Assembly (NCBI GenBank): GCA_965208105.1
Contig: OZ242318.1
Span: 640,001-704,000 of the forward strand
Length of the DNA: 64,000 nucleotides
Reading direction: 5' to 3'
Source of the DNA: Candidatus Latescibacterota bacterium
GTDB lineage: Bacteria; Latescibacterota; UBA2968; UBA8231
The translations under genes were made by a program, and so were the position numbers. Every line of letters starts with the position of its first letter. Positions within the stretch are counted from its first letter, which is position 1. Shown piece after piece: positions 1-64,000 of this stretch. The notes below the pieces were generated by a model that was given only the letters and a program-made list of their open reading frames with translations, was not told the origin of the DNA and made no database searches.

Positions 1-895
1 AGGGCGGCAGCACCGCGCTCAGATTGGTGGTGCCGAACAGCCGGGTGTGCATGTCGAAGTCCACCTCCTGCCCGCCCTCTCGAGCCCTGTCCACCTGCTC
101 GAGGGCCTGCTCCACCGCCCAGCGTCCGTCCGCGGCGAGGCGCGCCACCACCGAGATGTGGGAGATCTGCAGCGGGACTCCGGCCGCGGCGCCGGCACGG
201 ACCGCCTCTGCGATGGTCTCCCGCGCCTGGCCTTCGAGGTTGCGGGTGTGAGTGGCGTAAAATCCTCCCACTCGCGCTGCTTCCTTGCAGAGCTCGGCGA
301 TCTCCTCCTCCGAGCAGGATCTTTCCGGGCCGTACTCCAGGCCGGTGGAAAAGCCGAAGGCACCCTCCTCCAGGCTCTGCGCCAGCAGCCGCTTCATCCG
401 CGCCAGCTCGTCTGCGGTCGAGGGACGGTCCACCAGCCCGGCCACGGCCAACCGTAGGTTGCCGTTGGGCACCAGGGTGAGCACGTTGAGGGCCGGAGAT
501 GAGCTCTCGAGGCGCTCCAGGTAGCCGGCCATGGTCTTCCAGTCCAGGGCGTGCTCCTGCCTGCACCCGTAAATGTTGGAACGCGCCAGCTCCACGTCGG
601 CGATGGGGGCGCATCCGTGGCCGCAGTTGCCCACCACCTCCAGGGTCACGCCCTGGCTAATCGAGCTGACGGCGCGGGGATCGAGAATCAGGGTGAGGTC
701 GGAGTGACTGTGAATATCGATGAATCCGGGGGCCACGAGCAGCCCGCCGGCCTCCAGGACGGGCACGTCGCCGCCGCACTTCACCGCCCCTACCGCGGCG
801 ATGCGGCCGCGTTCCACGGCCACGTCGGCCGGGTACGGTCTGCCCCCGCTGCCATCGACGACCGTTCCCCCCCGGACCAGCAGATCGATGCCCAT
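1..895 (-). CDS. N-acyl-D-amino-acid deacylase / amidohydrolase (runs off window start)
   Basis: Manual translation from ATG at 895: MGIDLLVRGGTVVDGSG...LVAPGFIDIHSHSD...QGVTLEVVGNCG, the typical D-aminoacylase N-terminus with HxH metal motif. Absent from the ORF track because it has no stop in the window. Confidence 0.9.
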   Translation of the reverse strand, partial: MGIDLLVRGGTVVDGSGGRPYPADVAVERGRIAAVGAVKCGGDVPVLEAGGLLVAPGFIDIHSHSDLTLILDPRAVSSISQGVTLEVVGNCGHGCAPIADVELARSNIYGCRQEHALDWKTMAGYLERLESSSPALNVLTLVPNGNLRLAVAGLVDRPSTADELARMKRLLAQSLEEGAFGFSTGLEYGPERSCSEEEIAELCKEAARVGGFYATHTRNLEGQARETIAEAVRAGAAAGVPLQISHISVVARLAADGRWAVEQALEQVDRAREGGQEVDFDMHTRLFGTTNLSAVLPP

Positions 896-897
896 GC

Positions 898-1066
898 CTA
901 GTCTCCCGGCGCAGAGACAGGTTGACGCAATTGGGCCGCCGAGGCGCCAGGCTCACAAGGCGCCTGAGCGAGTCGTACCCGTGGTGTCCGGCGAGTGAAG
1001 GCAACGCCGTGAGCCGGGATGGATCGGTGGAATAATGGCGACATATTTCTGTGACGGGACACTTAG
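898..1066. mobile_element. MITE-like element copy A (TIR type 1, CTAGTGTCCCGTCGCAGAAATA-like)
   Basis: Imperfect terminal inverted repeats ctagtctcccggcgcagagaca / tatttctgtgacgggacacttag. Near-complete reverse complement of 21577-21744. Confidence 0.85.
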
Positions 1067-2802
1067 CCCTCCCCCTGCATCCTGTGGCGCCGCCGCAACG
1101 CCGCGGTGGCTTCCTGGTCCACCTCCATGGTCTCCTCGTCGAGCACCACCCCGTACTGGCCGCGCGCCGCCTGCAGCCCCACCTTGTCGTTGCGCACGTC
1201 CCGCGCCACTGCCTCCGGGGCGCGGTCCAGCGGATCCCCCCACCCCCCTGCGCCCGCCTGCCGGTGGTAGAGCACCTGCCCCTCCTTCATGGTGGTGGAG
1301 ATCATGACGGGCAGCCTCCTCTCCCCGTCCCTATCGTGCAACACGTTGATCGAACCAGCTCCTTCCCCACCGCCGTATAGTCCGTAGGGGAGGTGCTTTC
1401 TGCGGTCCGAGCGGATGGCCAGATGGGTCTCGCCCGCAAGCAGGGTCCACTCGCGCTCCAATCCCAGGCCGCCGCGGAATTTGCCCGCACCGCCGCTGTC
1501 CTTAACCAGGCCATAGCGGTTGATGCGCACCGGGTACTCGGACTCTGCCTGCTCGATGGGGATGTTGCTGGCCACGTTGGCCGGGTTGCACAGCCCGTCG
1601 TTGCCGTCGCGGTCGGGCCGCGCTCCCCATGTGCCCGAAAGCAGCTCGTAGTAGACGTAGGGGGAGCGGTCCTCGCGCTGACCGCCGATGACCACCAGGG
1701 TATTGCCCCCTTCCCCGGCGGCCGGAATGCGCTCGGGCAGAATTCCGGCCAGGGCACCGAACAAGGTATCCACCAGCCTGAAACCGGTGACCCCTCGCAT
1801 TGAAGAGGCGCCGGGCATGACCACGTTGGTCACCGTGCCCGGGGGTGCGATGATGTTGAGGGGCTTGAACATGCCGGCCGTATTGGGGATGTCCTCGCGC
1901 AGGGCGCAACGCACGCACAGGGCCACCGCCGACACCGTGAAGGAACGCGTGCAGTTGAGCGCGCCGCGGACCTGGGCGTCCGAGCCGGTGAAATCGGCGG
2001 TCAGAGTGTCGCCTTCGACGGTCACCTTCACCTGCAGGCGCACCCTCGTTTCGTCCACCCCGTCGCTGTCCATGTAGTCGGTGAAGCTGTGGGAGCCGTC
2101 TGGCCACGAAGCGATCTCGGCGCGCATCAGACGCTCGGTATAGGCGATCAGATCGGCGGAACACTCCACGAAGGTCCGGGCTCCATAGCGCCCGATCAAC
2201 TGGTGGACCGCGTCCTCGCCCACGTTGCAGGCCGCCACCTGGGCGCGCAGGTCTCCCAGGGTCATGCGCGGAACCCGCACGTTTGCGCGCAGCAGGGTGT
2301 CGATGGCCTCGTCCAGCTCGCCTCGGCGATAGAGCTTCAACCAGGGAATGCGCAAACCATCCTGGAAGACCTCCGTGTTGTCGCACGCGGAGCTTCCGGG
2401 CAGGCGTCCGCCCAGATCGAGGTGGTGAGCCGTGCTCACCGCGAAGGCGACCCGCTCTCCCTCCCAGAACACCGGCTTGACGATGAAGATATCGGGAATG
2501 TGCATGCCCCCGTCGAAGGGATCGTTCATGATGAAGACGTCTCCGGGCTCGATATCCCCATCATCGAATTTCTTCAGCAGGGTCTCCATCGCCGCGGGCA
2601 CCGACCCCATGTGGAAGGGAATGGTGACTCCCTGGGCGATCATCTCCCCGCGGCCGTCGCACAGGGAGGTGGAGTAGTCGAGGCAATCGCGCACGATGGT
2701 CGAGTAGGCGGTGCGGTAGAGGGCCAGGGACATCTGGTCGGCCGCGGCCGACAGGGCGTTGCGGATGATCTCGCGGCTGATGGGATCGATTTCAGACATC
2801 AT
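1063..2802 (-). CDS. hyuB: Hydantoinase B / 5-oxoprolinase family protein
   Basis: IDPISREIIRNAL, NDPFDGGMHIPD, GGAGKFRGGLG, GAGGWGDPLDR motifs. Confidence 0.93.
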   Translation of the reverse strand: MMSEIDPISREIIRNALSAAADQMSLALYRTAYSTIVRDCLDYSTSLCDGRGEMIAQGVTIPFHMGSVPAAMETLLKKFDDGDIEPGDVFIMNDPFDGGMHIPDIFIVKPVFWEGERVAFAVSTAHHLDLGGRLPGSSACDNTEVFQDGLRIPWLKLYRRGELDEAIDTLLRANVRVPRMTLGDLRAQVAACNVGEDAVHQLIGRYGARTFVECSADLIAYTERLMRAEIASWPDGSHSFTDYMDSDGVDETRVRLQVKVTVEGDTLTADFTGSDAQVRGALNCTRSFTVSAVALCVRCALREDIPNTAGMFKPLNIIAPPGTVTNVVMPGASSMRGVTGFRLVDTLFGALAGILPERIPAAGEGGNTLVVIGGQREDRSPYVYYELLSGTWGARPDRDGNDGLCNPANVASNIPIEQAESEYPVRINRYGLVKDSGGAGKFRGGLGLEREWTLLAGETHLAIRSDRRKHLPYGLYGGGEGAGSINVLHDRDGERRLPVMISTTMKEGQVLYHRQAGAGGWGDPLDRAPEAVARDVRNDKVGLQAARGQYGVVLDEETMEVDQEATAALRRRHRMQGEG

Positions 2803-4885
2803 TAAGGTCCATTACGATGTTGCCATGTTGGTCGAGGCTGGCGCGCACTCGGGGAGGGACCACGATGGTCGAGTCGTACTCGTCGATGAGGACCGGTCCG
2901 TCCTGAGGCCGGTGCAGAGCGCTGCGCTCAAGAACGGGTGCATCGATGCGGTCCCCGTCGAAGTAGGCCTGCCGCTTCGGTTCATTCTGCCCCGGACGGA
3001 CCGCCGGCTTGAGGGCTTGTTCCTGCCCGCGCGCTCCCGCCCTGCCCACCAAACGGACGGCCACCACCTCGATGGGATTCTCCGCATCGGAGCGGTGGCC
3101 ATAGAGCTGCTCGTGCTCCGCTTCGAAGGATCCGCACAGCGCTACAACGGTTCCTGCATCGACGCGGCCACCCTCCAGGGGAATGCGGATCTCCGAGGTC
3201 TGCCCCTTGAAGCGCACATCGAAGCTGCAGCCCATCTCGACCTGCCCGGCCCCGTACCCTTCGCCGGCGAACTGCGCCAGCATGTCCTTCTCCATTTCGG
3301 CGCGGATGCGCTGCAAGGCTTCAGCCCTGAGGTCGTCGCCGGAAAGCAGGCAACTGCGCACCTGGTGGTGCTCGATGCCGGAAAACAGGAGTCCCAGGGC
3401 GCTGAAAAGGCCGGGCAGTGGGGGCACTATCACCCGGGACACCGAGAGCTCGCGAGCCAATCCCGCGGCGTGAATCGGACCCGAGCCGCCGAAGGCCAGG
3501 AGCGCGAAATCCCGCGGATCCCGCCCGCGCTCGGTGGACACCGAGCGCAGCGCCCGCATGGTGCGCGCGTTGCCGATGCGGTGAATCCCCGCCGCCGCCT
3601 GCATCAACTCGAGATTCAGGGGGGCGGCGATTCCACCGGCGACGGCGCTTTCGGCGGCATTCCTGTCGATGCTGACCTCGCCGTCGGCCAGGTCTCCGGG
3701 ACGGATATAGCCAAGGACCACGTTGGCGTCGGTGATGGTGGGTTCGCTGCCTCCGCGCTGATAGCATACCGGCCCCGGCAGGGCCCCGGCGCTGCGCGGT
3801 CCGACGCGAAGTCCGCCTGCACGGTCAAGGTAGGCGATGCTGCCCCCGCCGGCGCCGACCTCGGCGATGTCGATGCTCGGCGCCCGGATCAACTCACCGC
3901 CCCCTCCCACCAGGCGGGTCACCGACGACAGGGAGGCTCCCACCTCGTATTCCGGGCTGTAGTCGATGGCTCCGCCCTCGATCATCGCCGCCTTGGCGGT
4001 GGTGCCCCCCATGTCCAGGGTGATGACGTTTTCGATTCCCAGGCGTTCGGCGCAGAACGCGGCGGCCAGGACTCCCGCCGCCGGCCCGGATTCCAGCATG
4101 AATACCGGGCGCCGGGCGGCGTCCTCGTCCGGGGTCAGGCCCCCGGCCGACTGCATGATCAGCAGCGGCGCCTCGACCTCCATGGCCCGCAGGCCGTCGC
4201 GCATGGCGCGCAGGTAGCCGCGCATGATGGGACGCACGTAGGCATTGACGACGGTAGTCGCGGTGCGCTCGTACTCCCTGCGCTCCGGCAGCACTTCGCA
4301 TGACAGGGAGACAGGAAGGTGCGGCATCCTCCCGCGGAGAAACTCGCCGACGGCCAACTCGTGCCGGGGAAAGGCATAGGCGTGGAGGAAGCAGACGGCT
4401 ACGGACTCCACCCTTTCCTCTTCAAGTCTTCCTGCCAGGTGGCGCAACTGCTCCTCGTCCAGGGGAACGAGGACCTCGCCGGCGGCGCTTATGCGCTCGT
4501 CGACCTCGAAACGCAGAGAGCGCTCGACGAGGATTTCGGGCTTGTCGAAGAACAGGTCGTAGATCTGGGGCGCGCGGATGCGGCGCAACTCGAGCACGTC
4601 GCGGAACCCCCGGGTGGTGATCAACGCGGTCCTCGCCCCCTGGTGCTCCAGCACCGCGTTCGTCGCCACCGTGGTTCCGTGGGCAACCTCGCAAACCGCC
4701 GAGCCGTCCACCGCGGCCCTTTGCAGCAGTCCCGCGCTGGCCTGCAGAACGGCCTGCTCGAAGTCGGGAGGAGTCGAAGGGACCTTGTGGGTCCAGATAT
4801 TCCCCTGGTCGTCGAGGAGGACGACATCGGTGAATGTGCCTCCTACGTCGGCGCCGAGGCGCATGTTTCTGCGAGCGGCGGTCAA
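2792..4885 (-). CDS. hyuA: Hydantoinase A / 5-oxoprolinase family protein (start may be ATG 4864)
   Basis: GADVGGTFTD, HGTTVATNA, ESGPAAG, DMGGTT, GAGGGSIA motifs. Overlaps hyuB start. Confidence 0.93.
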   Translation of the reverse strand: MTAARRNMRLGADVGGTFTDVVLLDDQGNIWTHKVPSTPPDFEQAVLQASAGLLQRAAVDGSAVCEVAHGTTVATNAVLEHQGARTALITTRGFRDVLELRRIRAPQIYDLFFDKPEILVERSLRFEVDERISAAGEVLVPLDEEQLRHLAGRLEEERVESVAVCFLHAYAFPRHELAVGEFLRGRMPHLPVSLSCEVLPERREYERTATTVVNAYVRPIMRGYLRAMRDGLRAMEVEAPLLIMQSAGGLTPDEDAARRPVFMLESGPAAGVLAAAFCAERLGIENVITLDMGGTTAKAAMIEGGAIDYSPEYEVGASLSSVTRLVGGGGELIRAPSIDIAEVGAGGGSIAYLDRAGGLRVGPRSAGALPGPVCYQRGGSEPTITDANVVLGYIRPGDLADGEVSIDRNAAESAVAGGIAAPLNLELMQAAAGIHRIGNARTMRALRSVSTERGRDPRDFALLAFGGSGPIHAAGLARELSVSRVIVPPLPGLFSALGLLFSGIEHHQVRSCLLSGDDLRAEALQRIRAEMEKDMLAQFAGEGYGAGQVEMGCSFDVRFKGQTSEIRIPLEGGRVDAGTVVALCGSFEAEHEQLYGHRSDAENPIEVVAVRLVGRAGARGQEQALKPAVRPGQNEPKRQAYFDGDRIDAPVLERSALHRPQDGPVLIDEYDSTIVVPPRVRASLDQHGNIVMDLNDV

Positions 4886-4918
4886 TGCTGAAAGTTCGTC
4901 AAGGTTGGATTTGGCCTT

Positions 4919-6481
4919 TCAGTCAAGCGGATCGAAGAAGGTCAGATCGGCGCCGAAGTTGTCCATGCAAACCACCGCGTCGCCCCGCATCCTCACCCGG
5001 ATCGACCTGCTGCGGTGCTCGAGGACGAGTTCCTCCCCGGCAAGGGGGAAGTCGAAGGTCAGAGTGCGGTTGAGAGGCGGCCGGGAAATGAAAAGATAGC
5101 CGCCGGTTTGTAGCGGCTTCTCTGCCTTCCCTTCCACCTCGACCTGTTGTGGATCGGCCCATGCCGGCAGGCGCACGAAGAGCGGACCGGGCCGCTTCAC
5201 CCGGATGCCCAGAGCCGGATGGGTGTAGGGAGACTCGATTTCAAGGTCTTCGGTCTCGTGGTCGAAGAACAGGTTTGCCCAATGGCCCGCCTCGTCGCTG
5301 CGCGCCACTTCCCCGTAGGCGGCGCACAGGGACCCCACCGCTCCGCCGACGATGTCCATGTTGAAGCTCAGGGACTCGAGGCCCGCGGGCTGGTGCCCGT
5401 AGGGGGCAGGAAAGCCGTAGGCCCCCAGGTGGCGCTGCGCCACGTCGCGCCTGCCGTCCTCGCCGCGGGGATTGGGCGGGTCCTCGATGAAGGCGGTGTC
5501 GCGCAACTGGGACGGCAGCAGATGCCCGCGCAGAATGCGCTCCGCATCCTGGTAATACTCCGGGTAGCCCCATCGCCCAAGGATCAGCGCCGTTTCCACG
5601 ATGTCGCCGCTGTTGTTTGCCTCGCCCTTGTCCGGGTTGCTCGAGTCCCCGCTGTCTTCCACCACCCAGCCCAACTGGTCGCGGATTTCCCACAACCCCT
5701 TGTCGTAAAAGGCCCGCACCCGCTCCAGCAGGCACCCGTCCCCGGTCAGATCGGCCAATTGCGCCAGCGACGACATGACGCAGGTGGTGGAATGGGTGTG
5801 GGTGCCGAACGACTCCGGGTCATAGCCGCCGTCCTCCCTGAAATACTCCAGGGCCTTTTCCTTGAGCACCAGGGCCAGCTCCAGGGCGGACTCGAGCCCG
5901 GTGGTCCTGTATAGTTTCACCAGGGGGCCTATGGCGCGCCCCAGGCCGGAGATGAAGCCCGAGCGGCGCACCTCCAGCCCAGGCTTCCCCTGCAGGCGAG
6001 CGCAATCCCATCCCTTCTCGGCATCCCAGTACTCGAAGATGGCGGCGATGGAGGCGGCGGCCAGGTCGATTGCCCGCTCCGAGCCGCGCATGGCCGCCAG
6101 GGAGTAGAGCGCGTGGAAACCCTCGCGCACGTTGTGCGGGATGAAATTGACCAGGGCGCCTCCCGGAGCGGCGCGATTGAGGGGCAAAGGCAGCGGTCCG
6201 CCGTAGGAGAAGAAAGCGGCGCGGGCGTGCTTGTCGATGCAGTCCTCGTCCAGGCGGACGCCGGCGGCAGCCTCGGCGTTGAGCAGGGCGTTGAGGTGGC
6301 GGCCGGGGACATGGGACTCGGAGTGGACCGGGCTGAAATTCAGGCAGGCATCGGGCCTGACGCGGGAGCCGAAAAAGGGAACGTCCCCGTCGTCGGCGTT
6401 GAAGACGCTGCCCATGGTGCGGCATCCCAGCCGGATGGCCGCGAGGATGTCGGTGGTGTTGACGTGGCGCAGCTTGCTCAT
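4919..6481 (-). CDS. Hypothetical protein, probable (alpha/alpha)6-barrel GH127/GH146-like
   Basis: 520-aa ORF. GEANNSGDIVETAL...YYQDAERILRGHL and a C-terminal VRLPAWA beta-region resemble beta-L-arabinofuranosidase-like proteins. Confidence 0.5.
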   Translation of the reverse strand: MSKLRHVNTTDILAAIRLGCRTMGSVFNADDGDVPFFGSRVRPDACLNFSPVHSESHVPGRHLNALLNAEAAAGVRLDEDCIDKHARAAFFSYGGPLPLPLNRAAPGGALVNFIPHNVREGFHALYSLAAMRGSERAIDLAAASIAAIFEYWDAEKGWDCARLQGKPGLEVRRSGFISGLGRAIGPLVKLYRTTGLESALELALVLKEKALEYFREDGGYDPESFGTHTHSTTCVMSSLAQLADLTGDGCLLERVRAFYDKGLWEIRDQLGWVVEDSGDSSNPDKGEANNSGDIVETALILGRWGYPEYYQDAERILRGHLLPSQLRDTAFIEDPPNPRGEDGRRDVAQRHLGAYGFPAPYGHQPAGLESLSFNMDIVGGAVGSLCAAYGEVARSDEAGHWANLFFDHETEDLEIESPYTHPALGIRVKRPGPLFVRLPAWADPQQVEVEGKAEKPLQTGGYLFISRPPLNRTLTFDFPLAGEELVLEHRSRSIRVRMRGDAVVCMDNFGADLTFFDPLD

Positions 6482-6502
6482 CGTGCTTCCCGGATCGCGT
6501 TC

Positions 6503-7396
6503 TCAGCTCGGCGGCGCATCGTGGGCCCGCCTGGCGGACAGGATGGTGTTGTGAAGCAGCATGGCAATGGTCATGGGACCCACGCCTCCCGGAACCGGGG
6601 TGATGGCGCCGGCCTTCCGGCGCACTTCCTCGTAGTCCACGTCGCCGACGATGCGCCAGCCGCGCTCCCGTCCGGGGTCATCGAGGCGGTTGACCCCAAC
6701 GTCTATCACCACCGCCCCTTCCTTGACCATATCCGCACTGATGGCGCGGGGCCGGCCGGCAGCGACGACGAGAATATCGGCCTGGCTGGTGAAGTGTTTC
6801 AGGTTCCGGGTGGCGGTATGGCACACGGTGACCGTCGCGTTTGCTCCGGCGCTTTTCTGCAGCAGGATATTGGCCAGAGGCCGTCCCACCAGAATGCTGC
6901 GCCCGACGACGACCACGTGCCTGCCCTCCACGTCGATGCCGCTGCGCTGAATGAGCTGCTGCACGCCGAAGGGGGTGCAGGGCAGAAACCCCTCTTCCTG
7001 CCGCATCAGGCGCCCCAGGTTGACCGGGTGCAGGCCGTCCACGTCCTTGTCGGGGTCCACCGCGTTCAGTATCCGGCCTTCGTCCAGGCCGGGAAGAGGA
7101 ACCTGAACCAGGATGCCGTGGATGGAAGCATCTCCGTTGAGATCCTCGACCGCGCCGAGCAACTCGCCCTCTGGAATCCCGGCGGCGAACCTGCGTTCCT
7201 GCGAGTGGATTCCCACCTCCCTGCAGGCCCGCCGCTTGCCGGCAACGTAAGAGGCGGAAGCCGGGTCATCCCCGACCAGCACCACGGCGAGACCGGGCAC
7301 GACGCCGTGCTCTTTTCCCAGGTTCTCCACCTCGGCCTTCATCTCCCGGCGCATCTGCGCCGCCACCTTCTTCCCGCTCAGCCTCCTTGCCGCCAA
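6503..7396 (-). CDS. folD: Bifunctional methylenetetrahydrofolate dehydrogenase/cyclohydrolase
   Basis: KDVDGLHP, PCTPFG, GRSILVGRP, ITPVPGGVGPMT motifs. Likely TTG start at 7396. Confidence 0.97.
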   Translation of the reverse strand: MAARRLSGKKVAAQMRREMKAEVENLGKEHGVVPGLAVVLVGDDPASASYVAGKRRACREVGIHSQERRFAAGIPEGELLGAVEDLNGDASIHGILVQVPLPGLDEGRILNAVDPDKDVDGLHPVNLGRLMRQEEGFLPCTPFGVQQLIQRSGIDVEGRHVVVVGRSILVGRPLANILLQKSAGANATVTVCHTATRNLKHFTSQADILVVAAGRPRAISADMVKEGAVVIDVGVNRLDDPGRERGWRIVGDVDYEEVRRKAGAITPVPGGVGPMTIAMLLHNTILSARRAHDAPPS

Positions 7397-7400
7397 CGCC

Positions 7401-8774
7401 CTACCTGTCCCTTCCTCCCCTTCCGGGCTCGATTCGGTCTTTTCCGACCACCTCCCGCAGCACATCGGGGACCATTACCGCGGAGCCTTTCTGCTGATAG
7501 TTGTCCATGATGGCGATCAGCATGCGGCCCATGGCGCAGCCCGTGTCGTTGACTGTATGGCAGAACCGCGGCCTTCCTCTCCCGTCCTTGTAGCGCACGT
7601 TCAGCCGCCGGGCCTGGTAGTCCGTGGTGTTGGTGTCGGTCATGACTTCCATGTACTCGCGCGATCCGGAGAGCCACACATCCAGGTCGCGCTGGCGGTG
7701 GCTGGCCAGATAGCCTGCGTCTCCGGAGCATTTGTCAACCACCCGGTAGGGCAGCTCCAGGGTCTGCAGCAGCCACTCGTTGATCTCGCCGAACTCCTGG
7801 TAGATGGCCTCGGACTGGTCCTCCGCGCACACCGAGTTCATCTCGATTTTGTCGAACTGGTGCAACCGCTTGATCCCCTTGACGTCCTTGCCCCAGGAGC
7901 CGGCCTCCGAGCGGAAACAGACGGTGGCGGCGAATAGCCGCAGGGGGAGCTGCTCGCGGGCCAGGGTCCGGTCCATGAAGTAGCTGAAGTTGGCCGGCTC
8001 CGACGAGCCCACGAGAAAGAGCTCGGCGCCTTCCTCGACGTTGTCGCTGCGGATGGCATAGACCTGGTCGCGGCCCTCGGGGAAGTGGGAGGTGCCGTAG
8101 AGCGAGCGGTCGCGCACCAGAAGCGGGGGTATCATCATCTCGTAGCCGCGGCGCAGGAGCTCGTCGGTGAGAAGCCGGGTAAGGGCGTACTGCATCAAGG
8201 CCACGTCGCCGCGCAGAAAGGCAAAGCGCGAGCCCGAGACCTTGGCCGCCTGCAAGGTATCCACCCCACCCAGCAGTGGACCCAGTTCGGCGTGGTGCAC
8301 CGGCTCGAAGTCGGCGTCGGCGTGGCAGGGCGCCTGTGGCATGGCCTCCCGGCTGGCATCGCCGGCTCCCAGCAGGGCGCGGTCCAGGTACCCCGAACCG
8401 GGGACCCAGGCCTTTTCCTCGACGTTGTCCTCCTCACCCTCCCCCCGCGGCATGTCCGGGTGCGGCCAGTTGGGGAACCAGTCGAGTATCTCCTGCCATT
8501 CGCCCCCAACCCGCGCCATTTCCCGGGCCATCCGGCGGCCTTCCTCGCGCAGTTCCTGGCCCTTGCGGCGCGCCGCTTCCGGATCGCTCCTGCCCAGCCT
8601 GGCCAACTGCTTCTTCTCCTGGTTGAGGCGGTCCACGGCTACCTGCAACTGGCGTTTCCTGGCGTCCAGCTGCATCCAGCGGTCCAGGTCGGCTTTGTCC
8701 GGATCCACCCGGCGCGCGCGGATGGCCTCGCGCAGGGCTTCGGGATTTGTCCGTATTTCCTTTGCGTCTATCAT
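7401..8774 (-). CDS. serS: Serine--tRNA ligase (divergent)
   Basis: N-terminal coiled coil; motif 2 FRSEAGSWGKDVKGIKRLHQFDKIE; DYQARRL; motif 3 GRMLIAIMDNYQQ. Confidence 0.93.
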   Translation of the reverse strand: MIDAKEIRTNPEALREAIRARRVDPDKADLDRWMQLDARKRQLQVAVDRLNQEKKQLARLGRSDPEAARRKGQELREEGRRMAREMARVGGEWQEILDWFPNWPHPDMPRGEGEEDNVEEKAWVPGSGYLDRALLGAGDASREAMPQAPCHADADFEPVHHAELGPLLGGVDTLQAAKVSGSRFAFLRGDVALMQYALTRLLTDELLRRGYEMMIPPLLVRDRSLYGTSHFPEGRDQVYAIRSDNVEEGAELFLVGSSEPANFSYFMDRTLAREQLPLRLFAATVCFRSEAGSWGKDVKGIKRLHQFDKIEMNSVCAEDQSEAIYQEFGEINEWLLQTLELPYRVVDKCSGDAGYLASHRQRDLDVWLSGSREYMEVMTDTNTTDYQARRLNVRYKDGRGRPRFCHTVNDTGCAMGRMLIAIMDNYQQKGSAVMVPDVLREVVGKDRIEPGRGGRDR

Positions 8775-8874
8775 GATTTACCCCGAATGATTTACCCAGA
8801 GCGAATCTCGCGGCTTCCCTCTCCATCAAAAAACGGGGATGCGCCCGAAAACCGCAACCTGGACCGCCTTTCTT

Positions 8875-10188
8875 TCACCCCCCACCGGAACCCGGCCACA
8901 GACGCTCGAGCAGATCCACCGACGCCGCGGTGATTTTGCGCCCCGCCCCTTTCTCCAGGCGCGAGGTGTAGACCGTCCGGTGGACTTCGTAGCCATCCTG
9001 GGCAAAGGCGGCCGCGGTGGGTACGTAACCGCAGTATCCGTTGGTCAGCTCCGCCACCAGGGTTACGTCGAAGGGCGAGCGCCGGCGGATCTCCAGGCCG
9101 AACTCCACGAACAACTCGGCGGGGTTGGTGCAGACCGCCACCTCCCCGAATCCAATGGCCTGGATTTCCACCGGACAGGTGGTAGGGCCGAGAGCCCTGA
9201 CCGCCTCCTCCTCCGGGTCGTAGCGGCTGCGGGCGTAAAGCCTGGCCGCTTCATCGGCGCCGCGGCACAAATCCTCACAGAAAGTAGACTCCTCGAAGGG
9301 CCGGTCGGCAATCTCCATGACCTCGCGGCACATGGAGATTCTCTTCACTTTCCGGCGCGCGGCCGCACGGTAGGCCGGGACCAGGCGCGCGGCGATGTCC
9401 ACCCCGATCCGGCGAGCCAGCAGATTGCCATGCAGGGGAGGGGGATCGCCGCCGCACCACATCACGTCCCCGCAGGCCCCCTGCAGGAACGGTGTGGGGA
9501 TTCCGGCGTCCAGGGCGTCCCGCAGGGCGTCACCGGCGCAGCCCCCGAGGTCGCCGTGAAATTCCTCGCCGACGCAGTTGTTGTGGGAAGGGTAGTTCAC
9601 CACGAATGCGATGGGATCTCCCGATGGTTCCTCGAATGCCATGAACCCCATTTCCCCGTCCACCGGCCCCGCCGGCGGCAGTCCGGGGTGCGCCTTCAGA
9701 GGCCAGGTCATCAGGACCGACCCATCGGGGCGCAGCAGGCGCCTGTTGAACTCCCAGCCCGGGGTGAGGCAGGTTCCGGCCACCAGCAGGGCGGGTCGCA
9801 TGCGGAGCTGCGCCTGCGCAACGGCCTCGGCCACCTGGTCCACGAGAAAGTCGAGATAGAGAGGATCGGGACTGGCGCCGCTCAGGAAGGAAGGACAGAT
9901 GGCCGGGGCCGCGTGGGTGTGGGTAGCGGCCACGGCGATCCAGTCGCCGGCAAGGCCGGTTCTGCGCGCACAGGCGTCCCTCATCCTCAACAGCAGGGGG
10001 CGGTCGACGAAGGTCGCGTCGCAGGAGACCAGGGCCCCCTGGCGCCTGCCGTCGCTGAAGACCACGGCGTGGCAGCGCAAAGGACTGCCCTCCCCGCGGC
10101 TCAACCAGACGTGGGTGTAGTTGGGCAGCGGGCGGTCGGGGGTTATGTCGCGCATGGCGGCGCCGGCGCGGAACTCAGCTGTCGGCAT
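8875..10188 (-). CDS. Neutral/alkaline ceramidase-like hydrolase
   Basis: GAAMRDITP, ATHTHAAP, FNRR, FLQGACGD, PAELFVEFG, NGYCGYVPT motifs. Confidence 0.8.
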   Translation of the reverse strand: MPTAEFRAGAAMRDITPDRPLPNYTHVWLSRGEGSPLRCHAVVFSDGRRQGALVSCDATFVDRPLLLRMRDACARRTGLAGDWIAVAATHTHAAPAICPSFLSGASPDPLYLDFLVDQVAEAVAQAQLRMRPALLVAGTCLTPGWEFNRRLLRPDGSVLMTWPLKAHPGLPPAGPVDGEMGFMAFEEPSGDPIAFVVNYPSHNNCVGEEFHGDLGGCAGDALRDALDAGIPTPFLQGACGDVMWCGGDPPPLHGNLLARRIGVDIAARLVPAYRAAARRKVKRISMCREVMEIADRPFEESTFCEDLCRGADEAARLYARSRYDPEEEAVRALGPTTCPVEIQAIGFGEVAVCTNPAELFVEFGLEIRRRSPFDVTLVAELTNGYCGYVPTAAAFAQDGYEVHRTVYTSRLEKGAGRKITAASVDLLERLWPGSGGG

Positions 10189-10286
10189 GGATTCCTCCGT
10201 TGAATCCCCAAGTCCCCTCCCGGCCTGTCCCTGTTCAGGAGCTCACACTGGCCGCGCCTCCCGGGGAGTGAACCTTTCCGTGCAAT

Positions 10287-11588
10287 TCAGCCCCCGGCCT
10301 CCAGGCAGGCGGACAGATGTACTCCCCAGGCGAGCAGGCTTTCGTCGCGGCCGAAAGCCGCCGCGCACTGCAACCCGAGGGGCAGGCCGTTGGACGACCG
10401 TCCCGCAGGCAGGGTGAGCACCGGCACGCCGGCGTGGGTCCAGGGCAGGTTCATCGCCGGGTCCCCGGTGGTTTCCAGACCGGCAGGGGCCGCTCCGGTC
10501 GCCGCCGGACTGATCCACAGGTCGATACCCTCCTCCTGCATTTTCGCCGCCAGGGTGCGGCGCAACTGCAGCCGTCCGGCCAGGCCGCCATGGTACTCCG
10601 CGGCGTCAACCCGCCTGCCCTCTCTCAGGACTCCGGCGCTGCCCTCCCCGTAAAGGTGGCCGTGGGTCTCGAACCAATCCTGGTGAACCTCTGCGAACTC
10701 CCTTTGCACGAGGTGTCCATGGCGCCTGTTGATCTCCTCGATATCCTCCAGCAGGGGTGGGCGGCGCACGACGAAGCCGGCTTCGCGCAGACTCTCCACC
10801 TGTTCCCCGAAAGCCTCCAGCCCGGCAGCCGTTGCCTGCTCCAGGAAGGGTCCCCGCGGCACGCCCAGCACCGGTTTGTCGGCTTCGGTGCGCTGCTTCC
10901 ACCCCGCGCACAGGACCGCTGCGACGCTTCCCATTCCCGCGAGGTCCTGGGTGAACATGCCCACCGTATCCACCGCCGGTGAGAAATCCAACAGCCCTGC
11001 GGTGTCGATCCGCCCCAGACTGGGTTTGAACCCGACGACACCGCAAAAGGCGGCGGGGCGCACGACCGACCCTATGGTCTGGGTGCCCAGGGCGAGGGGA
11101 CAGTAGCCGGCTGCCACCGCCGCCGCCGAACCGCTGCTGGATCCTCCCGGCGTGTGGCCCGGTCGGTGGGGATTTGCGGTGGGGCCGGGATCGAAACCGG
11201 CGAACTCGGTGGTCCTGGTCTTGCCCAGCACCAGGGCTCCTGCCCGGCGCAGGGCGGTGACGCAGGAGGCCTGGGGACCGGCGAGAAGGTGGGGTGGCAG
11301 GCGCGAACCGGCACGGGTCGGGAAGCCGTCCACCCTGATTATGTCCTTCACCCCCACCAGAATTCCATACAGGGGAGGCCGGCCCGCCGGTTCCGGGTGA
11401 CGGGCAACCAGGGCCTCCGCCTCTCTCAGCAGGCGCTCCTTGCGGCCCGGCTCGGGCAGCAGCGCCTGAAGCAGCTCCTCGCAGCGGTCGATCCGATGGC
11501 AGGAGGAGCCGATCTGCCGCTTCAAATCGAGGGCGCCGGCGCGCAACTGGCTCAAGATCGGGGCCAGTGGGACCGGGGAGGTGAACAT
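10287..11588 (-). CDS. Amidase signature family protein
   Basis: VGVKD, GKTRTTEFA, PGGSSSGSAAAVA, GTQTIGSVVRPAAFCG. Likely ATG at 11588. Confidence 0.92.
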   Translation of the reverse strand: MFTSPVPLAPILSQLRAGALDLKRQIGSSCHRIDRCEELLQALLPEPGRKERLLREAEALVARHPEPAGRPPLYGILVGVKDIIRVDGFPTRAGSRLPPHLLAGPQASCVTALRRAGALVLGKTRTTEFAGFDPGPTANPHRPGHTPGGSSSGSAAAVAAGYCPLALGTQTIGSVVRPAAFCGVVGFKPSLGRIDTAGLLDFSPAVDTVGMFTQDLAGMGSVAAVLCAGWKQRTEADKPVLGVPRGPFLEQATAAGLEAFGEQVESLREAGFVVRRPPLLEDIEEINRRHGHLVQREFAEVHQDWFETHGHLYGEGSAGVLREGRRVDAAEYHGGLAGRLQLRRTLAAKMQEEGIDLWISPAATGAAPAGLETTGDPAMNLPWTHAGVPVLTLPAGRSSNGLPLGLQCAAAFGRDESLLAWGVHLSACLEAGG

Positions 11589-11652
11589 GGGCGGCGAAGA
11601 TAGGCATCCTCCCCCGCGGCAACAAGGCCGGCCTCCGTCCCTGCCGCTCATT

Positions 11653-11681
11653 TTGCCGGGCGGGTAGTTGTGCATTATTTT
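11653..11681 (+). promoter_or_regulatory. Possible sigma70 promoter of the mnh operon
   Basis: TTGCCG-N17-TATTTT in the AT-richer divergent intergenic region. Confidence 0.35.
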
Positions 11682-11726
11682 TTACGGGTTCCGATGCCCG
11701 CCGCACAAATTCCCACAGGAGATATT

Positions 11727-12206
11727 GTGCGCTACTTCTTCGGCAGTCCGGTCGTTACCATGGCCGCGGTCTGGCTGTTGTGGTCCGGCCATTACACTGC
11801 TCTTCTCGTCGGCCTCGGACTGTGCTCCTGCGTGCTCGTGGCCGCCGTTTCCGCGCGCATGGGCATCGCCGACGACGAAGGCCATCCGGTTCACCTCCTG
11901 GGGCGCTCGATTCTCTACTGGCCCTGGCTCCTGTGGTCCATCGCCAGGGCCAACGTCGCCGTCGCCCGCTGCATCCTCCACCCCGGGCTACCCATCAGCC
12001 CGACCCTGATCCAGGTCAGGGCCGGCCAGAAAAGCGCCCTGGGGAGGGTCGTCTATGCCAACTCCATCACCCTGACCCCCGGAACGGTCTCGCTCGACGT
12101 CAGCGGGGACCTGATTTCGGTGCACGCCCTGACCCGCGCCAGCGCCGAAGATCTGCTGGGAGGGGCCATGGACCGCCGCGTCGCCGCCATGGAAGGGCGA
12201 TCATGA
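11727..12206 (+). CDS. mnhE: Na+/H+ antiporter subunit E
   Basis: YANSITLTPGT motif. GTG start after GGAG. Confidence 0.92.
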   Translation: MRYFFGSPVVTMAAVWLLWSGHYTALLVGLGLCSCVLVAAVSARMGIADDEGHPVHLLGRSILYWPWLLWSIARANVAVARCILHPGLPISPTLIQVRAGQKSALGRVVYANSITLTPGTVSLDVSGDLISVHALTRASAEDLLGGAMDRRVAAMEGRS

Positions 12207-12493
12207 TGTACGCGGTGGCAACGGCGGCCATCCTCGCCACCATAGTTCTGGCTCTGACCCGGGCGGTCCTCGGCCCCACCGTCTACGACCGCATACTCGC
12301 CCTGAACATGGCGGGCACCAAGACCGTGCTGCTCATCGCCGCGGTGGGTTTCCTCAGCGGCCGGCCGCACTTCCTGGACTTGGCCCTCATCTACGTCTTC
12401 CTCAACTTCATAGGCACCATCGCCGTTCTCAAATACGTCGAATACGGCAACTTCGCCACCGCCGGAGACGAGGGAGGGAAAGGGCGGAAATAG
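12203..12493 (+). CDS. mnhF: Na+/H+ antiporter subunit F
   Basis: GPTVYDRILALN, three TM segments, ATGA overlap with mnhE. Confidence 0.9.
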   Translation: MMYAVATAAILATIVLALTRAVLGPTVYDRILALNMAGTKTVLLIAAVGFLSGRPHFLDLALIYVFLNFIGTIAVLKYVEYGNFATAGDEGGKGRK

Positions 12494-12813
12494 TGGCTCT
12501 GATGGTCGAAATAGCCAGTTGGACCTGCCTCGTCATCGGCTCCTTTTTCTGTATCGTCGGCGGTGTCGGCCTGCTGCGCCTGCCGGACTTCTTCAGCCGC
12601 ATGCACGGAACCGGGGTCAGCGATACCCTGGGCGCCGGATTCATCCTGCTCGGCCTCATGTTCCAGGGCGGGCTAACCCTGGTGACGGTAAAACTGGTCA
12701 TGATCCTTGCCATACTGCTGCTGACCAGCCCCACCGGGTCCCACGCCGTCGCCAAGGGCGCGCGCATGGCGGGTCTGAAACCCCTTCTCAGCCAGGAGAG
12801 CGAAGAACCGTGA
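12493..12813 (+). CDS. mnhG: Na+/H+ antiporter subunit G
   Basis: GLLRLPDFFSRMH, TSPTGSHA motifs. Confidence 0.92.
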   Translation: MALMVEIASWTCLVIGSFFCIVGGVGLLRLPDFFSRMHGTGVSDTLGAGFILLGLMFQGGLTLVTVKLVMILAILLLTSPTGSHAVAKGARMAGLKPLLSQESEEP

Positions 12814-13358
12814 TTGAACTGATCAACGTTCTGCTGCTGGCCTTCATGGCAGTCCTGGCCATCGCCATCGCGCGCCTGCGCAACCTCTTCGCCGCCCTGA
12901 TGCTGAGCAGTTTCTTCAGCATCCTGTGCGCGGCCGTGTTCCTCGTACTGGACGCGGTGGACGTCGCCTTCACCGAGGCGGCGGTAGGCGCCGGCATCGC
13001 CACCGTGCTGGGACTGGGGACCCTGATCCTCACCTCCGCCGAAGAAAGGCCGCCGCCCTCCAGGTCCTGGCTGCCACTCCTCGTGGTCCTGGCCACCGGG
13101 GCGGCGCTGGTCTACGGCACCCTGGACATGCCCCATTACGGCGATCCGAACGCTCCCGTGCACCAGCACGTAGCGCGGCACTACATCGAAAACACCCCCG
13201 CCGAAGTGGGCGTTCCCAACCTGGTGACCGCCGTCCTCGCCAGCTACAGGGGGTACGATACCCTGGGCGAGGTTACGGTGATTTTCACCGCGGGAACGGG
13301 ACTGGCGCTGCTGATCGGCGGCCGGCGCCGGCGGGGCCCCGGCGAGAGGCATCCATGA
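12810..13358 (+). CDS. MnhB-related subunit (DUF4040 plus MnhB N-terminal part)
   Basis: DVAFTEAAVGAG, NLVTAVLASYRGYDTLGE. Confidence 0.88.
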   Translation: MIELINVLLLAFMAVLAIAIARLRNLFAALMLSSFFSILCAAVFLVLDAVDVAFTEAAVGAGIATVLGLGTLILTSAEERPPPSRSWLPLLVVLATGAALVYGTLDMPHYGDPNAPVHQHVARHYIENTPAEVGVPNLVTAVLASYRGYDTLGEVTVIFTAGTGLALLIGGRRRRGPGERHP

Positions 13359-13774
13359 GACACCACATCATCCTCCGGGTCGTCTCCAAGCTCCTCATCC
13401 CCTTCATAATGCTCTTCGCACTCTACGTCCAGTTCCACGGGGACTACGGGCCGGGCGGCGGGTTTCAGGCGGGCGTGATCTTTGCGGCGGCCATCGTGCT
13501 CTACACCATGATCTTCGGCTTCGAGGCAGCGCGCCGCGTAGCCGCCACCGGCCATGTGCAGGCCCTGGGCGCCCTCGGCCTCCTGCTCTATGCGGGGACC
13601 GGGCTGGCGCCCCTCCTCCTGGGAGGAAACTTCCTGGACTACAGCGTCCTGCTCTCCGACCCCCTCCACGGCCAGCACCTGGGCATCTTCCTCATCGAGT
13701 TCGGCGTCGGCGTCACCGTGGCCGCCGCCATGACCTCCGCATTTTTCTGCTTCGTCGGACGGAGCAGGCCGTGA
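13355..13774 (+). CDS. mnhB: Na+/H+ antiporter subunit B
   Basis: HGDYGPGGGFQAG motif. Confidence 0.9.
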   Translation: MRHHIILRVVSKLLIPFIMLFALYVQFHGDYGPGGGFQAGVIFAAAIVLYTMIFGFEAARRVAATGHVQALGALGLLLYAGTGLAPLLLGGNFLDYSVLLSDPLHGQHLGIFLIEFGVGVTVAAAMTSAFFCFVGRSRP

Positions 13775-14127
13775 CCCAGTTTCCAGGCCTGTACAATTAC
13801 TGGATCGTCATCTTCCTGATGATGACCGGGTTCTACATCGTCATGTCCAGCGGCAACCTCATAAAGAAAATCATCGGCCTCAACATCTTTCAGGCCTCTG
13901 TTTTCCTGCTCTACATCAGCATGGGCAAGATCGCCGGAGGAACCGCGCCCATCTTCGCGGCCAGCGCCACCGCCTACTCCAATCCCCTGCCCCACGTGCT
14001 CATTCTCACCGCCATCGTCGTGGGCATCGCCACCACCGCCCTCGCCCTCGGCCTGGTAGTGCGCATCAGGGAAGCCTACGGCACCATCGAGGAGGAAGAG
14101 ATCCACCGGCAGGATGGGGAAACATGA
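13771..14127 (+). CDS. mnhC: Na+/H+ antiporter subunit C
   Basis: NLIKKIIGL, NPLPHVLILTAIVVG. Confidence 0.93.
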   Translation: MTQFPGLYNYWIVIFLMMTGFYIVMSSGNLIKKIIGLNIFQASVFLLYISMGKIAGGTAPIFAASATAYSNPLPHVLILTAIVVGIATTALALGLVVRIREAYGTIEEEEIHRQDGET

Positions 14128-15605
14128 CCGGTGCCCACCTTCCCATCCTCCTGGTGGTCGTCCCCCTGACCGCTGCGCCCATCTGCGTTCTCCTGCGGCG
14201 CTCCCTGCCGGCCCGGCTCTTCGCCCTCGGGGTGGGCTGGAGTGTCCTGGCCATGGCCTCATCCCTGCTCCTGACGGTGCTCGAGAGCGGCCCCGTCTCC
14301 TACGCCCTGGGCGGCTGGGAGGCGCCCTGGGGCATACAGTACCGGGTGGACGAAGCCAATGCCTTCGTACTCCTCGTCGTCTCCCTGGTGGCTGCCCTCG
14401 CCCTGCTGTACGCCCCGGCCAGCGCCGCCGCCGAGTTGCCGCGGATCCGCCACCACCTGTTCTACGCCACCTTTCTCCTCTGCCTGACGGGCCTGCTCGG
14501 CATGGCCGCCACGGGGGACGTGTTCAACGTTTTCGTCTTTCTGGAGATCTCGTCCCTTGCGTCGTATACCCTGATCGGACTGGGAACAGACCGCCGCGCC
14601 CTTACCGCCTCCTACCGCTACCTGATCATGGGAACGGTGGGGGCCACCTTCTTCGTCATAGGCATCGGCCTGCTCTACATGGCGACCGGTACTCTGGACA
14701 TGGTTGACATGGCGTCCCGCCTGCAGAGGGTCGAGCACAGCCGCACCATCCTCGTGGCGCTCGCCTTCCTGAGCGTTGGGCTGAGTCTCAAGCTGGCCCT
14801 TTTTCCTCTGCACCTGTGGCTGCCCAACGCCTACACCTACGCCCCCTCGGCAGTGACGGCCTTCCTGGCGGGAACGGCCACAAAGGTCGCCGCATACGTC
14901 TACATCCGATTCGTCTTCACCATCTTCGGCGGGGATTTCGTCTTCGCCACGATGAAGCTCGACGCCATACTGATTCCCCTGGCCTCCCTGGGAATCCTGG
15001 TGGCTTCGGCGGTAGCGGTCTTCCAGAACAACATCAAGCGCATGCTGGCCTATTCGAGCATCGCCCAGATCGGATACATAATGCTGGGGGTGGGACTGGA
15101 CTCGGTGACAGGGCTGACCGCAAGCATCGTCCACATGCTCAACCACGCCCTGATCAAGGCGGCTCTTTTCTTCTCCGTGGGATCCATCTTCCTGCGCCTG
15201 GGCTCGGTCGAGCTCGAGGACCTGCGCGGACTGGGACGGCGCATGCCCTGGACCATGGCCGCTTTCGTCATCGCCGGCCTGGGCCTCATCGGAGTGCCGC
15301 TTACCGCCGGATTCATCAGCAAGTGGTACCTGGTTCTCGCCGCCCTGGAACAAGGCCGATGGCTCCTGGCCGGGCTCGTCCTGCTGGCCTCGCTGATCGC
15401 CGTGGTCTACCTGTGGCGGGTGGTGGAAACAGCCTATTTTCAGGACGCTCCCGAGCAATCCGCCAGGGTCGCCGAGGCCCCCTTGTCCATGCAGGTTCCG
15501 GTTTGGATCACGGTGGGTGCCATCTTCTATTTCGGGGTCTCGACCTCATTCAGCGCCGGAATCGCCCGCCGCGCGGCGGCCATGCTCGTGGAGGGAACGC
15601 CGTGA
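14124..15605 (+). CDS. mnhD: Na+/H+ antiporter subunit D family
   Basis: DVFNVFVFLE, KLALFPLHLWLPNAY, KRMLAYSS, GFISKW. Confidence 0.92.
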   Translation: MTGAHLPILLVVVPLTAAPICVLLRRSLPARLFALGVGWSVLAMASSLLLTVLESGPVSYALGGWEAPWGIQYRVDEANAFVLLVVSLVAALALLYAPASAAAELPRIRHHLFYATFLLCLTGLLGMAATGDVFNVFVFLEISSLASYTLIGLGTDRRALTASYRYLIMGTVGATFFVIGIGLLYMATGTLDMVDMASRLQRVEHSRTILVALAFLSVGLSLKLALFPLHLWLPNAYTYAPSAVTAFLAGTATKVAAYVYIRFVFTIFGGDFVFATMKLDAILIPLASLGILVASAVAVFQNNIKRMLAYSSIAQIGYIMLGVGLDSVTGLTASIVHMLNHALIKAALFFSVGSIFLRLGSVELEDLRGLGRRMPWTMAAFVIAGLGLIGVPLTAGFISKWYLVLAALEQGRWLLAGLVLLASLIAVVYLWRVVETAYFQDAPEQSARVAEAPLSMQVPVWITVGAIFYFGVSTSFSAGIARRAAAMLVEGTP

Positions 15606-17065
15606 GTCCCAGCGTCGCCATCCTGGCCGCCGTGGCCCTGCCTTTGCTCGCCACGCCGGCCATCGTCCTGCTGGGATCGAGGCCCAACCTGCGCGAGGCC
15701 GCGACACTCGCCTGCGGCGCTCTCACCTTTCTCGCCGTCGCCGCCCTGGCTCCGGCCGTTGTGGGGGGATTAAGGCCCTCAGTGGACCTGTTGGAGGTTA
15801 TGCCCGGGCTGGCGCTGGGCTTCGAGGTCGAACCTCTCGGCCTGCTCTTCGCCCTCGTCGCCGCAGGACTGTGGATCACCACCTCGCTCTACTCCATCGG
15901 CTACATGCGCGGCCACCGCGAGGAAAACCAGACCCGGTTTTTCGCCTTTTTCGCCCTGGCCATAGGGGCGGCGCTGAGCGCGGCCTTCGCCGCCAATCTG
16001 CTCACCCTGTTCGTTTCCTACGAGGTCCTGACCCTCACAACCTATCCCCTGGTCACCCACCACCGGACTCCCGAGGCCAGGAGGAGCGGCAGGATCTACC
16101 TGGGGATCCTGGTGGGCACCTCGATCGGACTGCTTCTACCCGCCCTGGTGTGGACCTGGAACCTGGCGGGCACCCTGGACTTCGCCTCCGGCGGCATTCT
16201 CGCCGGCAAGGCCGATCCGGGCGTCCTCTGGATACTGCTTGCCCTCTACGCCTTCGGTACCGGCAAGGCCGCCCTCATGCCCTTCCACCGCTGGCTGCCG
16301 GCGGCCATGGTGGCGCCGACCCCGGTGAGCGCCCTGCTGCACGCCGTCGCCGTGGTCAAGGCGGGTGTCTTCGCGGTGATGAAAGCTGTCGTCTACGTCT
16401 TCGGCATAGACCTTCTCCACAGCACCGGGTCCAGCATCTGGCTGCTCTACGCCGCCGCGGCCACCATCCTGACAGCTTCGGTCGTGGCCCTGACCAAGGA
16501 CAACCTCAAGGCCCGCCTCGCCTATTCGACCATCAGCCAGCTGGCCTACGTGGTCATGGGGGCGGCGCTGGCAAACGGTTGGGGGATAATTGGCGGAAGC
16601 ATGCACATCGCCATGCACGCGATGGGCAAGATAACCCTGTTCTTCTGCGCCGGCGCCATCAACGTGGCCCTGCACAAAACGGAGGTCAGCGACATGAGCG
16701 GCATCGGCAGGGCCATGCCCCTGACCATGACCGCGTTCGGGCTTGGCGCGCTGAGCGTGATAGGCACTCCTCCCTTCGGGGGCTCCTGGAGCAAATGGTA
16801 CCTTGCCCTGGGGGCCCTGGAAGCGCAGCATCCCCTGTTCGTCGCCGTGCTGGTGATCAGCTCACTGCTCAACATCGCCTACCTCATGCCCGTGGTTGCG
16901 CGGGCTTTCTTCGCGCCACCTGGGTACCCGGACGCCTGTCAGGGCATCAGGGAAGCGCCCATCCTGTGCCTCGCGCCCCTGTGCCTCACGGCTGCGGCAT
17001 GCCTGGGGCTGTTCTTCTACGCCGATGCCATCTACCACTTCTTGACCCCGATCGCCCTGCCTTGA
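15602..17065 (+). CDS. mnhD: Na+/H+ antiporter subunit D family (second paralog)
   Basis: KAALMPFHRWLPAAMVAPTPVSALLHAVAVVKAG, KARLAYSTISQ. GTG start overlapping the previous stop. Confidence 0.9.
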   Translation: MSPSVAILAAVALPLLATPAIVLLGSRPNLREAATLACGALTFLAVAALAPAVVGGLRPSVDLLEVMPGLALGFEVEPLGLLFALVAAGLWITTSLYSIGYMRGHREENQTRFFAFFALAIGAALSAAFAANLLTLFVSYEVLTLTTYPLVTHHRTPEARRSGRIYLGILVGTSIGLLLPALVWTWNLAGTLDFASGGILAGKADPGVLWILLALYAFGTGKAALMPFHRWLPAAMVAPTPVSALLHAVAVVKAGVFAVMKAVVYVFGIDLLHSTGSSIWLLYAAAATILTASVVALTKDNLKARLAYSTISQLAYVVMGAALANGWGIIGGSMHIAMHAMGKITLFFCAGAINVALHKTEVSDMSGIGRAMPLTMTAFGLGALSVIGTPPFGGSWSKWYLALGALEAQHPLFVAVLVISSLLNIAYLMPVVARAFFAPPGYPDACQGIREAPILCLAPLCLTAAACLGLFFYADAIYHFLTPIALP

Positions 17066-17075
17066 GGACCCAGTC

Positions 17076-17360
17076 ATGAACCAACCCCAGGAAAAGCGGA
17101 ACGACAGACGCCGCGGCCTCGATAATCCAGCCAACGTTACCCGGCTCTTCCACCTTCTCGCGGTCCTCTGCGCCGCCCTCCTCATTTTCGACCTGTTCGA
17201 CCTGAGCGACCTGCTCTACCACAAACACGTCAACTACGAGGTGGAACACTGGTTCGGCTTCTACCCCCTGTTCGGCTTTCTGGCCTACTCCTTCATCGTT
17301 TTCGCCGGCCACCTCTGGCGCCGGGTGGTCATGCGCGGGGAGGACTACTACGGTGACTGA
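17076..17360 (+). CDS. Small two-TM membrane protein within the mnh operon
   Basis: 94 aa, WFGFYPLFGF and MRGEDYY motifs, translationally coupled to the next gene. Confidence 0.75.
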   Translation: MNQPQEKRNDRRRGLDNPANVTRLFHLLAVLCAALLIFDLFDLSDLLYHKHVNYEVEHWFGFYPLFGFLAYSFIVFAGHLWRRVVMRGEDYYGD

Positions 17361-19050
17361 TCTTCCCCCCGGCACCGTCATGATCATGGGAGCGCTACTC
17401 CTTCCCCTGGCGCGCGGGCGCCTGCAGTCCGCCTTCCTGGTGGCCTTGCCCTTTCTCAGCTTCGTCCACCTGCTGCAGTTTTCTCCCGGCATCCATGGCC
17501 GAATCGAGCTGTTCGACTACACCCTCGCCTGCGTCCGCGTCGACAAGCTGAGCCTGGTCTTCGGCTTCATCTTCCACCTAATGGCCATTCTCGGCTGCGT
17601 CTACGCCCTGCACCTGCGGGACCGGGTGCAGCACGGGGCCGGCCTGGTCTACGCCGGCTCGGCCATCGCAGCCGTCTTCGCGGGCGACCTGATCACCCTC
17701 TTCGCGTTCTGGGAGGTGACGGCGGTCTCCTCCGTACTGCTGATCTGGAGCCGGCGCACCGAGCGCGCCTACTCCGCCGGCATGCGCTATCTGATCATCC
17801 AGGTCAGCTCGGGCCTCATCCTCCTGGCGGGAATCCTCCTCCACCACCAGGCCACCGGCTCCCTGGATTTCGTCGATATGGGTGAGCTTGGGCCGCGCAA
17901 TCCCGGGGGCACTCTGATCTTCGCCGCCTTCGCCATCAAGTGCGCCTTCCCGCTGCTGCACAACTGGCTTCAGGACGCCTATCCCGAGGCCACGGTGACC
18001 GGCACCGTGTTTCTCAGCGCCTTCACCACCAAGATGGCGGTCTACGCCCTGGCGCGGGGCTATGCGGGCACAGAGATACTCATTCCCATCGGCGCTGTCA
18101 TGACCGCTTTTCCGGTCTTCTACGCGGTGATAGAAAACGACCTGAGGAGGGTGCTGGCCTACAGTCTGAACAACCAGCTGGGATTCATGGTGGTCGGCAT
18201 CGGGGTGGGAACGCAAATGGGCATCAACGGCGCCGTATCCCACGCCTTCGTGCACATTCTCTACAAGGCCCTGCTGTTCATGTCCATGGGGGCTGTCCTC
18301 TACCGCGTCGGCACCACCAGGGCCTCCGACCTCGGGGGAATCTACAAGTCCATGCCCCTCACCGCGGCCTTCTGCATCGTCGGCGCCGCCTCGATCTCCG
18401 CCTTTCCGCTCTTCAGCGGCTTCGTCACCAAATCGCTGACCCTGGCGGCGACCGCCGATGGAGGCCACACCGCCACCTTCTTCGTCCTGCTCTTCGCATC
18501 CGCGGGGGTGCTGCACCACTCCGGTATCAAGATCCCCTTCTACGGCTTCTTCGGCCGCGACTCGGGAATCCGCTGCAAGGAAGCCCCCCTGAACATGCTG
18601 ATCGCCATGGGCGCCGCCGCCTTCCTGTGCATCGCAATCGGGGTGTACCCCCAGCCGCTCTACGCGCTCCTTCCCTACCCGGTGGAATTCGAGCCCTACA
18701 CCTCGAGCCACGTTGTGACCCAGCTGCAGCTGCTGGCCTTCGCCGTCCTGGCCTTCGCCATCCTGGCGCGGAAGCACCTCGAAAGCGAAGAGATCCCCTG
18801 CACCAACCTGGACGCCGACTGGATCTACCGACGCCTGCTGCCGGCCGCGGTGGGAGCCGTGGAGCGGGCCGGGGCCCCACTGCTGCGCCGTTCCCTTGCC
18901 GCCGCCGATGCCGCGGTCGCCGCCGCCGTTGCCGGGGTGCGCCATCTCCACGGTCCCCAGGGCATCTTCGGACGGACGTGGGTGACGAGCAGCTGCGTTC
19001 TGCTGACGATGATATTTCTCATGTTATACCTGGTTTTCAATCTCGGATAG
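17353..19050 (+). CDS. mnhD: Na+/H+ antiporter subunit D family (third paralog)
   Basis: PLLHNWLQDAYPEA, SAFTTK, LRRVLAYS, GFVTKS. Confidence 0.9.
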   Translation: MTDLPPGTVMIMGALLLPLARGRLQSAFLVALPFLSFVHLLQFSPGIHGRIELFDYTLACVRVDKLSLVFGFIFHLMAILGCVYALHLRDRVQHGAGLVYAGSAIAAVFAGDLITLFAFWEVTAVSSVLLIWSRRTERAYSAGMRYLIIQVSSGLILLAGILLHHQATGSLDFVDMGELGPRNPGGTLIFAAFAIKCAFPLLHNWLQDAYPEATVTGTVFLSAFTTKMAVYALARGYAGTEILIPIGAVMTAFPVFYAVIENDLRRVLAYSLNNQLGFMVVGIGVGTQMGINGAVSHAFVHILYKALLFMSMGAVLYRVGTTRASDLGGIYKSMPLTAAFCIVGAASISAFPLFSGFVTKSLTLAATADGGHTATFFVLLFASAGVLHHSGIKIPFYGFFGRDSGIRCKEAPLNMLIAMGAAAFLCIAIGVYPQPLYALLPYPVEFEPYTSSHVVTQLQLLAFAVLAFAILARKHLESEEIPCTNLDADWIYRRLLPAAVGAVERAGAPLLRRSLAAADAAVAAAVAGVRHLHGPQGIFGRTWVTSSCVLLTMIFLMLYLVFNLG

Positions 19051-19097
19051 TTTCCAAGCTTCCTGCGCACCGGGGCAGGCCCAGGTTCGGGCAGGAA

Positions 19098-20294
19098 TCA
19101 CCCCGTTTCCGGCTTCCGGAGGGTCTCCGGCACCAGAACCGCGAGAATGAAGGCTGCCGCCAACCCCATGCCGGACACTGCCAGAGGAGCCAGCGCCAGG
19201 CCGACCAGGTCCGCCACGCTGCCGACGATGAGGGGACTGGCGGCCAATCCCCCATCCCCCACGAACCTCCACATCCCGAGGAACTCTCCCCTGGCCTGCG
19301 GCGGAGCCAGGTCGGCACCCAGGGTCATCATGGTGCCGGAACCAATGCCGTTTCCCAGGCCGATCAGGGTGGCAGCCCCGAGGAGCCCCATGAAGCTGTC
19401 GCTCAGGGGAATCAGGGCCATGCCCACGGCCTGGATCAGGAAACAGGGCACGGAGGCGTACTTGCGGCCGAGGCGGTCCATGAGCATCCCGGCGGGGTAG
19501 AACATGCACATGTCCAGCGCCGCGGAGATGCTCAGGATGAGACCCACATCCTGGACCTGCAGCCCGAGCGCGTCGGCGGCATAGAGCGGAACCACGATTG
19601 GAAATGCGGCGCGGATCATCTGGGCGAAGACCTGTCCCGAGCCGGCGGTGACCAGCTCGCGGCGATGCGATTTGAGGGTGGCCATCAAGCCGCCGCCGCC
19701 CTTATCGGCGCTCCGGGCCCCCTCCATTCCGGATCCTCTGCCGCGCACCCAGACGGCAACCGCAGCCAGCATGACCGCCGCCAGGACCGCGTATATCAGA
19801 AAGGGTGCCCTGAACCCGTACGCGGCCGCCACCACCCCACCCAGGGCGGGTCCAAAGAACTTTCCCATGCGGGCAATCCCGCCCCAGACCGCAATGGCCC
19901 TCCCCCGGAGGCCGCGGTGAACCACTTCGGCGAGGTAGGCGTAGCGCGAGATGTCCCACAGAGCCAGCCCCATGCCCGAGACCAGCCGGCAGGCGATGAG
20001 CTCGGCAAGACTCCGGGCCCAGACCAGTCCCAGGACACCCAGGACGGTGCAAATCATCCCCAGAATCATCACCTTCCTCTGTCCCAGTTTTCGCAGCAGC
20101 ATTCCCGCCGGCACGTCGCTCAACAAGGTCCCTATCCCCTCCGCCGCCAGCACCAGGCCGATGAGTCCGTATGACACCTCGAAGGACCGCGCGTAGAGGG
20201 GCAGCACGGGCAGCAGCAGACCCTTGCAGAACGAAACGGTGAGGTTGGGAAGGTAGACCGTGAGGATGAGATTCTTGGCGGTGGGGGTGAGCAA
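19098..20294 (-). CDS. MFS transporter
   Basis: About 12 TM segments, GMLMDRLGRK motif A. Confidence 0.9.
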   Translation of the reverse strand: MLTPTAKNLILTVYLPNLTVSFCKGLLLPVLPLYARSFEVSYGLIGLVLAAEGIGTLLSDVPAGMLLRKLGQRKVMILGMICTVLGVLGLVWARSLAELIACRLVSGMGLALWDISRYAYLAEVVHRGLRGRAIAVWGGIARMGKFFGPALGGVVAAAYGFRAPFLIYAVLAAVMLAAVAVWVRGRGSGMEGARSADKGGGGLMATLKSHRRELVTAGSGQVFAQMIRAAFPIVVPLYAADALGLQVQDVGLILSISAALDMCMFYPAGMLMDRLGRKYASVPCFLIQAVGMALIPLSDSFMGLLGAATLIGLGNGIGSGTMMTLGADLAPPQARGEFLGMWRFVGDGGLAASPLIVGSVADLVGLALAPLAVSGMGLAAAFILAVLVPETLRKPETG

Positions 20295-20444
20295 AGCGGG
20301 TTCAGCCTCTATATTTTATTATTCCATTGCTTCAATTGGGCGCCCATGGATCGATCCGCGTGGAAGCGGCCTCTCACGGTAGGTGCCGCACCGCCCCTGC
20401 GGTCGGCCCCGGGCGGCTTGCGCATCTCACACCAGGTTTTCGCG

Positions 20445-21497
20445 ATGAAAATCGCCGTACTGCTCTCGGGCGGGGTGGACAGCTCCGTCGCCCTCAACCT
20501 GCTCAAACGCGGGGGGTACCGGGACCTCACCGCCTTCTATCTCAAGGTCTGGCTAGAGGACGAGCTGGCCTTTCTCGGCGAGTGTCCCTGGCAGGAGGAC
20601 CTGCGCTATGCCCGCGCCGTCTGCGAACAGCTGGACGTACCTCTGGAAATCGTGTCCCTGCAGTCAGCCTACCGCGACAAGGTGGTGGAGCACGCCCTGG
20701 CCGAGCTGGCCGCCGGCCGCACCCCCAGCCCGGACATCCTCTGCAACCAGCGCATCAAGTTCGGCGAGTTCTTCAGGCGCCTGAACGGCCGCTGCGCGAA
20801 GGTCGCCTCGGGGCACTACGCCCGCATCGGCCAGCGCGGCGGCACCTTCTTCCTCGAGCGCGGACCCGATGCGGTGAAGGACCAGACCTATTTCCTCTCC
20901 AACCTCGACCAGGGCCAACTGCGGCGCATCCTCTTTCCCATCGGGCATCTGACCAAGGAGGAGGTGCGCCTCCTCGCCGCAGAGCTGGACCTGCCCACCA
21001 GGAACCGCAAAGACAGCCAGGGAATCTGTTTCCTGGGAAAGATCAACTACCGCGACTTCGTGGCCTTCCACCTGGGCAGGCGCCGCGGAGACCTCGTTGC
21101 GCTGGAATCGGGGGAAAAACTGGGCGAGCACCAGGGTTTCTGGTTCTACACCACAGGCCAGCGCCACGGCCTGGGTCTGGGTGGCGGTCCCTGGTACGTG
21201 GTGCGGAAAGACGTGGACAGGAATATCGTCTATGTCTCCCACCAAGACCAGGGTGAACTGCGCCAGCGCCGTCGTTTTACCGCCTCCAATCTCAACTGGA
21301 TCTCCGGCAGACCAGGCGCCGGCACCGTGCAGGTGAAGCTCCGCCACGGCCCCGAACTCTCCCCCTGCCGCCTCGAGTTTCTCGCTCCCGATCGCCTGCA
21401 GGCGACCCTGGATCTGCCCGACCCGGGGATCGCCCCGGGGCAGCACGCCGTCTTCTACCAGGGCAGGCGCTGCCTGGGCGGCGGCACGATCGAATGA
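20445..21497 (+). CDS. mnmA: tRNA 2-thiouridine(34) synthase
   Basis: LSGGVDSS, PSPDILCNQRIKFG, SGHYAR, KDQTYFL, DSQGICF, PGQ. Confidence 0.97.
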   Translation: MKIAVLLSGGVDSSVALNLLKRGGYRDLTAFYLKVWLEDELAFLGECPWQEDLRYARAVCEQLDVPLEIVSLQSAYRDKVVEHALAELAAGRTPSPDILCNQRIKFGEFFRRLNGRCAKVASGHYARIGQRGGTFFLERGPDAVKDQTYFLSNLDQGQLRRILFPIGHLTKEEVRLLAAELDLPTRNRKDSQGICFLGKINYRDFVAFHLGRRRGDLVALESGEKLGEHQGFWFYTTGQRHGLGLGGGPWYVVRKDVDRNIVYVSHQDQGELRQRRRFTASNLNWISGRPGAGTVQVKLRHGPELSPCRLEFLAPDRLQATLDLPDPGIAPGQHAVFYQGRRCLGGGTIE

Positions 21498-21543
21498 ACG
21501 GGTCGAGGTCCTCGCACGGCGCCACTGCCTGCCCCCGCGTCGA

Positions 21544-21580
21544 CTGGCAGCCCGTTGAGAAAGTCCATCCGGGCTGCTAG
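21544..21580. repeat. Short inverted repeat, possibly a collapsed IS-end remnant sharing CTAG with MITE copy B
   Basis: ctGGCAGCCCGttgagaaagtccatcCGGGCTGCtag. Confidence 0.5.
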
Positions 21581-21744
21581 TGTCCCATCGCAGAAATATG
21601 TCGCCATTATTCCGCCGATCCATTCCGGCTCACGGCGTTGCCTTCACTCGCCGTACACTACTGGTACGACTCGCTCAGGCGCCTTGTGAGCCTGCCGCCT
21701 CGGCGGCCTAATTTCGTCAACCTATCTCTGCGACGGGACACTAG
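21577..21744. mobile_element. MITE-like element copy B (TIR type 1)
   Basis: ctagtgtcccatcgcagaaata ... tatctctgcgacgggacactag, 168 bp. Its right CTAG supplies the stop codon of the adjacent dehydrogenase. Confidence 0.9.
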
Positions 21745-22733
21745 GCCATGGTCTTGAGCATCTCCAGGGTCACCCTGTAGCGCAGGGGGCGGCCGGCTGC
21801 CCAGTTCTCGAACTCGGCGATGGCATAATCGGCCTGGCGCAGGATTTCGTCTCCCTGGGAACCGGCAATGTGCGAGCTGAGATGCACGTTGGGCAGGGTG
21901 TAGAACTCCGAGCCCTCCAGCGGCGGCTCGGGATCGGTCACGTCGAGCAGGGCGGTGAGGTCGGGGCGCTCCCTCAGTACTCCTATGAGGTCCTCCTCCA
22001 CCACCTGGGCCCCGCGTCCGGTGTTGATGAAGGTCGCGCCCTCGCGCATGCCGGCGAACAGCCTGCGGTCCAGCATGCCGCGGGTGGCGGGAAGGTCGGG
22101 CAGATGGTTGCTGACCACGCAGGAGCGGGCGAAGACCGCATCCAGCCCCACCTTCTCCACCCGGAGACGGGCAGCTTCCTCATCCTTCAGGAAGGGGTCG
22201 TGGGCGATCACCTTCAGCTCGAAGGGCCGCAGGAGCCGGCAGACCCTGCGGCCCACCATGCCCGCCCCGATGATGCCCACGGTCTCGCCGAATGCTCCCG
22301 GTCCGCGGGGAGCCCGGCGGCGCAGCGCGGGCGAAAGCAAGGAGCGGGTATTGCGGAAGTACCCCTTGCACGAGAGGAGGATCTGGGCCAGGGTGAACTC
22401 CGCCACCGGCACCGCGTTGGCTGCCCAGGAGCTGACCAGGAGAATGCCTCGGCGCAGCAGGGGAGGGGCGAAACTCTGCACCGTGCCGGCGGCGTAGAAT
22501 ACCGCCTGCAGGGCCGGCAGCCGGGCCAGCTCCCCGGCCCCCATGGGCACCATGCCCCAGGTGGAGAAGATGACCTCCAGATCCCGAAGGCGGTCGGCAT
22601 GGTCGGCAAAGTTTTCCGATGTAACCACGTGGGGATAGAGGTCCACGAGCCTCTCCAATCTCTCTCTTCGGCCCCGGGCGAAGACGCGCTCCAATCTCTC
22701 GGGATCCTGGTTGAAGAATGCCGCTTTTTTCAT
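21741..22733 (-). CDS. D-isomer-specific 2-hydroxyacid dehydrogenase
   Basis: GIIGAGMVG, FINTGRG, ALLDVTDPEP, SSHIAG. Confidence 0.92.
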   Translation of the reverse strand: MKKAAFFNQDPERLERVFARGRRERLERLVDLYPHVVTSENFADHADRLRDLEVIFSTWGMVPMGAGELARLPALQAVFYAAGTVQSFAPPLLRRGILLVSSWAANAVPVAEFTLAQILLSCKGYFRNTRSLLSPALRRRAPRGPGAFGETVGIIGAGMVGRRVCRLLRPFELKVIAHDPFLKDEEAARLRVEKVGLDAVFARSCVVSNHLPDLPATRGMLDRRLFAGMREGATFINTGRGAQVVEEDLIGVLRERPDLTALLDVTDPEPPLEGSEFYTLPNVHLSSHIAGSQGDEILRQADYAIAEFENWAAGRPLRYRVTLEMLKTMA

Positions 22734-23102
22734 TATCCCCGGGCTATTCAGGTAAGGGCGGCGCCGGCCATGCGTCCATGGCGCATGTGGGTGAAGAGAT
22801 CCGCCGGGGGCTCCCACGCTCGGGCGGACCGGCACCGGTATGCTCCCCCGGTGACACCTCGGCGGCCGGGCCAATCGAGGCTCCTAAACTAGGAGGACGG
22901 CAGACCCGCGCAATGCCCCCGAGGCCACCGTCCGGGCATAGCCGGGCATGGACAGCAATTCCGGATTTGGCTTTCTTTGCACCACCCAAAAGGGGCCGGC
23001 ACCAACCGCTCCGGGCGTTGCTCCGATGGCCCGGATCAATCGCCCTGGACTGGGAGGCTACCTCGCTACATCCTGACCGTCCGTCCCGGCAAGGAGAGCA
23101 GA

Positions 23103-24185
23103 ATGAGCTACGGTCTCGACATTCCCCGGGAAGGCGCCCTCGACCTGGTTTCCCTCGGCGCCCTGGTGCACCGGCTCGATCCGGGTATCATCCCCTTCCG
23201 CAAGGCGAACGACTGCAGAATCCACGTGAGCGGCGGCGAGTTCAACGTGGCGGCCAACCTGGCGGATTGCTTCGGCATGCGGACGGGAATAATCACCGCC
23301 ATGGTCGACTACCCCATCGGCGACCTCATCTCCGAGCGCGTCAGGGCCATGGGGGTGAAGCCGTTCTACAAGCGCTTCGACCACGACGGTGTCAGCGGAC
23401 CCAACATGGCCACCGTCTTCAGCGACCGGGGCTACGGGGTGCGCGCCCCCCTGGTCTTCTACAACCGCTCCAACGAGGCGGCGGCGCGGCTCAAGCCCGG
23501 AGACTTCGACTGGGACGCCGTCTTCGCCGGCGGGGTGCGCTGGTTTCACAGCGGGGGCATCTTTGCGGCCCTGTCCGAGTCCACCGCCGCGGTGATCGTC
23601 GAGGCCATGCAGGCGGCCAAGGCACGTGGTGCGGTTGTCTCCTTCGATCTGAACTTCCGGGAAAAACTGTGGAGCGTCTTTGGAGGCCTGGAAGGGGCCC
23701 AGGCCACCCTCGGGAACATTGTCGACAACGTGGACGTCATCGTCGGCAACGAGGAAGACCTGCAGAACGGGCTTGGAGTGTCCGGACCGGAAATTGGGGA
23801 TCGCTCCAAGCTCGACCCCAGCAGCTTCTTCCTCATGATCGACCGGGTCCTGGAGCGCTACCCCCAGCTAAGGATCATCGCCACCACCCTGCGCGAGGTG
23901 CACTCGACCAACCGCCACAGCTGGGGCGCGGTGGCCTGGGTCGACGGGGAGGCCTACGTGGCTCCCACCTGCGAGCTGGACGTTTACGACCGTGTCGGCG
24001 GCGGCGACGGATTCGCCTCCGGGTTCTTCTACGGGCTCCTCTCCGGCGCCACCCCGGAGGAAGCCACGCGCCTGGGCTGGGCCCACGGCGCCCTGCTGAC
24101 CACCTTTCCGGGGGACACCACCATGGCGACGGCGGCGCAGGTGCGCTCCTTCGCCGAAGGCGGCTCCGCCCGCATCCAGCGCTAG
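23103..24185 (+). CDS. kdgK: PfkB-family sugar kinase (2-dehydro-3-deoxygluconokinase-like)
   Basis: GGEFNVA, FDLNFR, NEED, DRVGGGDGF. Confidence 0.85.
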   Translation: MSYGLDIPREGALDLVSLGALVHRLDPGIIPFRKANDCRIHVSGGEFNVAANLADCFGMRTGIITAMVDYPIGDLISERVRAMGVKPFYKRFDHDGVSGPNMATVFSDRGYGVRAPLVFYNRSNEAAARLKPGDFDWDAVFAGGVRWFHSGGIFAALSESTAAVIVEAMQAAKARGAVVSFDLNFREKLWSVFGGLEGAQATLGNIVDNVDVIVGNEEDLQNGLGVSGPEIGDRSKLDPSSFFLMIDRVLERYPQLRIIATTLREVHSTNRHSWGAVAWVDGEAYVAPTCELDVYDRVGGGDGFASGFFYGLLSGATPEEATRLGWAHGALLTTFPGDTTMATAAQVRSFAEGGSARIQR

Positions 24186-24283
24186 CGCCGGTGCGCGATA
24201 TCGAGCTTACGAGCGAAGGCAACGCCGCGGGACGGGATGCAACCGCGGCCGAATTCACCCGGAATTGCGCCCGCTGGCACTTG
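24182..24283. mobile_element. MITE-like element copy E (TIR type 2, internally deleted)
   Basis: Matches the reverse complement of 30481-30647 (gcaacgccgcg..cgggatgca..cggccgaattcac.cggaattgcgc..gc.ggcact.g) with the middle missing. Its CTAG includes the kdgK stop. Confidence 0.75.
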
Positions 24284-24304
24284 GTCCGTTGAAGGAAGGC
24301 TGCC

Positions 24305-24991
24305 ATGCCGCTGTGGAATGACGACGCTGAACTCTTCGATCTGATGAAGCGCGAGTTGTTCACCGCCGTGGTCGGCGACGTCCTCGACAGCGCCGGGATG
24401 ACCCTGCAGTTTCTGCCGCGCCAGATCCAGCCCCTGCGCGACGACATGATCGTCGCCGGCCGCGCCATGCCCGTCCTCTCGGCCGACTGCAAGGGCTCCA
24501 CCGCGAGCGAACAGGGCCACCGCCAGCCCTTCGGCCTGCTGTTCAGGGCCCTGGACGATCTCAAGCCGAACGAAGTCTACCTCTGCACCGGGGGTACACC
24601 TTCCTTCGCCACCTGGGGCGGCCTGATGAGCACCCGCGCCATCAGGCTGGGAGCCGCCGGAGCCGTGCTCAACGGGTGCTCCCGCGATACCCGCGAGATA
24701 CTCGCTCTCGACTTTCCCACCTTCTCGCTGGGCAGATACGCCCAGGACCAGGGTGCGCGGGGCCGGGTCATCGACTTTCGCTGTCCCATCTCCTTTCACA
24801 ACGGTGTGGCGGTGGAGCCTGGAGACATCGTCTTCGGCGACGTGGACGGGGTGGTCATCGTGCCCTGGGACAGGGCCGGTGAAATCATTGCAGCGGCCCT
24901 GGAGAAGGTGAGGGGAGAGGACCAGGTGCGCCAGGCCATCCGCGCCGGCATGGGAGCGCAGGAGGCCTACGACAAATACGGCATTCTCTAG
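24305..24991 (+). CDS. RraA/HMG-aldolase family protein
   Basis: TAVVGDVLD, WGGLMS, GCSRD, PGDIVFGDVDGVVIVP. Confidence 0.9.
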   Translation: MPLWNDDAELFDLMKRELFTAVVGDVLDSAGMTLQFLPRQIQPLRDDMIVAGRAMPVLSADCKGSTASEQGHRQPFGLLFRALDDLKPNEVYLCTGGTPSFATWGGLMSTRAIRLGAAGAVLNGCSRDTREILALDFPTFSLGRYAQDQGARGRVIDFRCPISFHNGVAVEPGDIVFGDVDGVVIVPWDRAGEIIAAALEKVRGEDQVRQAIRAGMGAQEAYDKYGIL

Positions 24992-25002
24992 GTCCTTTTT
25001 CC

Positions 25003-26406
25003 ATGAGCCACGGTTCGATTCCCCGTTCCCGCCTGGAGGCCGCCCTCGCCTCCCTGGAAGCCTTGCTGGGGCCGCGCCTGTCCACCGATGAGGAAGCCCG
25101 CGCGCGCCATGCCAAGGACGAGTCACACCACGCTGCCCAACCCCCCCACGCGGTGGCCTTTCCACGCTCCGGGGAGGAGGTGGCCAGCATCGTGCGGATC
25201 TGCGCCGGGCAGCGAGTGCCCATCGTGCCCTACGGCACCGGCACCGCGGTGGAGGGCGGAGTCGTGGCCATCCACGGCGGCGTCTGCGTCGACTTCTGCC
25301 GGATGAACCGGATCCTGCGGCTGAGCCCGAGGGACATGGACGCCACCGTGCAGGCGGGCGTCACCCGCAGGCAACTCAACCGGCATCTCGCCGACGCCGG
25401 CACCGGGCTGTTCTTCCCCGTGGACCCGGGGGCCGATGCGTCCCTGGGGGGCATGGCCGCGACCCGGGCTTCGGGCCTGTCGGCGGTGTGCTACGGCACC
25501 ATGCGCGAGAACGTCCTCGGCCTGGTGGCGGTCATGGCCGACGGGCGCATCGTGCGCACCGGGGGGCGGGCGCGCAAATCGGCGGCCGGATACGACCTGA
25601 CCCACCTGCTGGTGGGCTCGGAAGGAACCCTGGGAATCATCACCGAGCTCACCTTGCGCCTGGGGCGAGTGCCGGAGGCCATGGCTGCCGCGGTGTGCGC
25701 CTTCGCCGGAGTCGAGGCCGCGGTGGACACGGTCATCGAGGTGATGAGCGCGGCGGTCCCCATGGCCCGGATCGAGCTCCTCGACGCGGTTCAAATGGGT
25801 GCCATCAACCGCTATTCGGGACTGGACTACGAGGTCTCCCCCACCCTCTTCTTCGAGTTCCACGGATCCTCAACCGCGGTGGTCGAACAGAGCGAGGCGG
25901 TGGGCGCCATCGCCGCCCGCTTCGGGGGCGAAAACTTCCGCTGGGCAACCGAGGCAAAGGAGCGCGAGCGCCTGTGGCAGGCGCGCTACGATTCCTACTA
26001 CGCCTCCCGCGCCCTGCGCCCCGGCGCCGTGGGCTACGTCACCGACGTCTGCGTCCCCATTTCCCGGCTCGCCGCGGCCATCGTCAGGACCAGGAAGGCC
26101 CTTGAAGAGACCAGCCTGCCCGCACCTCTCTACGGCCACGTGGGAGACGGCAACTTTCACGTGGTCCTTCTCATCGATCCGGAAAGTCCCCCCGAACTGC
26201 GGGAGGCCCGGGACCTCGGCCGCCGCATCGTCGACATCGCCCTGGAACTGGGAGGCACCTGCAGCGGCGAGCACGGAATCGGGCTGGGCAAGATCGATGC
26301 CCTTGCCCGGGAACACGGCGAGGGCACGGCGGTGATGAAGGCGATCAAGAACGCCCTGGACCCGCACAATATCATGAACCCGGGAAAGGTGCTGGGAGCC
26401 CCATGA
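25003..26406 (+). CDS. FAD-linked oxidase, D-lactate dehydrogenase (cytochrome)-like
   Basis: PYGTGTAVEG, DPGADASLGG, GSEGTLG, GHVGDGNFH, GEHGIG, MNPGK. Confidence 0.9.
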   Translation: MSHGSIPRSRLEAALASLEALLGPRLSTDEEARARHAKDESHHAAQPPHAVAFPRSGEEVASIVRICAGQRVPIVPYGTGTAVEGGVVAIHGGVCVDFCRMNRILRLSPRDMDATVQAGVTRRQLNRHLADAGTGLFFPVDPGADASLGGMAATRASGLSAVCYGTMRENVLGLVAVMADGRIVRTGGRARKSAAGYDLTHLLVGSEGTLGIITELTLRLGRVPEAMAAAVCAFAGVEAAVDTVIEVMSAAVPMARIELLDAVQMGAINRYSGLDYEVSPTLFFEFHGSSTAVVEQSEAVGAIAARFGGENFRWATEAKERERLWQARYDSYYASRALRPGAVGYVTDVCVPISRLAAAIVRTRKALEETSLPAPLYGHVGDGNFHVVLLIDPESPPELREARDLGRRIVDIALELGGTCSGEHGIGLGKIDALAREHGEGTAVMKAIKNALDPHNIMNPGKVLGAP

Positions 26407-27041
26407 CCAAGGCGGAAAAAGTCCGGATCGTCATGGATACCCTGGAAAGGCTCTATCCCGATGTCAGCGTGCCCCTCGACCACCGCGATCCCTACACCCA
26501 CATGATCGCGGTGCTGCTCTCGGCCCAGTGCACCGACGCCCGCGTCAACGTGATCGCGCCGCAGCTCTTCGCCCGCGCCCGAACCCCCACCCGGATGGTC
26601 GAGCTCGGGGTGGCCGAGATCGAGGCCATCATCCGCCCCTGCGGCCTGGCGCCGCGCAAGTCCAGGGCCATCCGCGACCTCTCGCAGATCCTCCTCGACC
26701 GGCACCAGGGAAAGGTGCCTGCCAGTCTGGAGGAGCTGGAGAAGCTGCCCGGAATCGGCCACAAGAGCGCCCAGGTGGTCATGGCCCAGGACTTCGGCGT
26801 GCCCTCCTTTCCGGTGGACACCCACATACACCGGCTGGCCTTCAGGTGGGGTCTGTCCACCGGCAGGAGCGTGGAGCGCACCGAGAAGGACCTCAAGCGC
26901 CTCTTCCCGAGGGAGCGCTGGAACAAGCTGCACCTGCAGATCATCTATTTCGGACGCGAGCACTGCCCCGCCCGCGGCCACGACCCCTACGCCTGTCCGC
27001 TGTGCAGCAGAGTGGGCCGCAGAAGCCTGTTCAAACGATAA
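26403..27041 (+). CDS. nth: Endonuclease III
   Basis: LLSAQCTD, LPGIGHKSA (HhH), PVDTHIHR, GREHCPAR..CPLC. Confidence 0.95.
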   Translation: MTKAEKVRIVMDTLERLYPDVSVPLDHRDPYTHMIAVLLSAQCTDARVNVIAPQLFARARTPTRMVELGVAEIEAIIRPCGLAPRKSRAIRDLSQILLDRHQGKVPASLEELEKLPGIGHKSAQVVMAQDFGVPSFPVDTHIHRLAFRWGLSTGRSVERTEKDLKRLFPRERWNKLHLQIIYFGREHCPARGHDPYACPLCSRVGRRSLFKR

Positions 27042-27262
27042 GCTATTAGGAATAGGCAAATGGTTGGCTGGTGTGGTGGCGATTTGCGCAGAGCGTCGGG
27101 CAGGAGCCACCTGAAATCAATCAGTCCGAGCCAATACCGGCGAGCAGATGATCGAGCCTGGTGGCAACTTCGTAGAGGGCGGGGCCTCCCCTGAACCATC
27201 CCTCGAACAATACGACGCCAGGGTCGGCATGCGACGGTGCCCTGCAACCCTGCCGCCCCCAA

Positions 27263-28060
27263 TCACCTGCCCTGGTAGAGGTCGCGCGGCTGGCGGCTGT
27301 CCGATGCCACCTCGATGTAAAACTCGCGCTGGCTGGGTGTCATTTTCTCCAGAGCTTCCCTGCTGGGGAAGAACCTGTGGAACTTCATGCCGGCGTGGTG
27401 GTACTTGTAGAACAAGGTGACTCGGTCGCTGTCGCCGCGCCAGGGGGTGGCCCCGTGGCACAGGGCCTCGGTGAAGATGATGGCCGAGCCGGCCCTGCAC
27501 GGCACGCAGCGCACCAGGGAAGGGTCGACACCGTTGCCGAATTGCCTCATGTCCTCGGGGATTGGAAAGTTGGCCTTGTGGCTGCCGGGCACGCAGGCAA
27601 AGCCGCCTTCCTCCTCGCCGGTGTCGGCCAGGTCGAAGGCGACCACGGTATGGCCGCTGAAGATGCGGCCGTTGAAGTGGCGGTACATCAGGGTGATGTC
27701 CTGGCCGTTGCTGTCGAACGAGCCGCCGCCGTGCAGCTCGAGGCCGCCGAAGCCCCTGCTGCGAATGAGGCCGTAGGCGATCTCCAGGCGCAGCTCGTGG
27801 TGGATGATCTCCTTCAGGATGTCGATGACCGGAGGCAGATCGATCAGTTCGCAGAACGCCGCATCGGCGCTGGTCAGGTCGCCCAGGGACCGCAGACAGT
27901 CATCCTCCTTGTGTTGGACGCCCTCGGGCAACTCCCCGTTGGGCACCGCCATCAGGCGCCTGGCGGTGTCGATCAGGCGGTCGCAGTGGGCTCGGGTGAG
28001 CACGTCCTCGAGGACCAAGTAGCCGTTGACGTCGAAAAGGTATTTCTGGCGGGCGTCCAT
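27263..28060 (-). CDS. Phytanoyl-CoA dioxygenase (PhyH) family protein
   Basis: QKYLFDVNGYLVL, LHGG, GGFACVPGSHK, FTEALCHG. Confidence 0.88.
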   Translation of the reverse strand: MDARQKYLFDVNGYLVLEDVLTRAHCDRLIDTARRLMAVPNGELPEGVQHKEDDCLRSLGDLTSADAAFCELIDLPPVIDILKEIIHHELRLEIAYGLIRSRGFGGLELHGGGSFDSNGQDITLMYRHFNGRIFSGHTVVAFDLADTGEEEGGFACVPGSHKANFPIPEDMRQFGNGVDPSLVRCVPCRAGSAIIFTEALCHGATPWRGDSDRVTLFYKYHHAGMKFHRFFPSREALEKMTPSQREFYIEVASDSRQPRDLYQGR

Positions 28061-28134
28061 TGGAATCTCCTGGGGATGGCGGCACCTGGTGCCGCGGATT
28101 CTTGAGGGTTTAACGGCTGGGCGGCGGGTCCGGA

Positions 28135-29141
28135 CTATTGCCCCTGATCCACCTCTATTCTTTCCCGGCGCCGCGCCGATTCGAGCAGCGCGTCGCACAC
28201 CCTCATGGTGTCCAGCGCCTGGCGCGGCCAGCTCTCCTGCAGCTCTCCGCTGCGCGCGATTTCCGAGAATCTTTCGACCATGAGCACGGTCTGCGCGGGG
28301 CCTCTCACCCGGCGCTCGAGATTGTCCCCGCCCTTTCCGTGAATCCAGTACCTCGACCTTTCCGGGTCAGCCGGAACCACGAAATCGTCGCAGACCAGGG
28401 ACCGTCGGGTCCCAGCCACCTCGAACCACCTGCGCGACGCCGTATCGAAGCCGCAGTCGAACGAGGCCATGCGCTCCCCCTCGAACCAGAGCAGACCTGC
28501 GAGATTGAAGTCCACTCCCCTGTTAAAACGCGCCGCGGCGTAGACACTGACGGGCAATTCATCGAAAGCCCACAAAATGGCGCGGACGCAGTAGTATCCC
28601 AGGTCTCCCAGGGCGCCGCCGCCGAGCTCCTTGCTGACGCGGATATTGTCCTCCGGGATCTCGTCCCAGTTGAAGGAGAAGGCCGCGGTAACCCGCCGCA
28701 GCGGTCCCAGGGTCCCGGATTTCATGTCCCCTTCATCATCGCCGTGCGCCGGTGGTGGACCCACATGACTCCGTCCATCAGCTGCACCTGGTTCGCCCGG
28801 CAGGCGGAGACCATGGCCCGCGCTTCGGCCGCGTTTGCGGCGAGGGGTTTTTCACACAGCACGTGCTTCCCCCTCTCGGCGGCCTTGATGGTCCACTCCA
28901 TGTGCAGGGAGGGCGGCAAGGGGATGTATACCGCCTCGATGTCATCCTGCTCCAGCAGGGCCTCGTAGCCTGCGTAGGTCCTCTGCAAGCCGCGGGCGGC
29001 TCCCCAGCTGCGGGCGCGCTCCCCGTCGCGGCTGGCCACCGCCACCAGTTCGGCGCCCTGCGCCGCGTCCATGGCCTGCCCCACGCCGGCGGCGATGTTG
29101 GCCGTCCCCAAAATTCCCCAGGGGACCTCTTTGCGCTCCAT
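28135..29141 (-). pseudogene. Gfo/Idh/MocA oxidoreductase split by a 1-nt frameshift near 28730
   Basis: N-half WGILGTANIA...HVLCEKP...WVHHRRTAMMK (28722-29141) and C-half DMKSGTLG...GGGALGDLGYY (28135-28764) are in different frames around a GGGG run. Confidence 0.8.
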
Positions 29142-29270
29142 CCTGGCAGAACTCCTTTCAAGGTGTTGGCAGGGGCGTGGCGCCTGAAACTCGCGGAGGT
29201 GAGGGCCGGATGCCCGGCTGGCAGAAGCGCTTGTCGAAGCCCGGGGGCGGACCCTGTTCCCGCCTTCGGG

Positions 29271-30335
29271 TCATCTGCCCAGGTGGGCCTTCACTATATC
29301 GATGACGAGGGCGATGTCGTTGCGCGCATCTTCCACCGGGGTGCGGCAGACGGCTCCCTCGGTGACGCAGGAGTGAAAGTGGCGCAGCTCGCAGAGGAAG
29401 GCGTTGTCCCATTCCACCGCTGGTTCCTTGCAGAAGGTCCTGCCCTCCTCGTCCACACCCTGTATGGAGACTCTGGAAGGGATTCCACGGGCGAAACCGC
29501 TGGGATAGTTGACGATCACCCGCCGGTCATCGGCGTAGACCTCGAGGGACTCGGTGAAGTTCCACAGCCCGGGCAGGGACACCCAGGAGGCGGCGCAGCG
29601 CGCTCCGCTCTCGTAGGCCAGGACGGTGTTGATGCCGCGGCCTTCATTCCAGATCTCGGTGCTGACCACTCTTCGTGGCTGCCCCATCATCAGGCGCAGC
29701 CCGTAGATGTCGTGGATCATGCTGCCGGCGATGGTGCGGAAGGCCGAAGCCACATGCGGAGGAACGCCGCTGCCCAGCGCCTCCCTGGCAATATCCGGCA
29801 CCGTAACCTCCGGGACCGCCGGCAGGTCGTCGAAGCGCTTGAGCCGCAGGTGGCGAAGGTGGAACTCGTTGCCCGTGTGCAGATGGTTGATCTGCACGAA
29901 GCGGATGGAGCTCATGCCCCCCACCTCGCGATGGGCGATCTCATAGGCCGGATCGTAGACCTTCATGTAGGCCGCCATCCCCACCCTGCCCGAGGACCGG
30001 GCGGCGGCGATGACAGCGTCGATGTCGGGCAGGGAGAAGCACAGGGGCTTCTCGATGAGAACGTGCTTGCCCGCTTCGAATGCGGCGAGGGCCACCTCGG
30101 TCTTGGGATCGGAGTGGCACAGCAGCACCGCGTCCAGGTCCGCGCCCAGAAGCTCGCGGAAATCGTCGGTGTGGAAGGCAACCCCGTAGTCTGCCGCGAT
30201 GGTGCGGGCAAGGGTCGGCGAGATGTCGCAGAGCCCGGCTACCTCGAACTCCTGGTCCAGCATCATCAGGTTGGGCAGGTGGTGGACCTGGGCGATCGCC
30301 CCGCAGCCCACCAACCCTATGCGAATGCGTTTCAT
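29271..30335 (-). CDS. Gfo/Idh/MocA oxidoreductase
   Basis: GLVGCGAIA, GKHVLIEKP, MIHDI. Confidence 0.92.
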   Translation of the reverse strand: MKRIRIGLVGCGAIAQVHHLPNLMMLDQEFEVAGLCDISPTLARTIAADYGVAFHTDDFRELLGADLDAVLLCHSDPKTEVALAAFEAGKHVLIEKPLCFSLPDIDAVIAAARSSGRVGMAAYMKVYDPAYEIAHREVGGMSSIRFVQINHLHTGNEFHLRHLRLKRFDDLPAVPEVTVPDIAREALGSGVPPHVASAFRTIAGSMIHDIYGLRLMMGQPRRVVSTEIWNEGRGINTVLAYESGARCAASWVSLPGLWNFTESLEVYADDRRVIVNYPSGFARGIPSRVSIQGVDEEGRTFCKEPAVEWDNAFLCELRHFHSCVTEGAVCRTPVEDARNDIALVIDIVKAHLGR

Positions 30336-30480
30336 GAATCTCCCTTCATCGACTTCAGTCCCCGGTCCGGATCGGCAGAGACGGCGGCGCGGCGCCTGGA
30401 TGGAATATGGGGTCCCCGCTCCAAGGCCGGGGCGGCGGGAAACCTGGGCCCGGGTTCAGGCGCGACTGTACCCGCCTGTA

Positions 30481-30647
30481 CTAGTGCCTGCTTGCGCAAT
30501 TCCGCGTGAATTCGGCCGCCGCTGCATCCCGGCTCGCGGCGTTGCCCTCCCTCGCCGTACACTCCAGGTACGACTCGCTCAGGCGCCTGGCGAGCCGGGC
30601 GCTTCTGCGCCCTCGTTCGTACGCTTAATTACGCAAGCAGGCACTAG
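30481..30647. mobile_element. MITE-like element copy C (TIR type 2, CTAGTGCCTGCTTGCGnAATT)
   Basis: ctagtgcctgcttgcgcaatt ... aattacgcaagcaggcactag, 167 bp. Core hairpin shared with copies A and B. Its right CTAG includes the cupin stop. Confidence 0.9.
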
Positions 30648-31282
30648 CCCGTATCCGTGGTTCCTCCGGCCCGGGGCGCCATGTTGTTCCATACCTCCCC
30701 CAACTCATAAACCGTGGTGAATGCCTTGCACAGGTTCTCCCACACCGCAAGGCGCGCCTTCCCGGCATCCTCCAAAGGGCCGTCGGCCCCCTTGAGCGCG
30801 GCAGCCTCCCCGGCACTTGCACGCAGGGCGCTGGCGGCGGCCTCGGCGGTCTCTATGTAGCTGTCCACCATGGCGGCCAGGGGAGTCTCCACGTCCGTCT
30901 GCCTGTCGAACTGGTTGAGTCCGCCGATGCGGACCGGATGGCGGCCCCCGTCCGCTGTCCTTCCGGTGTGGGTCGGCACGATGTGCGGAGTCACCGACAG
31001 GTACATGATTACCGGTTCGTCCCCGACGACGCGGACCCGGTGGGGCTGGTCGGACAGAGCGACACACATCTGTCCCGGCCCGAGCTCCGCCTCCTCGCCG
31101 TCGATCTCGAAGAGGCAGCGGCCCTGGAGGATCAGGAAGATCTCGTGACCCAGGTCGTGGCTGTGAAGCTCGGCGCCGTCGGGCCCCGGTTCCAGGCGGA
31201 AGAGGCGGGAGCGGATCTGAGGTGTGACCAGGACATTGCGCTGGTCCTCCTTCCGGCGAAAATCGTAGACGTCAAGGGCCAT
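30644..31282 (-). CDS. Cupin-domain protein
   Basis: LHSHDLGHEIFLILQG...DQPHRV cupin motifs. Confidence 0.85.
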   Translation of the reverse strand: MALDVYDFRRKEDQRNVLVTPQIRSRLFRLEPGPDGAELHSHDLGHEIFLILQGRCLFEIDGEEAELGPGQMCVALSDQPHRVRVVGDEPVIMYLSVTPHIVPTHTGRTADGGRHPVRIGGLNQFDRQTDVETPLAAMVDSYIETAEAAASALRASAGEAAALKGADGPLEDAGKARLAVWENLCKAFTTVYELGEVWNNMAPRAGGTTDTG

Positions 31283-31294
31283 GGTTCTCTCCTT

Positions 31295-32074
31295 TCAGGC
31301 CAGCTGGTCTTTGACAATTTCCTTGACCGTATTGAAAGACGCCGGCTCCACCAGGTCCCTGGTCCGGGGCGACAGGCGCTCCAGGATCTCGGGCGGGAAA
31401 TTCAGGGTGCCGGTGTTCTGGGTCTTGAAGCGCAGCACCAGGGCGCGGCGCACCCGGTCCTCGGGTTGCCAGGGCATGGTGCCGTGGGTGAGCAACTCGG
31501 ATATGATCACCACGTCCCCGGCGCGGGGGGTGACGTTGACCACGCCGTCGGGGACCTCGGTGGTCACCAGTCCATCGTAATACAACTGCTCGGGACGTTC
31601 GAACTCGGCCTTGTGCGAGCCCGGCACTACAACCAGGCCGCCGTCGCCCGGGTTGACATCGTCCAGGTAGGGAAATACCACCAGGTCGTCGCAGAAAATG
31701 CGGCCGTCTCTGACGCCGTAGCGGGTGCTGGGCCAGCCATAGCCTTCGCGGGCGCAGTGGAGACGGCTGTTCGAGTCGCGGCGCCGGTCGACGATCAATG
31801 TGCCGTTGCCGAGCCGCGGCCGGTCATAGGTGAGCTCGCGGATGATCGGCCAGAAGGAGGGGTGCATGGCCAGGGCCTCGAGGGCCTTGTCGAAGGCGAA
31901 GCCGTGGGTGTGCCTCCACCCATCGATCTCGAAGCCGGGAGGAAGTTGGTCGGGGGGCGTGTTCATGTAGCGGTCCGCCGCCTCCCGGGCTTTCCGCAGC
32001 TCCTCTTCGCCGAGGGCGTTCTCCAGGTGGAGGTAGCCGGCGATGTCGAAGAAATAACGCTGTTCGGGGGTCAT
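31295..32074 (-). CDS. Phytanoyl-CoA dioxygenase (PhyH) family protein
   Basis: MTPEQRYFFDIAGYL, LHCAR, GGLVVVPGSHK, ELLTHG. Confidence 0.88.
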   Translation of the reverse strand: MTPEQRYFFDIAGYLHLENALGEEELRKAREAADRYMNTPPDQLPPGFEIDGWRHTHGFAFDKALEALAMHPSFWPIIRELTYDRPRLGNGTLIVDRRRDSNSRLHCAREGYGWPSTRYGVRDGRIFCDDLVVFPYLDDVNPGDGGLVVVPGSHKAEFERPEQLYYDGLVTTEVPDGVVNVTPRAGDVVIISELLTHGTMPWQPEDRVRRALVLRFKTQNTGTLNFPPEILERLSPRTRDLVEPASFNTVKEIVKDQLA

Positions 32075-32098
32075 GCTGATGCTCCTTGGATGGCCGTG

Positions 32099-32890
32099 TC
32101 AATGATCCGAAATGACCTTGCGCAGGTTCTCGCCGTTTTCCCGCATCCAGCGGTGGACCACCATCAGGTCCGTGCCGATGCAGAAATGGCGCACGCCCAG
32201 ATCGAGATAGTACCTGGCCGCGTCCGCGCTCTCGATCTCCGCCCGCGGCGGCACCCCCCGGCGCAGGCAGGTCTCGATGACCCTGCGCTCCACCTCCTTC
32301 ACCTCCCTGCTCTGGGAAGCCCCCGGCCGCCCTATGCTCATGGAGTAGTCCGAGCCGCCCCACTGGATCATGTCCACCCCATCGAGCTCGAGGATCTGGT
32401 CCAACTGCTCGACCGCGGCCTTTTTCTCGATCATGAGAACGACGACGATATCCTTCAGGGCCTGGACGTACTCGCTGCTGCCGCCGCCGTATGCCATGTA
32501 GGCGTTGCGGCGCGAGGCAGCGCCGTAGGTGCCGCCGACATCCGGGGTATCGGGACGCACAGTCAGCACGCAGCGGCGCGCCTCATCCACATCGTGACTG
32601 TCGGCGAAGAGCACGCTCTGAAAGCCGGCCCCCACCGCGCGCTGGGCGAGAAAGCGCTGCGGCTCCTGGTCCACCTTGATCATCGTCGACATGCCGTGGA
32701 GTTCCGCCGCCCGGCAGAAGTTGTCGAGAGAGAACAGGTCGAAGGGTGCGTATTCGGCGACGAACTCCACGTAGTCGAACATGCCTGTATGCCCCACGGC
32801 CTCCACCACCGAGGGCCAGGAGCTGTGGATGTGGGTCCCCACGGTGGCCTTACCTTCGTCCAGAAGCCTGCGCAAATTGTTTACTCTCAT
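32099..32890 (-). CDS. HpcH/HpaI aldolase family protein
   Basis: FDYVEFVAEY, LMIEK, GVDMIQWGGSDYSMSIG. Confidence 0.88.
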   Translation of the reverse strand: MRVNNLRRLLDEGKATVGTHIHSSWPSVVEAVGHTGMFDYVEFVAEYAPFDLFSLDNFCRAAELHGMSTMIKVDQEPQRFLAQRAVGAGFQSVLFADSHDVDEARRCVLTVRPDTPDVGGTYGAASRRNAYMAYGGGSSEYVQALKDIVVVLMIEKKAAVEQLDQILELDGVDMIQWGGSDYSMSIGRPGASQSREVKEVERRVIETCLRRGVPPRAEIESADAARYYLDLGVRHFCIGTDLMVVHRWMRENGENLRKVISDH

Positions 32891-32938
32891 CGAAGATTCC
32901 TCATATGAAAATCGGGCCGCACCATCCCGCCGGCGCTC

Positions 32939-33739
32939 TCAGCCCATCGCGATTCCGCCGTCGACGTTGATCGACTGCCCACTGATATTGCGCGCCTCAT
33001 CCGATGCCAGAAAGGCGACCAGGTCCCCGATGTCACCGGGTGTCTGCTCCCGCTGCAGCGGGGTGTTCTTCCTCACGTACTCGTCGAACACGGCGCGCGC
33101 CGGCATCCCGGCATAGGCCGGGTCGCCTGCCGCGATCAGGGGAGCGAGCAGGTGCCAGAAGGAAGTCCATACCAGGCCGGGGCAGACGGCATTGACGTTG
33201 ACGTTGTAGGGACCCAGGTCCTTGGCAACACAGCGCGTGAGACTGAGGAGGGCATTCTTGGCCGCGGCGTAGCTGGGCAGGATCTGGGGGTCCCGCTGCG
33301 CCGCGATGGAGGAGATGTTGACGATCTTGCCGTACCTGCGCTCCATCATGTGGGGAGCCACTGCCCGGCACAGAAAGAAGGGCCCCTTGACGTGGATTTC
33401 GTAGTTGTCATCCCAGTCCGCCGCGGTCTGGTTGGTGAAGGGCAGGCCCAGGTTTTCGCCGAAGTGACCGGCATTGTTGACCAGGATGTCCACCCGGCCG
33501 AAGGCATTCAGGGAGGCTTCCACCAGGGCCTCGCACCCCGGCTCCCGGGTAATGTCCGATTCCACCGCCACGCACCTGCGGCCGGACTTCTCGAGCTCGG
33601 CCACCTGCCTCTCGGCTGCTTCCAGATCAAGGTCGGCGACGACCACGTCCGCCCCTTCCCGGGCAAGACTGGCGCAGATCCCCCCTCCCATTCCGCCGCC
33701 CCCGCCGGTAACGATGGCAATTCTGTCTTTCAAGCGCAT
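32939..33739 (-). CDS. Short-chain dehydrogenase/reductase
   Basis: TGGGGGMG, NNAG, NISS, YAAAK. ATG at 33739. Confidence 0.93.
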   Translation of the reverse strand: MRLKDRIAIVTGGGGGMGGGICASLAREGADVVVADLDLEAAERQVAELEKSGRRCVAVESDITREPGCEALVEASLNAFGRVDILVNNAGHFGENLGLPFTNQTAADWDDNYEIHVKGPFFLCRAVAPHMMERRYGKIVNISSIAAQRDPQILPSYAAAKNALLSLTRCVAKDLGPYNVNVNAVCPGLVWTSFWHLLAPLIAAGDPAYAGMPARAVFDEYVRKNTPLQREQTPGDIGDLVAFLASDEARNISGQSINVDGGIAMG

Positions 33740-33882
33740 GGCGCCCCCTCTTCTGTTCAATCGTGCTGGCGCGATACCGATCATTCCAAGATACCACCAG
33801 CCCTTTCTCCCATCAAGAAGCACAGAAGGAACCCCCCACTCTCGCCGGCGCAGAGGAAACCTCAGGCGACCGAACCGGCGGG

Positions 33883-34854
33883 TCAGGGCGGGTCGGAGTG
33901 CTTTTCGTGGTAGAGTTGGGCGATCTCGGCGCCGATAATGAAGACGATGGCGGCAAAGTAGATCCACAAGGCGATGGCCGCGGACAGAACATAGGCGCCG
34001 TAGAGATACCAGATCGAGGCGAAATGGCTCAGGTAATAGCCGAAGATCCAGGCGGCGAACTCCCACAGGAGTGCTGCCCACAGGGCCCCCACGGCCAGAA
34101 TTCTCAACGGGGGTTTGCGGTAGGGTACCAGCCGGTACAGGCTCAGGAACACGGCGAAGATCAGGGCCAGGGAGGACAGGCTGTACAGGTAGGTGATGTA
34201 GGCCTGGGAGCGCAGGGGAGAAAGGGCGGCGTCGATGACGGCGGCCAGGACCGGCAGCGCGAAAACCAGGAGCAGGAAGGCGGAAAGCACCAGCAGTACC
34301 GCTACCATATCCCGCAATTTGTCCAGCAATACGGGAAATGTGCTGACGATTGCCCGCGTGATACCTGCCACCTCCCCGCCGAGCACCTTCCTGCCCAAAC
34401 GCCGCAGCGCGGTCCACGTCTCGTCCCTGTGCTCGCTTTCGGCCTGGAAGACCTGGTTGAGCAGGGTCCTCATGCTGCTGAACAGGCTGCTGACGCTCAG
34501 CACCAGGATCAACAGGCCGAAGACTCCGTAGTTCTCCTTGAACTTGACCACTCCGGGAACTCGAGATGCCAGGGCCTCCTTGAGGTGCTCCGCCTCTCCC
34601 TCGTAGGGGATGAACATCTCCACCGTCCTGCCTACCAGGAGAGCCAGGGACTCGGCGTCCAGGACGGCCCCGAGCACGAAGAAAATCAGGAAAACCGAGG
34701 GGACCAGGCAGAGGAGGGTGGCAAAGGCAAGGCCGCCGGCGAAGAGGAATAGGTGGTTGTCACTGGTCCGGTGGTAGAGGCCTCCCAGATAGTGGGTCCA
34801 GAAGCCCCGCCTGGACCTCCACCTGCCCGGCAGAAATCTGTTCGGCCTGGTCAA
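33883..34854 (-). CDS. YihY/virulence factor BrkB family membrane protein
   Basis: AGGLAFATLLCLVP, LYRLVP, LYGA..ALWIY..IGAEI. Probable TTG start overlapping the previous stop. Confidence 0.85.
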   Translation of the reverse strand: MTRPNRFLPGRWRSRRGFWTHYLGGLYHRTSDNHLFLFAGGLAFATLLCLVPSVFLIFFVLGAVLDAESLALLVGRTVEMFIPYEGEAEHLKEALASRVPGVVKFKENYGVFGLLILVLSVSSLFSSMRTLLNQVFQAESEHRDETWTALRRLGRKVLGGEVAGITRAIVSTFPVLLDKLRDMVAVLLVLSAFLLLVFALPVLAAVIDAALSPLRSQAYITYLYSLSSLALIFAVFLSLYRLVPYRKPPLRILAVGALWAALLWEFAAWIFGYYLSHFASIWYLYGAYVLSAAIALWIYFAAIVFIIGAEIAQLYHEKHSDPP

Positions 34855-35654
34855 TGCTCGCGCCTGATCTCCTTGTGGCAGTGAGGACACTTGAAGGAGG
34901 TCTCGCTCTCGCGCTGCATGATGGTCACGAATCCCGATCCGATGATGCCGGCCGGCAGGGCGAAGAACCCGATGCCCAGCATGGCAATGAGGGCGCCGAA
35001 GAATTTACCCATGGTGGTGACGGGTGTAACGTCTCCGTATCCCACCGTGGTCAGCGTTGCCACCCCCCACCACATGGCGGCCGGAATGCTCGAAAACTCC
35101 TCCGGCTGCGCCTCGTTCTCGAGCTGGTAGACGATGGCCGAGGAAAGGACCAGGAGGAAAACGATGGCCAGGAAGACCATGGACAGTTCTTTCCATTTCA
35201 GGTGGCAGACATCGGTGAACGCCCTGATCGATTTGGAATAGCGCACCACCTTGAACAGGAGCGGCAGCCGGACCAGCCTGATGATCCTCATAATCCTCAA
35301 ATCGGTGTCGATGAAAAAGGGCAGGTAGAAGGGCAGGATGGCCACCAGATCGATCAGCGCCATGGGCGTGACCAGGTAGCGCAATCTCCCCTTCAGGGGA
35401 TGTTTGAACCTGTCGTCCGTGGTGCAGACCAAAAGGCGCAGCAGGTACTCGAGGGTGAATACGGAAATCGAGAAGACCTCGAAGTAGCGGAATTGTCGCG
35501 CATACGGAATTTGCAGCCACTGAACCGTCTCCACGATGACGACGAACACATTCAGCAGAATCAGAGAGACCAGGAATACATCGACGGCCTTGCTGACCGA
35601 GTCCCCTTCCTCGGCCTTCTCGAGAATCTCGTAGAGCCTGGTTTGAACCTTCAT
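34851..35654 (-). CDS. Voltage-gated potassium channel family ion transporter
   Basis: WWGVATLTTVGYGD selectivity filter, Arg-rich S4, C-terminal CPHC. Confidence 0.92.
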   Translation of the reverse strand: MKVQTRLYEILEKAEEGDSVSKAVDVFLVSLILLNVFVVIVETVQWLQIPYARQFRYFEVFSISVFTLEYLLRLLVCTTDDRFKHPLKGRLRYLVTPMALIDLVAILPFYLPFFIDTDLRIMRIIRLVRLPLLFKVVRYSKSIRAFTDVCHLKWKELSMVFLAIVFLLVLSSAIVYQLENEAQPEEFSSIPAAMWWGVATLTTVGYGDVTPVTTMGKFFGALIAMLGIGFFALPAGIIGSGFVTIMQRESETSFKCPHCHKEIRREH

Positions 35655-35781
35655 CTTGCGAAGTTCCCCTTTTGCACGTCCTCTCCAGGCGGCGAAATTC
35701 CGCGTGTTTCAGGCTGGTCCACCGCCCTGCGCAGGGCGCATGGGGGCCTTTGACTCGGCGGCATAATCCCGTGACCGCACC

Positions 35782-38754
35782 CTAGAGCGGCTGCCCGTAC
35801 AGGGTGAATCCCACCATGGCGCGCACGAAGAAGGTGAGCCCGTCGAAATCGCGCGCGTCCAGGAACTTCGTCTCGTATTCCTTCTGGTTCTGCCTCAGGC
35901 CCATGATGGTAACCAGTTCGTAGCCGAAGTACTTGGATTGGTTGGTAAGGGTCGCGAAGGCGGTGCGCTGCTCGAAACTGAAGCGGCTGGCCACGCGGTC
36001 ATGGCGCAGATAGGGTACAGGGCCCCAGCCCTGGATCCCGGCGCGCAACGTCGTCCGCAGCAACAGCGGACACTCGAGGCGCAGGATGGGGATCGAGCGG
36101 AAATCGTCCCGCAGGCGACGGTCCTTGTCGCGGTCCACCAGTTGCAGGACCATGATTTTGTACTGCGGCGTCACCTTCAGTCGGCCCCAGTGCCAGGTGT
36201 ATTCCAGGCGGCTGACCCAGGTGTGGAAGTCCAGGCGGCGGTCCTTCTGGAAGAGACCGTTGTAGAGCCGGCCGCCCTGCTGCCAGTTCATCCGCAGGCG
36301 CATTTTCTGCACCACGTTCAAGGTCGACCAGGGCCGCAGCCTGGCCTCGAGGTAGGTCTCGTTGACGTAGCTGTCCTGGTAGTACATCAGGTCGGGGACG
36401 AATCTGAAGCTGAAAATAGGAGGATAGTCGTGGATGAAGGCGTCGATGACATTGCCTCTGCTCAGTCCGCGGAAGCTGAAGTTGCGCGTCCTGTCCGCGT
36501 TCTCGTCCCAAGAGACGTACTCGTCGGCGATGTCGTCCTGCACCCGGCGAAAGCTGTTCTCGAAGAACAGCTGCCGCAGGCGGTCGATGCCCTGGCGCTG
36601 GTATGTCAGCAGGGCATAGGACGAGTAGTTACGGCCGCCGCCGGCAATCTGGGCGGTGGCGTAGCGGCCCAGGGCAAGGGACCAGTTGGGGGTCAGGTCC
36701 AGTTGCCCGAAGAGGTGGTAGCCGCGCTGATCGTAGTCGTAGGGATAGTCCACCTCGCCGTCGTCCTCGCGCGGGTCCGGCTCGTCGTTGTGATTGCGGT
36801 CGAGACCGTAGGCGTAGGCGTTGGGCTCCACGTGGAACATGAGGAAGGGCTCTTCGGCATCGGGAATGAGGTCCCCGTCGCGGTTGGTCTCGGGCCAGCC
36901 GTCGTTGTCCTCGTCCTGGTCCAGGAACACCCCATCCACGTCGTGCGCCTGGCTGTCGTTGGAAAAACCGACCAGGTTGCCGACGCGCCGGTCGGGAAAC
37001 CGGTCGCCGTCGTCGTTGTCCTCCACCAGGTCCCAGTAAACCGTCTGGTTGTACATCCCTATCAGGTTGGTGTTATTGCGCCGGTGAGTCCCCCGGTTCA
37101 AAAAGGTGCGCAGGCTGGTGGTGAACCCCGGATTGATGGCGAATAATTCTGCCCCCAGGCGCCCCCTCCCGAACCAGCGGGTGGCGTTGAGAAAAGCGGC
37201 CGAGTTGCGATCCGCGAAGCGCGGACTGTCGTCGAAGGCAGGTTGCCCGTCACTCTCTCCCGGATAGCGCTGGTAAAGAGCCGACCGCGCGTACTCCCCC
37301 TGCACTTCCAGGCCGGGCAGGGAAAGGTTCAAGTCGGCGCTGTAGGTGAAAACTCCGGTGTCCTCGCCGATCCCGAAGCGCCTTCTCTTGAGGTTGCCAA
37401 GGTCGCGGACGTTGCCGGGGGAGCGCAGTACCGGCCGGTAAAAGGTGCTCAGGTATTCGCCGTAGTAGGCCTTGGCGCGCGGGTTCACGTTGCTCAGCAG
37501 GGCGACGTCCACGCGGTAGTCGTTGCCCAGCAGGGCCTCCACCTGGACCGATTCGACGAGGGGCTCCTGCGACACGTCGAAGAGGAATACCAGTTGCTCT
37601 GCGCCATCGGCGCGCAGTGCCTCCTCGGGCGACTCCACCTTGAAGATGGCCCTCAGCCCCTCGGGGTCGGCGTTGGCACTGACGTCCACTCCCTCCTCCA
37701 GGTCCAGGCGGTATAGATAGTCGGCGTAGAGGGGCATGTCGTCCCTGCCGCGGTAGAAAAGCCGATGCCCGCCGAACTGGGTGTACTGCACCACCGCGAC
37801 ATTGCCCGTGCGCTGCGACAAGGTCCCCACCTGCGGTCCGATCCCCCCGTGGTGGCGCACCACCCGAGGCACCAAGTCCGGCCTCGCCTGCCCGTTGACC
37901 ACCAGTTGCACCTCCTGCACGACCGCTCCCCCGGTGCGGTCCAGCGGCGAGTCGTCGGAGAAACGCACGACGATCCAGTCCATCAAGGGCTGGGCCGGCT
38001 TCAGCCGGCCCTTGAGGCCGTTCCCCGGCTGGGTGCTCTGGTATACGTGGGCATTGGCCCAGTTCAGCCCCATCTTCAAACGGCCCAGGTCCACCTGTGC
38101 CCGGCTGCCCAGAAGCATGGTCGATTCATCGGCATAGTGAGTTCTCTCGATGGCCCAGAACAAACCCTCCTCCTGGTAGGTGTGGGGCCGCTCGATGCGG
38201 GACCCCATCCCGGTCAGCTGCAGGCGGGGCGTGGATATGTCCAGGCGGAAGCCATTGAAGGATGTCATCGAGAGGGTCAGAGGCGACAACCGTGCGATCA
38301 TGTTGTCGGCCACCACGAAACTGTAGCCCCAACGGCCGTAACCGTCCCTCCCCACCACCACCCCGTCGTAGACCTTGTACCACACCAGTTGGTACATTTC
38401 ATTGGGTTTGAAAATTGCGCTGCCGAACTCCTGTCCCGGGATCCTCGTCTCCTCCCAACTGTAGAGGTCGTAGCCCCTGATCAGGTAATCCCCCAGAGGG
38501 CCGTAGTAGGCCCGCGGCGCATCCTCGTATGGGAAGGAGTGATTGGGATAGTTGGCATAGTTTTGCAGCGCGTAGTTGCGATAGGTGGGGCGGTCCCAGC
38601 GCAGGAAGGGCCGCGCAGATTCAATCTCGGAAGCCGCCCGCAAGCGGGGCTCCTGCCCCTCGACGAGCGTGGCCACACAGACCAGGACCAGCAGTCCTGT
38701 CCAGCCGCGGAAGGCGTGCAAGCAGGCCGGAACTCCCACAAATTTCGGATTCAT
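35782..38754 (-). CDS. Large secreted or outer-membrane hypothetical protein with acidic Ca-binding-like repeats
   Basis: About 990 aa, signal-peptide-like N-terminus, beta-strand-rich, DNDDGD/DEDNDG/NRDGD/DRNHND motifs. Confidence 0.75.
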   Translation of the reverse strand: MNPKFVGVPACLHAFRGWTGLLVLVCVATLVEGQEPRLRAASEIESARPFLRWDRPTYRNYALQNYANYPNHSFPYEDAPRAYYGPLGDYLIRGYDLYSWEETRIPGQEFGSAIFKPNEMYQLVWYKVYDGVVVGRDGYGRWGYSFVVADNMIARLSPLTLSMTSFNGFRLDISTPRLQLTGMGSRIERPHTYQEEGLFWAIERTHYADESTMLLGSRAQVDLGRLKMGLNWANAHVYQSTQPGNGLKGRLKPAQPLMDWIVVRFSDDSPLDRTGGAVVQEVQLVVNGQARPDLVPRVVRHHGGIGPQVGTLSQRTGNVAVVQYTQFGGHRLFYRGRDDMPLYADYLYRLDLEEGVDVSANADPEGLRAIFKVESPEEALRADGAEQLVFLFDVSQEPLVESVQVEALLGNDYRVDVALLSNVNPRAKAYYGEYLSTFYRPVLRSPGNVRDLGNLKRRRFGIGEDTGVFTYSADLNLSLPGLEVQGEYARSALYQRYPGESDGQPAFDDSPRFADRNSAAFLNATRWFGRGRLGAELFAINPGFTTSLRTFLNRGTHRRNNTNLIGMYNQTVYWDLVEDNDDGDRFPDRRVGNLVGFSNDSQAHDVDGVFLDQDEDNDGWPETNRDGDLIPDAEEPFLMFHVEPNAYAYGLDRNHNDEPDPREDDGEVDYPYDYDQRGYHLFGQLDLTPNWSLALGRYATAQIAGGGRNYSSYALLTYQRQGIDRLRQLFFENSFRRVQDDIADEYVSWDENADRTRNFSFRGLSRGNVIDAFIHDYPPIFSFRFVPDLMYYQDSYVNETYLEARLRPWSTLNVVQKMRLRMNWQQGGRLYNGLFQKDRRLDFHTWVSRLEYTWHWGRLKVTPQYKIMVLQLVDRDKDRRLRDDFRSIPILRLECPLLLRTTLRAGIQGWGPVPYLRHDRVASRFSFEQRTAFATLTNQSKYFGYELVTIMGLRQNQKEYETKFLDARDFDGLTFFVRAMVGFTLYGQPL

Positions 38755-38910
38755 GGCATCAATCCCAGGGTTGATTTTTCTCCAACATTCCACCAACAAA
38801 ATAAGAAATGGCCAGCAGATTTCCCAACTCCAAAATTGCCACACCGATCGAGGCGACGACGGGCTCTCCCATTCCTTCGATTGCCCAGGTCGGTTGGCGC
38901 GATGGCTCGC

Positions 38911-39062
38911 CTGGATCCTGACTGGGCAATTCCACCTGAGTTCGGCCGCCCCTGCTCGCCCCCCGCGACCCTGCCCCAGCTAGCCGTAAACCACACAGCC
39001 ACGCCCCGCCGGGGCGCTTCGGCCCCCTCTTTCCCACGCTTGACCTCGAGCGCAGGCACTAG
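38911..39062. mobile_element. MITE-like element copy D (TIR type 2, degenerate)
   Basis: Aligns with copy C at both ends (gcaattcc.c.tga.ttcggccgcc; gcgcttc...acgctt...gcaggcactag). Its CTAG includes the GH38 stop. Confidence 0.7.
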
Positions 39063-41755
39063 CTCAGGCGCAGCGTCACGATCTGCTTGGGCCCCAGGGT
39101 GATCGCCGCCTCGCCATCGACCAGGGCCCCTTCCTCTCCGGTGGGCAGGCTCTCCAGGTTGACCGGCTGGACTCGGGTGAAGGACAACAAGGAGCTCATG
39201 CCCAGGACCGCCTCTACCTCCGTGGCCAAGGGGTTGAACAGCCGCACCTCCAGACCGCCCTCGACGTGGCGCATGCTCGTGAGCACCGCGGGTCCTTCCA
39301 CCTGCAGGAACCGGGCTTCGGCGGGAAGGTCGGCAGTCCCTGCGCGGTAGATGCCCAGGTCCACGGGGTCGAGCTGCACGCTGCGCACTCCCGCGGCCAG
39401 TTGCTGGCCCAGGGAGCACATCACGGCGCGGTCAGGCTCTCCCTGCAACGGCGCGATCCAGTAGCGGAAGTGCAGGGGGCCGCGCAACTGGCCCTCGGGC
39501 TCACCATCCGTCCACACGGTCAGGCGGGTGCCGCGGAACAGGGTCAGAGCCAGGATGCGCTCGTCGAAATCGCGCACCGCAGTTTCCAGTTGTCCGCTGC
39601 TGATCAAGGCCAGTCCCCGGTCGCCGGCGTAGACCGCGCTCCAACTCTGCTGGGGCCTGGTCTCCACCTCCAACTCGCGGTATAGATGATTGTCCGGGCG
39701 CAGGGCAACCGGGCGCTCGACCACGTCGAAGGGGGTGTCGGCCAGGTAGGTCGGCGCCCTGGTCCCGGTGGGAAACAGCACGCGCAGGCGGTGGTCGTCC
39801 GCTCCATTCTCCACCAGGGTCTCCACCTCGACCCTGGGGACACCGGGGCGCAAGGTGAGGAAAGAGTCGATGGCCAGCTCGACCAGGCGCTCGGACCTCC
39901 TCATGCTGTCGTCGAAATGGAACTCGGCCGGAACCTGCATGGTGGTGCGCACCCGAAAAGTGGTGCGGTAGGGTCCGTCGTGGACCAGGGCCACCGCGGC
40001 CGAGCTGGCGGTGGAAAGGAAAGCCTGGTCGTTGACGGCCTGCCCGTGATACCAGCCATCGCCGATATCGGCGCTGTCTTCATAGGTGAGCAGGCGCTCG
40101 TATACGTGCCCGGTGCGCCTGTCCGTCAAGGTCATGGACCCGTTGTCGGCGATGGCCACTTGCAGGTGCTCGTTGGACATGGACCGCTCGCTGTCGGCCA
40201 ATCCCGGTACTGCGGGATGGCGGGTGGCGGTGCGGCTGCGGTCCGCCCGCACCCTCAACGTGGTGTAGCCCAGGGCCGGCAGCGAGAGAAGCAGGCTCAC
40301 GTCCACCTCGTGGGTCTCGTACTTCTGGCGGTATTGGGAGGGGAACAGCCGCACCTTGCTGCGCCTCATGCGCTGGGCAAGGCGCTGGTAGGGGATCTCC
40401 CCGCCGTCGGGGGCGTAGAGGCGGAAGCCAGGCTTGGGCTCGAAGCCGAAGAACTCGTTGAACTGGGGCCAGTCCGGAGGAATCTCCAGGGTCAGCTCCA
40501 CACTCTGGTCCAGGGGACGAGGCAGCGGATTGAAGACGGTGACGCTCAACTCGTCGGAGGCCAGCTCACCCGCCGCGGCCGCGGCCAGCCCCCGGGTGGC
40601 CTCCAGTGTCAGGCGCTCGCCGATGCGGCGGGTCTGGCTGAAGCGGAACTTCATGTCCTCGTGTACGGCGTCGATGCTGCAGCCGCAGATCGAATCGTGG
40701 GCATGGTTCTTGAGCAGCCATTTCCACGCCACCTCGAGAAAGCCCTCCGGGACCTCGGCGCCGAGGGTGAGATGGGCGAGAGCGCTGGAGGGCTCGGCCC
40801 AGTGGCACAGCAGGGTCTGACACTCGGCGTTGGCCTGCTTGATCCAAACGCGGCTGGAAAGGACCCCGGGAATCATCACCTGGGTATCGTCGAAATACCG
40901 CCCCGGCTCGCGCAGCTCTCCCTCCACCTGGGTGCCGATGCGCTGCGCCTGGGGCACCATCTCCTCGAGGTAGGTGTCCAGGCTGGTGTGGACGAGGTCG
41001 AAGCCTTCCTGGTCCCTGCCCAGGTGCTCTGCCACCACTGCGTAGGCCTCCTGGTCCCATTCCTGGTGGTCGCCCCCGTCAAAGAGGAGGATGGGGTCCA
41101 CCTCGGTGCACCCTGCCTCGCGCTGGATGTAGGCGCGCAGATGCTTCCCGACCTCTTCCAGGTCGAACGCCAGCTCGTGCTGGCGCACCCGGCGGACGTT
41201 GACGCTGTAGTCGAAGTAACCGAACTGGGCGAAGCGGAAGAAGGGCATTTCCGTTCCGTCGGCGCCGCGCCAGCGCAGCAGCCGGGTGCCCACCTCGTTG
41301 GTCCCCCGCCACAGGAAGCCTCCGGGGATGCCGAATCCTGCCAGGATCTGCGGGGTCTGGCTGTTGTGCCCGAAGGTGTCGTTGATGAACCCCGCGTTGG
41401 AAGGCTGGCCTCCAAGGCTGCGAACCAGGCGGCGGCCGAGCCGCAGGTTCCGCACGAGTGCCTCGCCGCTGACGATGAACTCGTCGGGGATGGTGTACCA
41501 GGGACCGACCACCAGCCTGCCCTGGCGCACGAACTCCTCCACCTGGCCGCGGCGCTCGGGACGCACCTCCAGGTAGTCCTCTACTACAATGCTCTGGCCA
41601 TCTGTCTGAAAGGGACCCCGCAGGGAGCCGCTTTCCAACCCGGCCATCACCTGGTCCAGGAGGCGGGCAAGGAGGTAGCGAAAGTCCTGGAATGGCTGGT
41701 GCCACTCCCGGTCCCAGTGGGTGCTGAGCACGTAGTGGACGCGCCGTTTGCTCAT
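39059..41755 (-). CDS. GH38 alpha-mannosidase family protein
   Basis: STHWDREW, DGQ, VGPWY..DEF, DTFGH, GGDH, NHAHDSICGCS. Confidence 0.93.
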   Translation of the reverse strand: MSKRRVHYVLSTHWDREWHQPFQDFRYLLARLLDQVMAGLESGSLRGPFQTDGQSIVVEDYLEVRPERRGQVEEFVRQGRLVVGPWYTIPDEFIVSGEALVRNLRLGRRLVRSLGGQPSNAGFINDTFGHNSQTPQILAGFGIPGGFLWRGTNEVGTRLLRWRGADGTEMPFFRFAQFGYFDYSVNVRRVRQHELAFDLEEVGKHLRAYIQREAGCTEVDPILLFDGGDHQEWDQEAYAVVAEHLGRDQEGFDLVHTSLDTYLEEMVPQAQRIGTQVEGELREPGRYFDDTQVMIPGVLSSRVWIKQANAECQTLLCHWAEPSSALAHLTLGAEVPEGFLEVAWKWLLKNHAHDSICGCSIDAVHEDMKFRFSQTRRIGERLTLEATRGLAAAAAGELASDELSVTVFNPLPRPLDQSVELTLEIPPDWPQFNEFFGFEPKPGFRLYAPDGGEIPYQRLAQRMRRSKVRLFPSQYRQKYETHEVDVSLLLSLPALGYTTLRVRADRSRTATRHPAVPGLADSERSMSNEHLQVAIADNGSMTLTDRRTGHVYERLLTYEDSADIGDGWYHGQAVNDQAFLSTASSAAVALVHDGPYRTTFRVRTTMQVPAEFHFDDSMRRSERLVELAIDSFLTLRPGVPRVEVETLVENGADDHRLRVLFPTGTRAPTYLADTPFDVVERPVALRPDNHLYRELEVETRPQQSWSAVYAGDRGLALISSGQLETAVRDFDERILALTLFRGTRLTVWTDGEPEGQLRGPLHFRYWIAPLQGEPDRAVMCSLGQQLAAGVRSVQLDPVDLGIYRAGTADLPAEARFLQVEGPAVLTSMRHVEGGLEVRLFNPLATEVEAVLGMSSLLSFTRVQPVNLESLPTGEEGALVDGEAAITLGPKQIVTLRLS

Positions 41756-41783
41756 GATCCCCCTTCCTGTCGCTGTCCAGCTT

Positions 41784-43157
41784 TCAACCCAAGGAGGCCA
41801 CGACCCTTGCCTCCCTCAGTGTGTGGATGGTTTCGCCGAAGGCCTCGAGGACCCGCTCGATATCCGCCTGGGTGTGCGCCGCCGAGGTCATTCCCCCCGT
41901 GTAGGAAAGCAGCTCCACCCCGCGGATCTGGAGGTTCTTCTGAAAACCCCTCACCACGGTGGCGGGAATGCCTTTGAGGACGGCCGCGTCGCTGGTGTGG
42001 AGAGCGCTGCGGGTGGCCGCTCCGGAGCCTGGGGCCGCTTCCAGGTAGACGTGGAAGATCGACGCGTCGCCGTAGACATAACCGCTGGCGCGCTCGCGCT
42101 CCAGCAGCGCTTCCATGCCGGAGCGCAGGAGCCCGGCCATGCGGTCGGCGTGGGCCTGGGGATCGCCGCTGCGCGTCTGTTTCAGGGTGGCGATCCCCGC
42201 TGCCGCCGAGAGGGGACTCGCGTTGAAGGTGCCCATGTGCTGCACCCTCTGATGGCGGTCGCGCCGGGGATCTCCGCAGAACTCGAGAAGCCCCATGACG
42301 TCGGAGCGCCCCGCAACCACTCCCCCCGGCATGCCCCCGGCGACGATCTTGCCCATCACCGTCAGGTCGGGTGTGACACCGGCGTATTGCTGGTATCCTC
42401 CGGGGCTGTAGCGAAATCCCGTGACCACCTCGTCGTATATGAGGAGGACGTCGCGCGCTTCCGTGATCCGGCGCAACTCGCGGTTGAAGTCCACCCCCAG
42501 GGGCACGGTTCCCCAGGAGGCCCCCGATGGCTCCAGCATGACCGCGGCTATGCCTTCATCGGCGCGCAGGGTCTCATCCACCACGTTCAGATCGGCGGGG
42601 ACTATCAGGGTGGTCTCGAGCCGGGTCGCCGGAATGCCCAGGGAAACCGGGGCATCGAAGGGGGGCATCGCCCCCCTGCCCACGTCGTCGTGCCAGCCGC
42701 TGAAGTGGCCCTCGAATCGCAGAATCTTGTCGCAGCTTTTGAAGGCGCGCGCCAGCCGCACCGACAGCATGGCTCCTTCGGTCCCCGAGTTGACGAATCT
42801 GACCCGCTCCGCAGATGGGATGGCCTCCTGGATGAGCTCGGCCCACTCCACCTGAAGGGGGTGGTCCTGCCCGAAGTGAAAGCCATTCTCCAGGGCCGCG
42901 CCCACGGCCTGCAGCACCTCCGGGGGCGAGTGTCCGAGGAGTATGGCACCATTGCCGAGACCGCAGTCGATCATCTCGTTGCCGTCCATGTCCCACATGC
43001 GGGATCCGGACCCCCGCTGGATGTAGGTCGGACAGGGAGGACTGAAGCGCATGTCGTGTCCGACCCCGCCGGCTATGCATGCCCTGGCGCGCTCGTACAA
43101 GGCACCGCAATTGGGGCGCTGACGGGCAAATTCCTCGAGCCAGAATTCAACTGTCAT
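41784..43157 (-). CDS. Class III aminotransferase, glutamate-1-semialdehyde aminomutase-like
   Basis: RFVNSGTEG, DEVVTGFR, DLTVMGKIVAGGMP, GTFNASP. Confidence 0.88.
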   Translation of the reverse strand: MTVEFWLEEFARQRPNCGALYERARACIAGGVGHDMRFSPPCPTYIQRGSGSRMWDMDGNEMIDCGLGNGAILLGHSPPEVLQAVGAALENGFHFGQDHPLQVEWAELIQEAIPSAERVRFVNSGTEGAMLSVRLARAFKSCDKILRFEGHFSGWHDDVGRGAMPPFDAPVSLGIPATRLETTLIVPADLNVVDETLRADEGIAAVMLEPSGASWGTVPLGVDFNRELRRITEARDVLLIYDEVVTGFRYSPGGYQQYAGVTPDLTVMGKIVAGGMPGGVVAGRSDVMGLLEFCGDPRRDRHQRVQHMGTFNASPLSAAAGIATLKQTRSGDPQAHADRMAGLLRSGMEALLERERASGYVYGDASIFHVYLEAAPGSGAATRSALHTSDAAVLKGIPATVVRGFQKNLQIRGVELLSYTGGMTSAAHTQADIERVLEAFGETIHTLREARVVASLG

Positions 43158-43262
43158 GTGACTTCTTCCTGACGATCAACCTGGAGCGGGGCCTCGAGGA
43201 GCCCTCGGCCCTCTTTCCAGTCGGTAATGGCGGCGAAACCCGGCCCCGGCGCAGCAGGTGTT

Positions 43263-44504
43263 TCAGGCCCCCGGCGCCACCAGCTTTACCATGACCACAC
43301 TGACTGCCCCGACGATGAGGGCGGCGGCCAACCCGACGCTGATCGGCTTGAGTCCCAGGCCCCGCAACCTGGTCAGACTCGTACCCAACCCCACGCCGGC
43401 CATGGCCAGGGCCAGGCACCACCGGGCCGCCGCATCCGCCCGCCCGACGAGGTGGTCCCAGCCCTGCCGGTCGAAAAGGCCCAGGGACTGGGAGCCAATA
43501 TCTCCGAGGGACCGCAGAAGGACCATTGCCACGAACCCCAGGACGAAGAGCGGCACCATCCGGTACCATTTCTCCCGCACTCTTCCGTGCTGCCCCGAGC
43601 GCTGATAGAGCATGGCGATCAAGGGAATTACGGCGACCATGAAGGTGTTGCGAACCAGCTTGGTCGCCGTGGCCGCGTCGAGGGCGACCGGGGCGGCGTA
43701 GCGCTCGGCATAGAGAAGCCCGGCCCCGGCCACCTGGGCGGTGTCGTGGACCGCGGTGCCCAGAAAGAGGCCGGCCATCAGCGGGTCGCCATCGAAAATC
43801 CAGAACGAAAGGAAAGGATAGGCGAGAAGTCCGATCAATCCGAAAATGGTCACGCATGCCACCGCGTAGCCCACTTCGTCCTCGTCGGCGTCTATGGCCG
43901 CGCTGGTGGCCATCACCGCGCTGACGCCGCAGATGCTGGTTCCCACCGCGATCAGGCTGCCCAGTCTCCGGGGCAGATCGAGGACGCGGTTGAACCAGTT
44001 CACCACCACCAGCGCGGTGGCGATGCAGCAGACGACCACGGGCAGGCAGAGGAGGCCGATCTGGCCCAGCGCACCTAGACTCAGGCGCAGGCCGAGCAGC
44101 ACGATGCCGAGGCGCAGCAACCTTCTGACACAGAGACCCAGCCCCTTTTCGTAGGACGAAGGAAGGCCGACGATGTTGCGGATCAACAGACCGAGGACCA
44201 CCATCACCAGGACCGCGCTGACTGGGACCTGATCGACCCCACCCAGCGAATCCCCGGCCCACGCCGCCAGGGCCTTGCCGAGCAAAGCCACGCCGAGGGC
44301 AAGGGCCAGCCCCGGCAGCATGAGCCCGAGACTGTCGAACGACCTGTAGAGAAAATTCTGCCATCGGGTCCGGGCTTCCTTCTCCCCCGGCAACTCGTTG
44401 GTCAGGGGCCAGTCGTGCAAGCCCTCGAATCCGGCCATCCAGTTGGCCAACTCGGGGTTGGCGTAGGGATTGCCGGAGTTGCCGGCGCGCCTGCGATCGG
44501 TCAA
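43263..44504 (-). CDS. YeiH / putative sulfate exporter family membrane protein
   Basis: LLRLGIVLLG, GTSICGVSA, GTAVHDTAQV, TKLVRN. Confidence 0.88.
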   Translation of the reverse strand: MTDRRRAGNSGNPYANPELANWMAGFEGLHDWPLTNELPGEKEARTRWQNFLYRSFDSLGLMLPGLALALGVALLGKALAAWAGDSLGGVDQVPVSAVLVMVVLGLLIRNIVGLPSSYEKGLGLCVRRLLRLGIVLLGLRLSLGALGQIGLLCLPVVVCCIATALVVVNWFNRVLDLPRRLGSLIAVGTSICGVSAVMATSAAIDADEDEVGYAVACVTIFGLIGLLAYPFLSFWIFDGDPLMAGLFLGTAVHDTAQVAGAGLLYAERYAAPVALDAATATKLVRNTFMVAVIPLIAMLYQRSGQHGRVREKWYRMVPLFVLGFVAMVLLRSLGDIGSQSLGLFDRQGWDHLVGRADAAARWCLALAMAGVGLGTSLTRLRGLGLKPISVGLAAALIVGAVSVVMVKLVAPGA

Positions 44505-44567
44505 TGCCCACCTCCCTCGGGCTCGAAGGGCCAGCGCTGCGCAAGGGCCCCTTGGGAGAACTCAGGG

Positions 44568-45647
44568 TCAATCCGCCCCCGTGGAATCCCCGCTTGGAGC
44601 GGAGGAGTCTCCCGCGACCGCACTGGCAATGCGCCAGTTGCCGCTGCGGTCGCAGGCCGCGTAGTACATCCGGTAGCTGCCCGCGCCGATCTTCACCAGC
44701 GACATGTCCTCCGCGTGGACGGCGTCTATTCCCTCCCGGCCATGCCCGCGGCCTTCGATGACGCAAGCTCCCCGCTCCCACTTCAGTCCGTCCTTCGAGG
44801 CGGCGGCGAAAATCCGCGATCTGTAGCCCGCCAGGTCCGAGGCGATGGATGCGGAGGCGAACTCCTCCGCCGACATGTTCCTGGCCGTCGCGGCGTCCTG
44901 GCTTGGATGCAAGGGTACCTCCGTGCCCTCCGGCACGTCCTGCCACGCCGAAAAGAACATGGTCCAGGAGCCGCCGTTCGCAGGTGGGAATACCTCCGCC
45001 GCGGTGATTCCCGCGGTGTCGTATTCGGACTGCCGGTGGCGCAGGCGAAACCCCGGTTCGAACTCGAAGTCGAGGCCGTCGGCGGTCGTGGCGCTGACCA
45101 CTCCCTGCAACAGCCTCCTTCCCCTTCCAGGGCCTCCGGGGCCGAACTCGGCGCTCCAGCAATAGAGTCGTCCTCCGCCCCCGGGCAGGGGCAGGAAGCG
45201 GGGTCCTCCCAGGTTCCCCAGTCCGCGCAGGCGAATGCCCTCTTCGAGCTCCCAGTCCAGCATATCGGCGGACAGAGCGCTGCAAATTACCGTCGGCTCA
45301 TCGGCCGCGCCGCGGGACTCGAAGTACATGCGCCAGGTGCCGCCGTCACAGCGGACCAGGGTCGAGCAAAGCACCCGGTGCGACATGTGCGGCAAGGAGG
45401 GACGAGGGCTCAGGCGAATGCCAGGTTCAGGAGTGAAGACCAGGCCATCCTCGGAGACAGCGCTGAGAATATACCCCTGGCACACCGGAAACGGCCGGGC
45501 GGGGCCCAGGCCGGTGTAGAACATCCTGAAGCCTCCGGAGGCCAGGCGCACGATACAGGGCGCCAGCACCTTCGACATGTCCAGGTCGCGGGAGCCCTGC
45601 AGCCTCGCGCCGGCTTCCCTGCGCCACTGCCACCTGCTGTCCACCAT
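44568..45647 (-). CDS. Five-bladed beta-propeller glycoside-hydrolase-like hypothetical protein
   Basis: Repeated (W/Y/F)RMY/F...SxDGLxW/F blades (SEDGLVF, SADMLDW, TADGLDF, SKDGLKW). Confidence 0.7.
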   Translation of the reverse strand: MVDSRWQWRREAGARLQGSRDLDMSKVLAPCIVRLASGGFRMFYTGLGPARPFPVCQGYILSAVSEDGLVFTPEPGIRLSPRPSLPHMSHRVLCSTLVRCDGGTWRMYFESRGAADEPTVICSALSADMLDWELEEGIRLRGLGNLGGPRFLPLPGGGGRLYCWSAEFGPGGPGRGRRLLQGVVSATTADGLDFEFEPGFRLRHRQSEYDTAGITAAEVFPPANGGSWTMFFSAWQDVPEGTEVPLHPSQDAATARNMSAEEFASASIASDLAGYRSRIFAAASKDGLKWERGACVIEGRGHGREGIDAVHAEDMSLVKIGAGSYRMYYAACDRSGNWRIASAVAGDSSAPSGDSTGAD

Positions 45648-45825
45648 ACCCCTGCTCCTTCGGCGCGAAATCCTGCTCTCGCCGGCGAATTCGACAGGAA
45701 TTATAAAAGACCTTATCCTGTGGACAGTCAAGCTCGGAGCTGACGGGTGAGGACCTCATCCAGGGTCCTGGCAGCGTGGACGCCGGGCAGTGCAATACTC
45801 CGAACCTCCTGGGAAAGGATCGATC

Positions 45826-46635
45826 ATGCCTTGGGACACCTTCTACTACAACCACCGATGGTGGATCACCCGGGACCGCAGCCTGGTCGGAGGCTATTCG
45901 GCCAACCGCCTGCGCCCCTATGTCTTTCCCTTATACACTCCGGAAGGAATGCTGGTTCTTCAGGAGGCCCCTCCCGATCACCCCCACCATCAGGGGATCT
46001 GCGCAGGGCTGGAAATAGACGGTCACGACATCTGGAACGCCGGCTCCGGCGACAAACCCCCGCACCGGCAGGAAATGGACCCCTCCGCCGCCGAACTGCA
46101 GCCGGTGACAGACGCCGCCGGGGTCAGCTTCGAGCACGAGGTCAATTGGACCACGGTCGGCGGCAAGGCCCTGTTGCTGGAAAAGCGCTGCGTCGCCTTC
46201 AGCTTTCGCTCCGGCCTCAACCTGGTGACCTGGCATTCCACCTTTGCCGCGGCGGGCGATGCGGTTTCCCTGGGGAAGACCAAGGAGGCCGGCATAGGAG
46301 TCCGGGTGACGCCCCACTGGGAAACCAGGCTGGGAGGCGAGATTCGCAATGCCGCCGGCGCACGCGGAGAGCAGGGGTGTTTCGACCAGCGGTCGCCGTG
46401 GCTGAGCGTGGAGGGCAGCGCCGACGGAGAGGGAATGGCGGGGGTCGTCCTCAGGCCGCTGAGCTCAACCGAAGCCTGTCCCTGGTTCACCCGCGACTAC
46501 GGCCTCCACCTCTACAACCCCCTGCGCCACCACGCGGTGAACCTGGCCTCGGGAGACTCCTTGAGTTGGGCGATGGAGATCGCGGCTTATGACGGCGCCA
46601 GGACCACGGAGGAGCTGAACGGGTTGTTCGCCTGA
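45826..46635 (+). CDS. DUF6807 / 'PmoA family' hypothetical protein
   Basis: RPYVFPLYTP, PPDHPHHQG, WFTRDYG motifs. Confidence 0.75.
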   Translation: MPWDTFYYNHRWWITRDRSLVGGYSANRLRPYVFPLYTPEGMLVLQEAPPDHPHHQGICAGLEIDGHDIWNAGSGDKPPHRQEMDPSAAELQPVTDAAGVSFEHEVNWTTVGGKALLLEKRCVAFSFRSGLNLVTWHSTFAAAGDAVSLGKTKEAGIGVRVTPHWETRLGGEIRNAAGARGEQGCFDQRSPWLSVEGSADGEGMAGVVLRPLSSTEACPWFTRDYGLHLYNPLRHHAVNLASGDSLSWAMEIAAYDGARTTEELNGLFA

Positions 46636-46659
46636 GACGGAGGGCGACTTCGCTGTCCC

Positions 46660-47691
46660 TCAGGGGTTGAAATACCTCCTCAGGAATGGCCACGCCCCCT
46701 CGCTGTAGTAGCGGTGCCCACCCGCGCCCACGTACAGGCTGCAATGCTCTCCGGCGCCGGCGGCGGCGTAGATTTCCCGCAGCCGCCGATAGGCGTATTT
46801 CACCTGCCGCAGCGGAAATATCCCGTCGTCCCTTCCGGCTATGGCCGCAAATGGGCGCGGAGCGATAAGCCCCGCGACGTCGTACATCTCTCCCAGACGC
46901 AGAATTCCGGGAAGGTAGTTGCACTCGCAGTGGCCGATTGTCCCGATGCTGCCTTCGAAGGTACAGAAATAACAGCCCGGCATCGCCACCGCGATGCGGC
47001 TGTCGCAGGCTGCGGCAAAGAGGGTCACGGTACCGCCGCCGGAATTCCCGGTCATGGCTATTCGCGCCGGGTCCACATCGAGGTTGGCGAGCGCCCAGTC
47101 GATGAGGCAGCCCATGTCCCACACGCGCTCGCCGATGGGGGTGCGCCCGGCCAGCAGGCCGTGGAGGAGCTGGGAACGGCATGAACTGGTGCTGTCCTCG
47201 GCCTGGTCCTTTTCCGTGCGCGTTTCCCCGAACCCCCGCGTCGTGGGGGCGATGGCTATGTATCCCTCGCGCACGGCCTGCACGGCGATATCCCGCTGGC
47301 CGGAGACCGCCTCGGCCTCCTCCTTTTCGTTCCTGCAAATTCCGGCGTAGAGATGCGGGTGGTTGTGTCCGTGGGGGGTGAGGACCAGGGGCCTAGGTCC
47401 CGCGGGGGACCGGGGCCGAAGAAGATAAAACGGCAGCGGAACGGTGGGCTCCACCTGTATGTGCCAGATTTCGCGGACATGGTCTCCCATGTCCTCCGAG
47501 GACCTTCTCTCGGCCGCCGGAGCGTGGCCCGCGAGGTCCGCCTCGAGGTTGTCGAGGCCTAGAACCTGGCGCAGCCTCGGGCGGAATGCCCGCTGCCATG
47601 CCTCCAGCTCCGGGCGCGAGCGGGCGCGAAACCCGAACGCGGGCCGGAATGCCCGGTAGGTGGACCTGAAATGCCTGACTGAATCATACAT
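46660..47691 (-). CDS. Alpha/beta hydrolase (dienelactone hydrolase / acetyl xylan esterase-like)
   Basis: PHGH, GNSGGG nucleophile elbow, HCECNYLPG, IAPRP, GGHRY. Confidence 0.88.
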   Translation of the reverse strand: MYDSVRHFRSTYRAFRPAFGFRARSRPELEAWQRAFRPRLRQVLGLDNLEADLAGHAPAAERRSSEDMGDHVREIWHIQVEPTVPLPFYLLRPRSPAGPRPLVLTPHGHNHPHLYAGICRNEKEEAEAVSGQRDIAVQAVREGYIAIAPTTRGFGETRTEKDQAEDSTSSCRSQLLHGLLAGRTPIGERVWDMGCLIDWALANLDVDPARIAMTGNSGGGTVTLFAAACDSRIAVAMPGCYFCTFEGSIGTIGHCECNYLPGILRLGEMYDVAGLIAPRPFAAIAGRDDGIFPLRQVKYAYRRLREIYAAAGAGEHCSLYVGAGGHRYYSEGAWPFLRRYFNP

Positions 47692-47810
47692 GCAGCGGCT
47701 CCTTCGTCAGGGGCAGGCCGGCACCATGCCGCCAAGGGAACGAGAGAGGACGGCGCCTGGAGAATCGAAGCCCGCCTCCCGACCTTCTCTCTCCGGTTGA
47801 TGCGCTGCCC

Positions 47811-49769
47811 CTACCACCCGTGGAGATGGTGGGCTTCGGAGGGGAACCAGATCAGGTCCACGACTGCTGACAGAATGATCCCGCTCGCATAGCCGATGGC
47901 CAACCCGTAAAAGAACGGTTTTCCCGCCAGGTAAGCGCGCACGCCACCGTAGCGCAGGAGGGTTACCTTGACCGCGCACACCAGCAACAGGCTGAACCAG
48001 TAGAGCCAGGTGCCGAAGGTGTACTGGAACGCCGGCCCGATGGGATGGAGGGGGAACCAGTGGAGGCGGGCGCGCAGAAAGGCGATCCCCGCCGCCTCGA
48101 AGAAACCCCAGAGCCAGACTACCCACTTGCCCAGGTCCAGGGTGGTCAGGCGCTCCACGTTGGCCAGACTGTCGAAGAACACCATTCCATAACCTCCCCC
48201 GATCACCGAGAAACCTCCGCGCTCGTAGGACAGGTCCAGGTAGGAGCCGATTATCACCAGAAAGCCCACCGGGAAGGCCACCAAGACGGCAGCAACCACC
48301 CACCCGGGCTGGTCCCGCAACGAGAAGATGCGCAGGTGGTGGGGAATAGCCGGCCAGGCCGGAATGCGAAAGGTGGAGAAGAAGGCGTGGGATGTGAAGA
48401 GCTTGAAGCCCACCAGGTCGCGCGGCGATATGTTGGCGGTGCCCACCAGGTCGACGATGAAGGACTCTCCCTTGAGGTGGGGCATGTTGGGGAACAGGTA
48501 GGCGAACCCGGTGGCCGCGATGAGCTTGATGGTGACGAAGTACACCAGCGCCATGAGGACGAAGACCCCAGCGGCCAGGGGAAGGCTCATCCCCAGCCAT
48601 ACTCCCCAGGCCACTATGTAGGCCCCGGAAAGCACCAGGCCAACCACCGCCAGGCGGTAGTGCGCCACGTCGCGGCGGTCGCCCGATCCCGAGCTCACCA
48701 GCCCCCAAACCCGCCTGAGATGTTTGCGCGCCAGCCAGATGGACCAGAGCGCCAGAAAGATGAGGGCGCCGTAGCTCTCCATGTAGAGGATGTCCCAGTT
48801 CTCCAGCTGCTGCCCCTCGTCACCGACGCTGACGCCCAGGCGCCGGATCATCCACTCCTTGGGCACGCTCAGCCAGTAGAACACCAGGAGGCTGGCGAGA
48901 ATGTCCAGGGGGCAGAGGTAGGCCAGAGCGAGGACCGGCGGCATCACCCTGAACCAGATTCCCCTGGGCAGATGCTGGCTGATCTGGACATTGTAGTGTT
49001 CGAAGAAGACATCCATCCTGGGCAGGCCCAGGGCGAAGTAGGTGATGATGTTGTAGAAGATGGTCAGGAAGACCACCCCGAAACCCAGCCAGAACAGGTA
49101 GGAGCGGAAGATGTCCGGCATGCGCCTCGGACCATCGAACCCCCGCGTCATCTCCAGGGGCATCTGGGCAAGGGGGAAAGTAAGCTTCTCGGCCTCGGTC
49201 CAATGGCGCTGGAACAGGGCGACCACGCACAGCCCGAAGACCACCATGGCCATCGACACTCCCAGCCACTGGCCGATCATGCCGGTCCAGCCGTACCAAG
49301 GCAGCTCCGCTCCCGAGGGGGACCCCATCCAGAATCCCTCCATCACCCAGCGCGCCGTCGATGGAAATATGTGCCATGGGACGAATGGAAAGACCGCATC
49401 CGCCCACTGATTTTCGGGGGTGGCGAAATAGCCGGGCGCCGCCACCAGGCTGAGCCAGTAGTTCATCCAGCCGCACTGGGGCAAGGTGCCAACCACCCAG
49501 ACCATCACGAAGATGGTCAGGACCTCGCCCCGGCGCAGCGCCATCCGCGGCCACAGGCGCTTGAGCCCCACGTTGGCGAAGAGCCAGATCACGAAGGGCA
49601 ACCACACCGTCATGGGAAACTGCGACTTCACGTAGCTCCCCGTGCGCATCCCCTGCCCAACGTAGGCCGAGTAGGTGAACACCGCGGCTATGGTCAGGAC
49701 TCCCAGGACGAGGGCCCTCAAGGAAATCCTCGGCAGCCCTTCATGTTGTCGATCTGGTTCGCGTCTCAT
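47811..49769 (-). CDS. DUF6785/DUF6784 multi-pass membrane protein (putative transporter)
   Basis: YFATPENQW, RHWTEAEKLTFPL, WFPLHPIG, LRYGG..Y..GKPFFYGLAIG. Confidence 0.8.
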   Translation of the reverse strand: MRREPDRQHEGLPRISLRALVLGVLTIAAVFTYSAYVGQGMRTGSYVKSQFPMTVWLPFVIWLFANVGLKRLWPRMALRRGEVLTIFVMVWVVGTLPQCGWMNYWLSLVAAPGYFATPENQWADAVFPFVPWHIFPSTARWVMEGFWMGSPSGAELPWYGWTGMIGQWLGVSMAMVVFGLCVVALFQRHWTEAEKLTFPLAQMPLEMTRGFDGPRRMPDIFRSYLFWLGFGVVFLTIFYNIITYFALGLPRMDVFFEHYNVQISQHLPRGIWFRVMPPVLALAYLCPLDILASLLVFYWLSVPKEWMIRRLGVSVGDEGQQLENWDILYMESYGALIFLALWSIWLARKHLRRVWGLVSSGSGDRRDVAHYRLAVVGLVLSGAYIVAWGVWLGMSLPLAAGVFVLMALVYFVTIKLIAATGFAYLFPNMPHLKGESFIVDLVGTANISPRDLVGFKLFTSHAFFSTFRIPAWPAIPHHLRIFSLRDQPGWVVAAVLVAFPVGFLVIIGSYLDLSYERGGFSVIGGGYGMVFFDSLANVERLTTLDLGKWVVWLWGFFEAAGIAFLRARLHWFPLHPIGPAFQYTFGTWLYWFSLLLVCAVKVTLLRYGGVRAYLAGKPFFYGLAIGYASGIILSAVVDLIWFPSEAHHLHGW

Positions 49770-49842
49770 AGTCTGAAACCGGCAAAGCTATCGAACGGGC
49801 GGGGACCGGACACTCTCCCGATCACCTGATCGACGGGGCCGA

Positions 49843-50682
49843 CTACCCCTTCAACGCCCCCTCGGTCAATCCGCCGATAATCCTTCTCTGCAGGAAGAGG
49901 AACACCACGATCAGCGGCACCGCCACGATCACGATCGCCGCCGAGAGGACGCCGAATGCCCAGGACTGGGCCTCGTCTTTCAGGTAGGTGATTCCCACCG
50001 CCAGGGTGGTGGACTGAGGAAGGGAGTTCAAGGTCACAGCGTAGGTGTACTCCTTCCAGCACGACAAAAAGGTCATCAGAATCACCACAACCATCGACGG
50101 CTGCGCAATGGGCAGCATCACCCTCCACCAGATGGTGAACTCCCCGGCGCCGTCCATCTGGGCCACCTGGCGCAGATCGGCGGGGATTGCGAGGAAGGCC
50201 GAGCGCATGATAAGGATCCCGACGGGGAGAAACATCGCCGCGTAAGGGAGTATCAACCCCGGAAGGGTATTCAAAAGGCCCAGCTTCACCTCCATCTCGT
50301 AGATGGGCATCAGCATCATCATCCACGGGACCGCCATGATGAACAGGAGAAACCCCAGCATGAGGCGCTTGCCCGCGAACTGCAGGTGGGCAAGGGCATA
50401 GCCGCACAACGAACTGACCAGCAGCACCGCCGCCACCGTCGCCAAGGTGATCTTGATGGTGTTGAAGCAGTACACCGGAAAATCACCCAGTTGGCTGTAG
50501 ACGTGAGCGTAGTGTTCGAGGGTGGGCTCCAGAGGCAGGAAGTGGAAGTCGCGGGCGGCGTAAATCTCCCTTTCAGGCTTGATGCTCGTCAGCCCGATCC
50601 ACAACATCGGAGAAAGATATATCAAGGCGAAAGCGGCCAGCAGGAAACCCAGGATTCCTCTTTCCCATCTCGCCGCGATCAC
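49843..50682 (-). CDS. Carbohydrate ABC transporter permease (MalG-like)
   Basis: GYALAHLQFAGK, EAA-like QVAQMDGAGE, QRRIIGGLTEGALKG. GTG start at 50682. Confidence 0.92.
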   Translation of the reverse strand: MIAARWERGILGFLLAAFALIYLSPMLWIGLTSIKPEREIYAARDFHFLPLEPTLEHYAHVYSQLGDFPVYCFNTIKITLATVAAVLLVSSLCGYALAHLQFAGKRLMLGFLLFIMAVPWMMMLMPIYEMEVKLGLLNTLPGLILPYAAMFLPVGILIMRSAFLAIPADLRQVAQMDGAGEFTIWWRVMLPIAQPSMVVVILMTFLSCWKEYTYAVTLNSLPQSTTLAVGITYLKDEAQSWAFGVLSAAIVIVAVPLIVVFLFLQRRIIGGLTEGALKG

Positions 50683-51560
50683 GTCCCCTGCTCCCTGCGC
50701 GACAGCAGCAGCCGGGGCGCCGCAATGGCCATGATCATCAGGCCCAGAATGAAGGCCATCGCGCAGGCGTAGCCCATGTCGAAATACTCGAAGGCGTTCT
50801 TGAACACCCAGTGATACATGGTGAGCGTCGCCGTTCCGGGTCCCCCGTCCGTCATCACCTTCGGCAGCGCGAAAACCTTGAGCGCAGCGATCAGGGCCAA
50901 AACCAGCACCACCGTGGTGGTATGGCGCAGGGACGGCAGGGTAACGTGTAGAAAGCGGCGCAGCGGACCGGCTCCGTCGATGGCCGCAGCCTCGTAGTAC
51001 ATCCTGGGGATATTGCCCAGGCCGGCGCTGAACAGCACCACGCTCACCCCGATGCCCCAATAGCTGGTGAGCACGATGGCGGCCATGGACCATCCCACCT
51101 CCCCCAGCCAGTTCACCGCGAAGGGAGCTCCCGCCGCCGCGGATACCACCCGGTTCAGCAGTCCGAAGCGCTCCGACAGCATCCAGATGAAGATGACGGC
51201 GGCCATGGCCTCGGGGATCAACACCGGAATGAACAGCAAGGTCTGACACGTCCGCCCGAACCTGCCCAGGGCCTGGATCATCACCGCCAGCAGCAACGCC
51301 AGGCCCGCGGAAACGGGCACGTGCAGGGCGGTGAACAAAAGGGTGTTCCACATCGCCGTCCTGAAGAGCGGATCGAGCACAGCCCTGGAGTAGTTCTCCA
51401 GACCCACGAAAGCGGTTGTGTTGGACCAGATGAGGTTGTAATCGGTCAGGCTCAGCCACAGCGACCAGGCCAGGGGATAGGCCACGAATACCACCAGGAA
51501 CACCAGGGCCGGAAATGCGAAGAGGTAGCCGGAGAGGGTTTGGCGACCGGGCCTAATCAA
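50679..51560 (-). CDS. Carbohydrate ABC transporter permease (MalF-like)
   Basis: FVGLENY, YYEAAAIDGA, MTDGGPG, FDMGYACA. Confidence 0.93.
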   Translation of the reverse strand: MIRPGRQTLSGYLFAFPALVFLVVFVAYPLAWSLWLSLTDYNLIWSNTTAFVGLENYSRAVLDPLFRTAMWNTLLFTALHVPVSAGLALLLAVMIQALGRFGRTCQTLLFIPVLIPEAMAAVIFIWMLSERFGLLNRVVSAAAGAPFAVNWLGEVGWSMAAIVLTSYWGIGVSVVLFSAGLGNIPRMYYEAAAIDGAGPLRRFLHVTLPSLRHTTTVVLVLALIAALKVFALPKVMTDGGPGTATLTMYHWVFKNAFEYFDMGYACAMAFILGLMIMAIAAPRLLLSRREQGT

Positions 51561-52890
51561 AGTGCTTCCTCACATCGGTCAAATTCAACTGCGCCAGCTC
51601 CCCCTGCAGCCGCTCCAACATGGGCTCCAATTCCATCTGTCCCGTCAAATACCCCTGCACGTTGCGCTTGATCGCATCGGTGAGCTGCAGCTCGTCGCGG
51701 AACATGGGATCCGCCGCCGAACCGTCCGCCCACGCCGCCAGCCAGTGCGCCTCCGGCTCGTCCAGGTTGTCGAAGACGCCCAGCAGGCACGGCAGTTTGC
51801 CGTATTTCTCCCAGGCGAACCTGGAAAAGTAAGGCGCCATCAGCTCTTCTTCAACAAAGAGCCGGGCAAGACCGACGGCCCGGCTGTTGGCGGGAATCAC
51901 CGCGCTTCTCGTCCCTCCCACTACACCCCTGGAACCGGGCAGCGCCATTATGGTCGTGGTTCCCGGCCCCAGGGTCTCCTGGGCTTCGAGATAGCGCGAA
52001 TGAGTGGTCAGTATCATCGCCACCAGCCTCGCCTTCAGGTCCGAACGCGGCTGGTTGACGTCGGTCATCGAAGCCAGGGTGGCAATGCCCTCCCCGGCTC
52101 CCGCCCGGGTCAGCCGGAGAAGCTGCCGCACTTCAGGCAGGTCGATGAGAAGGGCGCCGGAGACCGGGTCCACCAGGGTTCCCCGAGCCCCCTTCACGGC
52201 GGCGAACAGCATGTTGTTCGGCCAACTCCAGTTCGCCGCCATTCCCACCACCTGCACGTGCCCCTTCGAGTCGCGCACGGTCATCCTGCGGGCATAGTCG
52301 AACACCTCCTCCCAGTCGCGCGCGGGGATCATCCGCCCCCGGCCATCCAGCAAGCGCGCCCGCTCCGCCATCTCCTTATTGACGCAGAAGCAGAGGACCT
52401 CGGCCGTGACCGGCAAGCCGTACTGCCTGCCGCCGAAGCGGTTCATGTCGTAGAACGTCCCGATGAACGCCGAACGCCGCAGCCCGGACCGGGTCCGGAC
52501 GAAATCGTCCCAGGGCAGCAGCAGGTCCCGGGCGGCCCAGAGAGCAACCGTGTTTTCCACCGTCCCGAAGAACAGGTCCATTTCGCTGCGGCGGCTCATC
52601 ATCGCCACCAGCAACCGGTTGGGGTAGCCCTCCGGCGCCTTCAGGAGCTCCACCTCCACTCCGGGATGGTTGTTTTCGAAGCGCTCCACCGCGGTGCGCA
52701 GCGGATACTTCTTGAACATCCACGGCTCGGACATCACCCGCAGCCGGGTCTGACTGTGCCCGCCTCCATCGCCGCCGCAGGAGGGGATACCCAGACTCAG
52801 GGCCAGGCTCAGCCCCCAGATTCGCAGGAGCCGCCATTTCGGACCCTGCGGAGCCCGCCGACGAGCTGGAAACAGGACGAATGGATTCAT
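51553..52890 (-). CDS. ABC transporter solute-binding lipoprotein
   Basis: Lipobox-like IPSC, FENNHPGVEVEL, GRQYGLP, VNKEM. Confidence 0.88.
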   Translation of the reverse strand: MNPFVLFPARRRAPQGPKWRLLRIWGLSLALSLGIPSCGGDGGGHSQTRLRVMSEPWMFKKYPLRTAVERFENNHPGVEVELLKAPEGYPNRLLVAMMSRRSEMDLFFGTVENTVALWAARDLLLPWDDFVRTRSGLRRSAFIGTFYDMNRFGGRQYGLPVTAEVLCFCVNKEMAERARLLDGRGRMIPARDWEEVFDYARRMTVRDSKGHVQVVGMAANWSWPNNMLFAAVKGARGTLVDPVSGALLIDLPEVRQLLRLTRAGAGEGIATLASMTDVNQPRSDLKARLVAMILTTHSRYLEAQETLGPGTTTIMALPGSRGVVGGTRSAVIPANSRAVGLARLFVEEELMAPYFSRFAWEKYGKLPCLLGVFDNLDEPEAHWLAAWADGSAADPMFRDELQLTDAIKRNVQGYLTGQMELEPMLERLQGELAQLNLTDVRKHFD

Positions 52891-54515
52891 CGGACCTGTT
52901 CACCCAGGGGTTTGCGGGAAGGAAACCCCGCCCGGTAGCGCTCCAGGTTGGCCCTGAGGCGGGCGGTATCCAGCTTTCGCTGCTGCGCCGCCGCCAGGAT
53001 CTCCTCCTGCAACCGCACCGCCTCCCCGAAGCGGCCGACCTCCGCCAGGGCCATGGCCAGCACCTCTGCGGCCGAGGCCGATTGATCGGCGGCGGCCACC
53101 CGGCGCGCAATGGCCAGGGCCCGCGGTCCGTCGCGAAACTCGACCAGGGGGCATGCCGCCAGCAGACGCGCGTAAGCAAGGGCCAGTGCATGGTCGTGGG
53201 GACGAGCGGCGAAGCCATCGCGGAGCAGGTCCCTGGCCGCTTCCCAGCTCTCGAGCTGCATCAGGGCCATGGCCTTCCCCACCAGGGCCGCGGCCTCGCC
53301 CGGCTCCATCTCCAGGACCCGGTCGAAGTGGGAGGCGGCGTCCTCGAACCGGCGCAGCCGCAGCAGGGCGTTGGCGAGGTTGAAGTAGGCGTTCTTGTAA
53401 CCCGGCCTGAGGGCGATGGCCTCGCCGTAGTGGTCCAGTGCTTCGCGGTCCCGGCCCTGCCTGGCCAGCACGGCGGCCAGGTTGAAATGGGCGAGGGCGT
53501 CCCCGGGGTCGAGCCGCAGAGCATGGCCCAGTTGCCCGGCGGCGCCTTCCAGGTCGTCCAACCTGCTCAGGACCGCAGCCAGGTTGACGCGGAATTCTCC
53601 GTTGTCGGGGTCGGCTTTCACCGCCTTCCTGTAGGCCTCCAGCGCCTCCTGCAGACGACCCTGGCGATAGGCCTCGTTGCCGCGCGCCTGGAGGCTGCGT
53701 GAGCCGGCGGCGAGCTCGGCGAGAACCTCCATCAGGGGATCTTCCAGCGAGACCTTGCGGGCGCCCTGGCGTTCCATGAAGAAGCGCGCCTTCTCCACCT
53801 CTCCCCTCGCCCGATAGGCCATGCCCAGAGGATAGAAGACCGCGGTGGCGCCTGGTTCCAGCTCCAGCGCCGCCTCGAGATAGCGGATGGCCTGGTCGTG
53901 GTCGCCTCGAAGGGATGCCAGCCGGCCCCTGCGGACGAGAACCGCGGGGTTGGAAGCCTCCTCCCGGGCCTTGTCCAGGAAGCGGGCGGCCTCGTCGAGA
54001 TGGTTCGCCTCCATGTGGAGGTCGGCCAGGGCGACGGCGGCGGGAAGGTAGGCCGGGTTGAGCTCGAGAGCGCGCTCGTAGCGGTCCAGACTCTCTTCCC
54101 ACCTTCCCTTCCTGCGCAGGACAGTTCCCAGGTAGTAGCTCCAGCGGAAATCATCGGGGGCCAGCTGCGCGGCATTGAGAAAACAGGCCTGCGCCGCCTG
54201 CTCGAAGGAATAGGCCAGGTAGAGCTGACCTTGCTGGCCCAGCAGGCGGCTCAGCTCGTCAGGACCGGAATCGGACCGCTCCAGGGCCGCGTCCAGCCTT
54301 TCCTGGGCCCCTTCGAGCTGGCCCCGCACGAGGGGCTCCATCGAGGCAAAATCGGGCGCGGGTATGTCCACCCATCGAGCGGTGGCCGGGGCCTCGGGTT
54401 CGGGTCCGCAGTGGATGCAGAATGCAAGGAGCGCGAGACCCGCTGAACGGAGAAGCTCCCTGCGGCGGGTCCCGGGACTTCTCGAGGCGGAGCCGCGGAC
54501 CTTCGTCCTGTTCAT
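52887..54515 (-). CDS. Tetratricopeptide-repeat (lipo)protein
   Basis: Many TPRs (YYLG..., AHFNLA, AYFNLANAL) and C-terminal RDGPRALAIA. ATG at 54515. Confidence 0.9.
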   Translation of the reverse strand: MNRTKVRGSASRSPGTRRRELLRSAGLALLAFCIHCGPEPEAPATARWVDIPAPDFASMEPLVRGQLEGAQERLDAALERSDSGPDELSRLLGQQGQLYLAYSFEQAAQACFLNAAQLAPDDFRWSYYLGTVLRRKGRWEESLDRYERALELNPAYLPAAVALADLHMEANHLDEAARFLDKAREEASNPAVLVRRGRLASLRGDHDQAIRYLEAALELEPGATAVFYPLGMAYRARGEVEKARFFMERQGARKVSLEDPLMEVLAELAAGSRSLQARGNEAYRQGRLQEALEAYRKAVKADPDNGEFRVNLAAVLSRLDDLEGAAGQLGHALRLDPGDALAHFNLAAVLARQGRDREALDHYGEAIALRPGYKNAYFNLANALLRLRRFEDAASHFDRVLEMEPGEAAALVGKAMALMQLESWEAARDLLRDGFAARPHDHALALAYARLLAACPLVEFRDGPRALAIARRVAAADQSASAAEVLAMALAEVGRFGEAVRLQEEILAAAQQRKLDTARLRANLERYRAGFPSRKPLGEQVR

Positions 54516-54519
54516 CTTC

Positions 54520-56268
54520 TCAGGGCAGCGGGAGGCCGCTGCCCCGCTCCAGGGTATGGTAGCGATTGAGGTCAAAGGAGCTCCCCTCCCAGCGCTCGCG
54601 GGTGCCGTCGGGCCAGAGCACCTCGAGACGGCGGACCGTCGCCGCCGCGCCCAGCCCGAAAAGGACGCGTGGGTCGTTGGAGGAACAATAGCTGCCATCG
54701 GCGCGCACCCGGCGCCAGAGGGTGCGGCCGTCGCCCAGGGTGCAGCCGACGCGGGCGCCGAACTGGTCGCGCCCGCCCTCGCCGCCGACCAGGCGCAGGC
54801 CGAGATAGGCATTGCGCTGCCCCACGTTGTTGACCAGCAGCCGGGCGGGGCCGCTGTTGTTGAGGACGAGCACATCCGTATCGCCGTCGTTGTCCACGTC
54901 GCCGAAGGCGGCGCCGCGGCTGACCTCCGAGAGCGCGAAGACGGCTCCGGCGGCGGAGCTCACCTCCTCGAAGCGGCCCTTGCCGCGGTTGCGAAACAGC
55001 TGGTTGGTCTGATGCAGTGGCAGGGGATCCCCCGCCTGGACCAGGGCCTCGATCACGCGCACCGCTCCGTTGACCGCGAGCAGGTCGAGCCAGCCGTCGT
55101 TGTCGTAGTCCAGGTAGGCGGTGCCGAACCCGGTGAAGCCGCGGCTGGGAGCCCCGAGGCCGGCCTCGATGGTATCGTCCTCGAAGAAAGCGCCCCCCTG
55201 GTTGCGGTAGAGAGTATTGGTTTCTTCGGCCAGGTGGGTCATGAAGAGATCGTCGTCCCCGTCTCCGTCCATATCTCCCGCGTCGATGCCCATGCTGCCC
55301 TCGGGGATTCCCTGGGCGTTGAAGGCGGTCCCGCTCATGAGCGCCTGGTTGTCGAAGCGGCCGTCGCCCCGGTTGATCCACAACTGGTTGGCCATGCCGT
55401 CGTTGGCCACGTAGATATCGGGCCAATCGTCACCGCTGAAGTCGGCGGCGATGACACCGAGGGCCCCGCCGTATTCGGTGGTGATTCGGGAGAAGGCTGA
55501 AACGTCCTCGAAGGTCCCGTCGCCGAGGTTGCGCAGGAGCCGGTCCGGATAGGGCCGGTAGGTCAGGGGCCCGCAATAGTCCTCGGCACCGGCTGGCGAA
55601 TAGCAGGACTTGTGCACGGCCGGGGAAAAATCGACGTAATTTCCCACGTAGAGGTCGAGCCAGCCGTCGCCGTCGTAGTCCACGAAGGTGGCGCTGGTGC
55701 TCCAGCGCCGGTCGTCCGCGGCGGCGGCCAGGGTGACGTCGGTGAAGGTGCCGTCGCCGTTGTTGCGCAGCATCTGGTTGGCGCCGAAGTTGGTTACGTA
55801 GAGGTCCGGCAGGCCGTCATTGGTGAAATCTCCGGCCGCAACCCCCATCCCATAGCCGTCAGCGGCGATGCCTGCCGCGGCGGTGGCGTCGGAGAAGCGG
55901 AGCTGCCCTCTCTCCTCCAGGTGGTTGCGAAACAGGCGGTCGCTCCGCGCGCCTGCGGAGGGAGAGGTGGCCTCCTCCTCAATATCCTCTCCGATCGGAG
56001 CCCCCTGGACCAGGTAGGCATCGAGGTCGCCGTCGGCATCGTAGTCGAGGAGGGCGCCGCCGGGGCCGATGATCTCGGCCAGGTAGCGTCGCCCCGACAT
56101 CCCGTTGAAGTGGGTGAAGTCCAGGCCAAGGTCAGGCGCGCGGTCGGTGAAGATCTCCGCCGCGGCCGGAGCCTGCGATTCGGAGTCGCCGGGAGGGCCA
56201 GGGTCGAAGCCGCAGCCCAGGAAACCGATCAGAAAGGGGAGGCCTATTTCAACTGGTCGTATTACCAA
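54520..56268 (-). CDS. CRTAC1 / ASPIC-UnbV FG-GAP repeat lipoprotein
   Basis: Lipobox FLGC, repeated DYDxDGxxDLY, SRGAAFGDVDNDGD, C-terminal GSYCSSND..FGLG. Confidence 0.92.
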   Translation of the reverse strand: MVIRPVEIGLPFLIGFLGCGFDPGPPGDSESQAPAAAEIFTDRAPDLGLDFTHFNGMSGRRYLAEIIGPGGALLDYDADGDLDAYLVQGAPIGEDIEEEATSPSAGARSDRLFRNHLEERGQLRFSDATAAAGIAADGYGMGVAAGDFTNDGLPDLYVTNFGANQMLRNNGDGTFTDVTLAAAADDRRWSTSATFVDYDGDGWLDLYVGNYVDFSPAVHKSCYSPAGAEDYCGPLTYRPYPDRLLRNLGDGTFEDVSAFSRITTEYGGALGVIAADFSGDDWPDIYVANDGMANQLWINRGDGRFDNQALMSGTAFNAQGIPEGSMGIDAGDMDGDGDDDLFMTHLAEETNTLYRNQGGAFFEDDTIEAGLGAPSRGFTGFGTAYLDYDNDGWLDLLAVNGAVRVIEALVQAGDPLPLHQTNQLFRNRGKGRFEEVSSAAGAVFALSEVSRGAAFGDVDNDGDTDVLVLNNSGPARLLVNNVGQRNAYLGLRLVGGEGGRDQFGARVGCTLGDGRTLWRRVRADGSYCSSNDPRVLFGLGAAATVRRLEVLWPDGTRERWEGSSFDLNRYHTLERGSGLPLP

Positions 56269-57128
56269 TCGCCCGGAAACCTCACATAATCTAGGTCCAG
56301 CGGCTGCTTGAGCATTTCTTCCAACTCCAGGAGGTCCGGTCGGCCTTCCGGAACGCCCTTCTCAATTCTCCCGTCGGGATGTATCGTCACCGTCGTCGTC
56401 ACCTTCATGAACGCCTTTTCCGCTCTCGTTCGCGACACCTGTATGCCGTCCCGCGCAACCGCAATGCGGGAGTGTGCGATACGTCCCTCCCCGATTAGCC
56501 GGAAGAGAAGGGCCAGGACGCCGGACTGCGGGCGCGCTGTAATTCCCTCGATCTCATCGTAGACGACCCAGTCCCCGTAGTCCAGCAGGCGATAGGTGAT
56601 TACCTGCCGATTGGTCACCTTGACCGTTGGCGTCGAAAGAGAATCTATGTAGGAATAGCGGTCGGGCCTGCCCGGTCCGTCCTCCCAGCTCATCCGCAAA
56701 TTCACTGCCAGCTCCGGCATCGGTCCTTCCTTCACCTCGCGGATTGCCCGGTCTTCCCGGTAGTCCAGCTCCATATTCTGTTCGTATCGATGGTTCAGCA
56801 GGGCGTACTCCGGCACCGTGTCCTCCGTCCTGCCGGTAGCCGCCAGAAAGGAAAGATACCAGTCCTCGTGCCCGATGAAGAGCGGCATTCCGCCTGGATC
56901 TCGCTCCCTGGCCTGCCGCGCAAGATCGAACAGCACCTCCGCCATCCACGCTCCATTGGTCGTCGACGTCAGCTCATAATCCCCGTAGTGCCGCCGCATG
57001 GCCCCCAGCACCTCCGACCGGTCCGCCACAACCTGGTCCCGCTTCACAGCGGTCAGCGGGCCGGGCAGCGTCAACAGGCAGAACAGGACCGCGATCCTCA
57101 ATCCACCAATGTATTGGCTAATTTTCAT
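56262..57128 (-). CDS. Secreted hypothetical protein
   Basis: 288-aa ORF with signal peptide, stop overlapping the ASPIC gene start. Confidence 0.7.
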   Translation of the reverse strand: MKISQYIGGLRIAVLFCLLTLPGPLTAVKRDQVVADRSEVLGAMRRHYGDYELTSTTNGAWMAEVLFDLARQARERDPGGMPLFIGHEDWYLSFLAATGRTEDTVPEYALLNHRYEQNMELDYREDRAIREVKEGPMPELAVNLRMSWEDGPGRPDRYSYIDSLSTPTVKVTNRQVITYRLLDYGDWVVYDEIEGITARPQSGVLALLFRLIGEGRIAHSRIAVARDGIQVSRTRAEKAFMKVTTTVTIHPDGRIEKGVPEGRPDLLELEEMLKQPLDLDYVRFPGDW

Positions 57129-57298
57129 AGTCCATATCCTGCCCCCGAAAGGAGAGTTGCACGTGAGTCATTGCCGCGCAGGCCATCAAAGCTTCGATGC
57201 AAGGCTTCGGCCGCGCGAATCCATCGGTGATGCGCGAACCTGGCTTCTTCTTCCAAATCGCGGTCTGCGGCATTCTCATCCACCTTCGCAGAGTTCTT

Positions 57299-59035
57299 TC
57301 ACCAGCCGATGGCATACGACGTGGACCGTGGGTCCGCGCCGCCGGTCCTGGTGCCCGTCTCCGGATCAATGGTGATGGCGCACACGCGGCTGACCCCCGC
57401 GCTCCAATCCCCGCCGTCTTCGACGAGGTGGCCGCGGTCCCGCAAAGCCTCGCGCACCCGTGGAGCGATGCGGGATTCCACCGTTACCTCTCCGGGCAAT
57501 GATTGGTGGGGCCAGAACGAGTTCGGGAAACTGTGGCTGATGACGCGGGGGGCCTCGATCGCCTCCTGCGGCTCCATTCCGAACTCGACGATGTTGAGGA
57601 ACACCTGCAGCATCCCCTGCACCTGGGCATCGCCACCGGGGCAGCCGAAGGGCATGAACGGCTTCCCATCCTTGAGGACCAGCGCCGGATTCGGCGTCAG
57701 GCGTGGACGCTTCCACGGCTGCAGACAGGAGGGGTGCGACGGATCGAGCCAGGTCTGCGTACCTCGTCCCGAGACCGGAAAGCCCAGGCCCGGAACCACC
57801 GGACACCAGCCAACCGGATCAGATGGAGTCGCCGAGAACGCATTGCCCTGCCCGTCCACCACGCAGAGGTAGCTGGTATCGCTCTCCCAGTGAGATTTTC
57901 GCCCCGGCTGTGGACGATCGGGGTCGATGACCGGGAAGGGACCGTTCTTGCGGCGCGGTTCAGGATGGAACCGCCACGGGTCGCCGGGGGACGGCATGTC
58001 ACCGGCGGCGCGGCCGGGGTCGATGCAATTCCGCCTTTCAGCGGCAAAGCGCTCATCCAGCAGACCCGCCATCGGGACCTGCACGAAATCGGGGTCGCCG
58101 AAATACGCCTCCCGGTCGGCAAACGCCAGTTTGAGCCCCTCGATGGTGGTGTGGAGGTAATCCGCGGATTCGTGCCCCATCCCCTTCAAGTCAACCCCTT
58201 CGAGAATCTTCAGCGCCATGTTCAAGGCCGGCCCCTGGCACCAGGGTCCACAGGTATACACATCATGGCCCTTGTAGGCGATGCGCACCGGCGGTTCGAC
58301 CCGAACCGAGAAGGCGGCGAGGTCCTCGTAGGTCAGCAGGCCCCCTTCCCGGGCATGAAAATCGGCGATCTCCCGGGCAATTTCGCCCTTGTAGATCAGG
58401 TCGCGCGCGGCCCTGATCCCCGTTTCCCGATCACCCCCTGTTCGCCGTTCGGCGGCGATCATGCGCCGGAAGGTGTTAGCCAGGTCCTTCTGGAAGAATA
58501 TTTCCCCGGTCCGCGGAATACGTCCACCGGGGTTGAAGACCACCGCCGTCGACGGCTCACTTACCTGCTCTCCGGCCGCGAAGGCGTGGAACTGACCGTC
58601 GACGGGGTGGCCGTTTTCGGCGAGGTCCAGGGCCGGCTGCACCACCTGCTCGAAGGTCATGGTGCCGAAGCGCGCCAACGCCGTAAGCCAGGCATCGGGA
58701 GCCGCCGGGGTGACGGTCCGCAAAATTCCCGGGGGCAGGTCGCCGCCGTGATGTTCCTGGAAGTAGCCGATGCTCGCCCCTTTTGGCCAGCGTCCGAGTC
58801 CGCTGATGGTTTCGACAGCTGCGCCCCGGGCCGGGCAATAGATAATCGGCGCAACACCGCCGAAGTGGGTGAGCCCGGGTTGAAGCACGTTGATACAGAT
58901 GCCGACGGCGACGCCTGCATCGGCGGCGTTGCCTCCCCATTCGAGGATGCGGACCCCGCCCATCGTTGCGAGGTAATGGACCGATGAGACCACGTAGCGC
59001 TTCCCTCGGACCGACGGACGATGACTTCCTGGCAT
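57299..59035 (-). CDS. ggt: Gamma-glutamyltransferase family protein
   Basis: GGNAADA, DTSYLCVVD (N-terminal-nucleophile Thr), KRPRLTPNP, GCPGGDAQ, GGADPR. ATG at 59035 after GGAGG. Confidence 0.92.
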   Translation of the reverse strand: MPGSHRPSVRGKRYVVSSVHYLATMGGVRILEWGGNAADAGVAVGICINVLQPGLTHFGGVAPIIYCPARGAAVETISGLGRWPKGASIGYFQEHHGGDLPPGILRTVTPAAPDAWLTALARFGTMTFEQVVQPALDLAENGHPVDGQFHAFAAGEQVSEPSTAVVFNPGGRIPRTGEIFFQKDLANTFRRMIAAERRTGGDRETGIRAARDLIYKGEIAREIADFHAREGGLLTYEDLAAFSVRVEPPVRIAYKGHDVYTCGPWCQGPALNMALKILEGVDLKGMGHESADYLHTTIEGLKLAFADREAYFGDPDFVQVPMAGLLDERFAAERRNCIDPGRAAGDMPSPGDPWRFHPEPRRKNGPFPVIDPDRPQPGRKSHWESDTSYLCVVDGQGNAFSATPSDPVGWCPVVPGLGFPVSGRGTQTWLDPSHPSCLQPWKRPRLTPNPALVLKDGKPFMPFGCPGGDAQVQGMLQVFLNIVEFGMEPQEAIEAPRVISHSFPNSFWPHQSLPGEVTVESRIAPRVREALRDRGHLVEDGGDWSAGVSRVCAITIDPETGTRTGGADPRSTSYAIGW

Positions 59036-59289
59036 GCAGATTCCTCCTTCCCCCTGCCCCGGGGTGGTCCTCGACGCTGCCATGCACTGTGCCGGACAGG
59101 ATGAATAATCGGCCTTCTCCCGGTCCCCGACAAGGGCGCCGGATGGGGCAATGGCCAAGGTCAAGGCAACCCGCGTCCGCCGCGGCCCCGCATCCGGCCG
59201 CAGGTGGCGGAGATGCCTGATTGCCGCCGGATCAGTGATCGGATCCGCAATTGCGAGTCCCACCATGGATTCCGCCGGCCATCCTTCCC

Positions 59290-59318
59290 TTGCCATGGCC
59301 CGCCTTTTCCCGTACCAT
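59290..59318 (+). promoter_or_regulatory. Sigma70-type promoter for the ankyrin gene leader
   Basis: TTGCCA(59290-59295)-N17-TACCAT(59313-59318). Confidence 0.7.
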
Positions 59319-59323
59319 CCCGA

Positions 59324-59453
59324 AGAGCGCTCCAGGGCGCCTCCGGTCCGCGGGCAGGGCTGAGCCCACCTGACACATCTTCTTCGATCCACATTCGACG
59401 GACTCTTCCTGCCCGTCACGCGGACACCGGGTGTTTCCAGCGAGGAGGTCGTC
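59324..59453 (+). ncRNA. Structured 5' leader (candidate cis-regulatory RNA)
   Basis: Nested complementary arms CCGG/CCGG, TCCGCG/CGCGGA, GGCAGG/CCTGCC, GAGcCC/GGaCTC. The hairpin base abuts AGGAGG at 59443-59448. Confidence 0.65.
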
Positions 59454-61397
59454 ATGGCTGCTTCCCAACCTTCCCAGGGTGCGCGTTCTCTTCCGCAACG
59501 ACCCGATCTGCGCCAACTCAAGAAACAGGCCAAGGAACTGCTCAAAGGGTATCGCTCCCGCGACCCGTCTGCGCTAACCGAGGTCGCGACACACGAGCGG
59601 GAGCCGGACCCTGGAAGCTTCTTCCTGAATGATGCACAGCGGGTGTTGGCCCGGTCCTACGGATTTACAAGCTGGGCAAAGCTGGTGGAGCACGTAAACG
59701 GCCGCAGTGCCGGTCGCTTCTGGGCGGCCGCCCAGGAAGGGGATCTGCCAACCCTGAAGTCGATTGCCGCCAAGCGGCCTGAGCTGGTCATGATGTCCCG
59801 GCCAGGTCTGGGCAACCCCCTGCACTGTGCCGTGCTCAACCGGGATGCCGCCTGCGCCGGCTTTCTGCTCGAAAACGGGGCCGACCCTCACAAGGGTGTC
59901 TATCCGCACCGCGAGTCCACTTCCCCGCTCGTTCTGGCCCGGGAAAGGGGATACGACGACATCGCGGAGATCATCGAGCGCGAGCTCCAGCGCAGGCGGG
60001 CGAGGGCCGGCGCCACCCGTTCGGATACAGCCGAGGTCGCCGAAGCGATCCGCAAGGGCGATGAGAACAGCGTCGATCGGTTGCTCTCGGCGGACTCCGC
60101 GCGGGCTGCGGCGGTGGACGAAAGGGGCCGCAGCCCGCTGCATCACGCTGCCTCTGCCCGCAACCGGGGCCTGACCCTTCGAATCCTGCAGTCGGACCGC
60201 GAACTCTCCAGACCTGACGTCGATGGATTGGCGCCGATCGACTGCGCCGTTCTGGCGGTGGACTGGACGCGGAGAGAGGAGACCACGAGGGAAGCCATTT
60301 CCGTTGCCCGGCTCCTGCTGGAGCACGGGGCGGGTCCCACTGCGCGAAGCGCGGCAGCCAGCGGAGACCTGGCCTACCTGCAGTCGCTGAGCCGCGCCAG
60401 AATGGAATCCTGCGCCGGGGAAGGCGGAGGGTTGCTGACCCTGGCCGTGGAATTCGGCCAGCGCGAGGTCCTGGACCATTTGCTGGAGAAGGGACTCGAT
60501 CCGGACGAACGGGTGCTACTCGATGAGGCGGAGGAAGAACTCTACACCTGGGGAATGCCGCTCTGGCACGCCGCCTTCCTTTCGGAGTACGAGATGGCGG
60601 AATCGTTGATTGCCGCCGGAGCCGACGTCAACCCCTCGGTGTATGCCAGCGGTTCACCGATGGACCAGGCTTACGGCGCCGATGACGAGAAGATGAAGGC
60701 ACTGTTGCGGCGCCACGGTGCGCTTACCAGTGTCGAAACCATGGGGTTGTATCGCGACACCGAGACGGCACGGGAGGCCCTGGAAGGCAGGGCGGCCGCC
60801 TACTCCCATTCCGACCCGGCTGTGGACGGCACCCCCGCAGAGAAGATGCTGTGGGCAGCGGCATGCGGGGGCGATCCCGAGATCGTCGCCATGTGTCTCG
60901 CCCGCATCGACCGCGCACCCGACGATTCATGGTGGGCGGTGATCCTGCTGCAGCCGATGCGGACCTGGAACCATGGTTACCACCGGCGTCACTCGGGGTT
61001 CGACCGCTCTACCTACACCCGGTGCCTCGGCCTGCTGCTGCAGCATGGCATCGATCCGAACGTGACCGACCAGCGGGGGTTCACCGCGCTGCACCATCTC
61101 GCCCACGGTTCCTGCTCGCGCGCTTGGTACATGACCGGGGACGAGGAGCTGGAGTTCGGCCGCCTGTTGCTGGATGCCGGCGCCAGTACGACCCTGCGCG
61201 ACCCTCTGCTGAAGTCGACCCCGCTGGGCTGGGCTTGCCGCAACAACCGGGTGGCGCTGGTGGAGTTGTTGCTCGAGCGCGCCGCCGCCGTCAACGAGCC
61301 GGAGGCCGAACCATGGGCGACGCCGCTGGCGTGGGCGGCCAAAATGGGTCACGAGGAGCTGGCGAAGTTCCTGCGCGAGCGCGGAGCGGTGGAATGA
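59454..61397 (+). CDS. Ankyrin-repeat protein with N-terminal small helical domain
   Basis: N-terminus SLPQRPDLRQLKKQAKELL...DAQRVLARSYGFTSWAKLVEHV, then ankyrin motifs (GNPLHCA, GRSPLHHA, GFTALHHL, STPLGWA, ATPLAWA). Confidence 0.9.
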   Translation: MAASQPSQGARSLPQRPDLRQLKKQAKELLKGYRSRDPSALTEVATHEREPDPGSFFLNDAQRVLARSYGFTSWAKLVEHVNGRSAGRFWAAAQEGDLPTLKSIAAKRPELVMMSRPGLGNPLHCAVLNRDAACAGFLLENGADPHKGVYPHRESTSPLVLARERGYDDIAEIIERELQRRRARAGATRSDTAEVAEAIRKGDENSVDRLLSADSARAAAVDERGRSPLHHAASARNRGLTLRILQSDRELSRPDVDGLAPIDCAVLAVDWTRREETTREAISVARLLLEHGAGPTARSAAASGDLAYLQSLSRARMESCAGEGGGLLTLAVEFGQREVLDHLLEKGLDPDERVLLDEAEEELYTWGMPLWHAAFLSEYEMAESLIAAGADVNPSVYASGSPMDQAYGADDEKMKALLRRHGALTSVETMGLYRDTETAREALEGRAAAYSHSDPAVDGTPAEKMLWAAACGGDPEIVAMCLARIDRAPDDSWWAVILLQPMRTWNHGYHRRHSGFDRSTYTRCLGLLLQHGIDPNVTDQRGFTALHHLAHGSCSRAWYMTGDEELEFGRLLLDAGASTTLRDPLLKSTPLGWACRNNRVALVELLLERAAAVNEPEAEPWATPLAWAAKMGHEELAKFLRERGAVE

Positions 61398-61536
61398 GTT
61401 GAGGCAGGGCTACGCGGACCCGGCGGAACCGCCCCGTCGGGCAGGGCGCCGCGAAACCTGGTCACGAACTGGGGTTTGCGGTCCGGAGAGTGCTTCGGCC
61501 TGAGGAACCAGATGTTCCCTCCGACCGCGTCGTGGT

Positions 61537-62607
61537 TCAGGCCGCGCCTCCCTTGACGGCGATTTTGATCGCGTCTCTGCCGTCCAGGTGATAGCTGCCA
61601 TGGAGCGCGTCGAAGCCCTTGGAAACCTCCTCCAGCGCAAGAATGTGGCTTACGAACCCTTCGAAGAGGGAGGCGTGCTTTTCCAGCATGGGGATGGCGC
61701 GGAGAAAGTGCTTCCCCTCGAATCCCCATCCGGCCTCCAACCTCAGGTTCTTCCTCATCAACATCCGGTTGGGATTGCATTCGAAGGAGCCGACGTCCAC
61801 GAAATGCCCATACACGACATAGGTTCCGCCGTACTTTATGTAGTCCAGGCCTTCGGGGATGGCGGGGAGAAAGCCGGTGCATTCGTAGACCACGTCCGCA
61901 CCTTTGCCCTGTGAGGTATTCTCCCGGACTATCCTCTTGCGCTCTTCCGGGTCCGCCACCTCGGCGATGTCGATTACGAGGTCCGCCCCCAACCTCCTCG
62001 CCATCTCGAGCCGGCCCGGTGGTCCGCCTACGACGATGAGCCGTCCGGCACCGGAAACTCTGGCCCAGTTGAGCGCAAGGAGACCTATCGGACCCGTTCC
62101 CTGGATCACAACCGTGTCCCCGAAGTCGATCCCGCCTCGGGACACGCAATGTGCAGCACACGAAGCAGGTTCGGCCAGAACGGCGATTTCGGGCGGCAGA
62201 TCGGTTTTGATGAACATGATCTCGTCCGGGTCCGAGAGATAGATGAATTCGCTGAACCCGCCGCGAAGATAGGGCTCTTCTTCCGACGGAGAAAACCCGA
62301 TTCCACCTTCGGGAGAGACAGCGATTCTGTCTCCCACTTCCACCGGATTGCCGAGAGAGTCTTTATCCACCCCCTCTCCCAGGGCATCGATCACACCGAC
62401 ATTCTCGTGCCCGAGGATGCTATCGTGGCCGATGCGCTGGAATTCCCAGTTGTGGAGGTCGGTTCCGCAAATGCCGCCCAACTCCTGGCGCACGAGGACG
62501 GTTCCGGGAGAGGGATCGGCTACGGGATACTCCCGGATTTCAAACTTCCTGCCACTCATCACGGCGGCACGTGCTGTTCTGGTTTCCATCGTCATTTCCG
62601 GTATCAT
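61537..62607 (-). CDS. Zinc-binding alcohol dehydrogenase family protein
   Basis: GICGTDLH, ILGHE, GTGPIG, GADVVYECTG. Confidence 0.92.
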   Translation of the reverse strand: MIPEMTMETRTARAAVMSGRKFEIREYPVADPSPGTVLVRQELGGICGTDLHNWEFQRIGHDSILGHENVGVIDALGEGVDKDSLGNPVEVGDRIAVSPEGGIGFSPSEEEPYLRGGFSEFIYLSDPDEIMFIKTDLPPEIAVLAEPASCAAHCVSRGGIDFGDTVVIQGTGPIGLLALNWARVSGAGRLIVVGGPPGRLEMARRLGADLVIDIAEVADPEERKRIVRENTSQGKGADVVYECTGFLPAIPEGLDYIKYGGTYVVYGHFVDVGSFECNPNRMLMRKNLRLEAGWGFEGKHFLRAIPMLEKHASLFEGFVSHILALEEVSKGFDALHGSYHLDGRDAIKIAVKGGAA

Positions 62608-62728
62608 TCCCTGTCGGCATGTGGAGAGAAATTCGCCAGCCGGTCGTAGACTCGATTTCGGCTGTGATATAAAATATAGCCTGGATTTACCGCATCAAAC
62701 ACAACATGACCAAGTGAAGAGATTGGCA

Positions 62729-64000
62729 ATGGGACCCGCACCGGCATACCTGGCAGTTTGGGCCCTGATCGTCCTGACCTGGCCGTTGGGGTGTTCTCGC
62801 GAACCCGGCGAGCTATCCCGGGAAACCGGTCCTGGAATTTCCGCATCCGCCGGAAGTGGGGCCGCCGCCGTGGAGCCCGAATCCGGCAGGAGACCGGACC
62901 CCGCGCCCGCGGAGGCGGCCGCAGCACCTGGGGAAAGGGTGCGGTTCGTCGACGTGAGCCCCTCCTCCGGCCTCGACTTCACCCTCGAGTCCGGGTCTCC
63001 GCAGCAGGACTACATCGTCGCGGCCATGGCCGGCGGCGTCGCCTTTCTCGACTATGACGACGACGGCTACCAGGACGTCTTCATGGTCAGCAGCTCGCGC
63101 ATGGAGGGCCCCCCCGCCGGGGCTTTCAACCGCCTCTACAAAAACGTCCCGGGAAACGACGGCGGGCGCGTCTTTCGCGACGTGACCGAGGGATCGGGCC
63201 TGCAGCGCACCGGATGGGGGATGGGGTGCGCCACCGGCGACTACGACAACGACGGCGACGTGGACATCTACGTCACCTACGTGGGCCCCAACGCCCTCTA
63301 CCGCAACAACGGCGACGGCACCTTCGCCAGCGTCGGCCGCAGGGCGGGGGTGGCCGATGAACGCTGGGGCGCCAGCGCCGCCTTCGCCGACCTGGACGCC
63401 GACGGATTCCTGGATCTCTACGTGGCCAACTACCTCGTCTTCGATCCCGAGTCTCCCCCCGAACCGCGGCGCGGCTGGAAAGGGCTGGTGGTATTCTACG
63501 GACCCGACGGCATGGACACGGTCCCCGACGCCCTCTACCGCAACGACGGCGACGGTACCTTCACCGACCTCAGTGCGCGCACAGGTATGAACCGCTACTA
63601 CCTGCCGGGCCTGGGGGTGGTCTTCGGCGACTACGACAACGACGGCGACCAGGACATCTACGTGGCCAACGACGGGCTGCCGAACCTCCTCTTTCGCAAC
63701 GACGGCGATTGGCGCCTGACCGAAGTGGGCACCCCCGCCGAGGTGGCTTACAGCGACGACGGGCGCGCCCAGGCCGGAATGGGCACCACCTTCGGCGACT
63801 TCGACGACGACGGCGATGCCGATATTTTCGTCACCAACTATTCCGACGACGTCAACACCCTCTACCAGAACCAGGGAGACGGCTTTTTCATCGACGCCAC
63901 CTTCGCCCTCGGTCTGGGAGGCGAGGCACAGCCCTATCTGAGCTGGAGCACGAACTTCTTCGACTACGACAACGACCGCGACCTCGACCTCTTCGTGGTC
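62729..64000 (+). CDS. CRTAC1 / ASPIC-UnbV FG-GAP repeat lipoprotein (runs off window end)
   Basis: Manual translation from ATG 62729: MGPAPAYLAVWALIVLTWPLGC..., then DYDDDGYQD, GDYDNDGDVDIY, DLDADGFLDLY, GDFDDDGDADIF repeats. Confidence 0.9.
   Translation, partial: MGPAPAYLAVWALIVLTWPLGCSREPGELSRETGPGISASAGSGAAAVEPESGRRPDPAPAEAAAAPGERVRFVDVSPSSGLDFTLESGSPQQDYIVAAMAGGVAFLDYDDDGYQDVFMVSSSRMEGPPAGAFNRLYKNVPGNDGGRVFRDVTEGSGLQRTGWGMGCATGDYDNDGDVDIYVTYVGPNALYRNNGDGTFASVGRRAGVADERWGASAAFADLDADGFLDLYVANYLVFDPESPPEPRRGWKGLVVFYGPDGMDTVPDALYRNDGDGTFTDLSARTGMNRYYLPGLGVVFGDYDNDGDQDIYVANDGLPNLLFRNDGDWRLTEVGTPAEVAYSDDGRAQAGMGTTFGDFDDDGDADIFVTNYSDDVNTLYQNQGDGFFIDATFALGLGGEAQPYLSWSTNFFDYDNDRDLDLFVV

Follow-up and report, generated by a model that had tools for sequence, protein, structure and literature searches.

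Introduction

In a genome of a Candidatus Latescibacterota bacterium, a gene for an ankyrin-repeat protein is preceded by a long GC-rich leader, and the question raised by this locus is whether the leader acts as an RNA and, if so, what it would respond to. A preliminary description of the window (the whole 64,000-nucleotide stretch analysed here, from contig OZ242318.1) had drawn the leader as one long interrupted hairpin abutting the Shine-Dalgarno (SD) sequence, and had proposed either that the N-terminal domain of the encoded protein binds its own leader or that the leader is an orphan riboswitch. The core of that idea holds in comparative sequence analysis: a conserved, unnamed leader with a predicted structure travels with the LKKQAK...YGFxSW module. 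Our results favor the view that positions 59322-59453 are probably a member of a new and widespread class of structured 5' leaders that control translation of the gene downstream.

Results

The promoter-like site reported earlier is present on the + strand at 59290-59318, with a -35 element TTGCCA (59290-59295), a 17-nt spacer and a -10 element TACCAT (59313-59318). One sigma-70-like site, this one, occurs in 59000-61700, against 0.2 expected from shuffles. The promoter is kept in three orthologues, and in two of these three the sequence farther upstream cannot be aligned. Across the family a promoter-like match ends 1-7 nt 5' of the model start in 96/167 leaders as compared with 1/167 control windows, and a start near 59324-59326, as proposed previously, is consistent with this spacing; the leader RNA is thus predicted to begin just 3' of its own promoter. 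The transcript match consists of a single 188-nt contig from one metatranscriptome run (X1), 95-99% alike and spanning 59389-59573, which gives no start, end or strand and may derive from DNA.

The leader of about 130 nt that had been noted upstream of the ankyrin gene is real. A covariance model (R1), built from relatives and leaving the pseudoknot, P4 and P5 described below outside, matches the + strand at 59322-59437 (108.1 bits, E 5.8e-17), and the putative expression platform extends to the base before the ATG, so that the predicted leader RNA occupies 59322-59453. The SD sequence AGGAGG was correctly placed at 59443-59448, with the ATG at 59454. Orthologous leaders are 82-90% identical (BLASTN). 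Coding sequence was rejected as a reading of the leader: there is no internal ATG, and orthologues differ by a 2-nt indel.

Leaders of this kind had been suggested to occur ahead of module genes in other bacteria as well, and both the model and a DNA pattern scan now find them. Of 76 genomes in the window's order, 47 carry an R1 match, and a single genome has up to 16 copies; in a sample of 151 genomes from its phylum, the leader turns up in 58. The pattern scan covered many phyla, and 72 of its 80 listed loci are full-length matches; carriers in named records belong to Acidobacteriota, Gemmatimonadota, Actinomycetota, Armatimonadota, Planctomycetota, Pseudomonadota and Rhodothermales, and include the cultured Amycolatopsis and Actinopolymorpha. 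In the phylum of one carrier, G164 (whose locus L175 is labelled Acidobacteriaceae), 13 of 151 sampled genomes match, the seed genome included. An SD-preceded open reading frame begins 14-18 nt 3' of the model end in most listed loci.

The leader had not been recognized as a named riboswitch, and the searches agree. Among the 4227 models of Rfam 15, no family reaches its gathering score in 58800-59700 of the window at E<=10, the only matches being AS1890 with 15.1 bits (threshold 39) and Spi-1 with 13.2 bits (threshold 40). At six loci from other phyla no model matches at the leader at E<=1, and Acido-Lenti-1 and a tRNA were detected elsewhere in these loci. A full-text literature search found no description of the leader motif; the motif is absent from the available passages of two motif survey papers, whose supplementary tables could name such a motif. 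Taken together, the leader appears to represent a widespread and apparently undescribed class of structured RNA.

The elements of the fold all lie on the + strand. The P0 hairpin (59327-59340) pairs GCGC 59327-59330 with GCGC 59337-59340 around the loop UCCAGG 59331-59336; its pair types in the family are UA 55 / GC 37 and CG 71 / UA 18, and it is among the top pairs of a mutual-information scan that is blind to structure. CAGG of the P0 loop (59333-59336) is predicted to form a pseudoknot (59333-59372) with CCUG 59369-59372. In the family the partner is ACCUx immediately 3' of P2, 92.8% of cells pair at this site outside the model (types AU 29 / CG 25 / GC 15 and AU 67 / GC 17), and the mutual-information scan also recovers it. 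P1 (59346-59425) joins GUCCGCG 59346-59352 to CGCGGAC 59419-59425, is paired in 99.5% of cells and shows changes on both sides in 5 of 6 pairs. The P2 hairpin (59357-59367; GGGC 59357-59360, loop UGA, GCCC 59364-59367) is likewise 99.5% paired, with CG 66 / UA 21 / AU 8 and GC 79 / AU 10 / CG 7, and its pairs rank top in the scan. It is followed by a variable region (59373-59396) that differs in length and sequence across alignments A4 and A6 and forms a short lineage-specific hairpin in some members.

The two remaining helices belong to the 3' part of the leader. The P4 hairpin (59411-59432; GCCCG 59411-59415 with CGGGU 59428-59432) holds the 3' strand of P1 in its loop, and the linker between P1 and P4 is only 2-3 nt. 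P4 lies outside the model and is paired in 94% of cells on A4 and in 96% on A7, an alignment made with MAFFT only, where its central pair is CG 64 / UA 56 / UG 18; native pairing beats permuted pairing in 141 of 167 leaders. P5 is predicted between an anti-SD strand at 59397-59408 (GACGGACUCUUC), 11 of whose 12 positions pair with 59442-59453, and the SD strand at 59442-59453 (GAGGAGGUCGUC), which contains AGGAGG and whose last base adjoins the ATG. The native P5 duplex averages -17.8 kcal/mol as compared with -14.1 kcal/mol for permuted partners, a mean gain of 3.7 kcal/mol, and is the better one in 156/167 leaders. On the structure-blind, MAFFT-only alignment 12 of 13 P5 pairs show both-side changes, and U-G pairs fill 84 and 54 cells at two positions. 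Since U-G pairs would be mismatches on the opposite strand, the signal points to RNA on the + strand.

The fold as a whole was tested on 99 distinct leaders, where none of 500 shuffles reached the observed value on all five measures; slid controls paired 38-47% of cells as compared with 91-95% for the proposed structure, and the top seven pairs of the structure-blind scan belong to P2, P0, the pseudoknot and P4. These results bear on the reading that the region is a DNA operator or promoter, or a chance GC-rich hairpin, and is not an RNA at all. The conserved promoter within the region would fit such a reading, as would the finding that the leader folded alone is no more stable than its shuffles. 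It is nevertheless contradicted by the covariation counts, with compensatory changes in six separate helices, and further by the common strand-specific G-U pairs, by the strong shuffle and slide controls and by the constant direction and spacing of the element relative to the start codon, and we regard it as extremely improbable.

Single-sequence folding is uninformative for so GC-rich a leader and was set aside as evidence: the window leader has a minimum free energy of -46.5 kcal/mol against a shuffle mean of -48.3 kcal/mol (z +0.43), and 131 of 200 shuffles are at least as stable. The one long interrupted hairpin of the preliminary description was not confirmed, and most of its drawn helices found no support. 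Of its six helices, UCCGCG/CGCGGA corresponds to P1, is kept and covaries; the other five are neither kept nor covarying. CCGG/CCGG is paired in 65% of cells even on an alignment fitted to that helix, and its native pairing (-5.54 kcal/mol) shows no gain over the permuted (-5.45 kcal/mol), being the better one in 92/167 leaders. As read by eye, substitutions already disrupt GGCAGG/CCUGCC and GAGcCC/GGaCUC among the three orthologues, and GAGCCC is the 3' half of the local hairpin GGGC-UGA-GCCC. The pair of UUCGA copies assigned to an apical loop belongs to the variable region, which holds the first copy and part of the second.

P5 also suggests a simpler function, in which a U-rich tract masks the SD sequence and melts with temperature, or the structure merely stabilizes the mRNA, with no ligand involved. 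The SD sequence is indeed masked by a U-rich strand with weak pairs, P5 joining it to a CU tract with many conserved U-G wobbles, and Clp and Lon N-domains, which act in protein quality control, are among the fusion partners of the module. For such a function the masking hairpin alone would suffice, whereas P0, P1, P2 and the pseudoknot are also conserved. Across phyla, conservation extends to a 5' domain that has two additional helices, two pseudoknot contacts and near-invariant junction bases (GUCCGCGG.AAGG, CCACC). Moreover, a mean of -17.8 kcal/mol is high for a helix that is to melt at growth temperature. A thermometer or a passive structure is therefore very unlikely in our judgment.

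A conserved open conformer was looked for, and none was found. Two candidate competitors, J1/2:tract and S1:S3, have complementarity of about -6 and -5.5 kcal/mol with no gain of native over permuted pairing, and were rejected as the open state. Neither covaries among the 167 leaders, and the switching step is consequently conjectural.

The coding sequence (59454-61397, + strand) specifies 647 amino acids, with an N-terminal module and then, between about residue 90 and residue 645, ankyrin repeats, and its orthologues are 77-81% identical. The protein passes the Pfam gathering thresholds for ankyrin (Ank_2 E 9.4e-35, 119.5 bits, cut-off 27.3; Ank E 4.3e-31, 105.7 bits, cut-off 21.1), and no Pfam family matches residues 1-90 at E<=1, which bears out the earlier remark that the protein begins with a module that is not ankyrin. 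This module (59454-59729, + strand; residues 1-92) belongs to no Pfam family and has four predicted helices, placed by AlphaFold2 with 38 relatives at 19-34, 38-47, 58-68 and 74-87 (mean pLDDT 75). At E<=0.001 a profile of the module finds 10,366 representative proteins, with matches that almost always start at residue 1, and the varied C-terminal domains suggested earlier are indeed present: ankyrin, LRR, Clp and Lon N-domains, kinases and AAA+ activators. Module sequences are mildly basic, with a median pI of 9.0; positions 23 and 27 in module numbering carry near-invariant K/R, and 84% of members have R at position 67.

The glyoxalase link suggested earlier is present as a weak relation of the module to the N-terminal half of PF20066 (Glyoxalase_8). 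Fifteen of the 38 relatives match this family at E<=1, all near or below threshold (best E 9e-4), and P0002 scores 23.8 bits (gathering threshold 23.7) over profile positions 5-71 of 143; the window protein gives no match. PF12872 (OST-HTH/LOTUS), a family described as RNA-binding, matches 5/38 relatives weakly (best E 0.0054) and does not match the window protein. Foldseek with the module model returned nothing from the PDB at E<=0.001, and a wide VIA fold search peaked at Z 4.0, a value that says little for a small bundle of helices. The ESM Atlas returned only 'hypothetical protein' clusters at 0.78-0.79. NCBIfam has no match on the module, and its far-below-threshold matches to Legionella ankyrin effector models on the ankyrin part reflect the repeats only.

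As had been anticipated, the RNA and the module co-occur regardless of the C-terminal fusion. Within the window's phylum, 105 of 116 loci have the module directly 3' of the RNA, as do 68 of 72 loci outside it, and the pairing spans at least seven named phyla with any fusion partner. Such tight linkage suggests that the module, in cis or from a paralogue, might bind the folded leader and keep the SD sequence masked. The RNA sits upstream of the gene of its candidate binder, as expected of an autoregulatory leader, and in five genomes of other phyla, chosen for having the RNA, it precedes 6 of 8 module genes. The basic character of the module with its near-invariant K/R residues, the weak OST-HTH/LOTUS matches and the CU tract, which copies the 16S 3' tail of the window genome with one change in the manner of ribosomal-protein leaders, point in the same direction. 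The linkage is incomplete on both sides, however. Of the nine module genes in the window genome, four are preceded by the RNA; inspection by eye of the regions upstream of the other five, which lack a model match, revealed no leader. Some intact RNAs precede genes free of the module, namely an ankyrin gene, a short ankyrin open reading frame and FliG_C-like open reading frames. An autoregulatory RNA would be confined to genomes that encode its binder, whereas two genomes, G319 (7.6 Mb) and G320 (10.4 Mb; the completeness of both is not reported), hold the RNA with no module match at E<=0.001; in G319 an intact copy lies 14 nt before an ankyrin gene, and in G320 a model-complete copy is followed by neither SD nor start codon, and no gene lies behind it. 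Furthermore, the RNA core is nearly invariant across the family whereas the module is only 27-45% identical among paralogues, and no RNA-binding fold of known structure resembles the module model. The case for self-binding is weakened by the module genes without RNA and the RNAs without module, and we consider such binding unlikely; the same grade applies to its corollary, that promoter, leader and module form a portable, self-limiting cassette for any C-terminal domain.

A joint reading would make the module a small RNA-binding domain with two sites of recognition, the 16S 3' tail of the ribosome and the copy of that tail in the module's own leader, again as a portable self-regulating cassette; this seems to us doubtful. 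It is equally doubtful that the module thereby brings the fused ankyrin, LRR, Clp/Lon N-domains, kinases and AAA+ activators to the small subunit, and a limitation of its own synthesis by rRNA mimicry deserves the same reserve.

Discussion

We return to the reading that we prefer, a structured leader that controls translation. By comparison of the leaders, the 5' domain consists of the P0 hairpin, the 5' strand of P1 and the P2 hairpin, with the P0 loop pairing with the ACCUx right after P2. The 3' domain is one long hairpin, in which the outer helix P5 joins the CU-rich tract to the region from the SD to the start codon, and the loop GCGGAC of the inner helix P4 pairs back to GUCCGC in P1. 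The P0-loop pseudoknot together with the pairing of P1 to the P4 loop would yield a compact double pseudoknot that masks the ribosome binding site. The 5' domain may serve as the sensor, and its state, through docking of P1 on the P4 loop, could set P4/P5 closed, preventing translation, or open.

What the sensor would respond to is a separate matter. A small molecule or an ion could well be the trigger, which would make the leader a true riboswitch, and a conserved, covarying structure in a 5' UTR is what we find, with an expression platform apparently coupled to the sensor in that a single hairpin pairs the SD in P5 and presents the 3' strand of P1 in its loop. This reading leaves unexplained why more than 90% of copies precede one protein module, and ankyrin, LRR and similar repeat-protein targets do not point to a ligand. 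The module at the N terminus of the encoded proteins is a less probable trigger, and another trans factor or temperature has a comparably small chance. P5 should be stable enough (mean -17.8 kcal/mol) to form unaided, which counts against a switching reading; even so, we think it unlikely that the leader does not switch at all.

If this interpretation is true, a structurally distinct, doubly pseudoknotted class found in many phyla would join the orphan riboswitch candidates, and it would tie an RNA to a very large uncharacterised module with more than 10,000 representative clusters, for which neither a Pfam family nor a structural relative was found. The trigger, once found, would be the first functional handle on the 'eukaryote-like' repeat proteins of soil and symbiotic bacteria, and might bring to light a signalling ligand or a kind of RNA-protein feedback module not seen before. 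With carriers in culture (Amycolatopsis, Actinopolymorpha), the question is directly testable.

Among known systems, the protein is most readily placed. From about residue 90 to 645 it is made up of ankyrin repeats of the ordinary kind, and the ankyrin family descriptions that we found list neither the N-terminal module nor the leader among their features. Glyoxalase_8 (PF20066) aligns weakly with the module over profile positions 5-71 of 143, and its C-terminal glyoxalase-like part is absent from the window protein.

For the RNA, three classes come into question. In fourU-type RNA thermometers uridines pair with the SD sequence, and the leader shares this feature, G-U wobbles included, but is much larger and has a conserved 5' domain and two pseudoknots that melting would not need. 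The autoregulatory leaders of ribosomal proteins and other RNA-binding proteins, some of which use rRNA mimicry, resemble it in being tied to one protein family, and the leader also copies the 16S 3' tail with one change; unlike in that class, the protein partner is no known RNA-binding domain, conservation is stronger in the RNA core than in the protein, and copies of the RNA occur without the module. SD-sequestering pseudoknot riboswitches include preQ1-II, SAM-II, SAM-V and guanidine-III. The leader differs from these in the loop-to-strand pseudoknot of its 5' domain, in a P1 whose 3' strand comes from the apical loop of a masking hairpin of 15-18 bp, in genes that encode repeat proteins sharing one N-terminal module and not a pathway, and in matching no Rfam model (window, E<=10; six other loci, E<=1). 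It resembles them in its position in the 5' UTR, its compact pseudoknotted fold, its near-invariant junction bases, its occurrence in many phyla and the placement of the ribosome binding site within the conserved fold.

Results

The preliminary description had drawn the leader RNA (59322-59453, plus strand) as one long interrupted hairpin of six helices, and this drawing does not hold. Folded alone, 59324-59456 reached -46.5 kcal/mol against a dinucleotide-shuffle mean of -48.3 (z +0.43), and 131 of 200 shuffles folded at least as well. Moreover, substitutions in orthologues break several of the drawn pairs: read by eye, C-G becomes A-A or C-A in GGCAGG/CCUGCC, and G becomes A opposite C in GAGcCC/GGaCUC. 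Among the drawn helices P1 (UCCGCG/CGCGGA) stood, with 99.5% of cells paired; these two fell, as did CCGG/CCGG, which is part of our covariance model R1 and shows 65% of cells paired with little variation across 99 distinct leaders.

The flanking signals had been read correctly. A promoter-like site (-35 TTGCCA, 59290-59295; 17-nt spacer; -10 TACCAT, 59313-59318), the Shine-Dalgarno (SD) sequence AGGAGG (59443-59448) and the start codon ATG (59454) are present in the sequence, and a consensus scan of 59000-61700 concurs, the promoter being the sole sigma-70-like site (0.2 expected). Of 167 leaders of the family, 96 have a match to TTGNNN-N16-18-TANNNT whose end lies 1-7 nt upstream of where the model begins; control windows shifted 200 nt downstream gave such a match in 1 of 167. 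The RNA therefore appears to begin at the foot of helix P0, and the start predicted earlier for this copy fits that position. The sequence of the leader contains no ATG. In X1, a metatranscriptome run labelled sponge metagenome, one 188-nt contig (95-99% alike) lies over 59389-59573, taking in the leader's 3' half and the beginning of the gene; the stretch is present in full in three runs from another study (X2-X4), from which the assembly may derive.

The ORF behind the leader (59454-61397) encodes 647 aa; Pfam assigns ankyrin repeats to everything past about residue 90 and has nothing credible for residues 1-90. Translation reveals a long ORF on the minus strand (57299-59037) that diverges from the leader, and since this upstream gene boundary lies near 59037, about 415 nt are intergenic. 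Two further ORFs were seen as translations: one of 356 aa that runs toward the ankyrin gene (61537-62607, minus strand), and one that is open-ended and has many D-x-D-x-D-G repeats (62348-64000, plus strand).

A protein search of 41 related genomes recovered full-length orthologues in G001, G008 and G021 (77-81% identical). The four upstream regions are conserved in alignment from the -35 element through the ATG, and in G008 and G021 sequence further upstream is unalignable. The G021 orthologue comes as two pieces about 740 nt apart (residues 1-399 and 396-645; G021:C3:917827-919026 and 919764-920513), and may be interrupted or split. BLASTN with the leader gave matches in 15 of 76 genomes of the order, some merely 72-85% identical, most of them just upstream of ORFs that start with the same ~90-aa N-terminal module (LKKQAK...YGFxSW) and continue differently. 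Among these leader copies compensatory changes were seen by eye in two small hairpins absent from the earlier drawing. R1, built from 14 aligned copies (A2) and comprising P0, a CCG/CGG extension, P1 and P2, matched 47 of the 76 genomes at E<=0.01 (about 170 matches, up to 16 per genome) and, at E<=0.001, 58 genomes in a 151-genome sample of the phylum. The window's genome, G000, holds four copies even at E<=10; the three outside the window (G000:C1:856142-856250 and 2014514-2014628, minus strand; 2519231-2519340, plus strand) each lie directly upstream of a module gene.

Covariation was counted on the 99 distinct rows of A4, in which 100 leaders, some from 80 more stretches, were aligned to R1; A4 leaves out 16 further loci from many-copy genomes and nine near-duplicates (L069, L070, L073, L074, L078, L080, L082, L083, L085). 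Within the model, P0 has 88% of cells paired (UA 55 / GC 37; CG 71 / UA 18), P1 shows both-side changes in five of six pairs, and P2 has 99.5% paired (CG 66 / UA 21 / AU 8). Two elements outside the model also covary: a pseudoknot of the P0 loop with ACCUx after P2 (92.8%; AU 29 / CG 25 / GC 15), and P4, GCCYG with CRGGC (94%; CG 38 / UA 33 / UG 18). None of 500 shuffles reached the observed values, sliding the 3' partners lowered pairing to 38-47%, and a structure-blind mutual-information scan placed P2, P0, pseudoknot and P4 pairs at the top. Mutual information also links A4 column 57, the variable position in the GG-N-AA junction (window about 59354), with column 169 (window about 59419), immediately 5' of the 3' strand of P1 (AT 22, GC 13, also GA 10, CA 10); the two bases may form an extra pair or tertiary contact.

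For the 3' half we took the 167 unique leaders of A4 and A6, each extended by 40 nt downstream. Their SD region, GAAAGGAG, GAGAGAGGG or similar, is complementary to a conserved CUUCUUUC tract preceding P4, giving helix P5. Native P5 partners reached -17.8 kcal/mol versus -14.1 for partners from other leaders (native better in 156/167), and native P4 partners -9.8 versus -8.35 (141/167); the candidate competing pairings S1:S3 and J1/2:tract, and two controls, showed no such gain in the 167 leaders. In A7, a MAFFT-only alignment of the 3' halves of 150 of the 167 (chosen at random, window's copy placed first), 96% of P4 cells are paired and both-side changes occur in 12 of 13 P5 pairs. In the window P5 pairs 59397-59408 with 59442-59453 (11 of 12 positions), terminating at the base preceding the ATG, and P4 pairs 59411-59415 with 59428-59432. 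The anti-SD tract consensus ACCTTCTTTC (window 59397-59411) equals the 3' tail of the genome's 16S rRNA (gene at G000:C1, about 2334573-2334660) save one C-to-T change, and the SD consensus GAAAGGAGGT can pair with that tail along its whole length. This likeness would fit a simple anti-SD, and also rRNA mimicry.

A profile of 38 module sequences (A5) matched 10,366 representative proteins at a cutoff of E<=0.001, and 5,372 of them at E<=1e-10; the match almost always begins at residue 1, and two or three copies in tandem are frequent. Fusion partners include ankyrin, LRR, Clp_N, the ClpX zinc finger, the Lon substrate-binding domain, FliG_C, FliM, a sigma-54 AAA+ domain, the BFN nuclease domain, APH kinase and PcfJ; among 45 RNA-linked proteins of the cross-phylum set, 37 carry ankyrin, four LRR only, one a PcfJ-like domain and three nothing. 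AlphaFold2 models the module as four helices (pLDDT 75), for which neither Foldseek nor VIA gave a convincing structural relative. The glyoxalase link suggested earlier survives as a weak Pfam echo (Glyoxalase_8 in 15 of 38 relatives; OST-HTH, also weak, in 5 of 38).

The expectation that RNA and module co-occur whatever the C-terminal fusion, and that similar leaders precede such genes in other bacteria, was borne out. With a module HMM from 59 clear N-termini, searched in three forward frames of 400 nt after each RNA, the module followed at 105 of the 116 loci from the window's phylum, and several of the 11 misses are the same module with a truncated or frameshifted start. At L052, L065, L066 and L086 only short ORFs follow, with a module-like start and then a stop, suggesting copies in decay or frameshifts in the assembly. 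A DNA pattern scan of one genome per species yielded at least 120 stretches; of the 80 listed, 72 were full-length model matches, and 68 of these 72 had the module directly downstream (one miss has merely 33 nt left). By title, the listed records include Candidatus Latescibacterota, Acidobacteriota (several orders), Gemmatimonadota, Actinomycetes (Amycolatopsis, Actinopolymorpha), Chthonomonadales, Tepidisphaeraceae, Isosphaerales, Hyphomicrobium, Steroidobacteraceae, a Rubrivivax-labelled MAG and Rhodothermales. Genomes outside the window's phylum carry one or two copies each, and in the phylum of G164 (locus L175, Acidobacteriaceae) 13 of 151 sampled genomes match, seed genome counted. Some 4.4 kb upstream of its leader copy, L175 also contains an Acido-Lenti-1 RNA (1744-1789; 55.7 bits against a gathering score of 37). 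At L226 a copy with 69% G+C precedes an LRR protein, in a record whose title, uncultured Bifidobacterium MAG, looks doubtful.

The converse association, from module gene to RNA, is weaker. Only four of nine module ORFs in the window's genome have the RNA, the other five having short, unrelated upstream regions; in five genomes of other phyla, picked for having the RNA, it precedes six of eight module genes. Intact RNAs also precede genes without the module: a 522-aa ankyrin protein (L244), a 75-aa ankyrin ORF (L155) and FliG_C-like ORFs (L128; L141 on G048:C59). Behind the FliG_C-like ORF of G048 lies a gene that carries two modules in tandem. Profile searches of G319 and G320, whose RNA rows look complete, gave no module match at E<=0.001 in either genome.

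Discussion

The comparative evidence shows a conserved fold that encloses the SD and the base adjoining the start codon within a P5 of 10-13 bp, stacked outside P4. In the same fold the loop of the P5/P4 hairpin pairs with the 5' domain, forming P1, and a loop pseudoknot locks that domain. The leader could act as a switch on translation, 'off' by default or in its stabilised form, with P1 either locking or prying open the masking hairpin.

As to the trigger, the preliminary description had proposed that the module might bind its own leader. Such self-regulation is kept alive by the tight gene association. However, a ligand or some non-module factor is the better guess, because junction bases are conserved across phyla and RNA copies occur in module-less genomes.

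An Rfam search at E<=10 returned just two chance-level rows for the window's leader, and no Rfam 15 model matched in the window or at the leader in six other loci, in line with the suggestion that it is no named riboswitch. Literature searches, together with term look-ups in survey papers, turned up no description of the leader. Masking of the SD by a pseudoknotted leader is a known principle; what appears new is the fold, the family and its tie to a single protein module.
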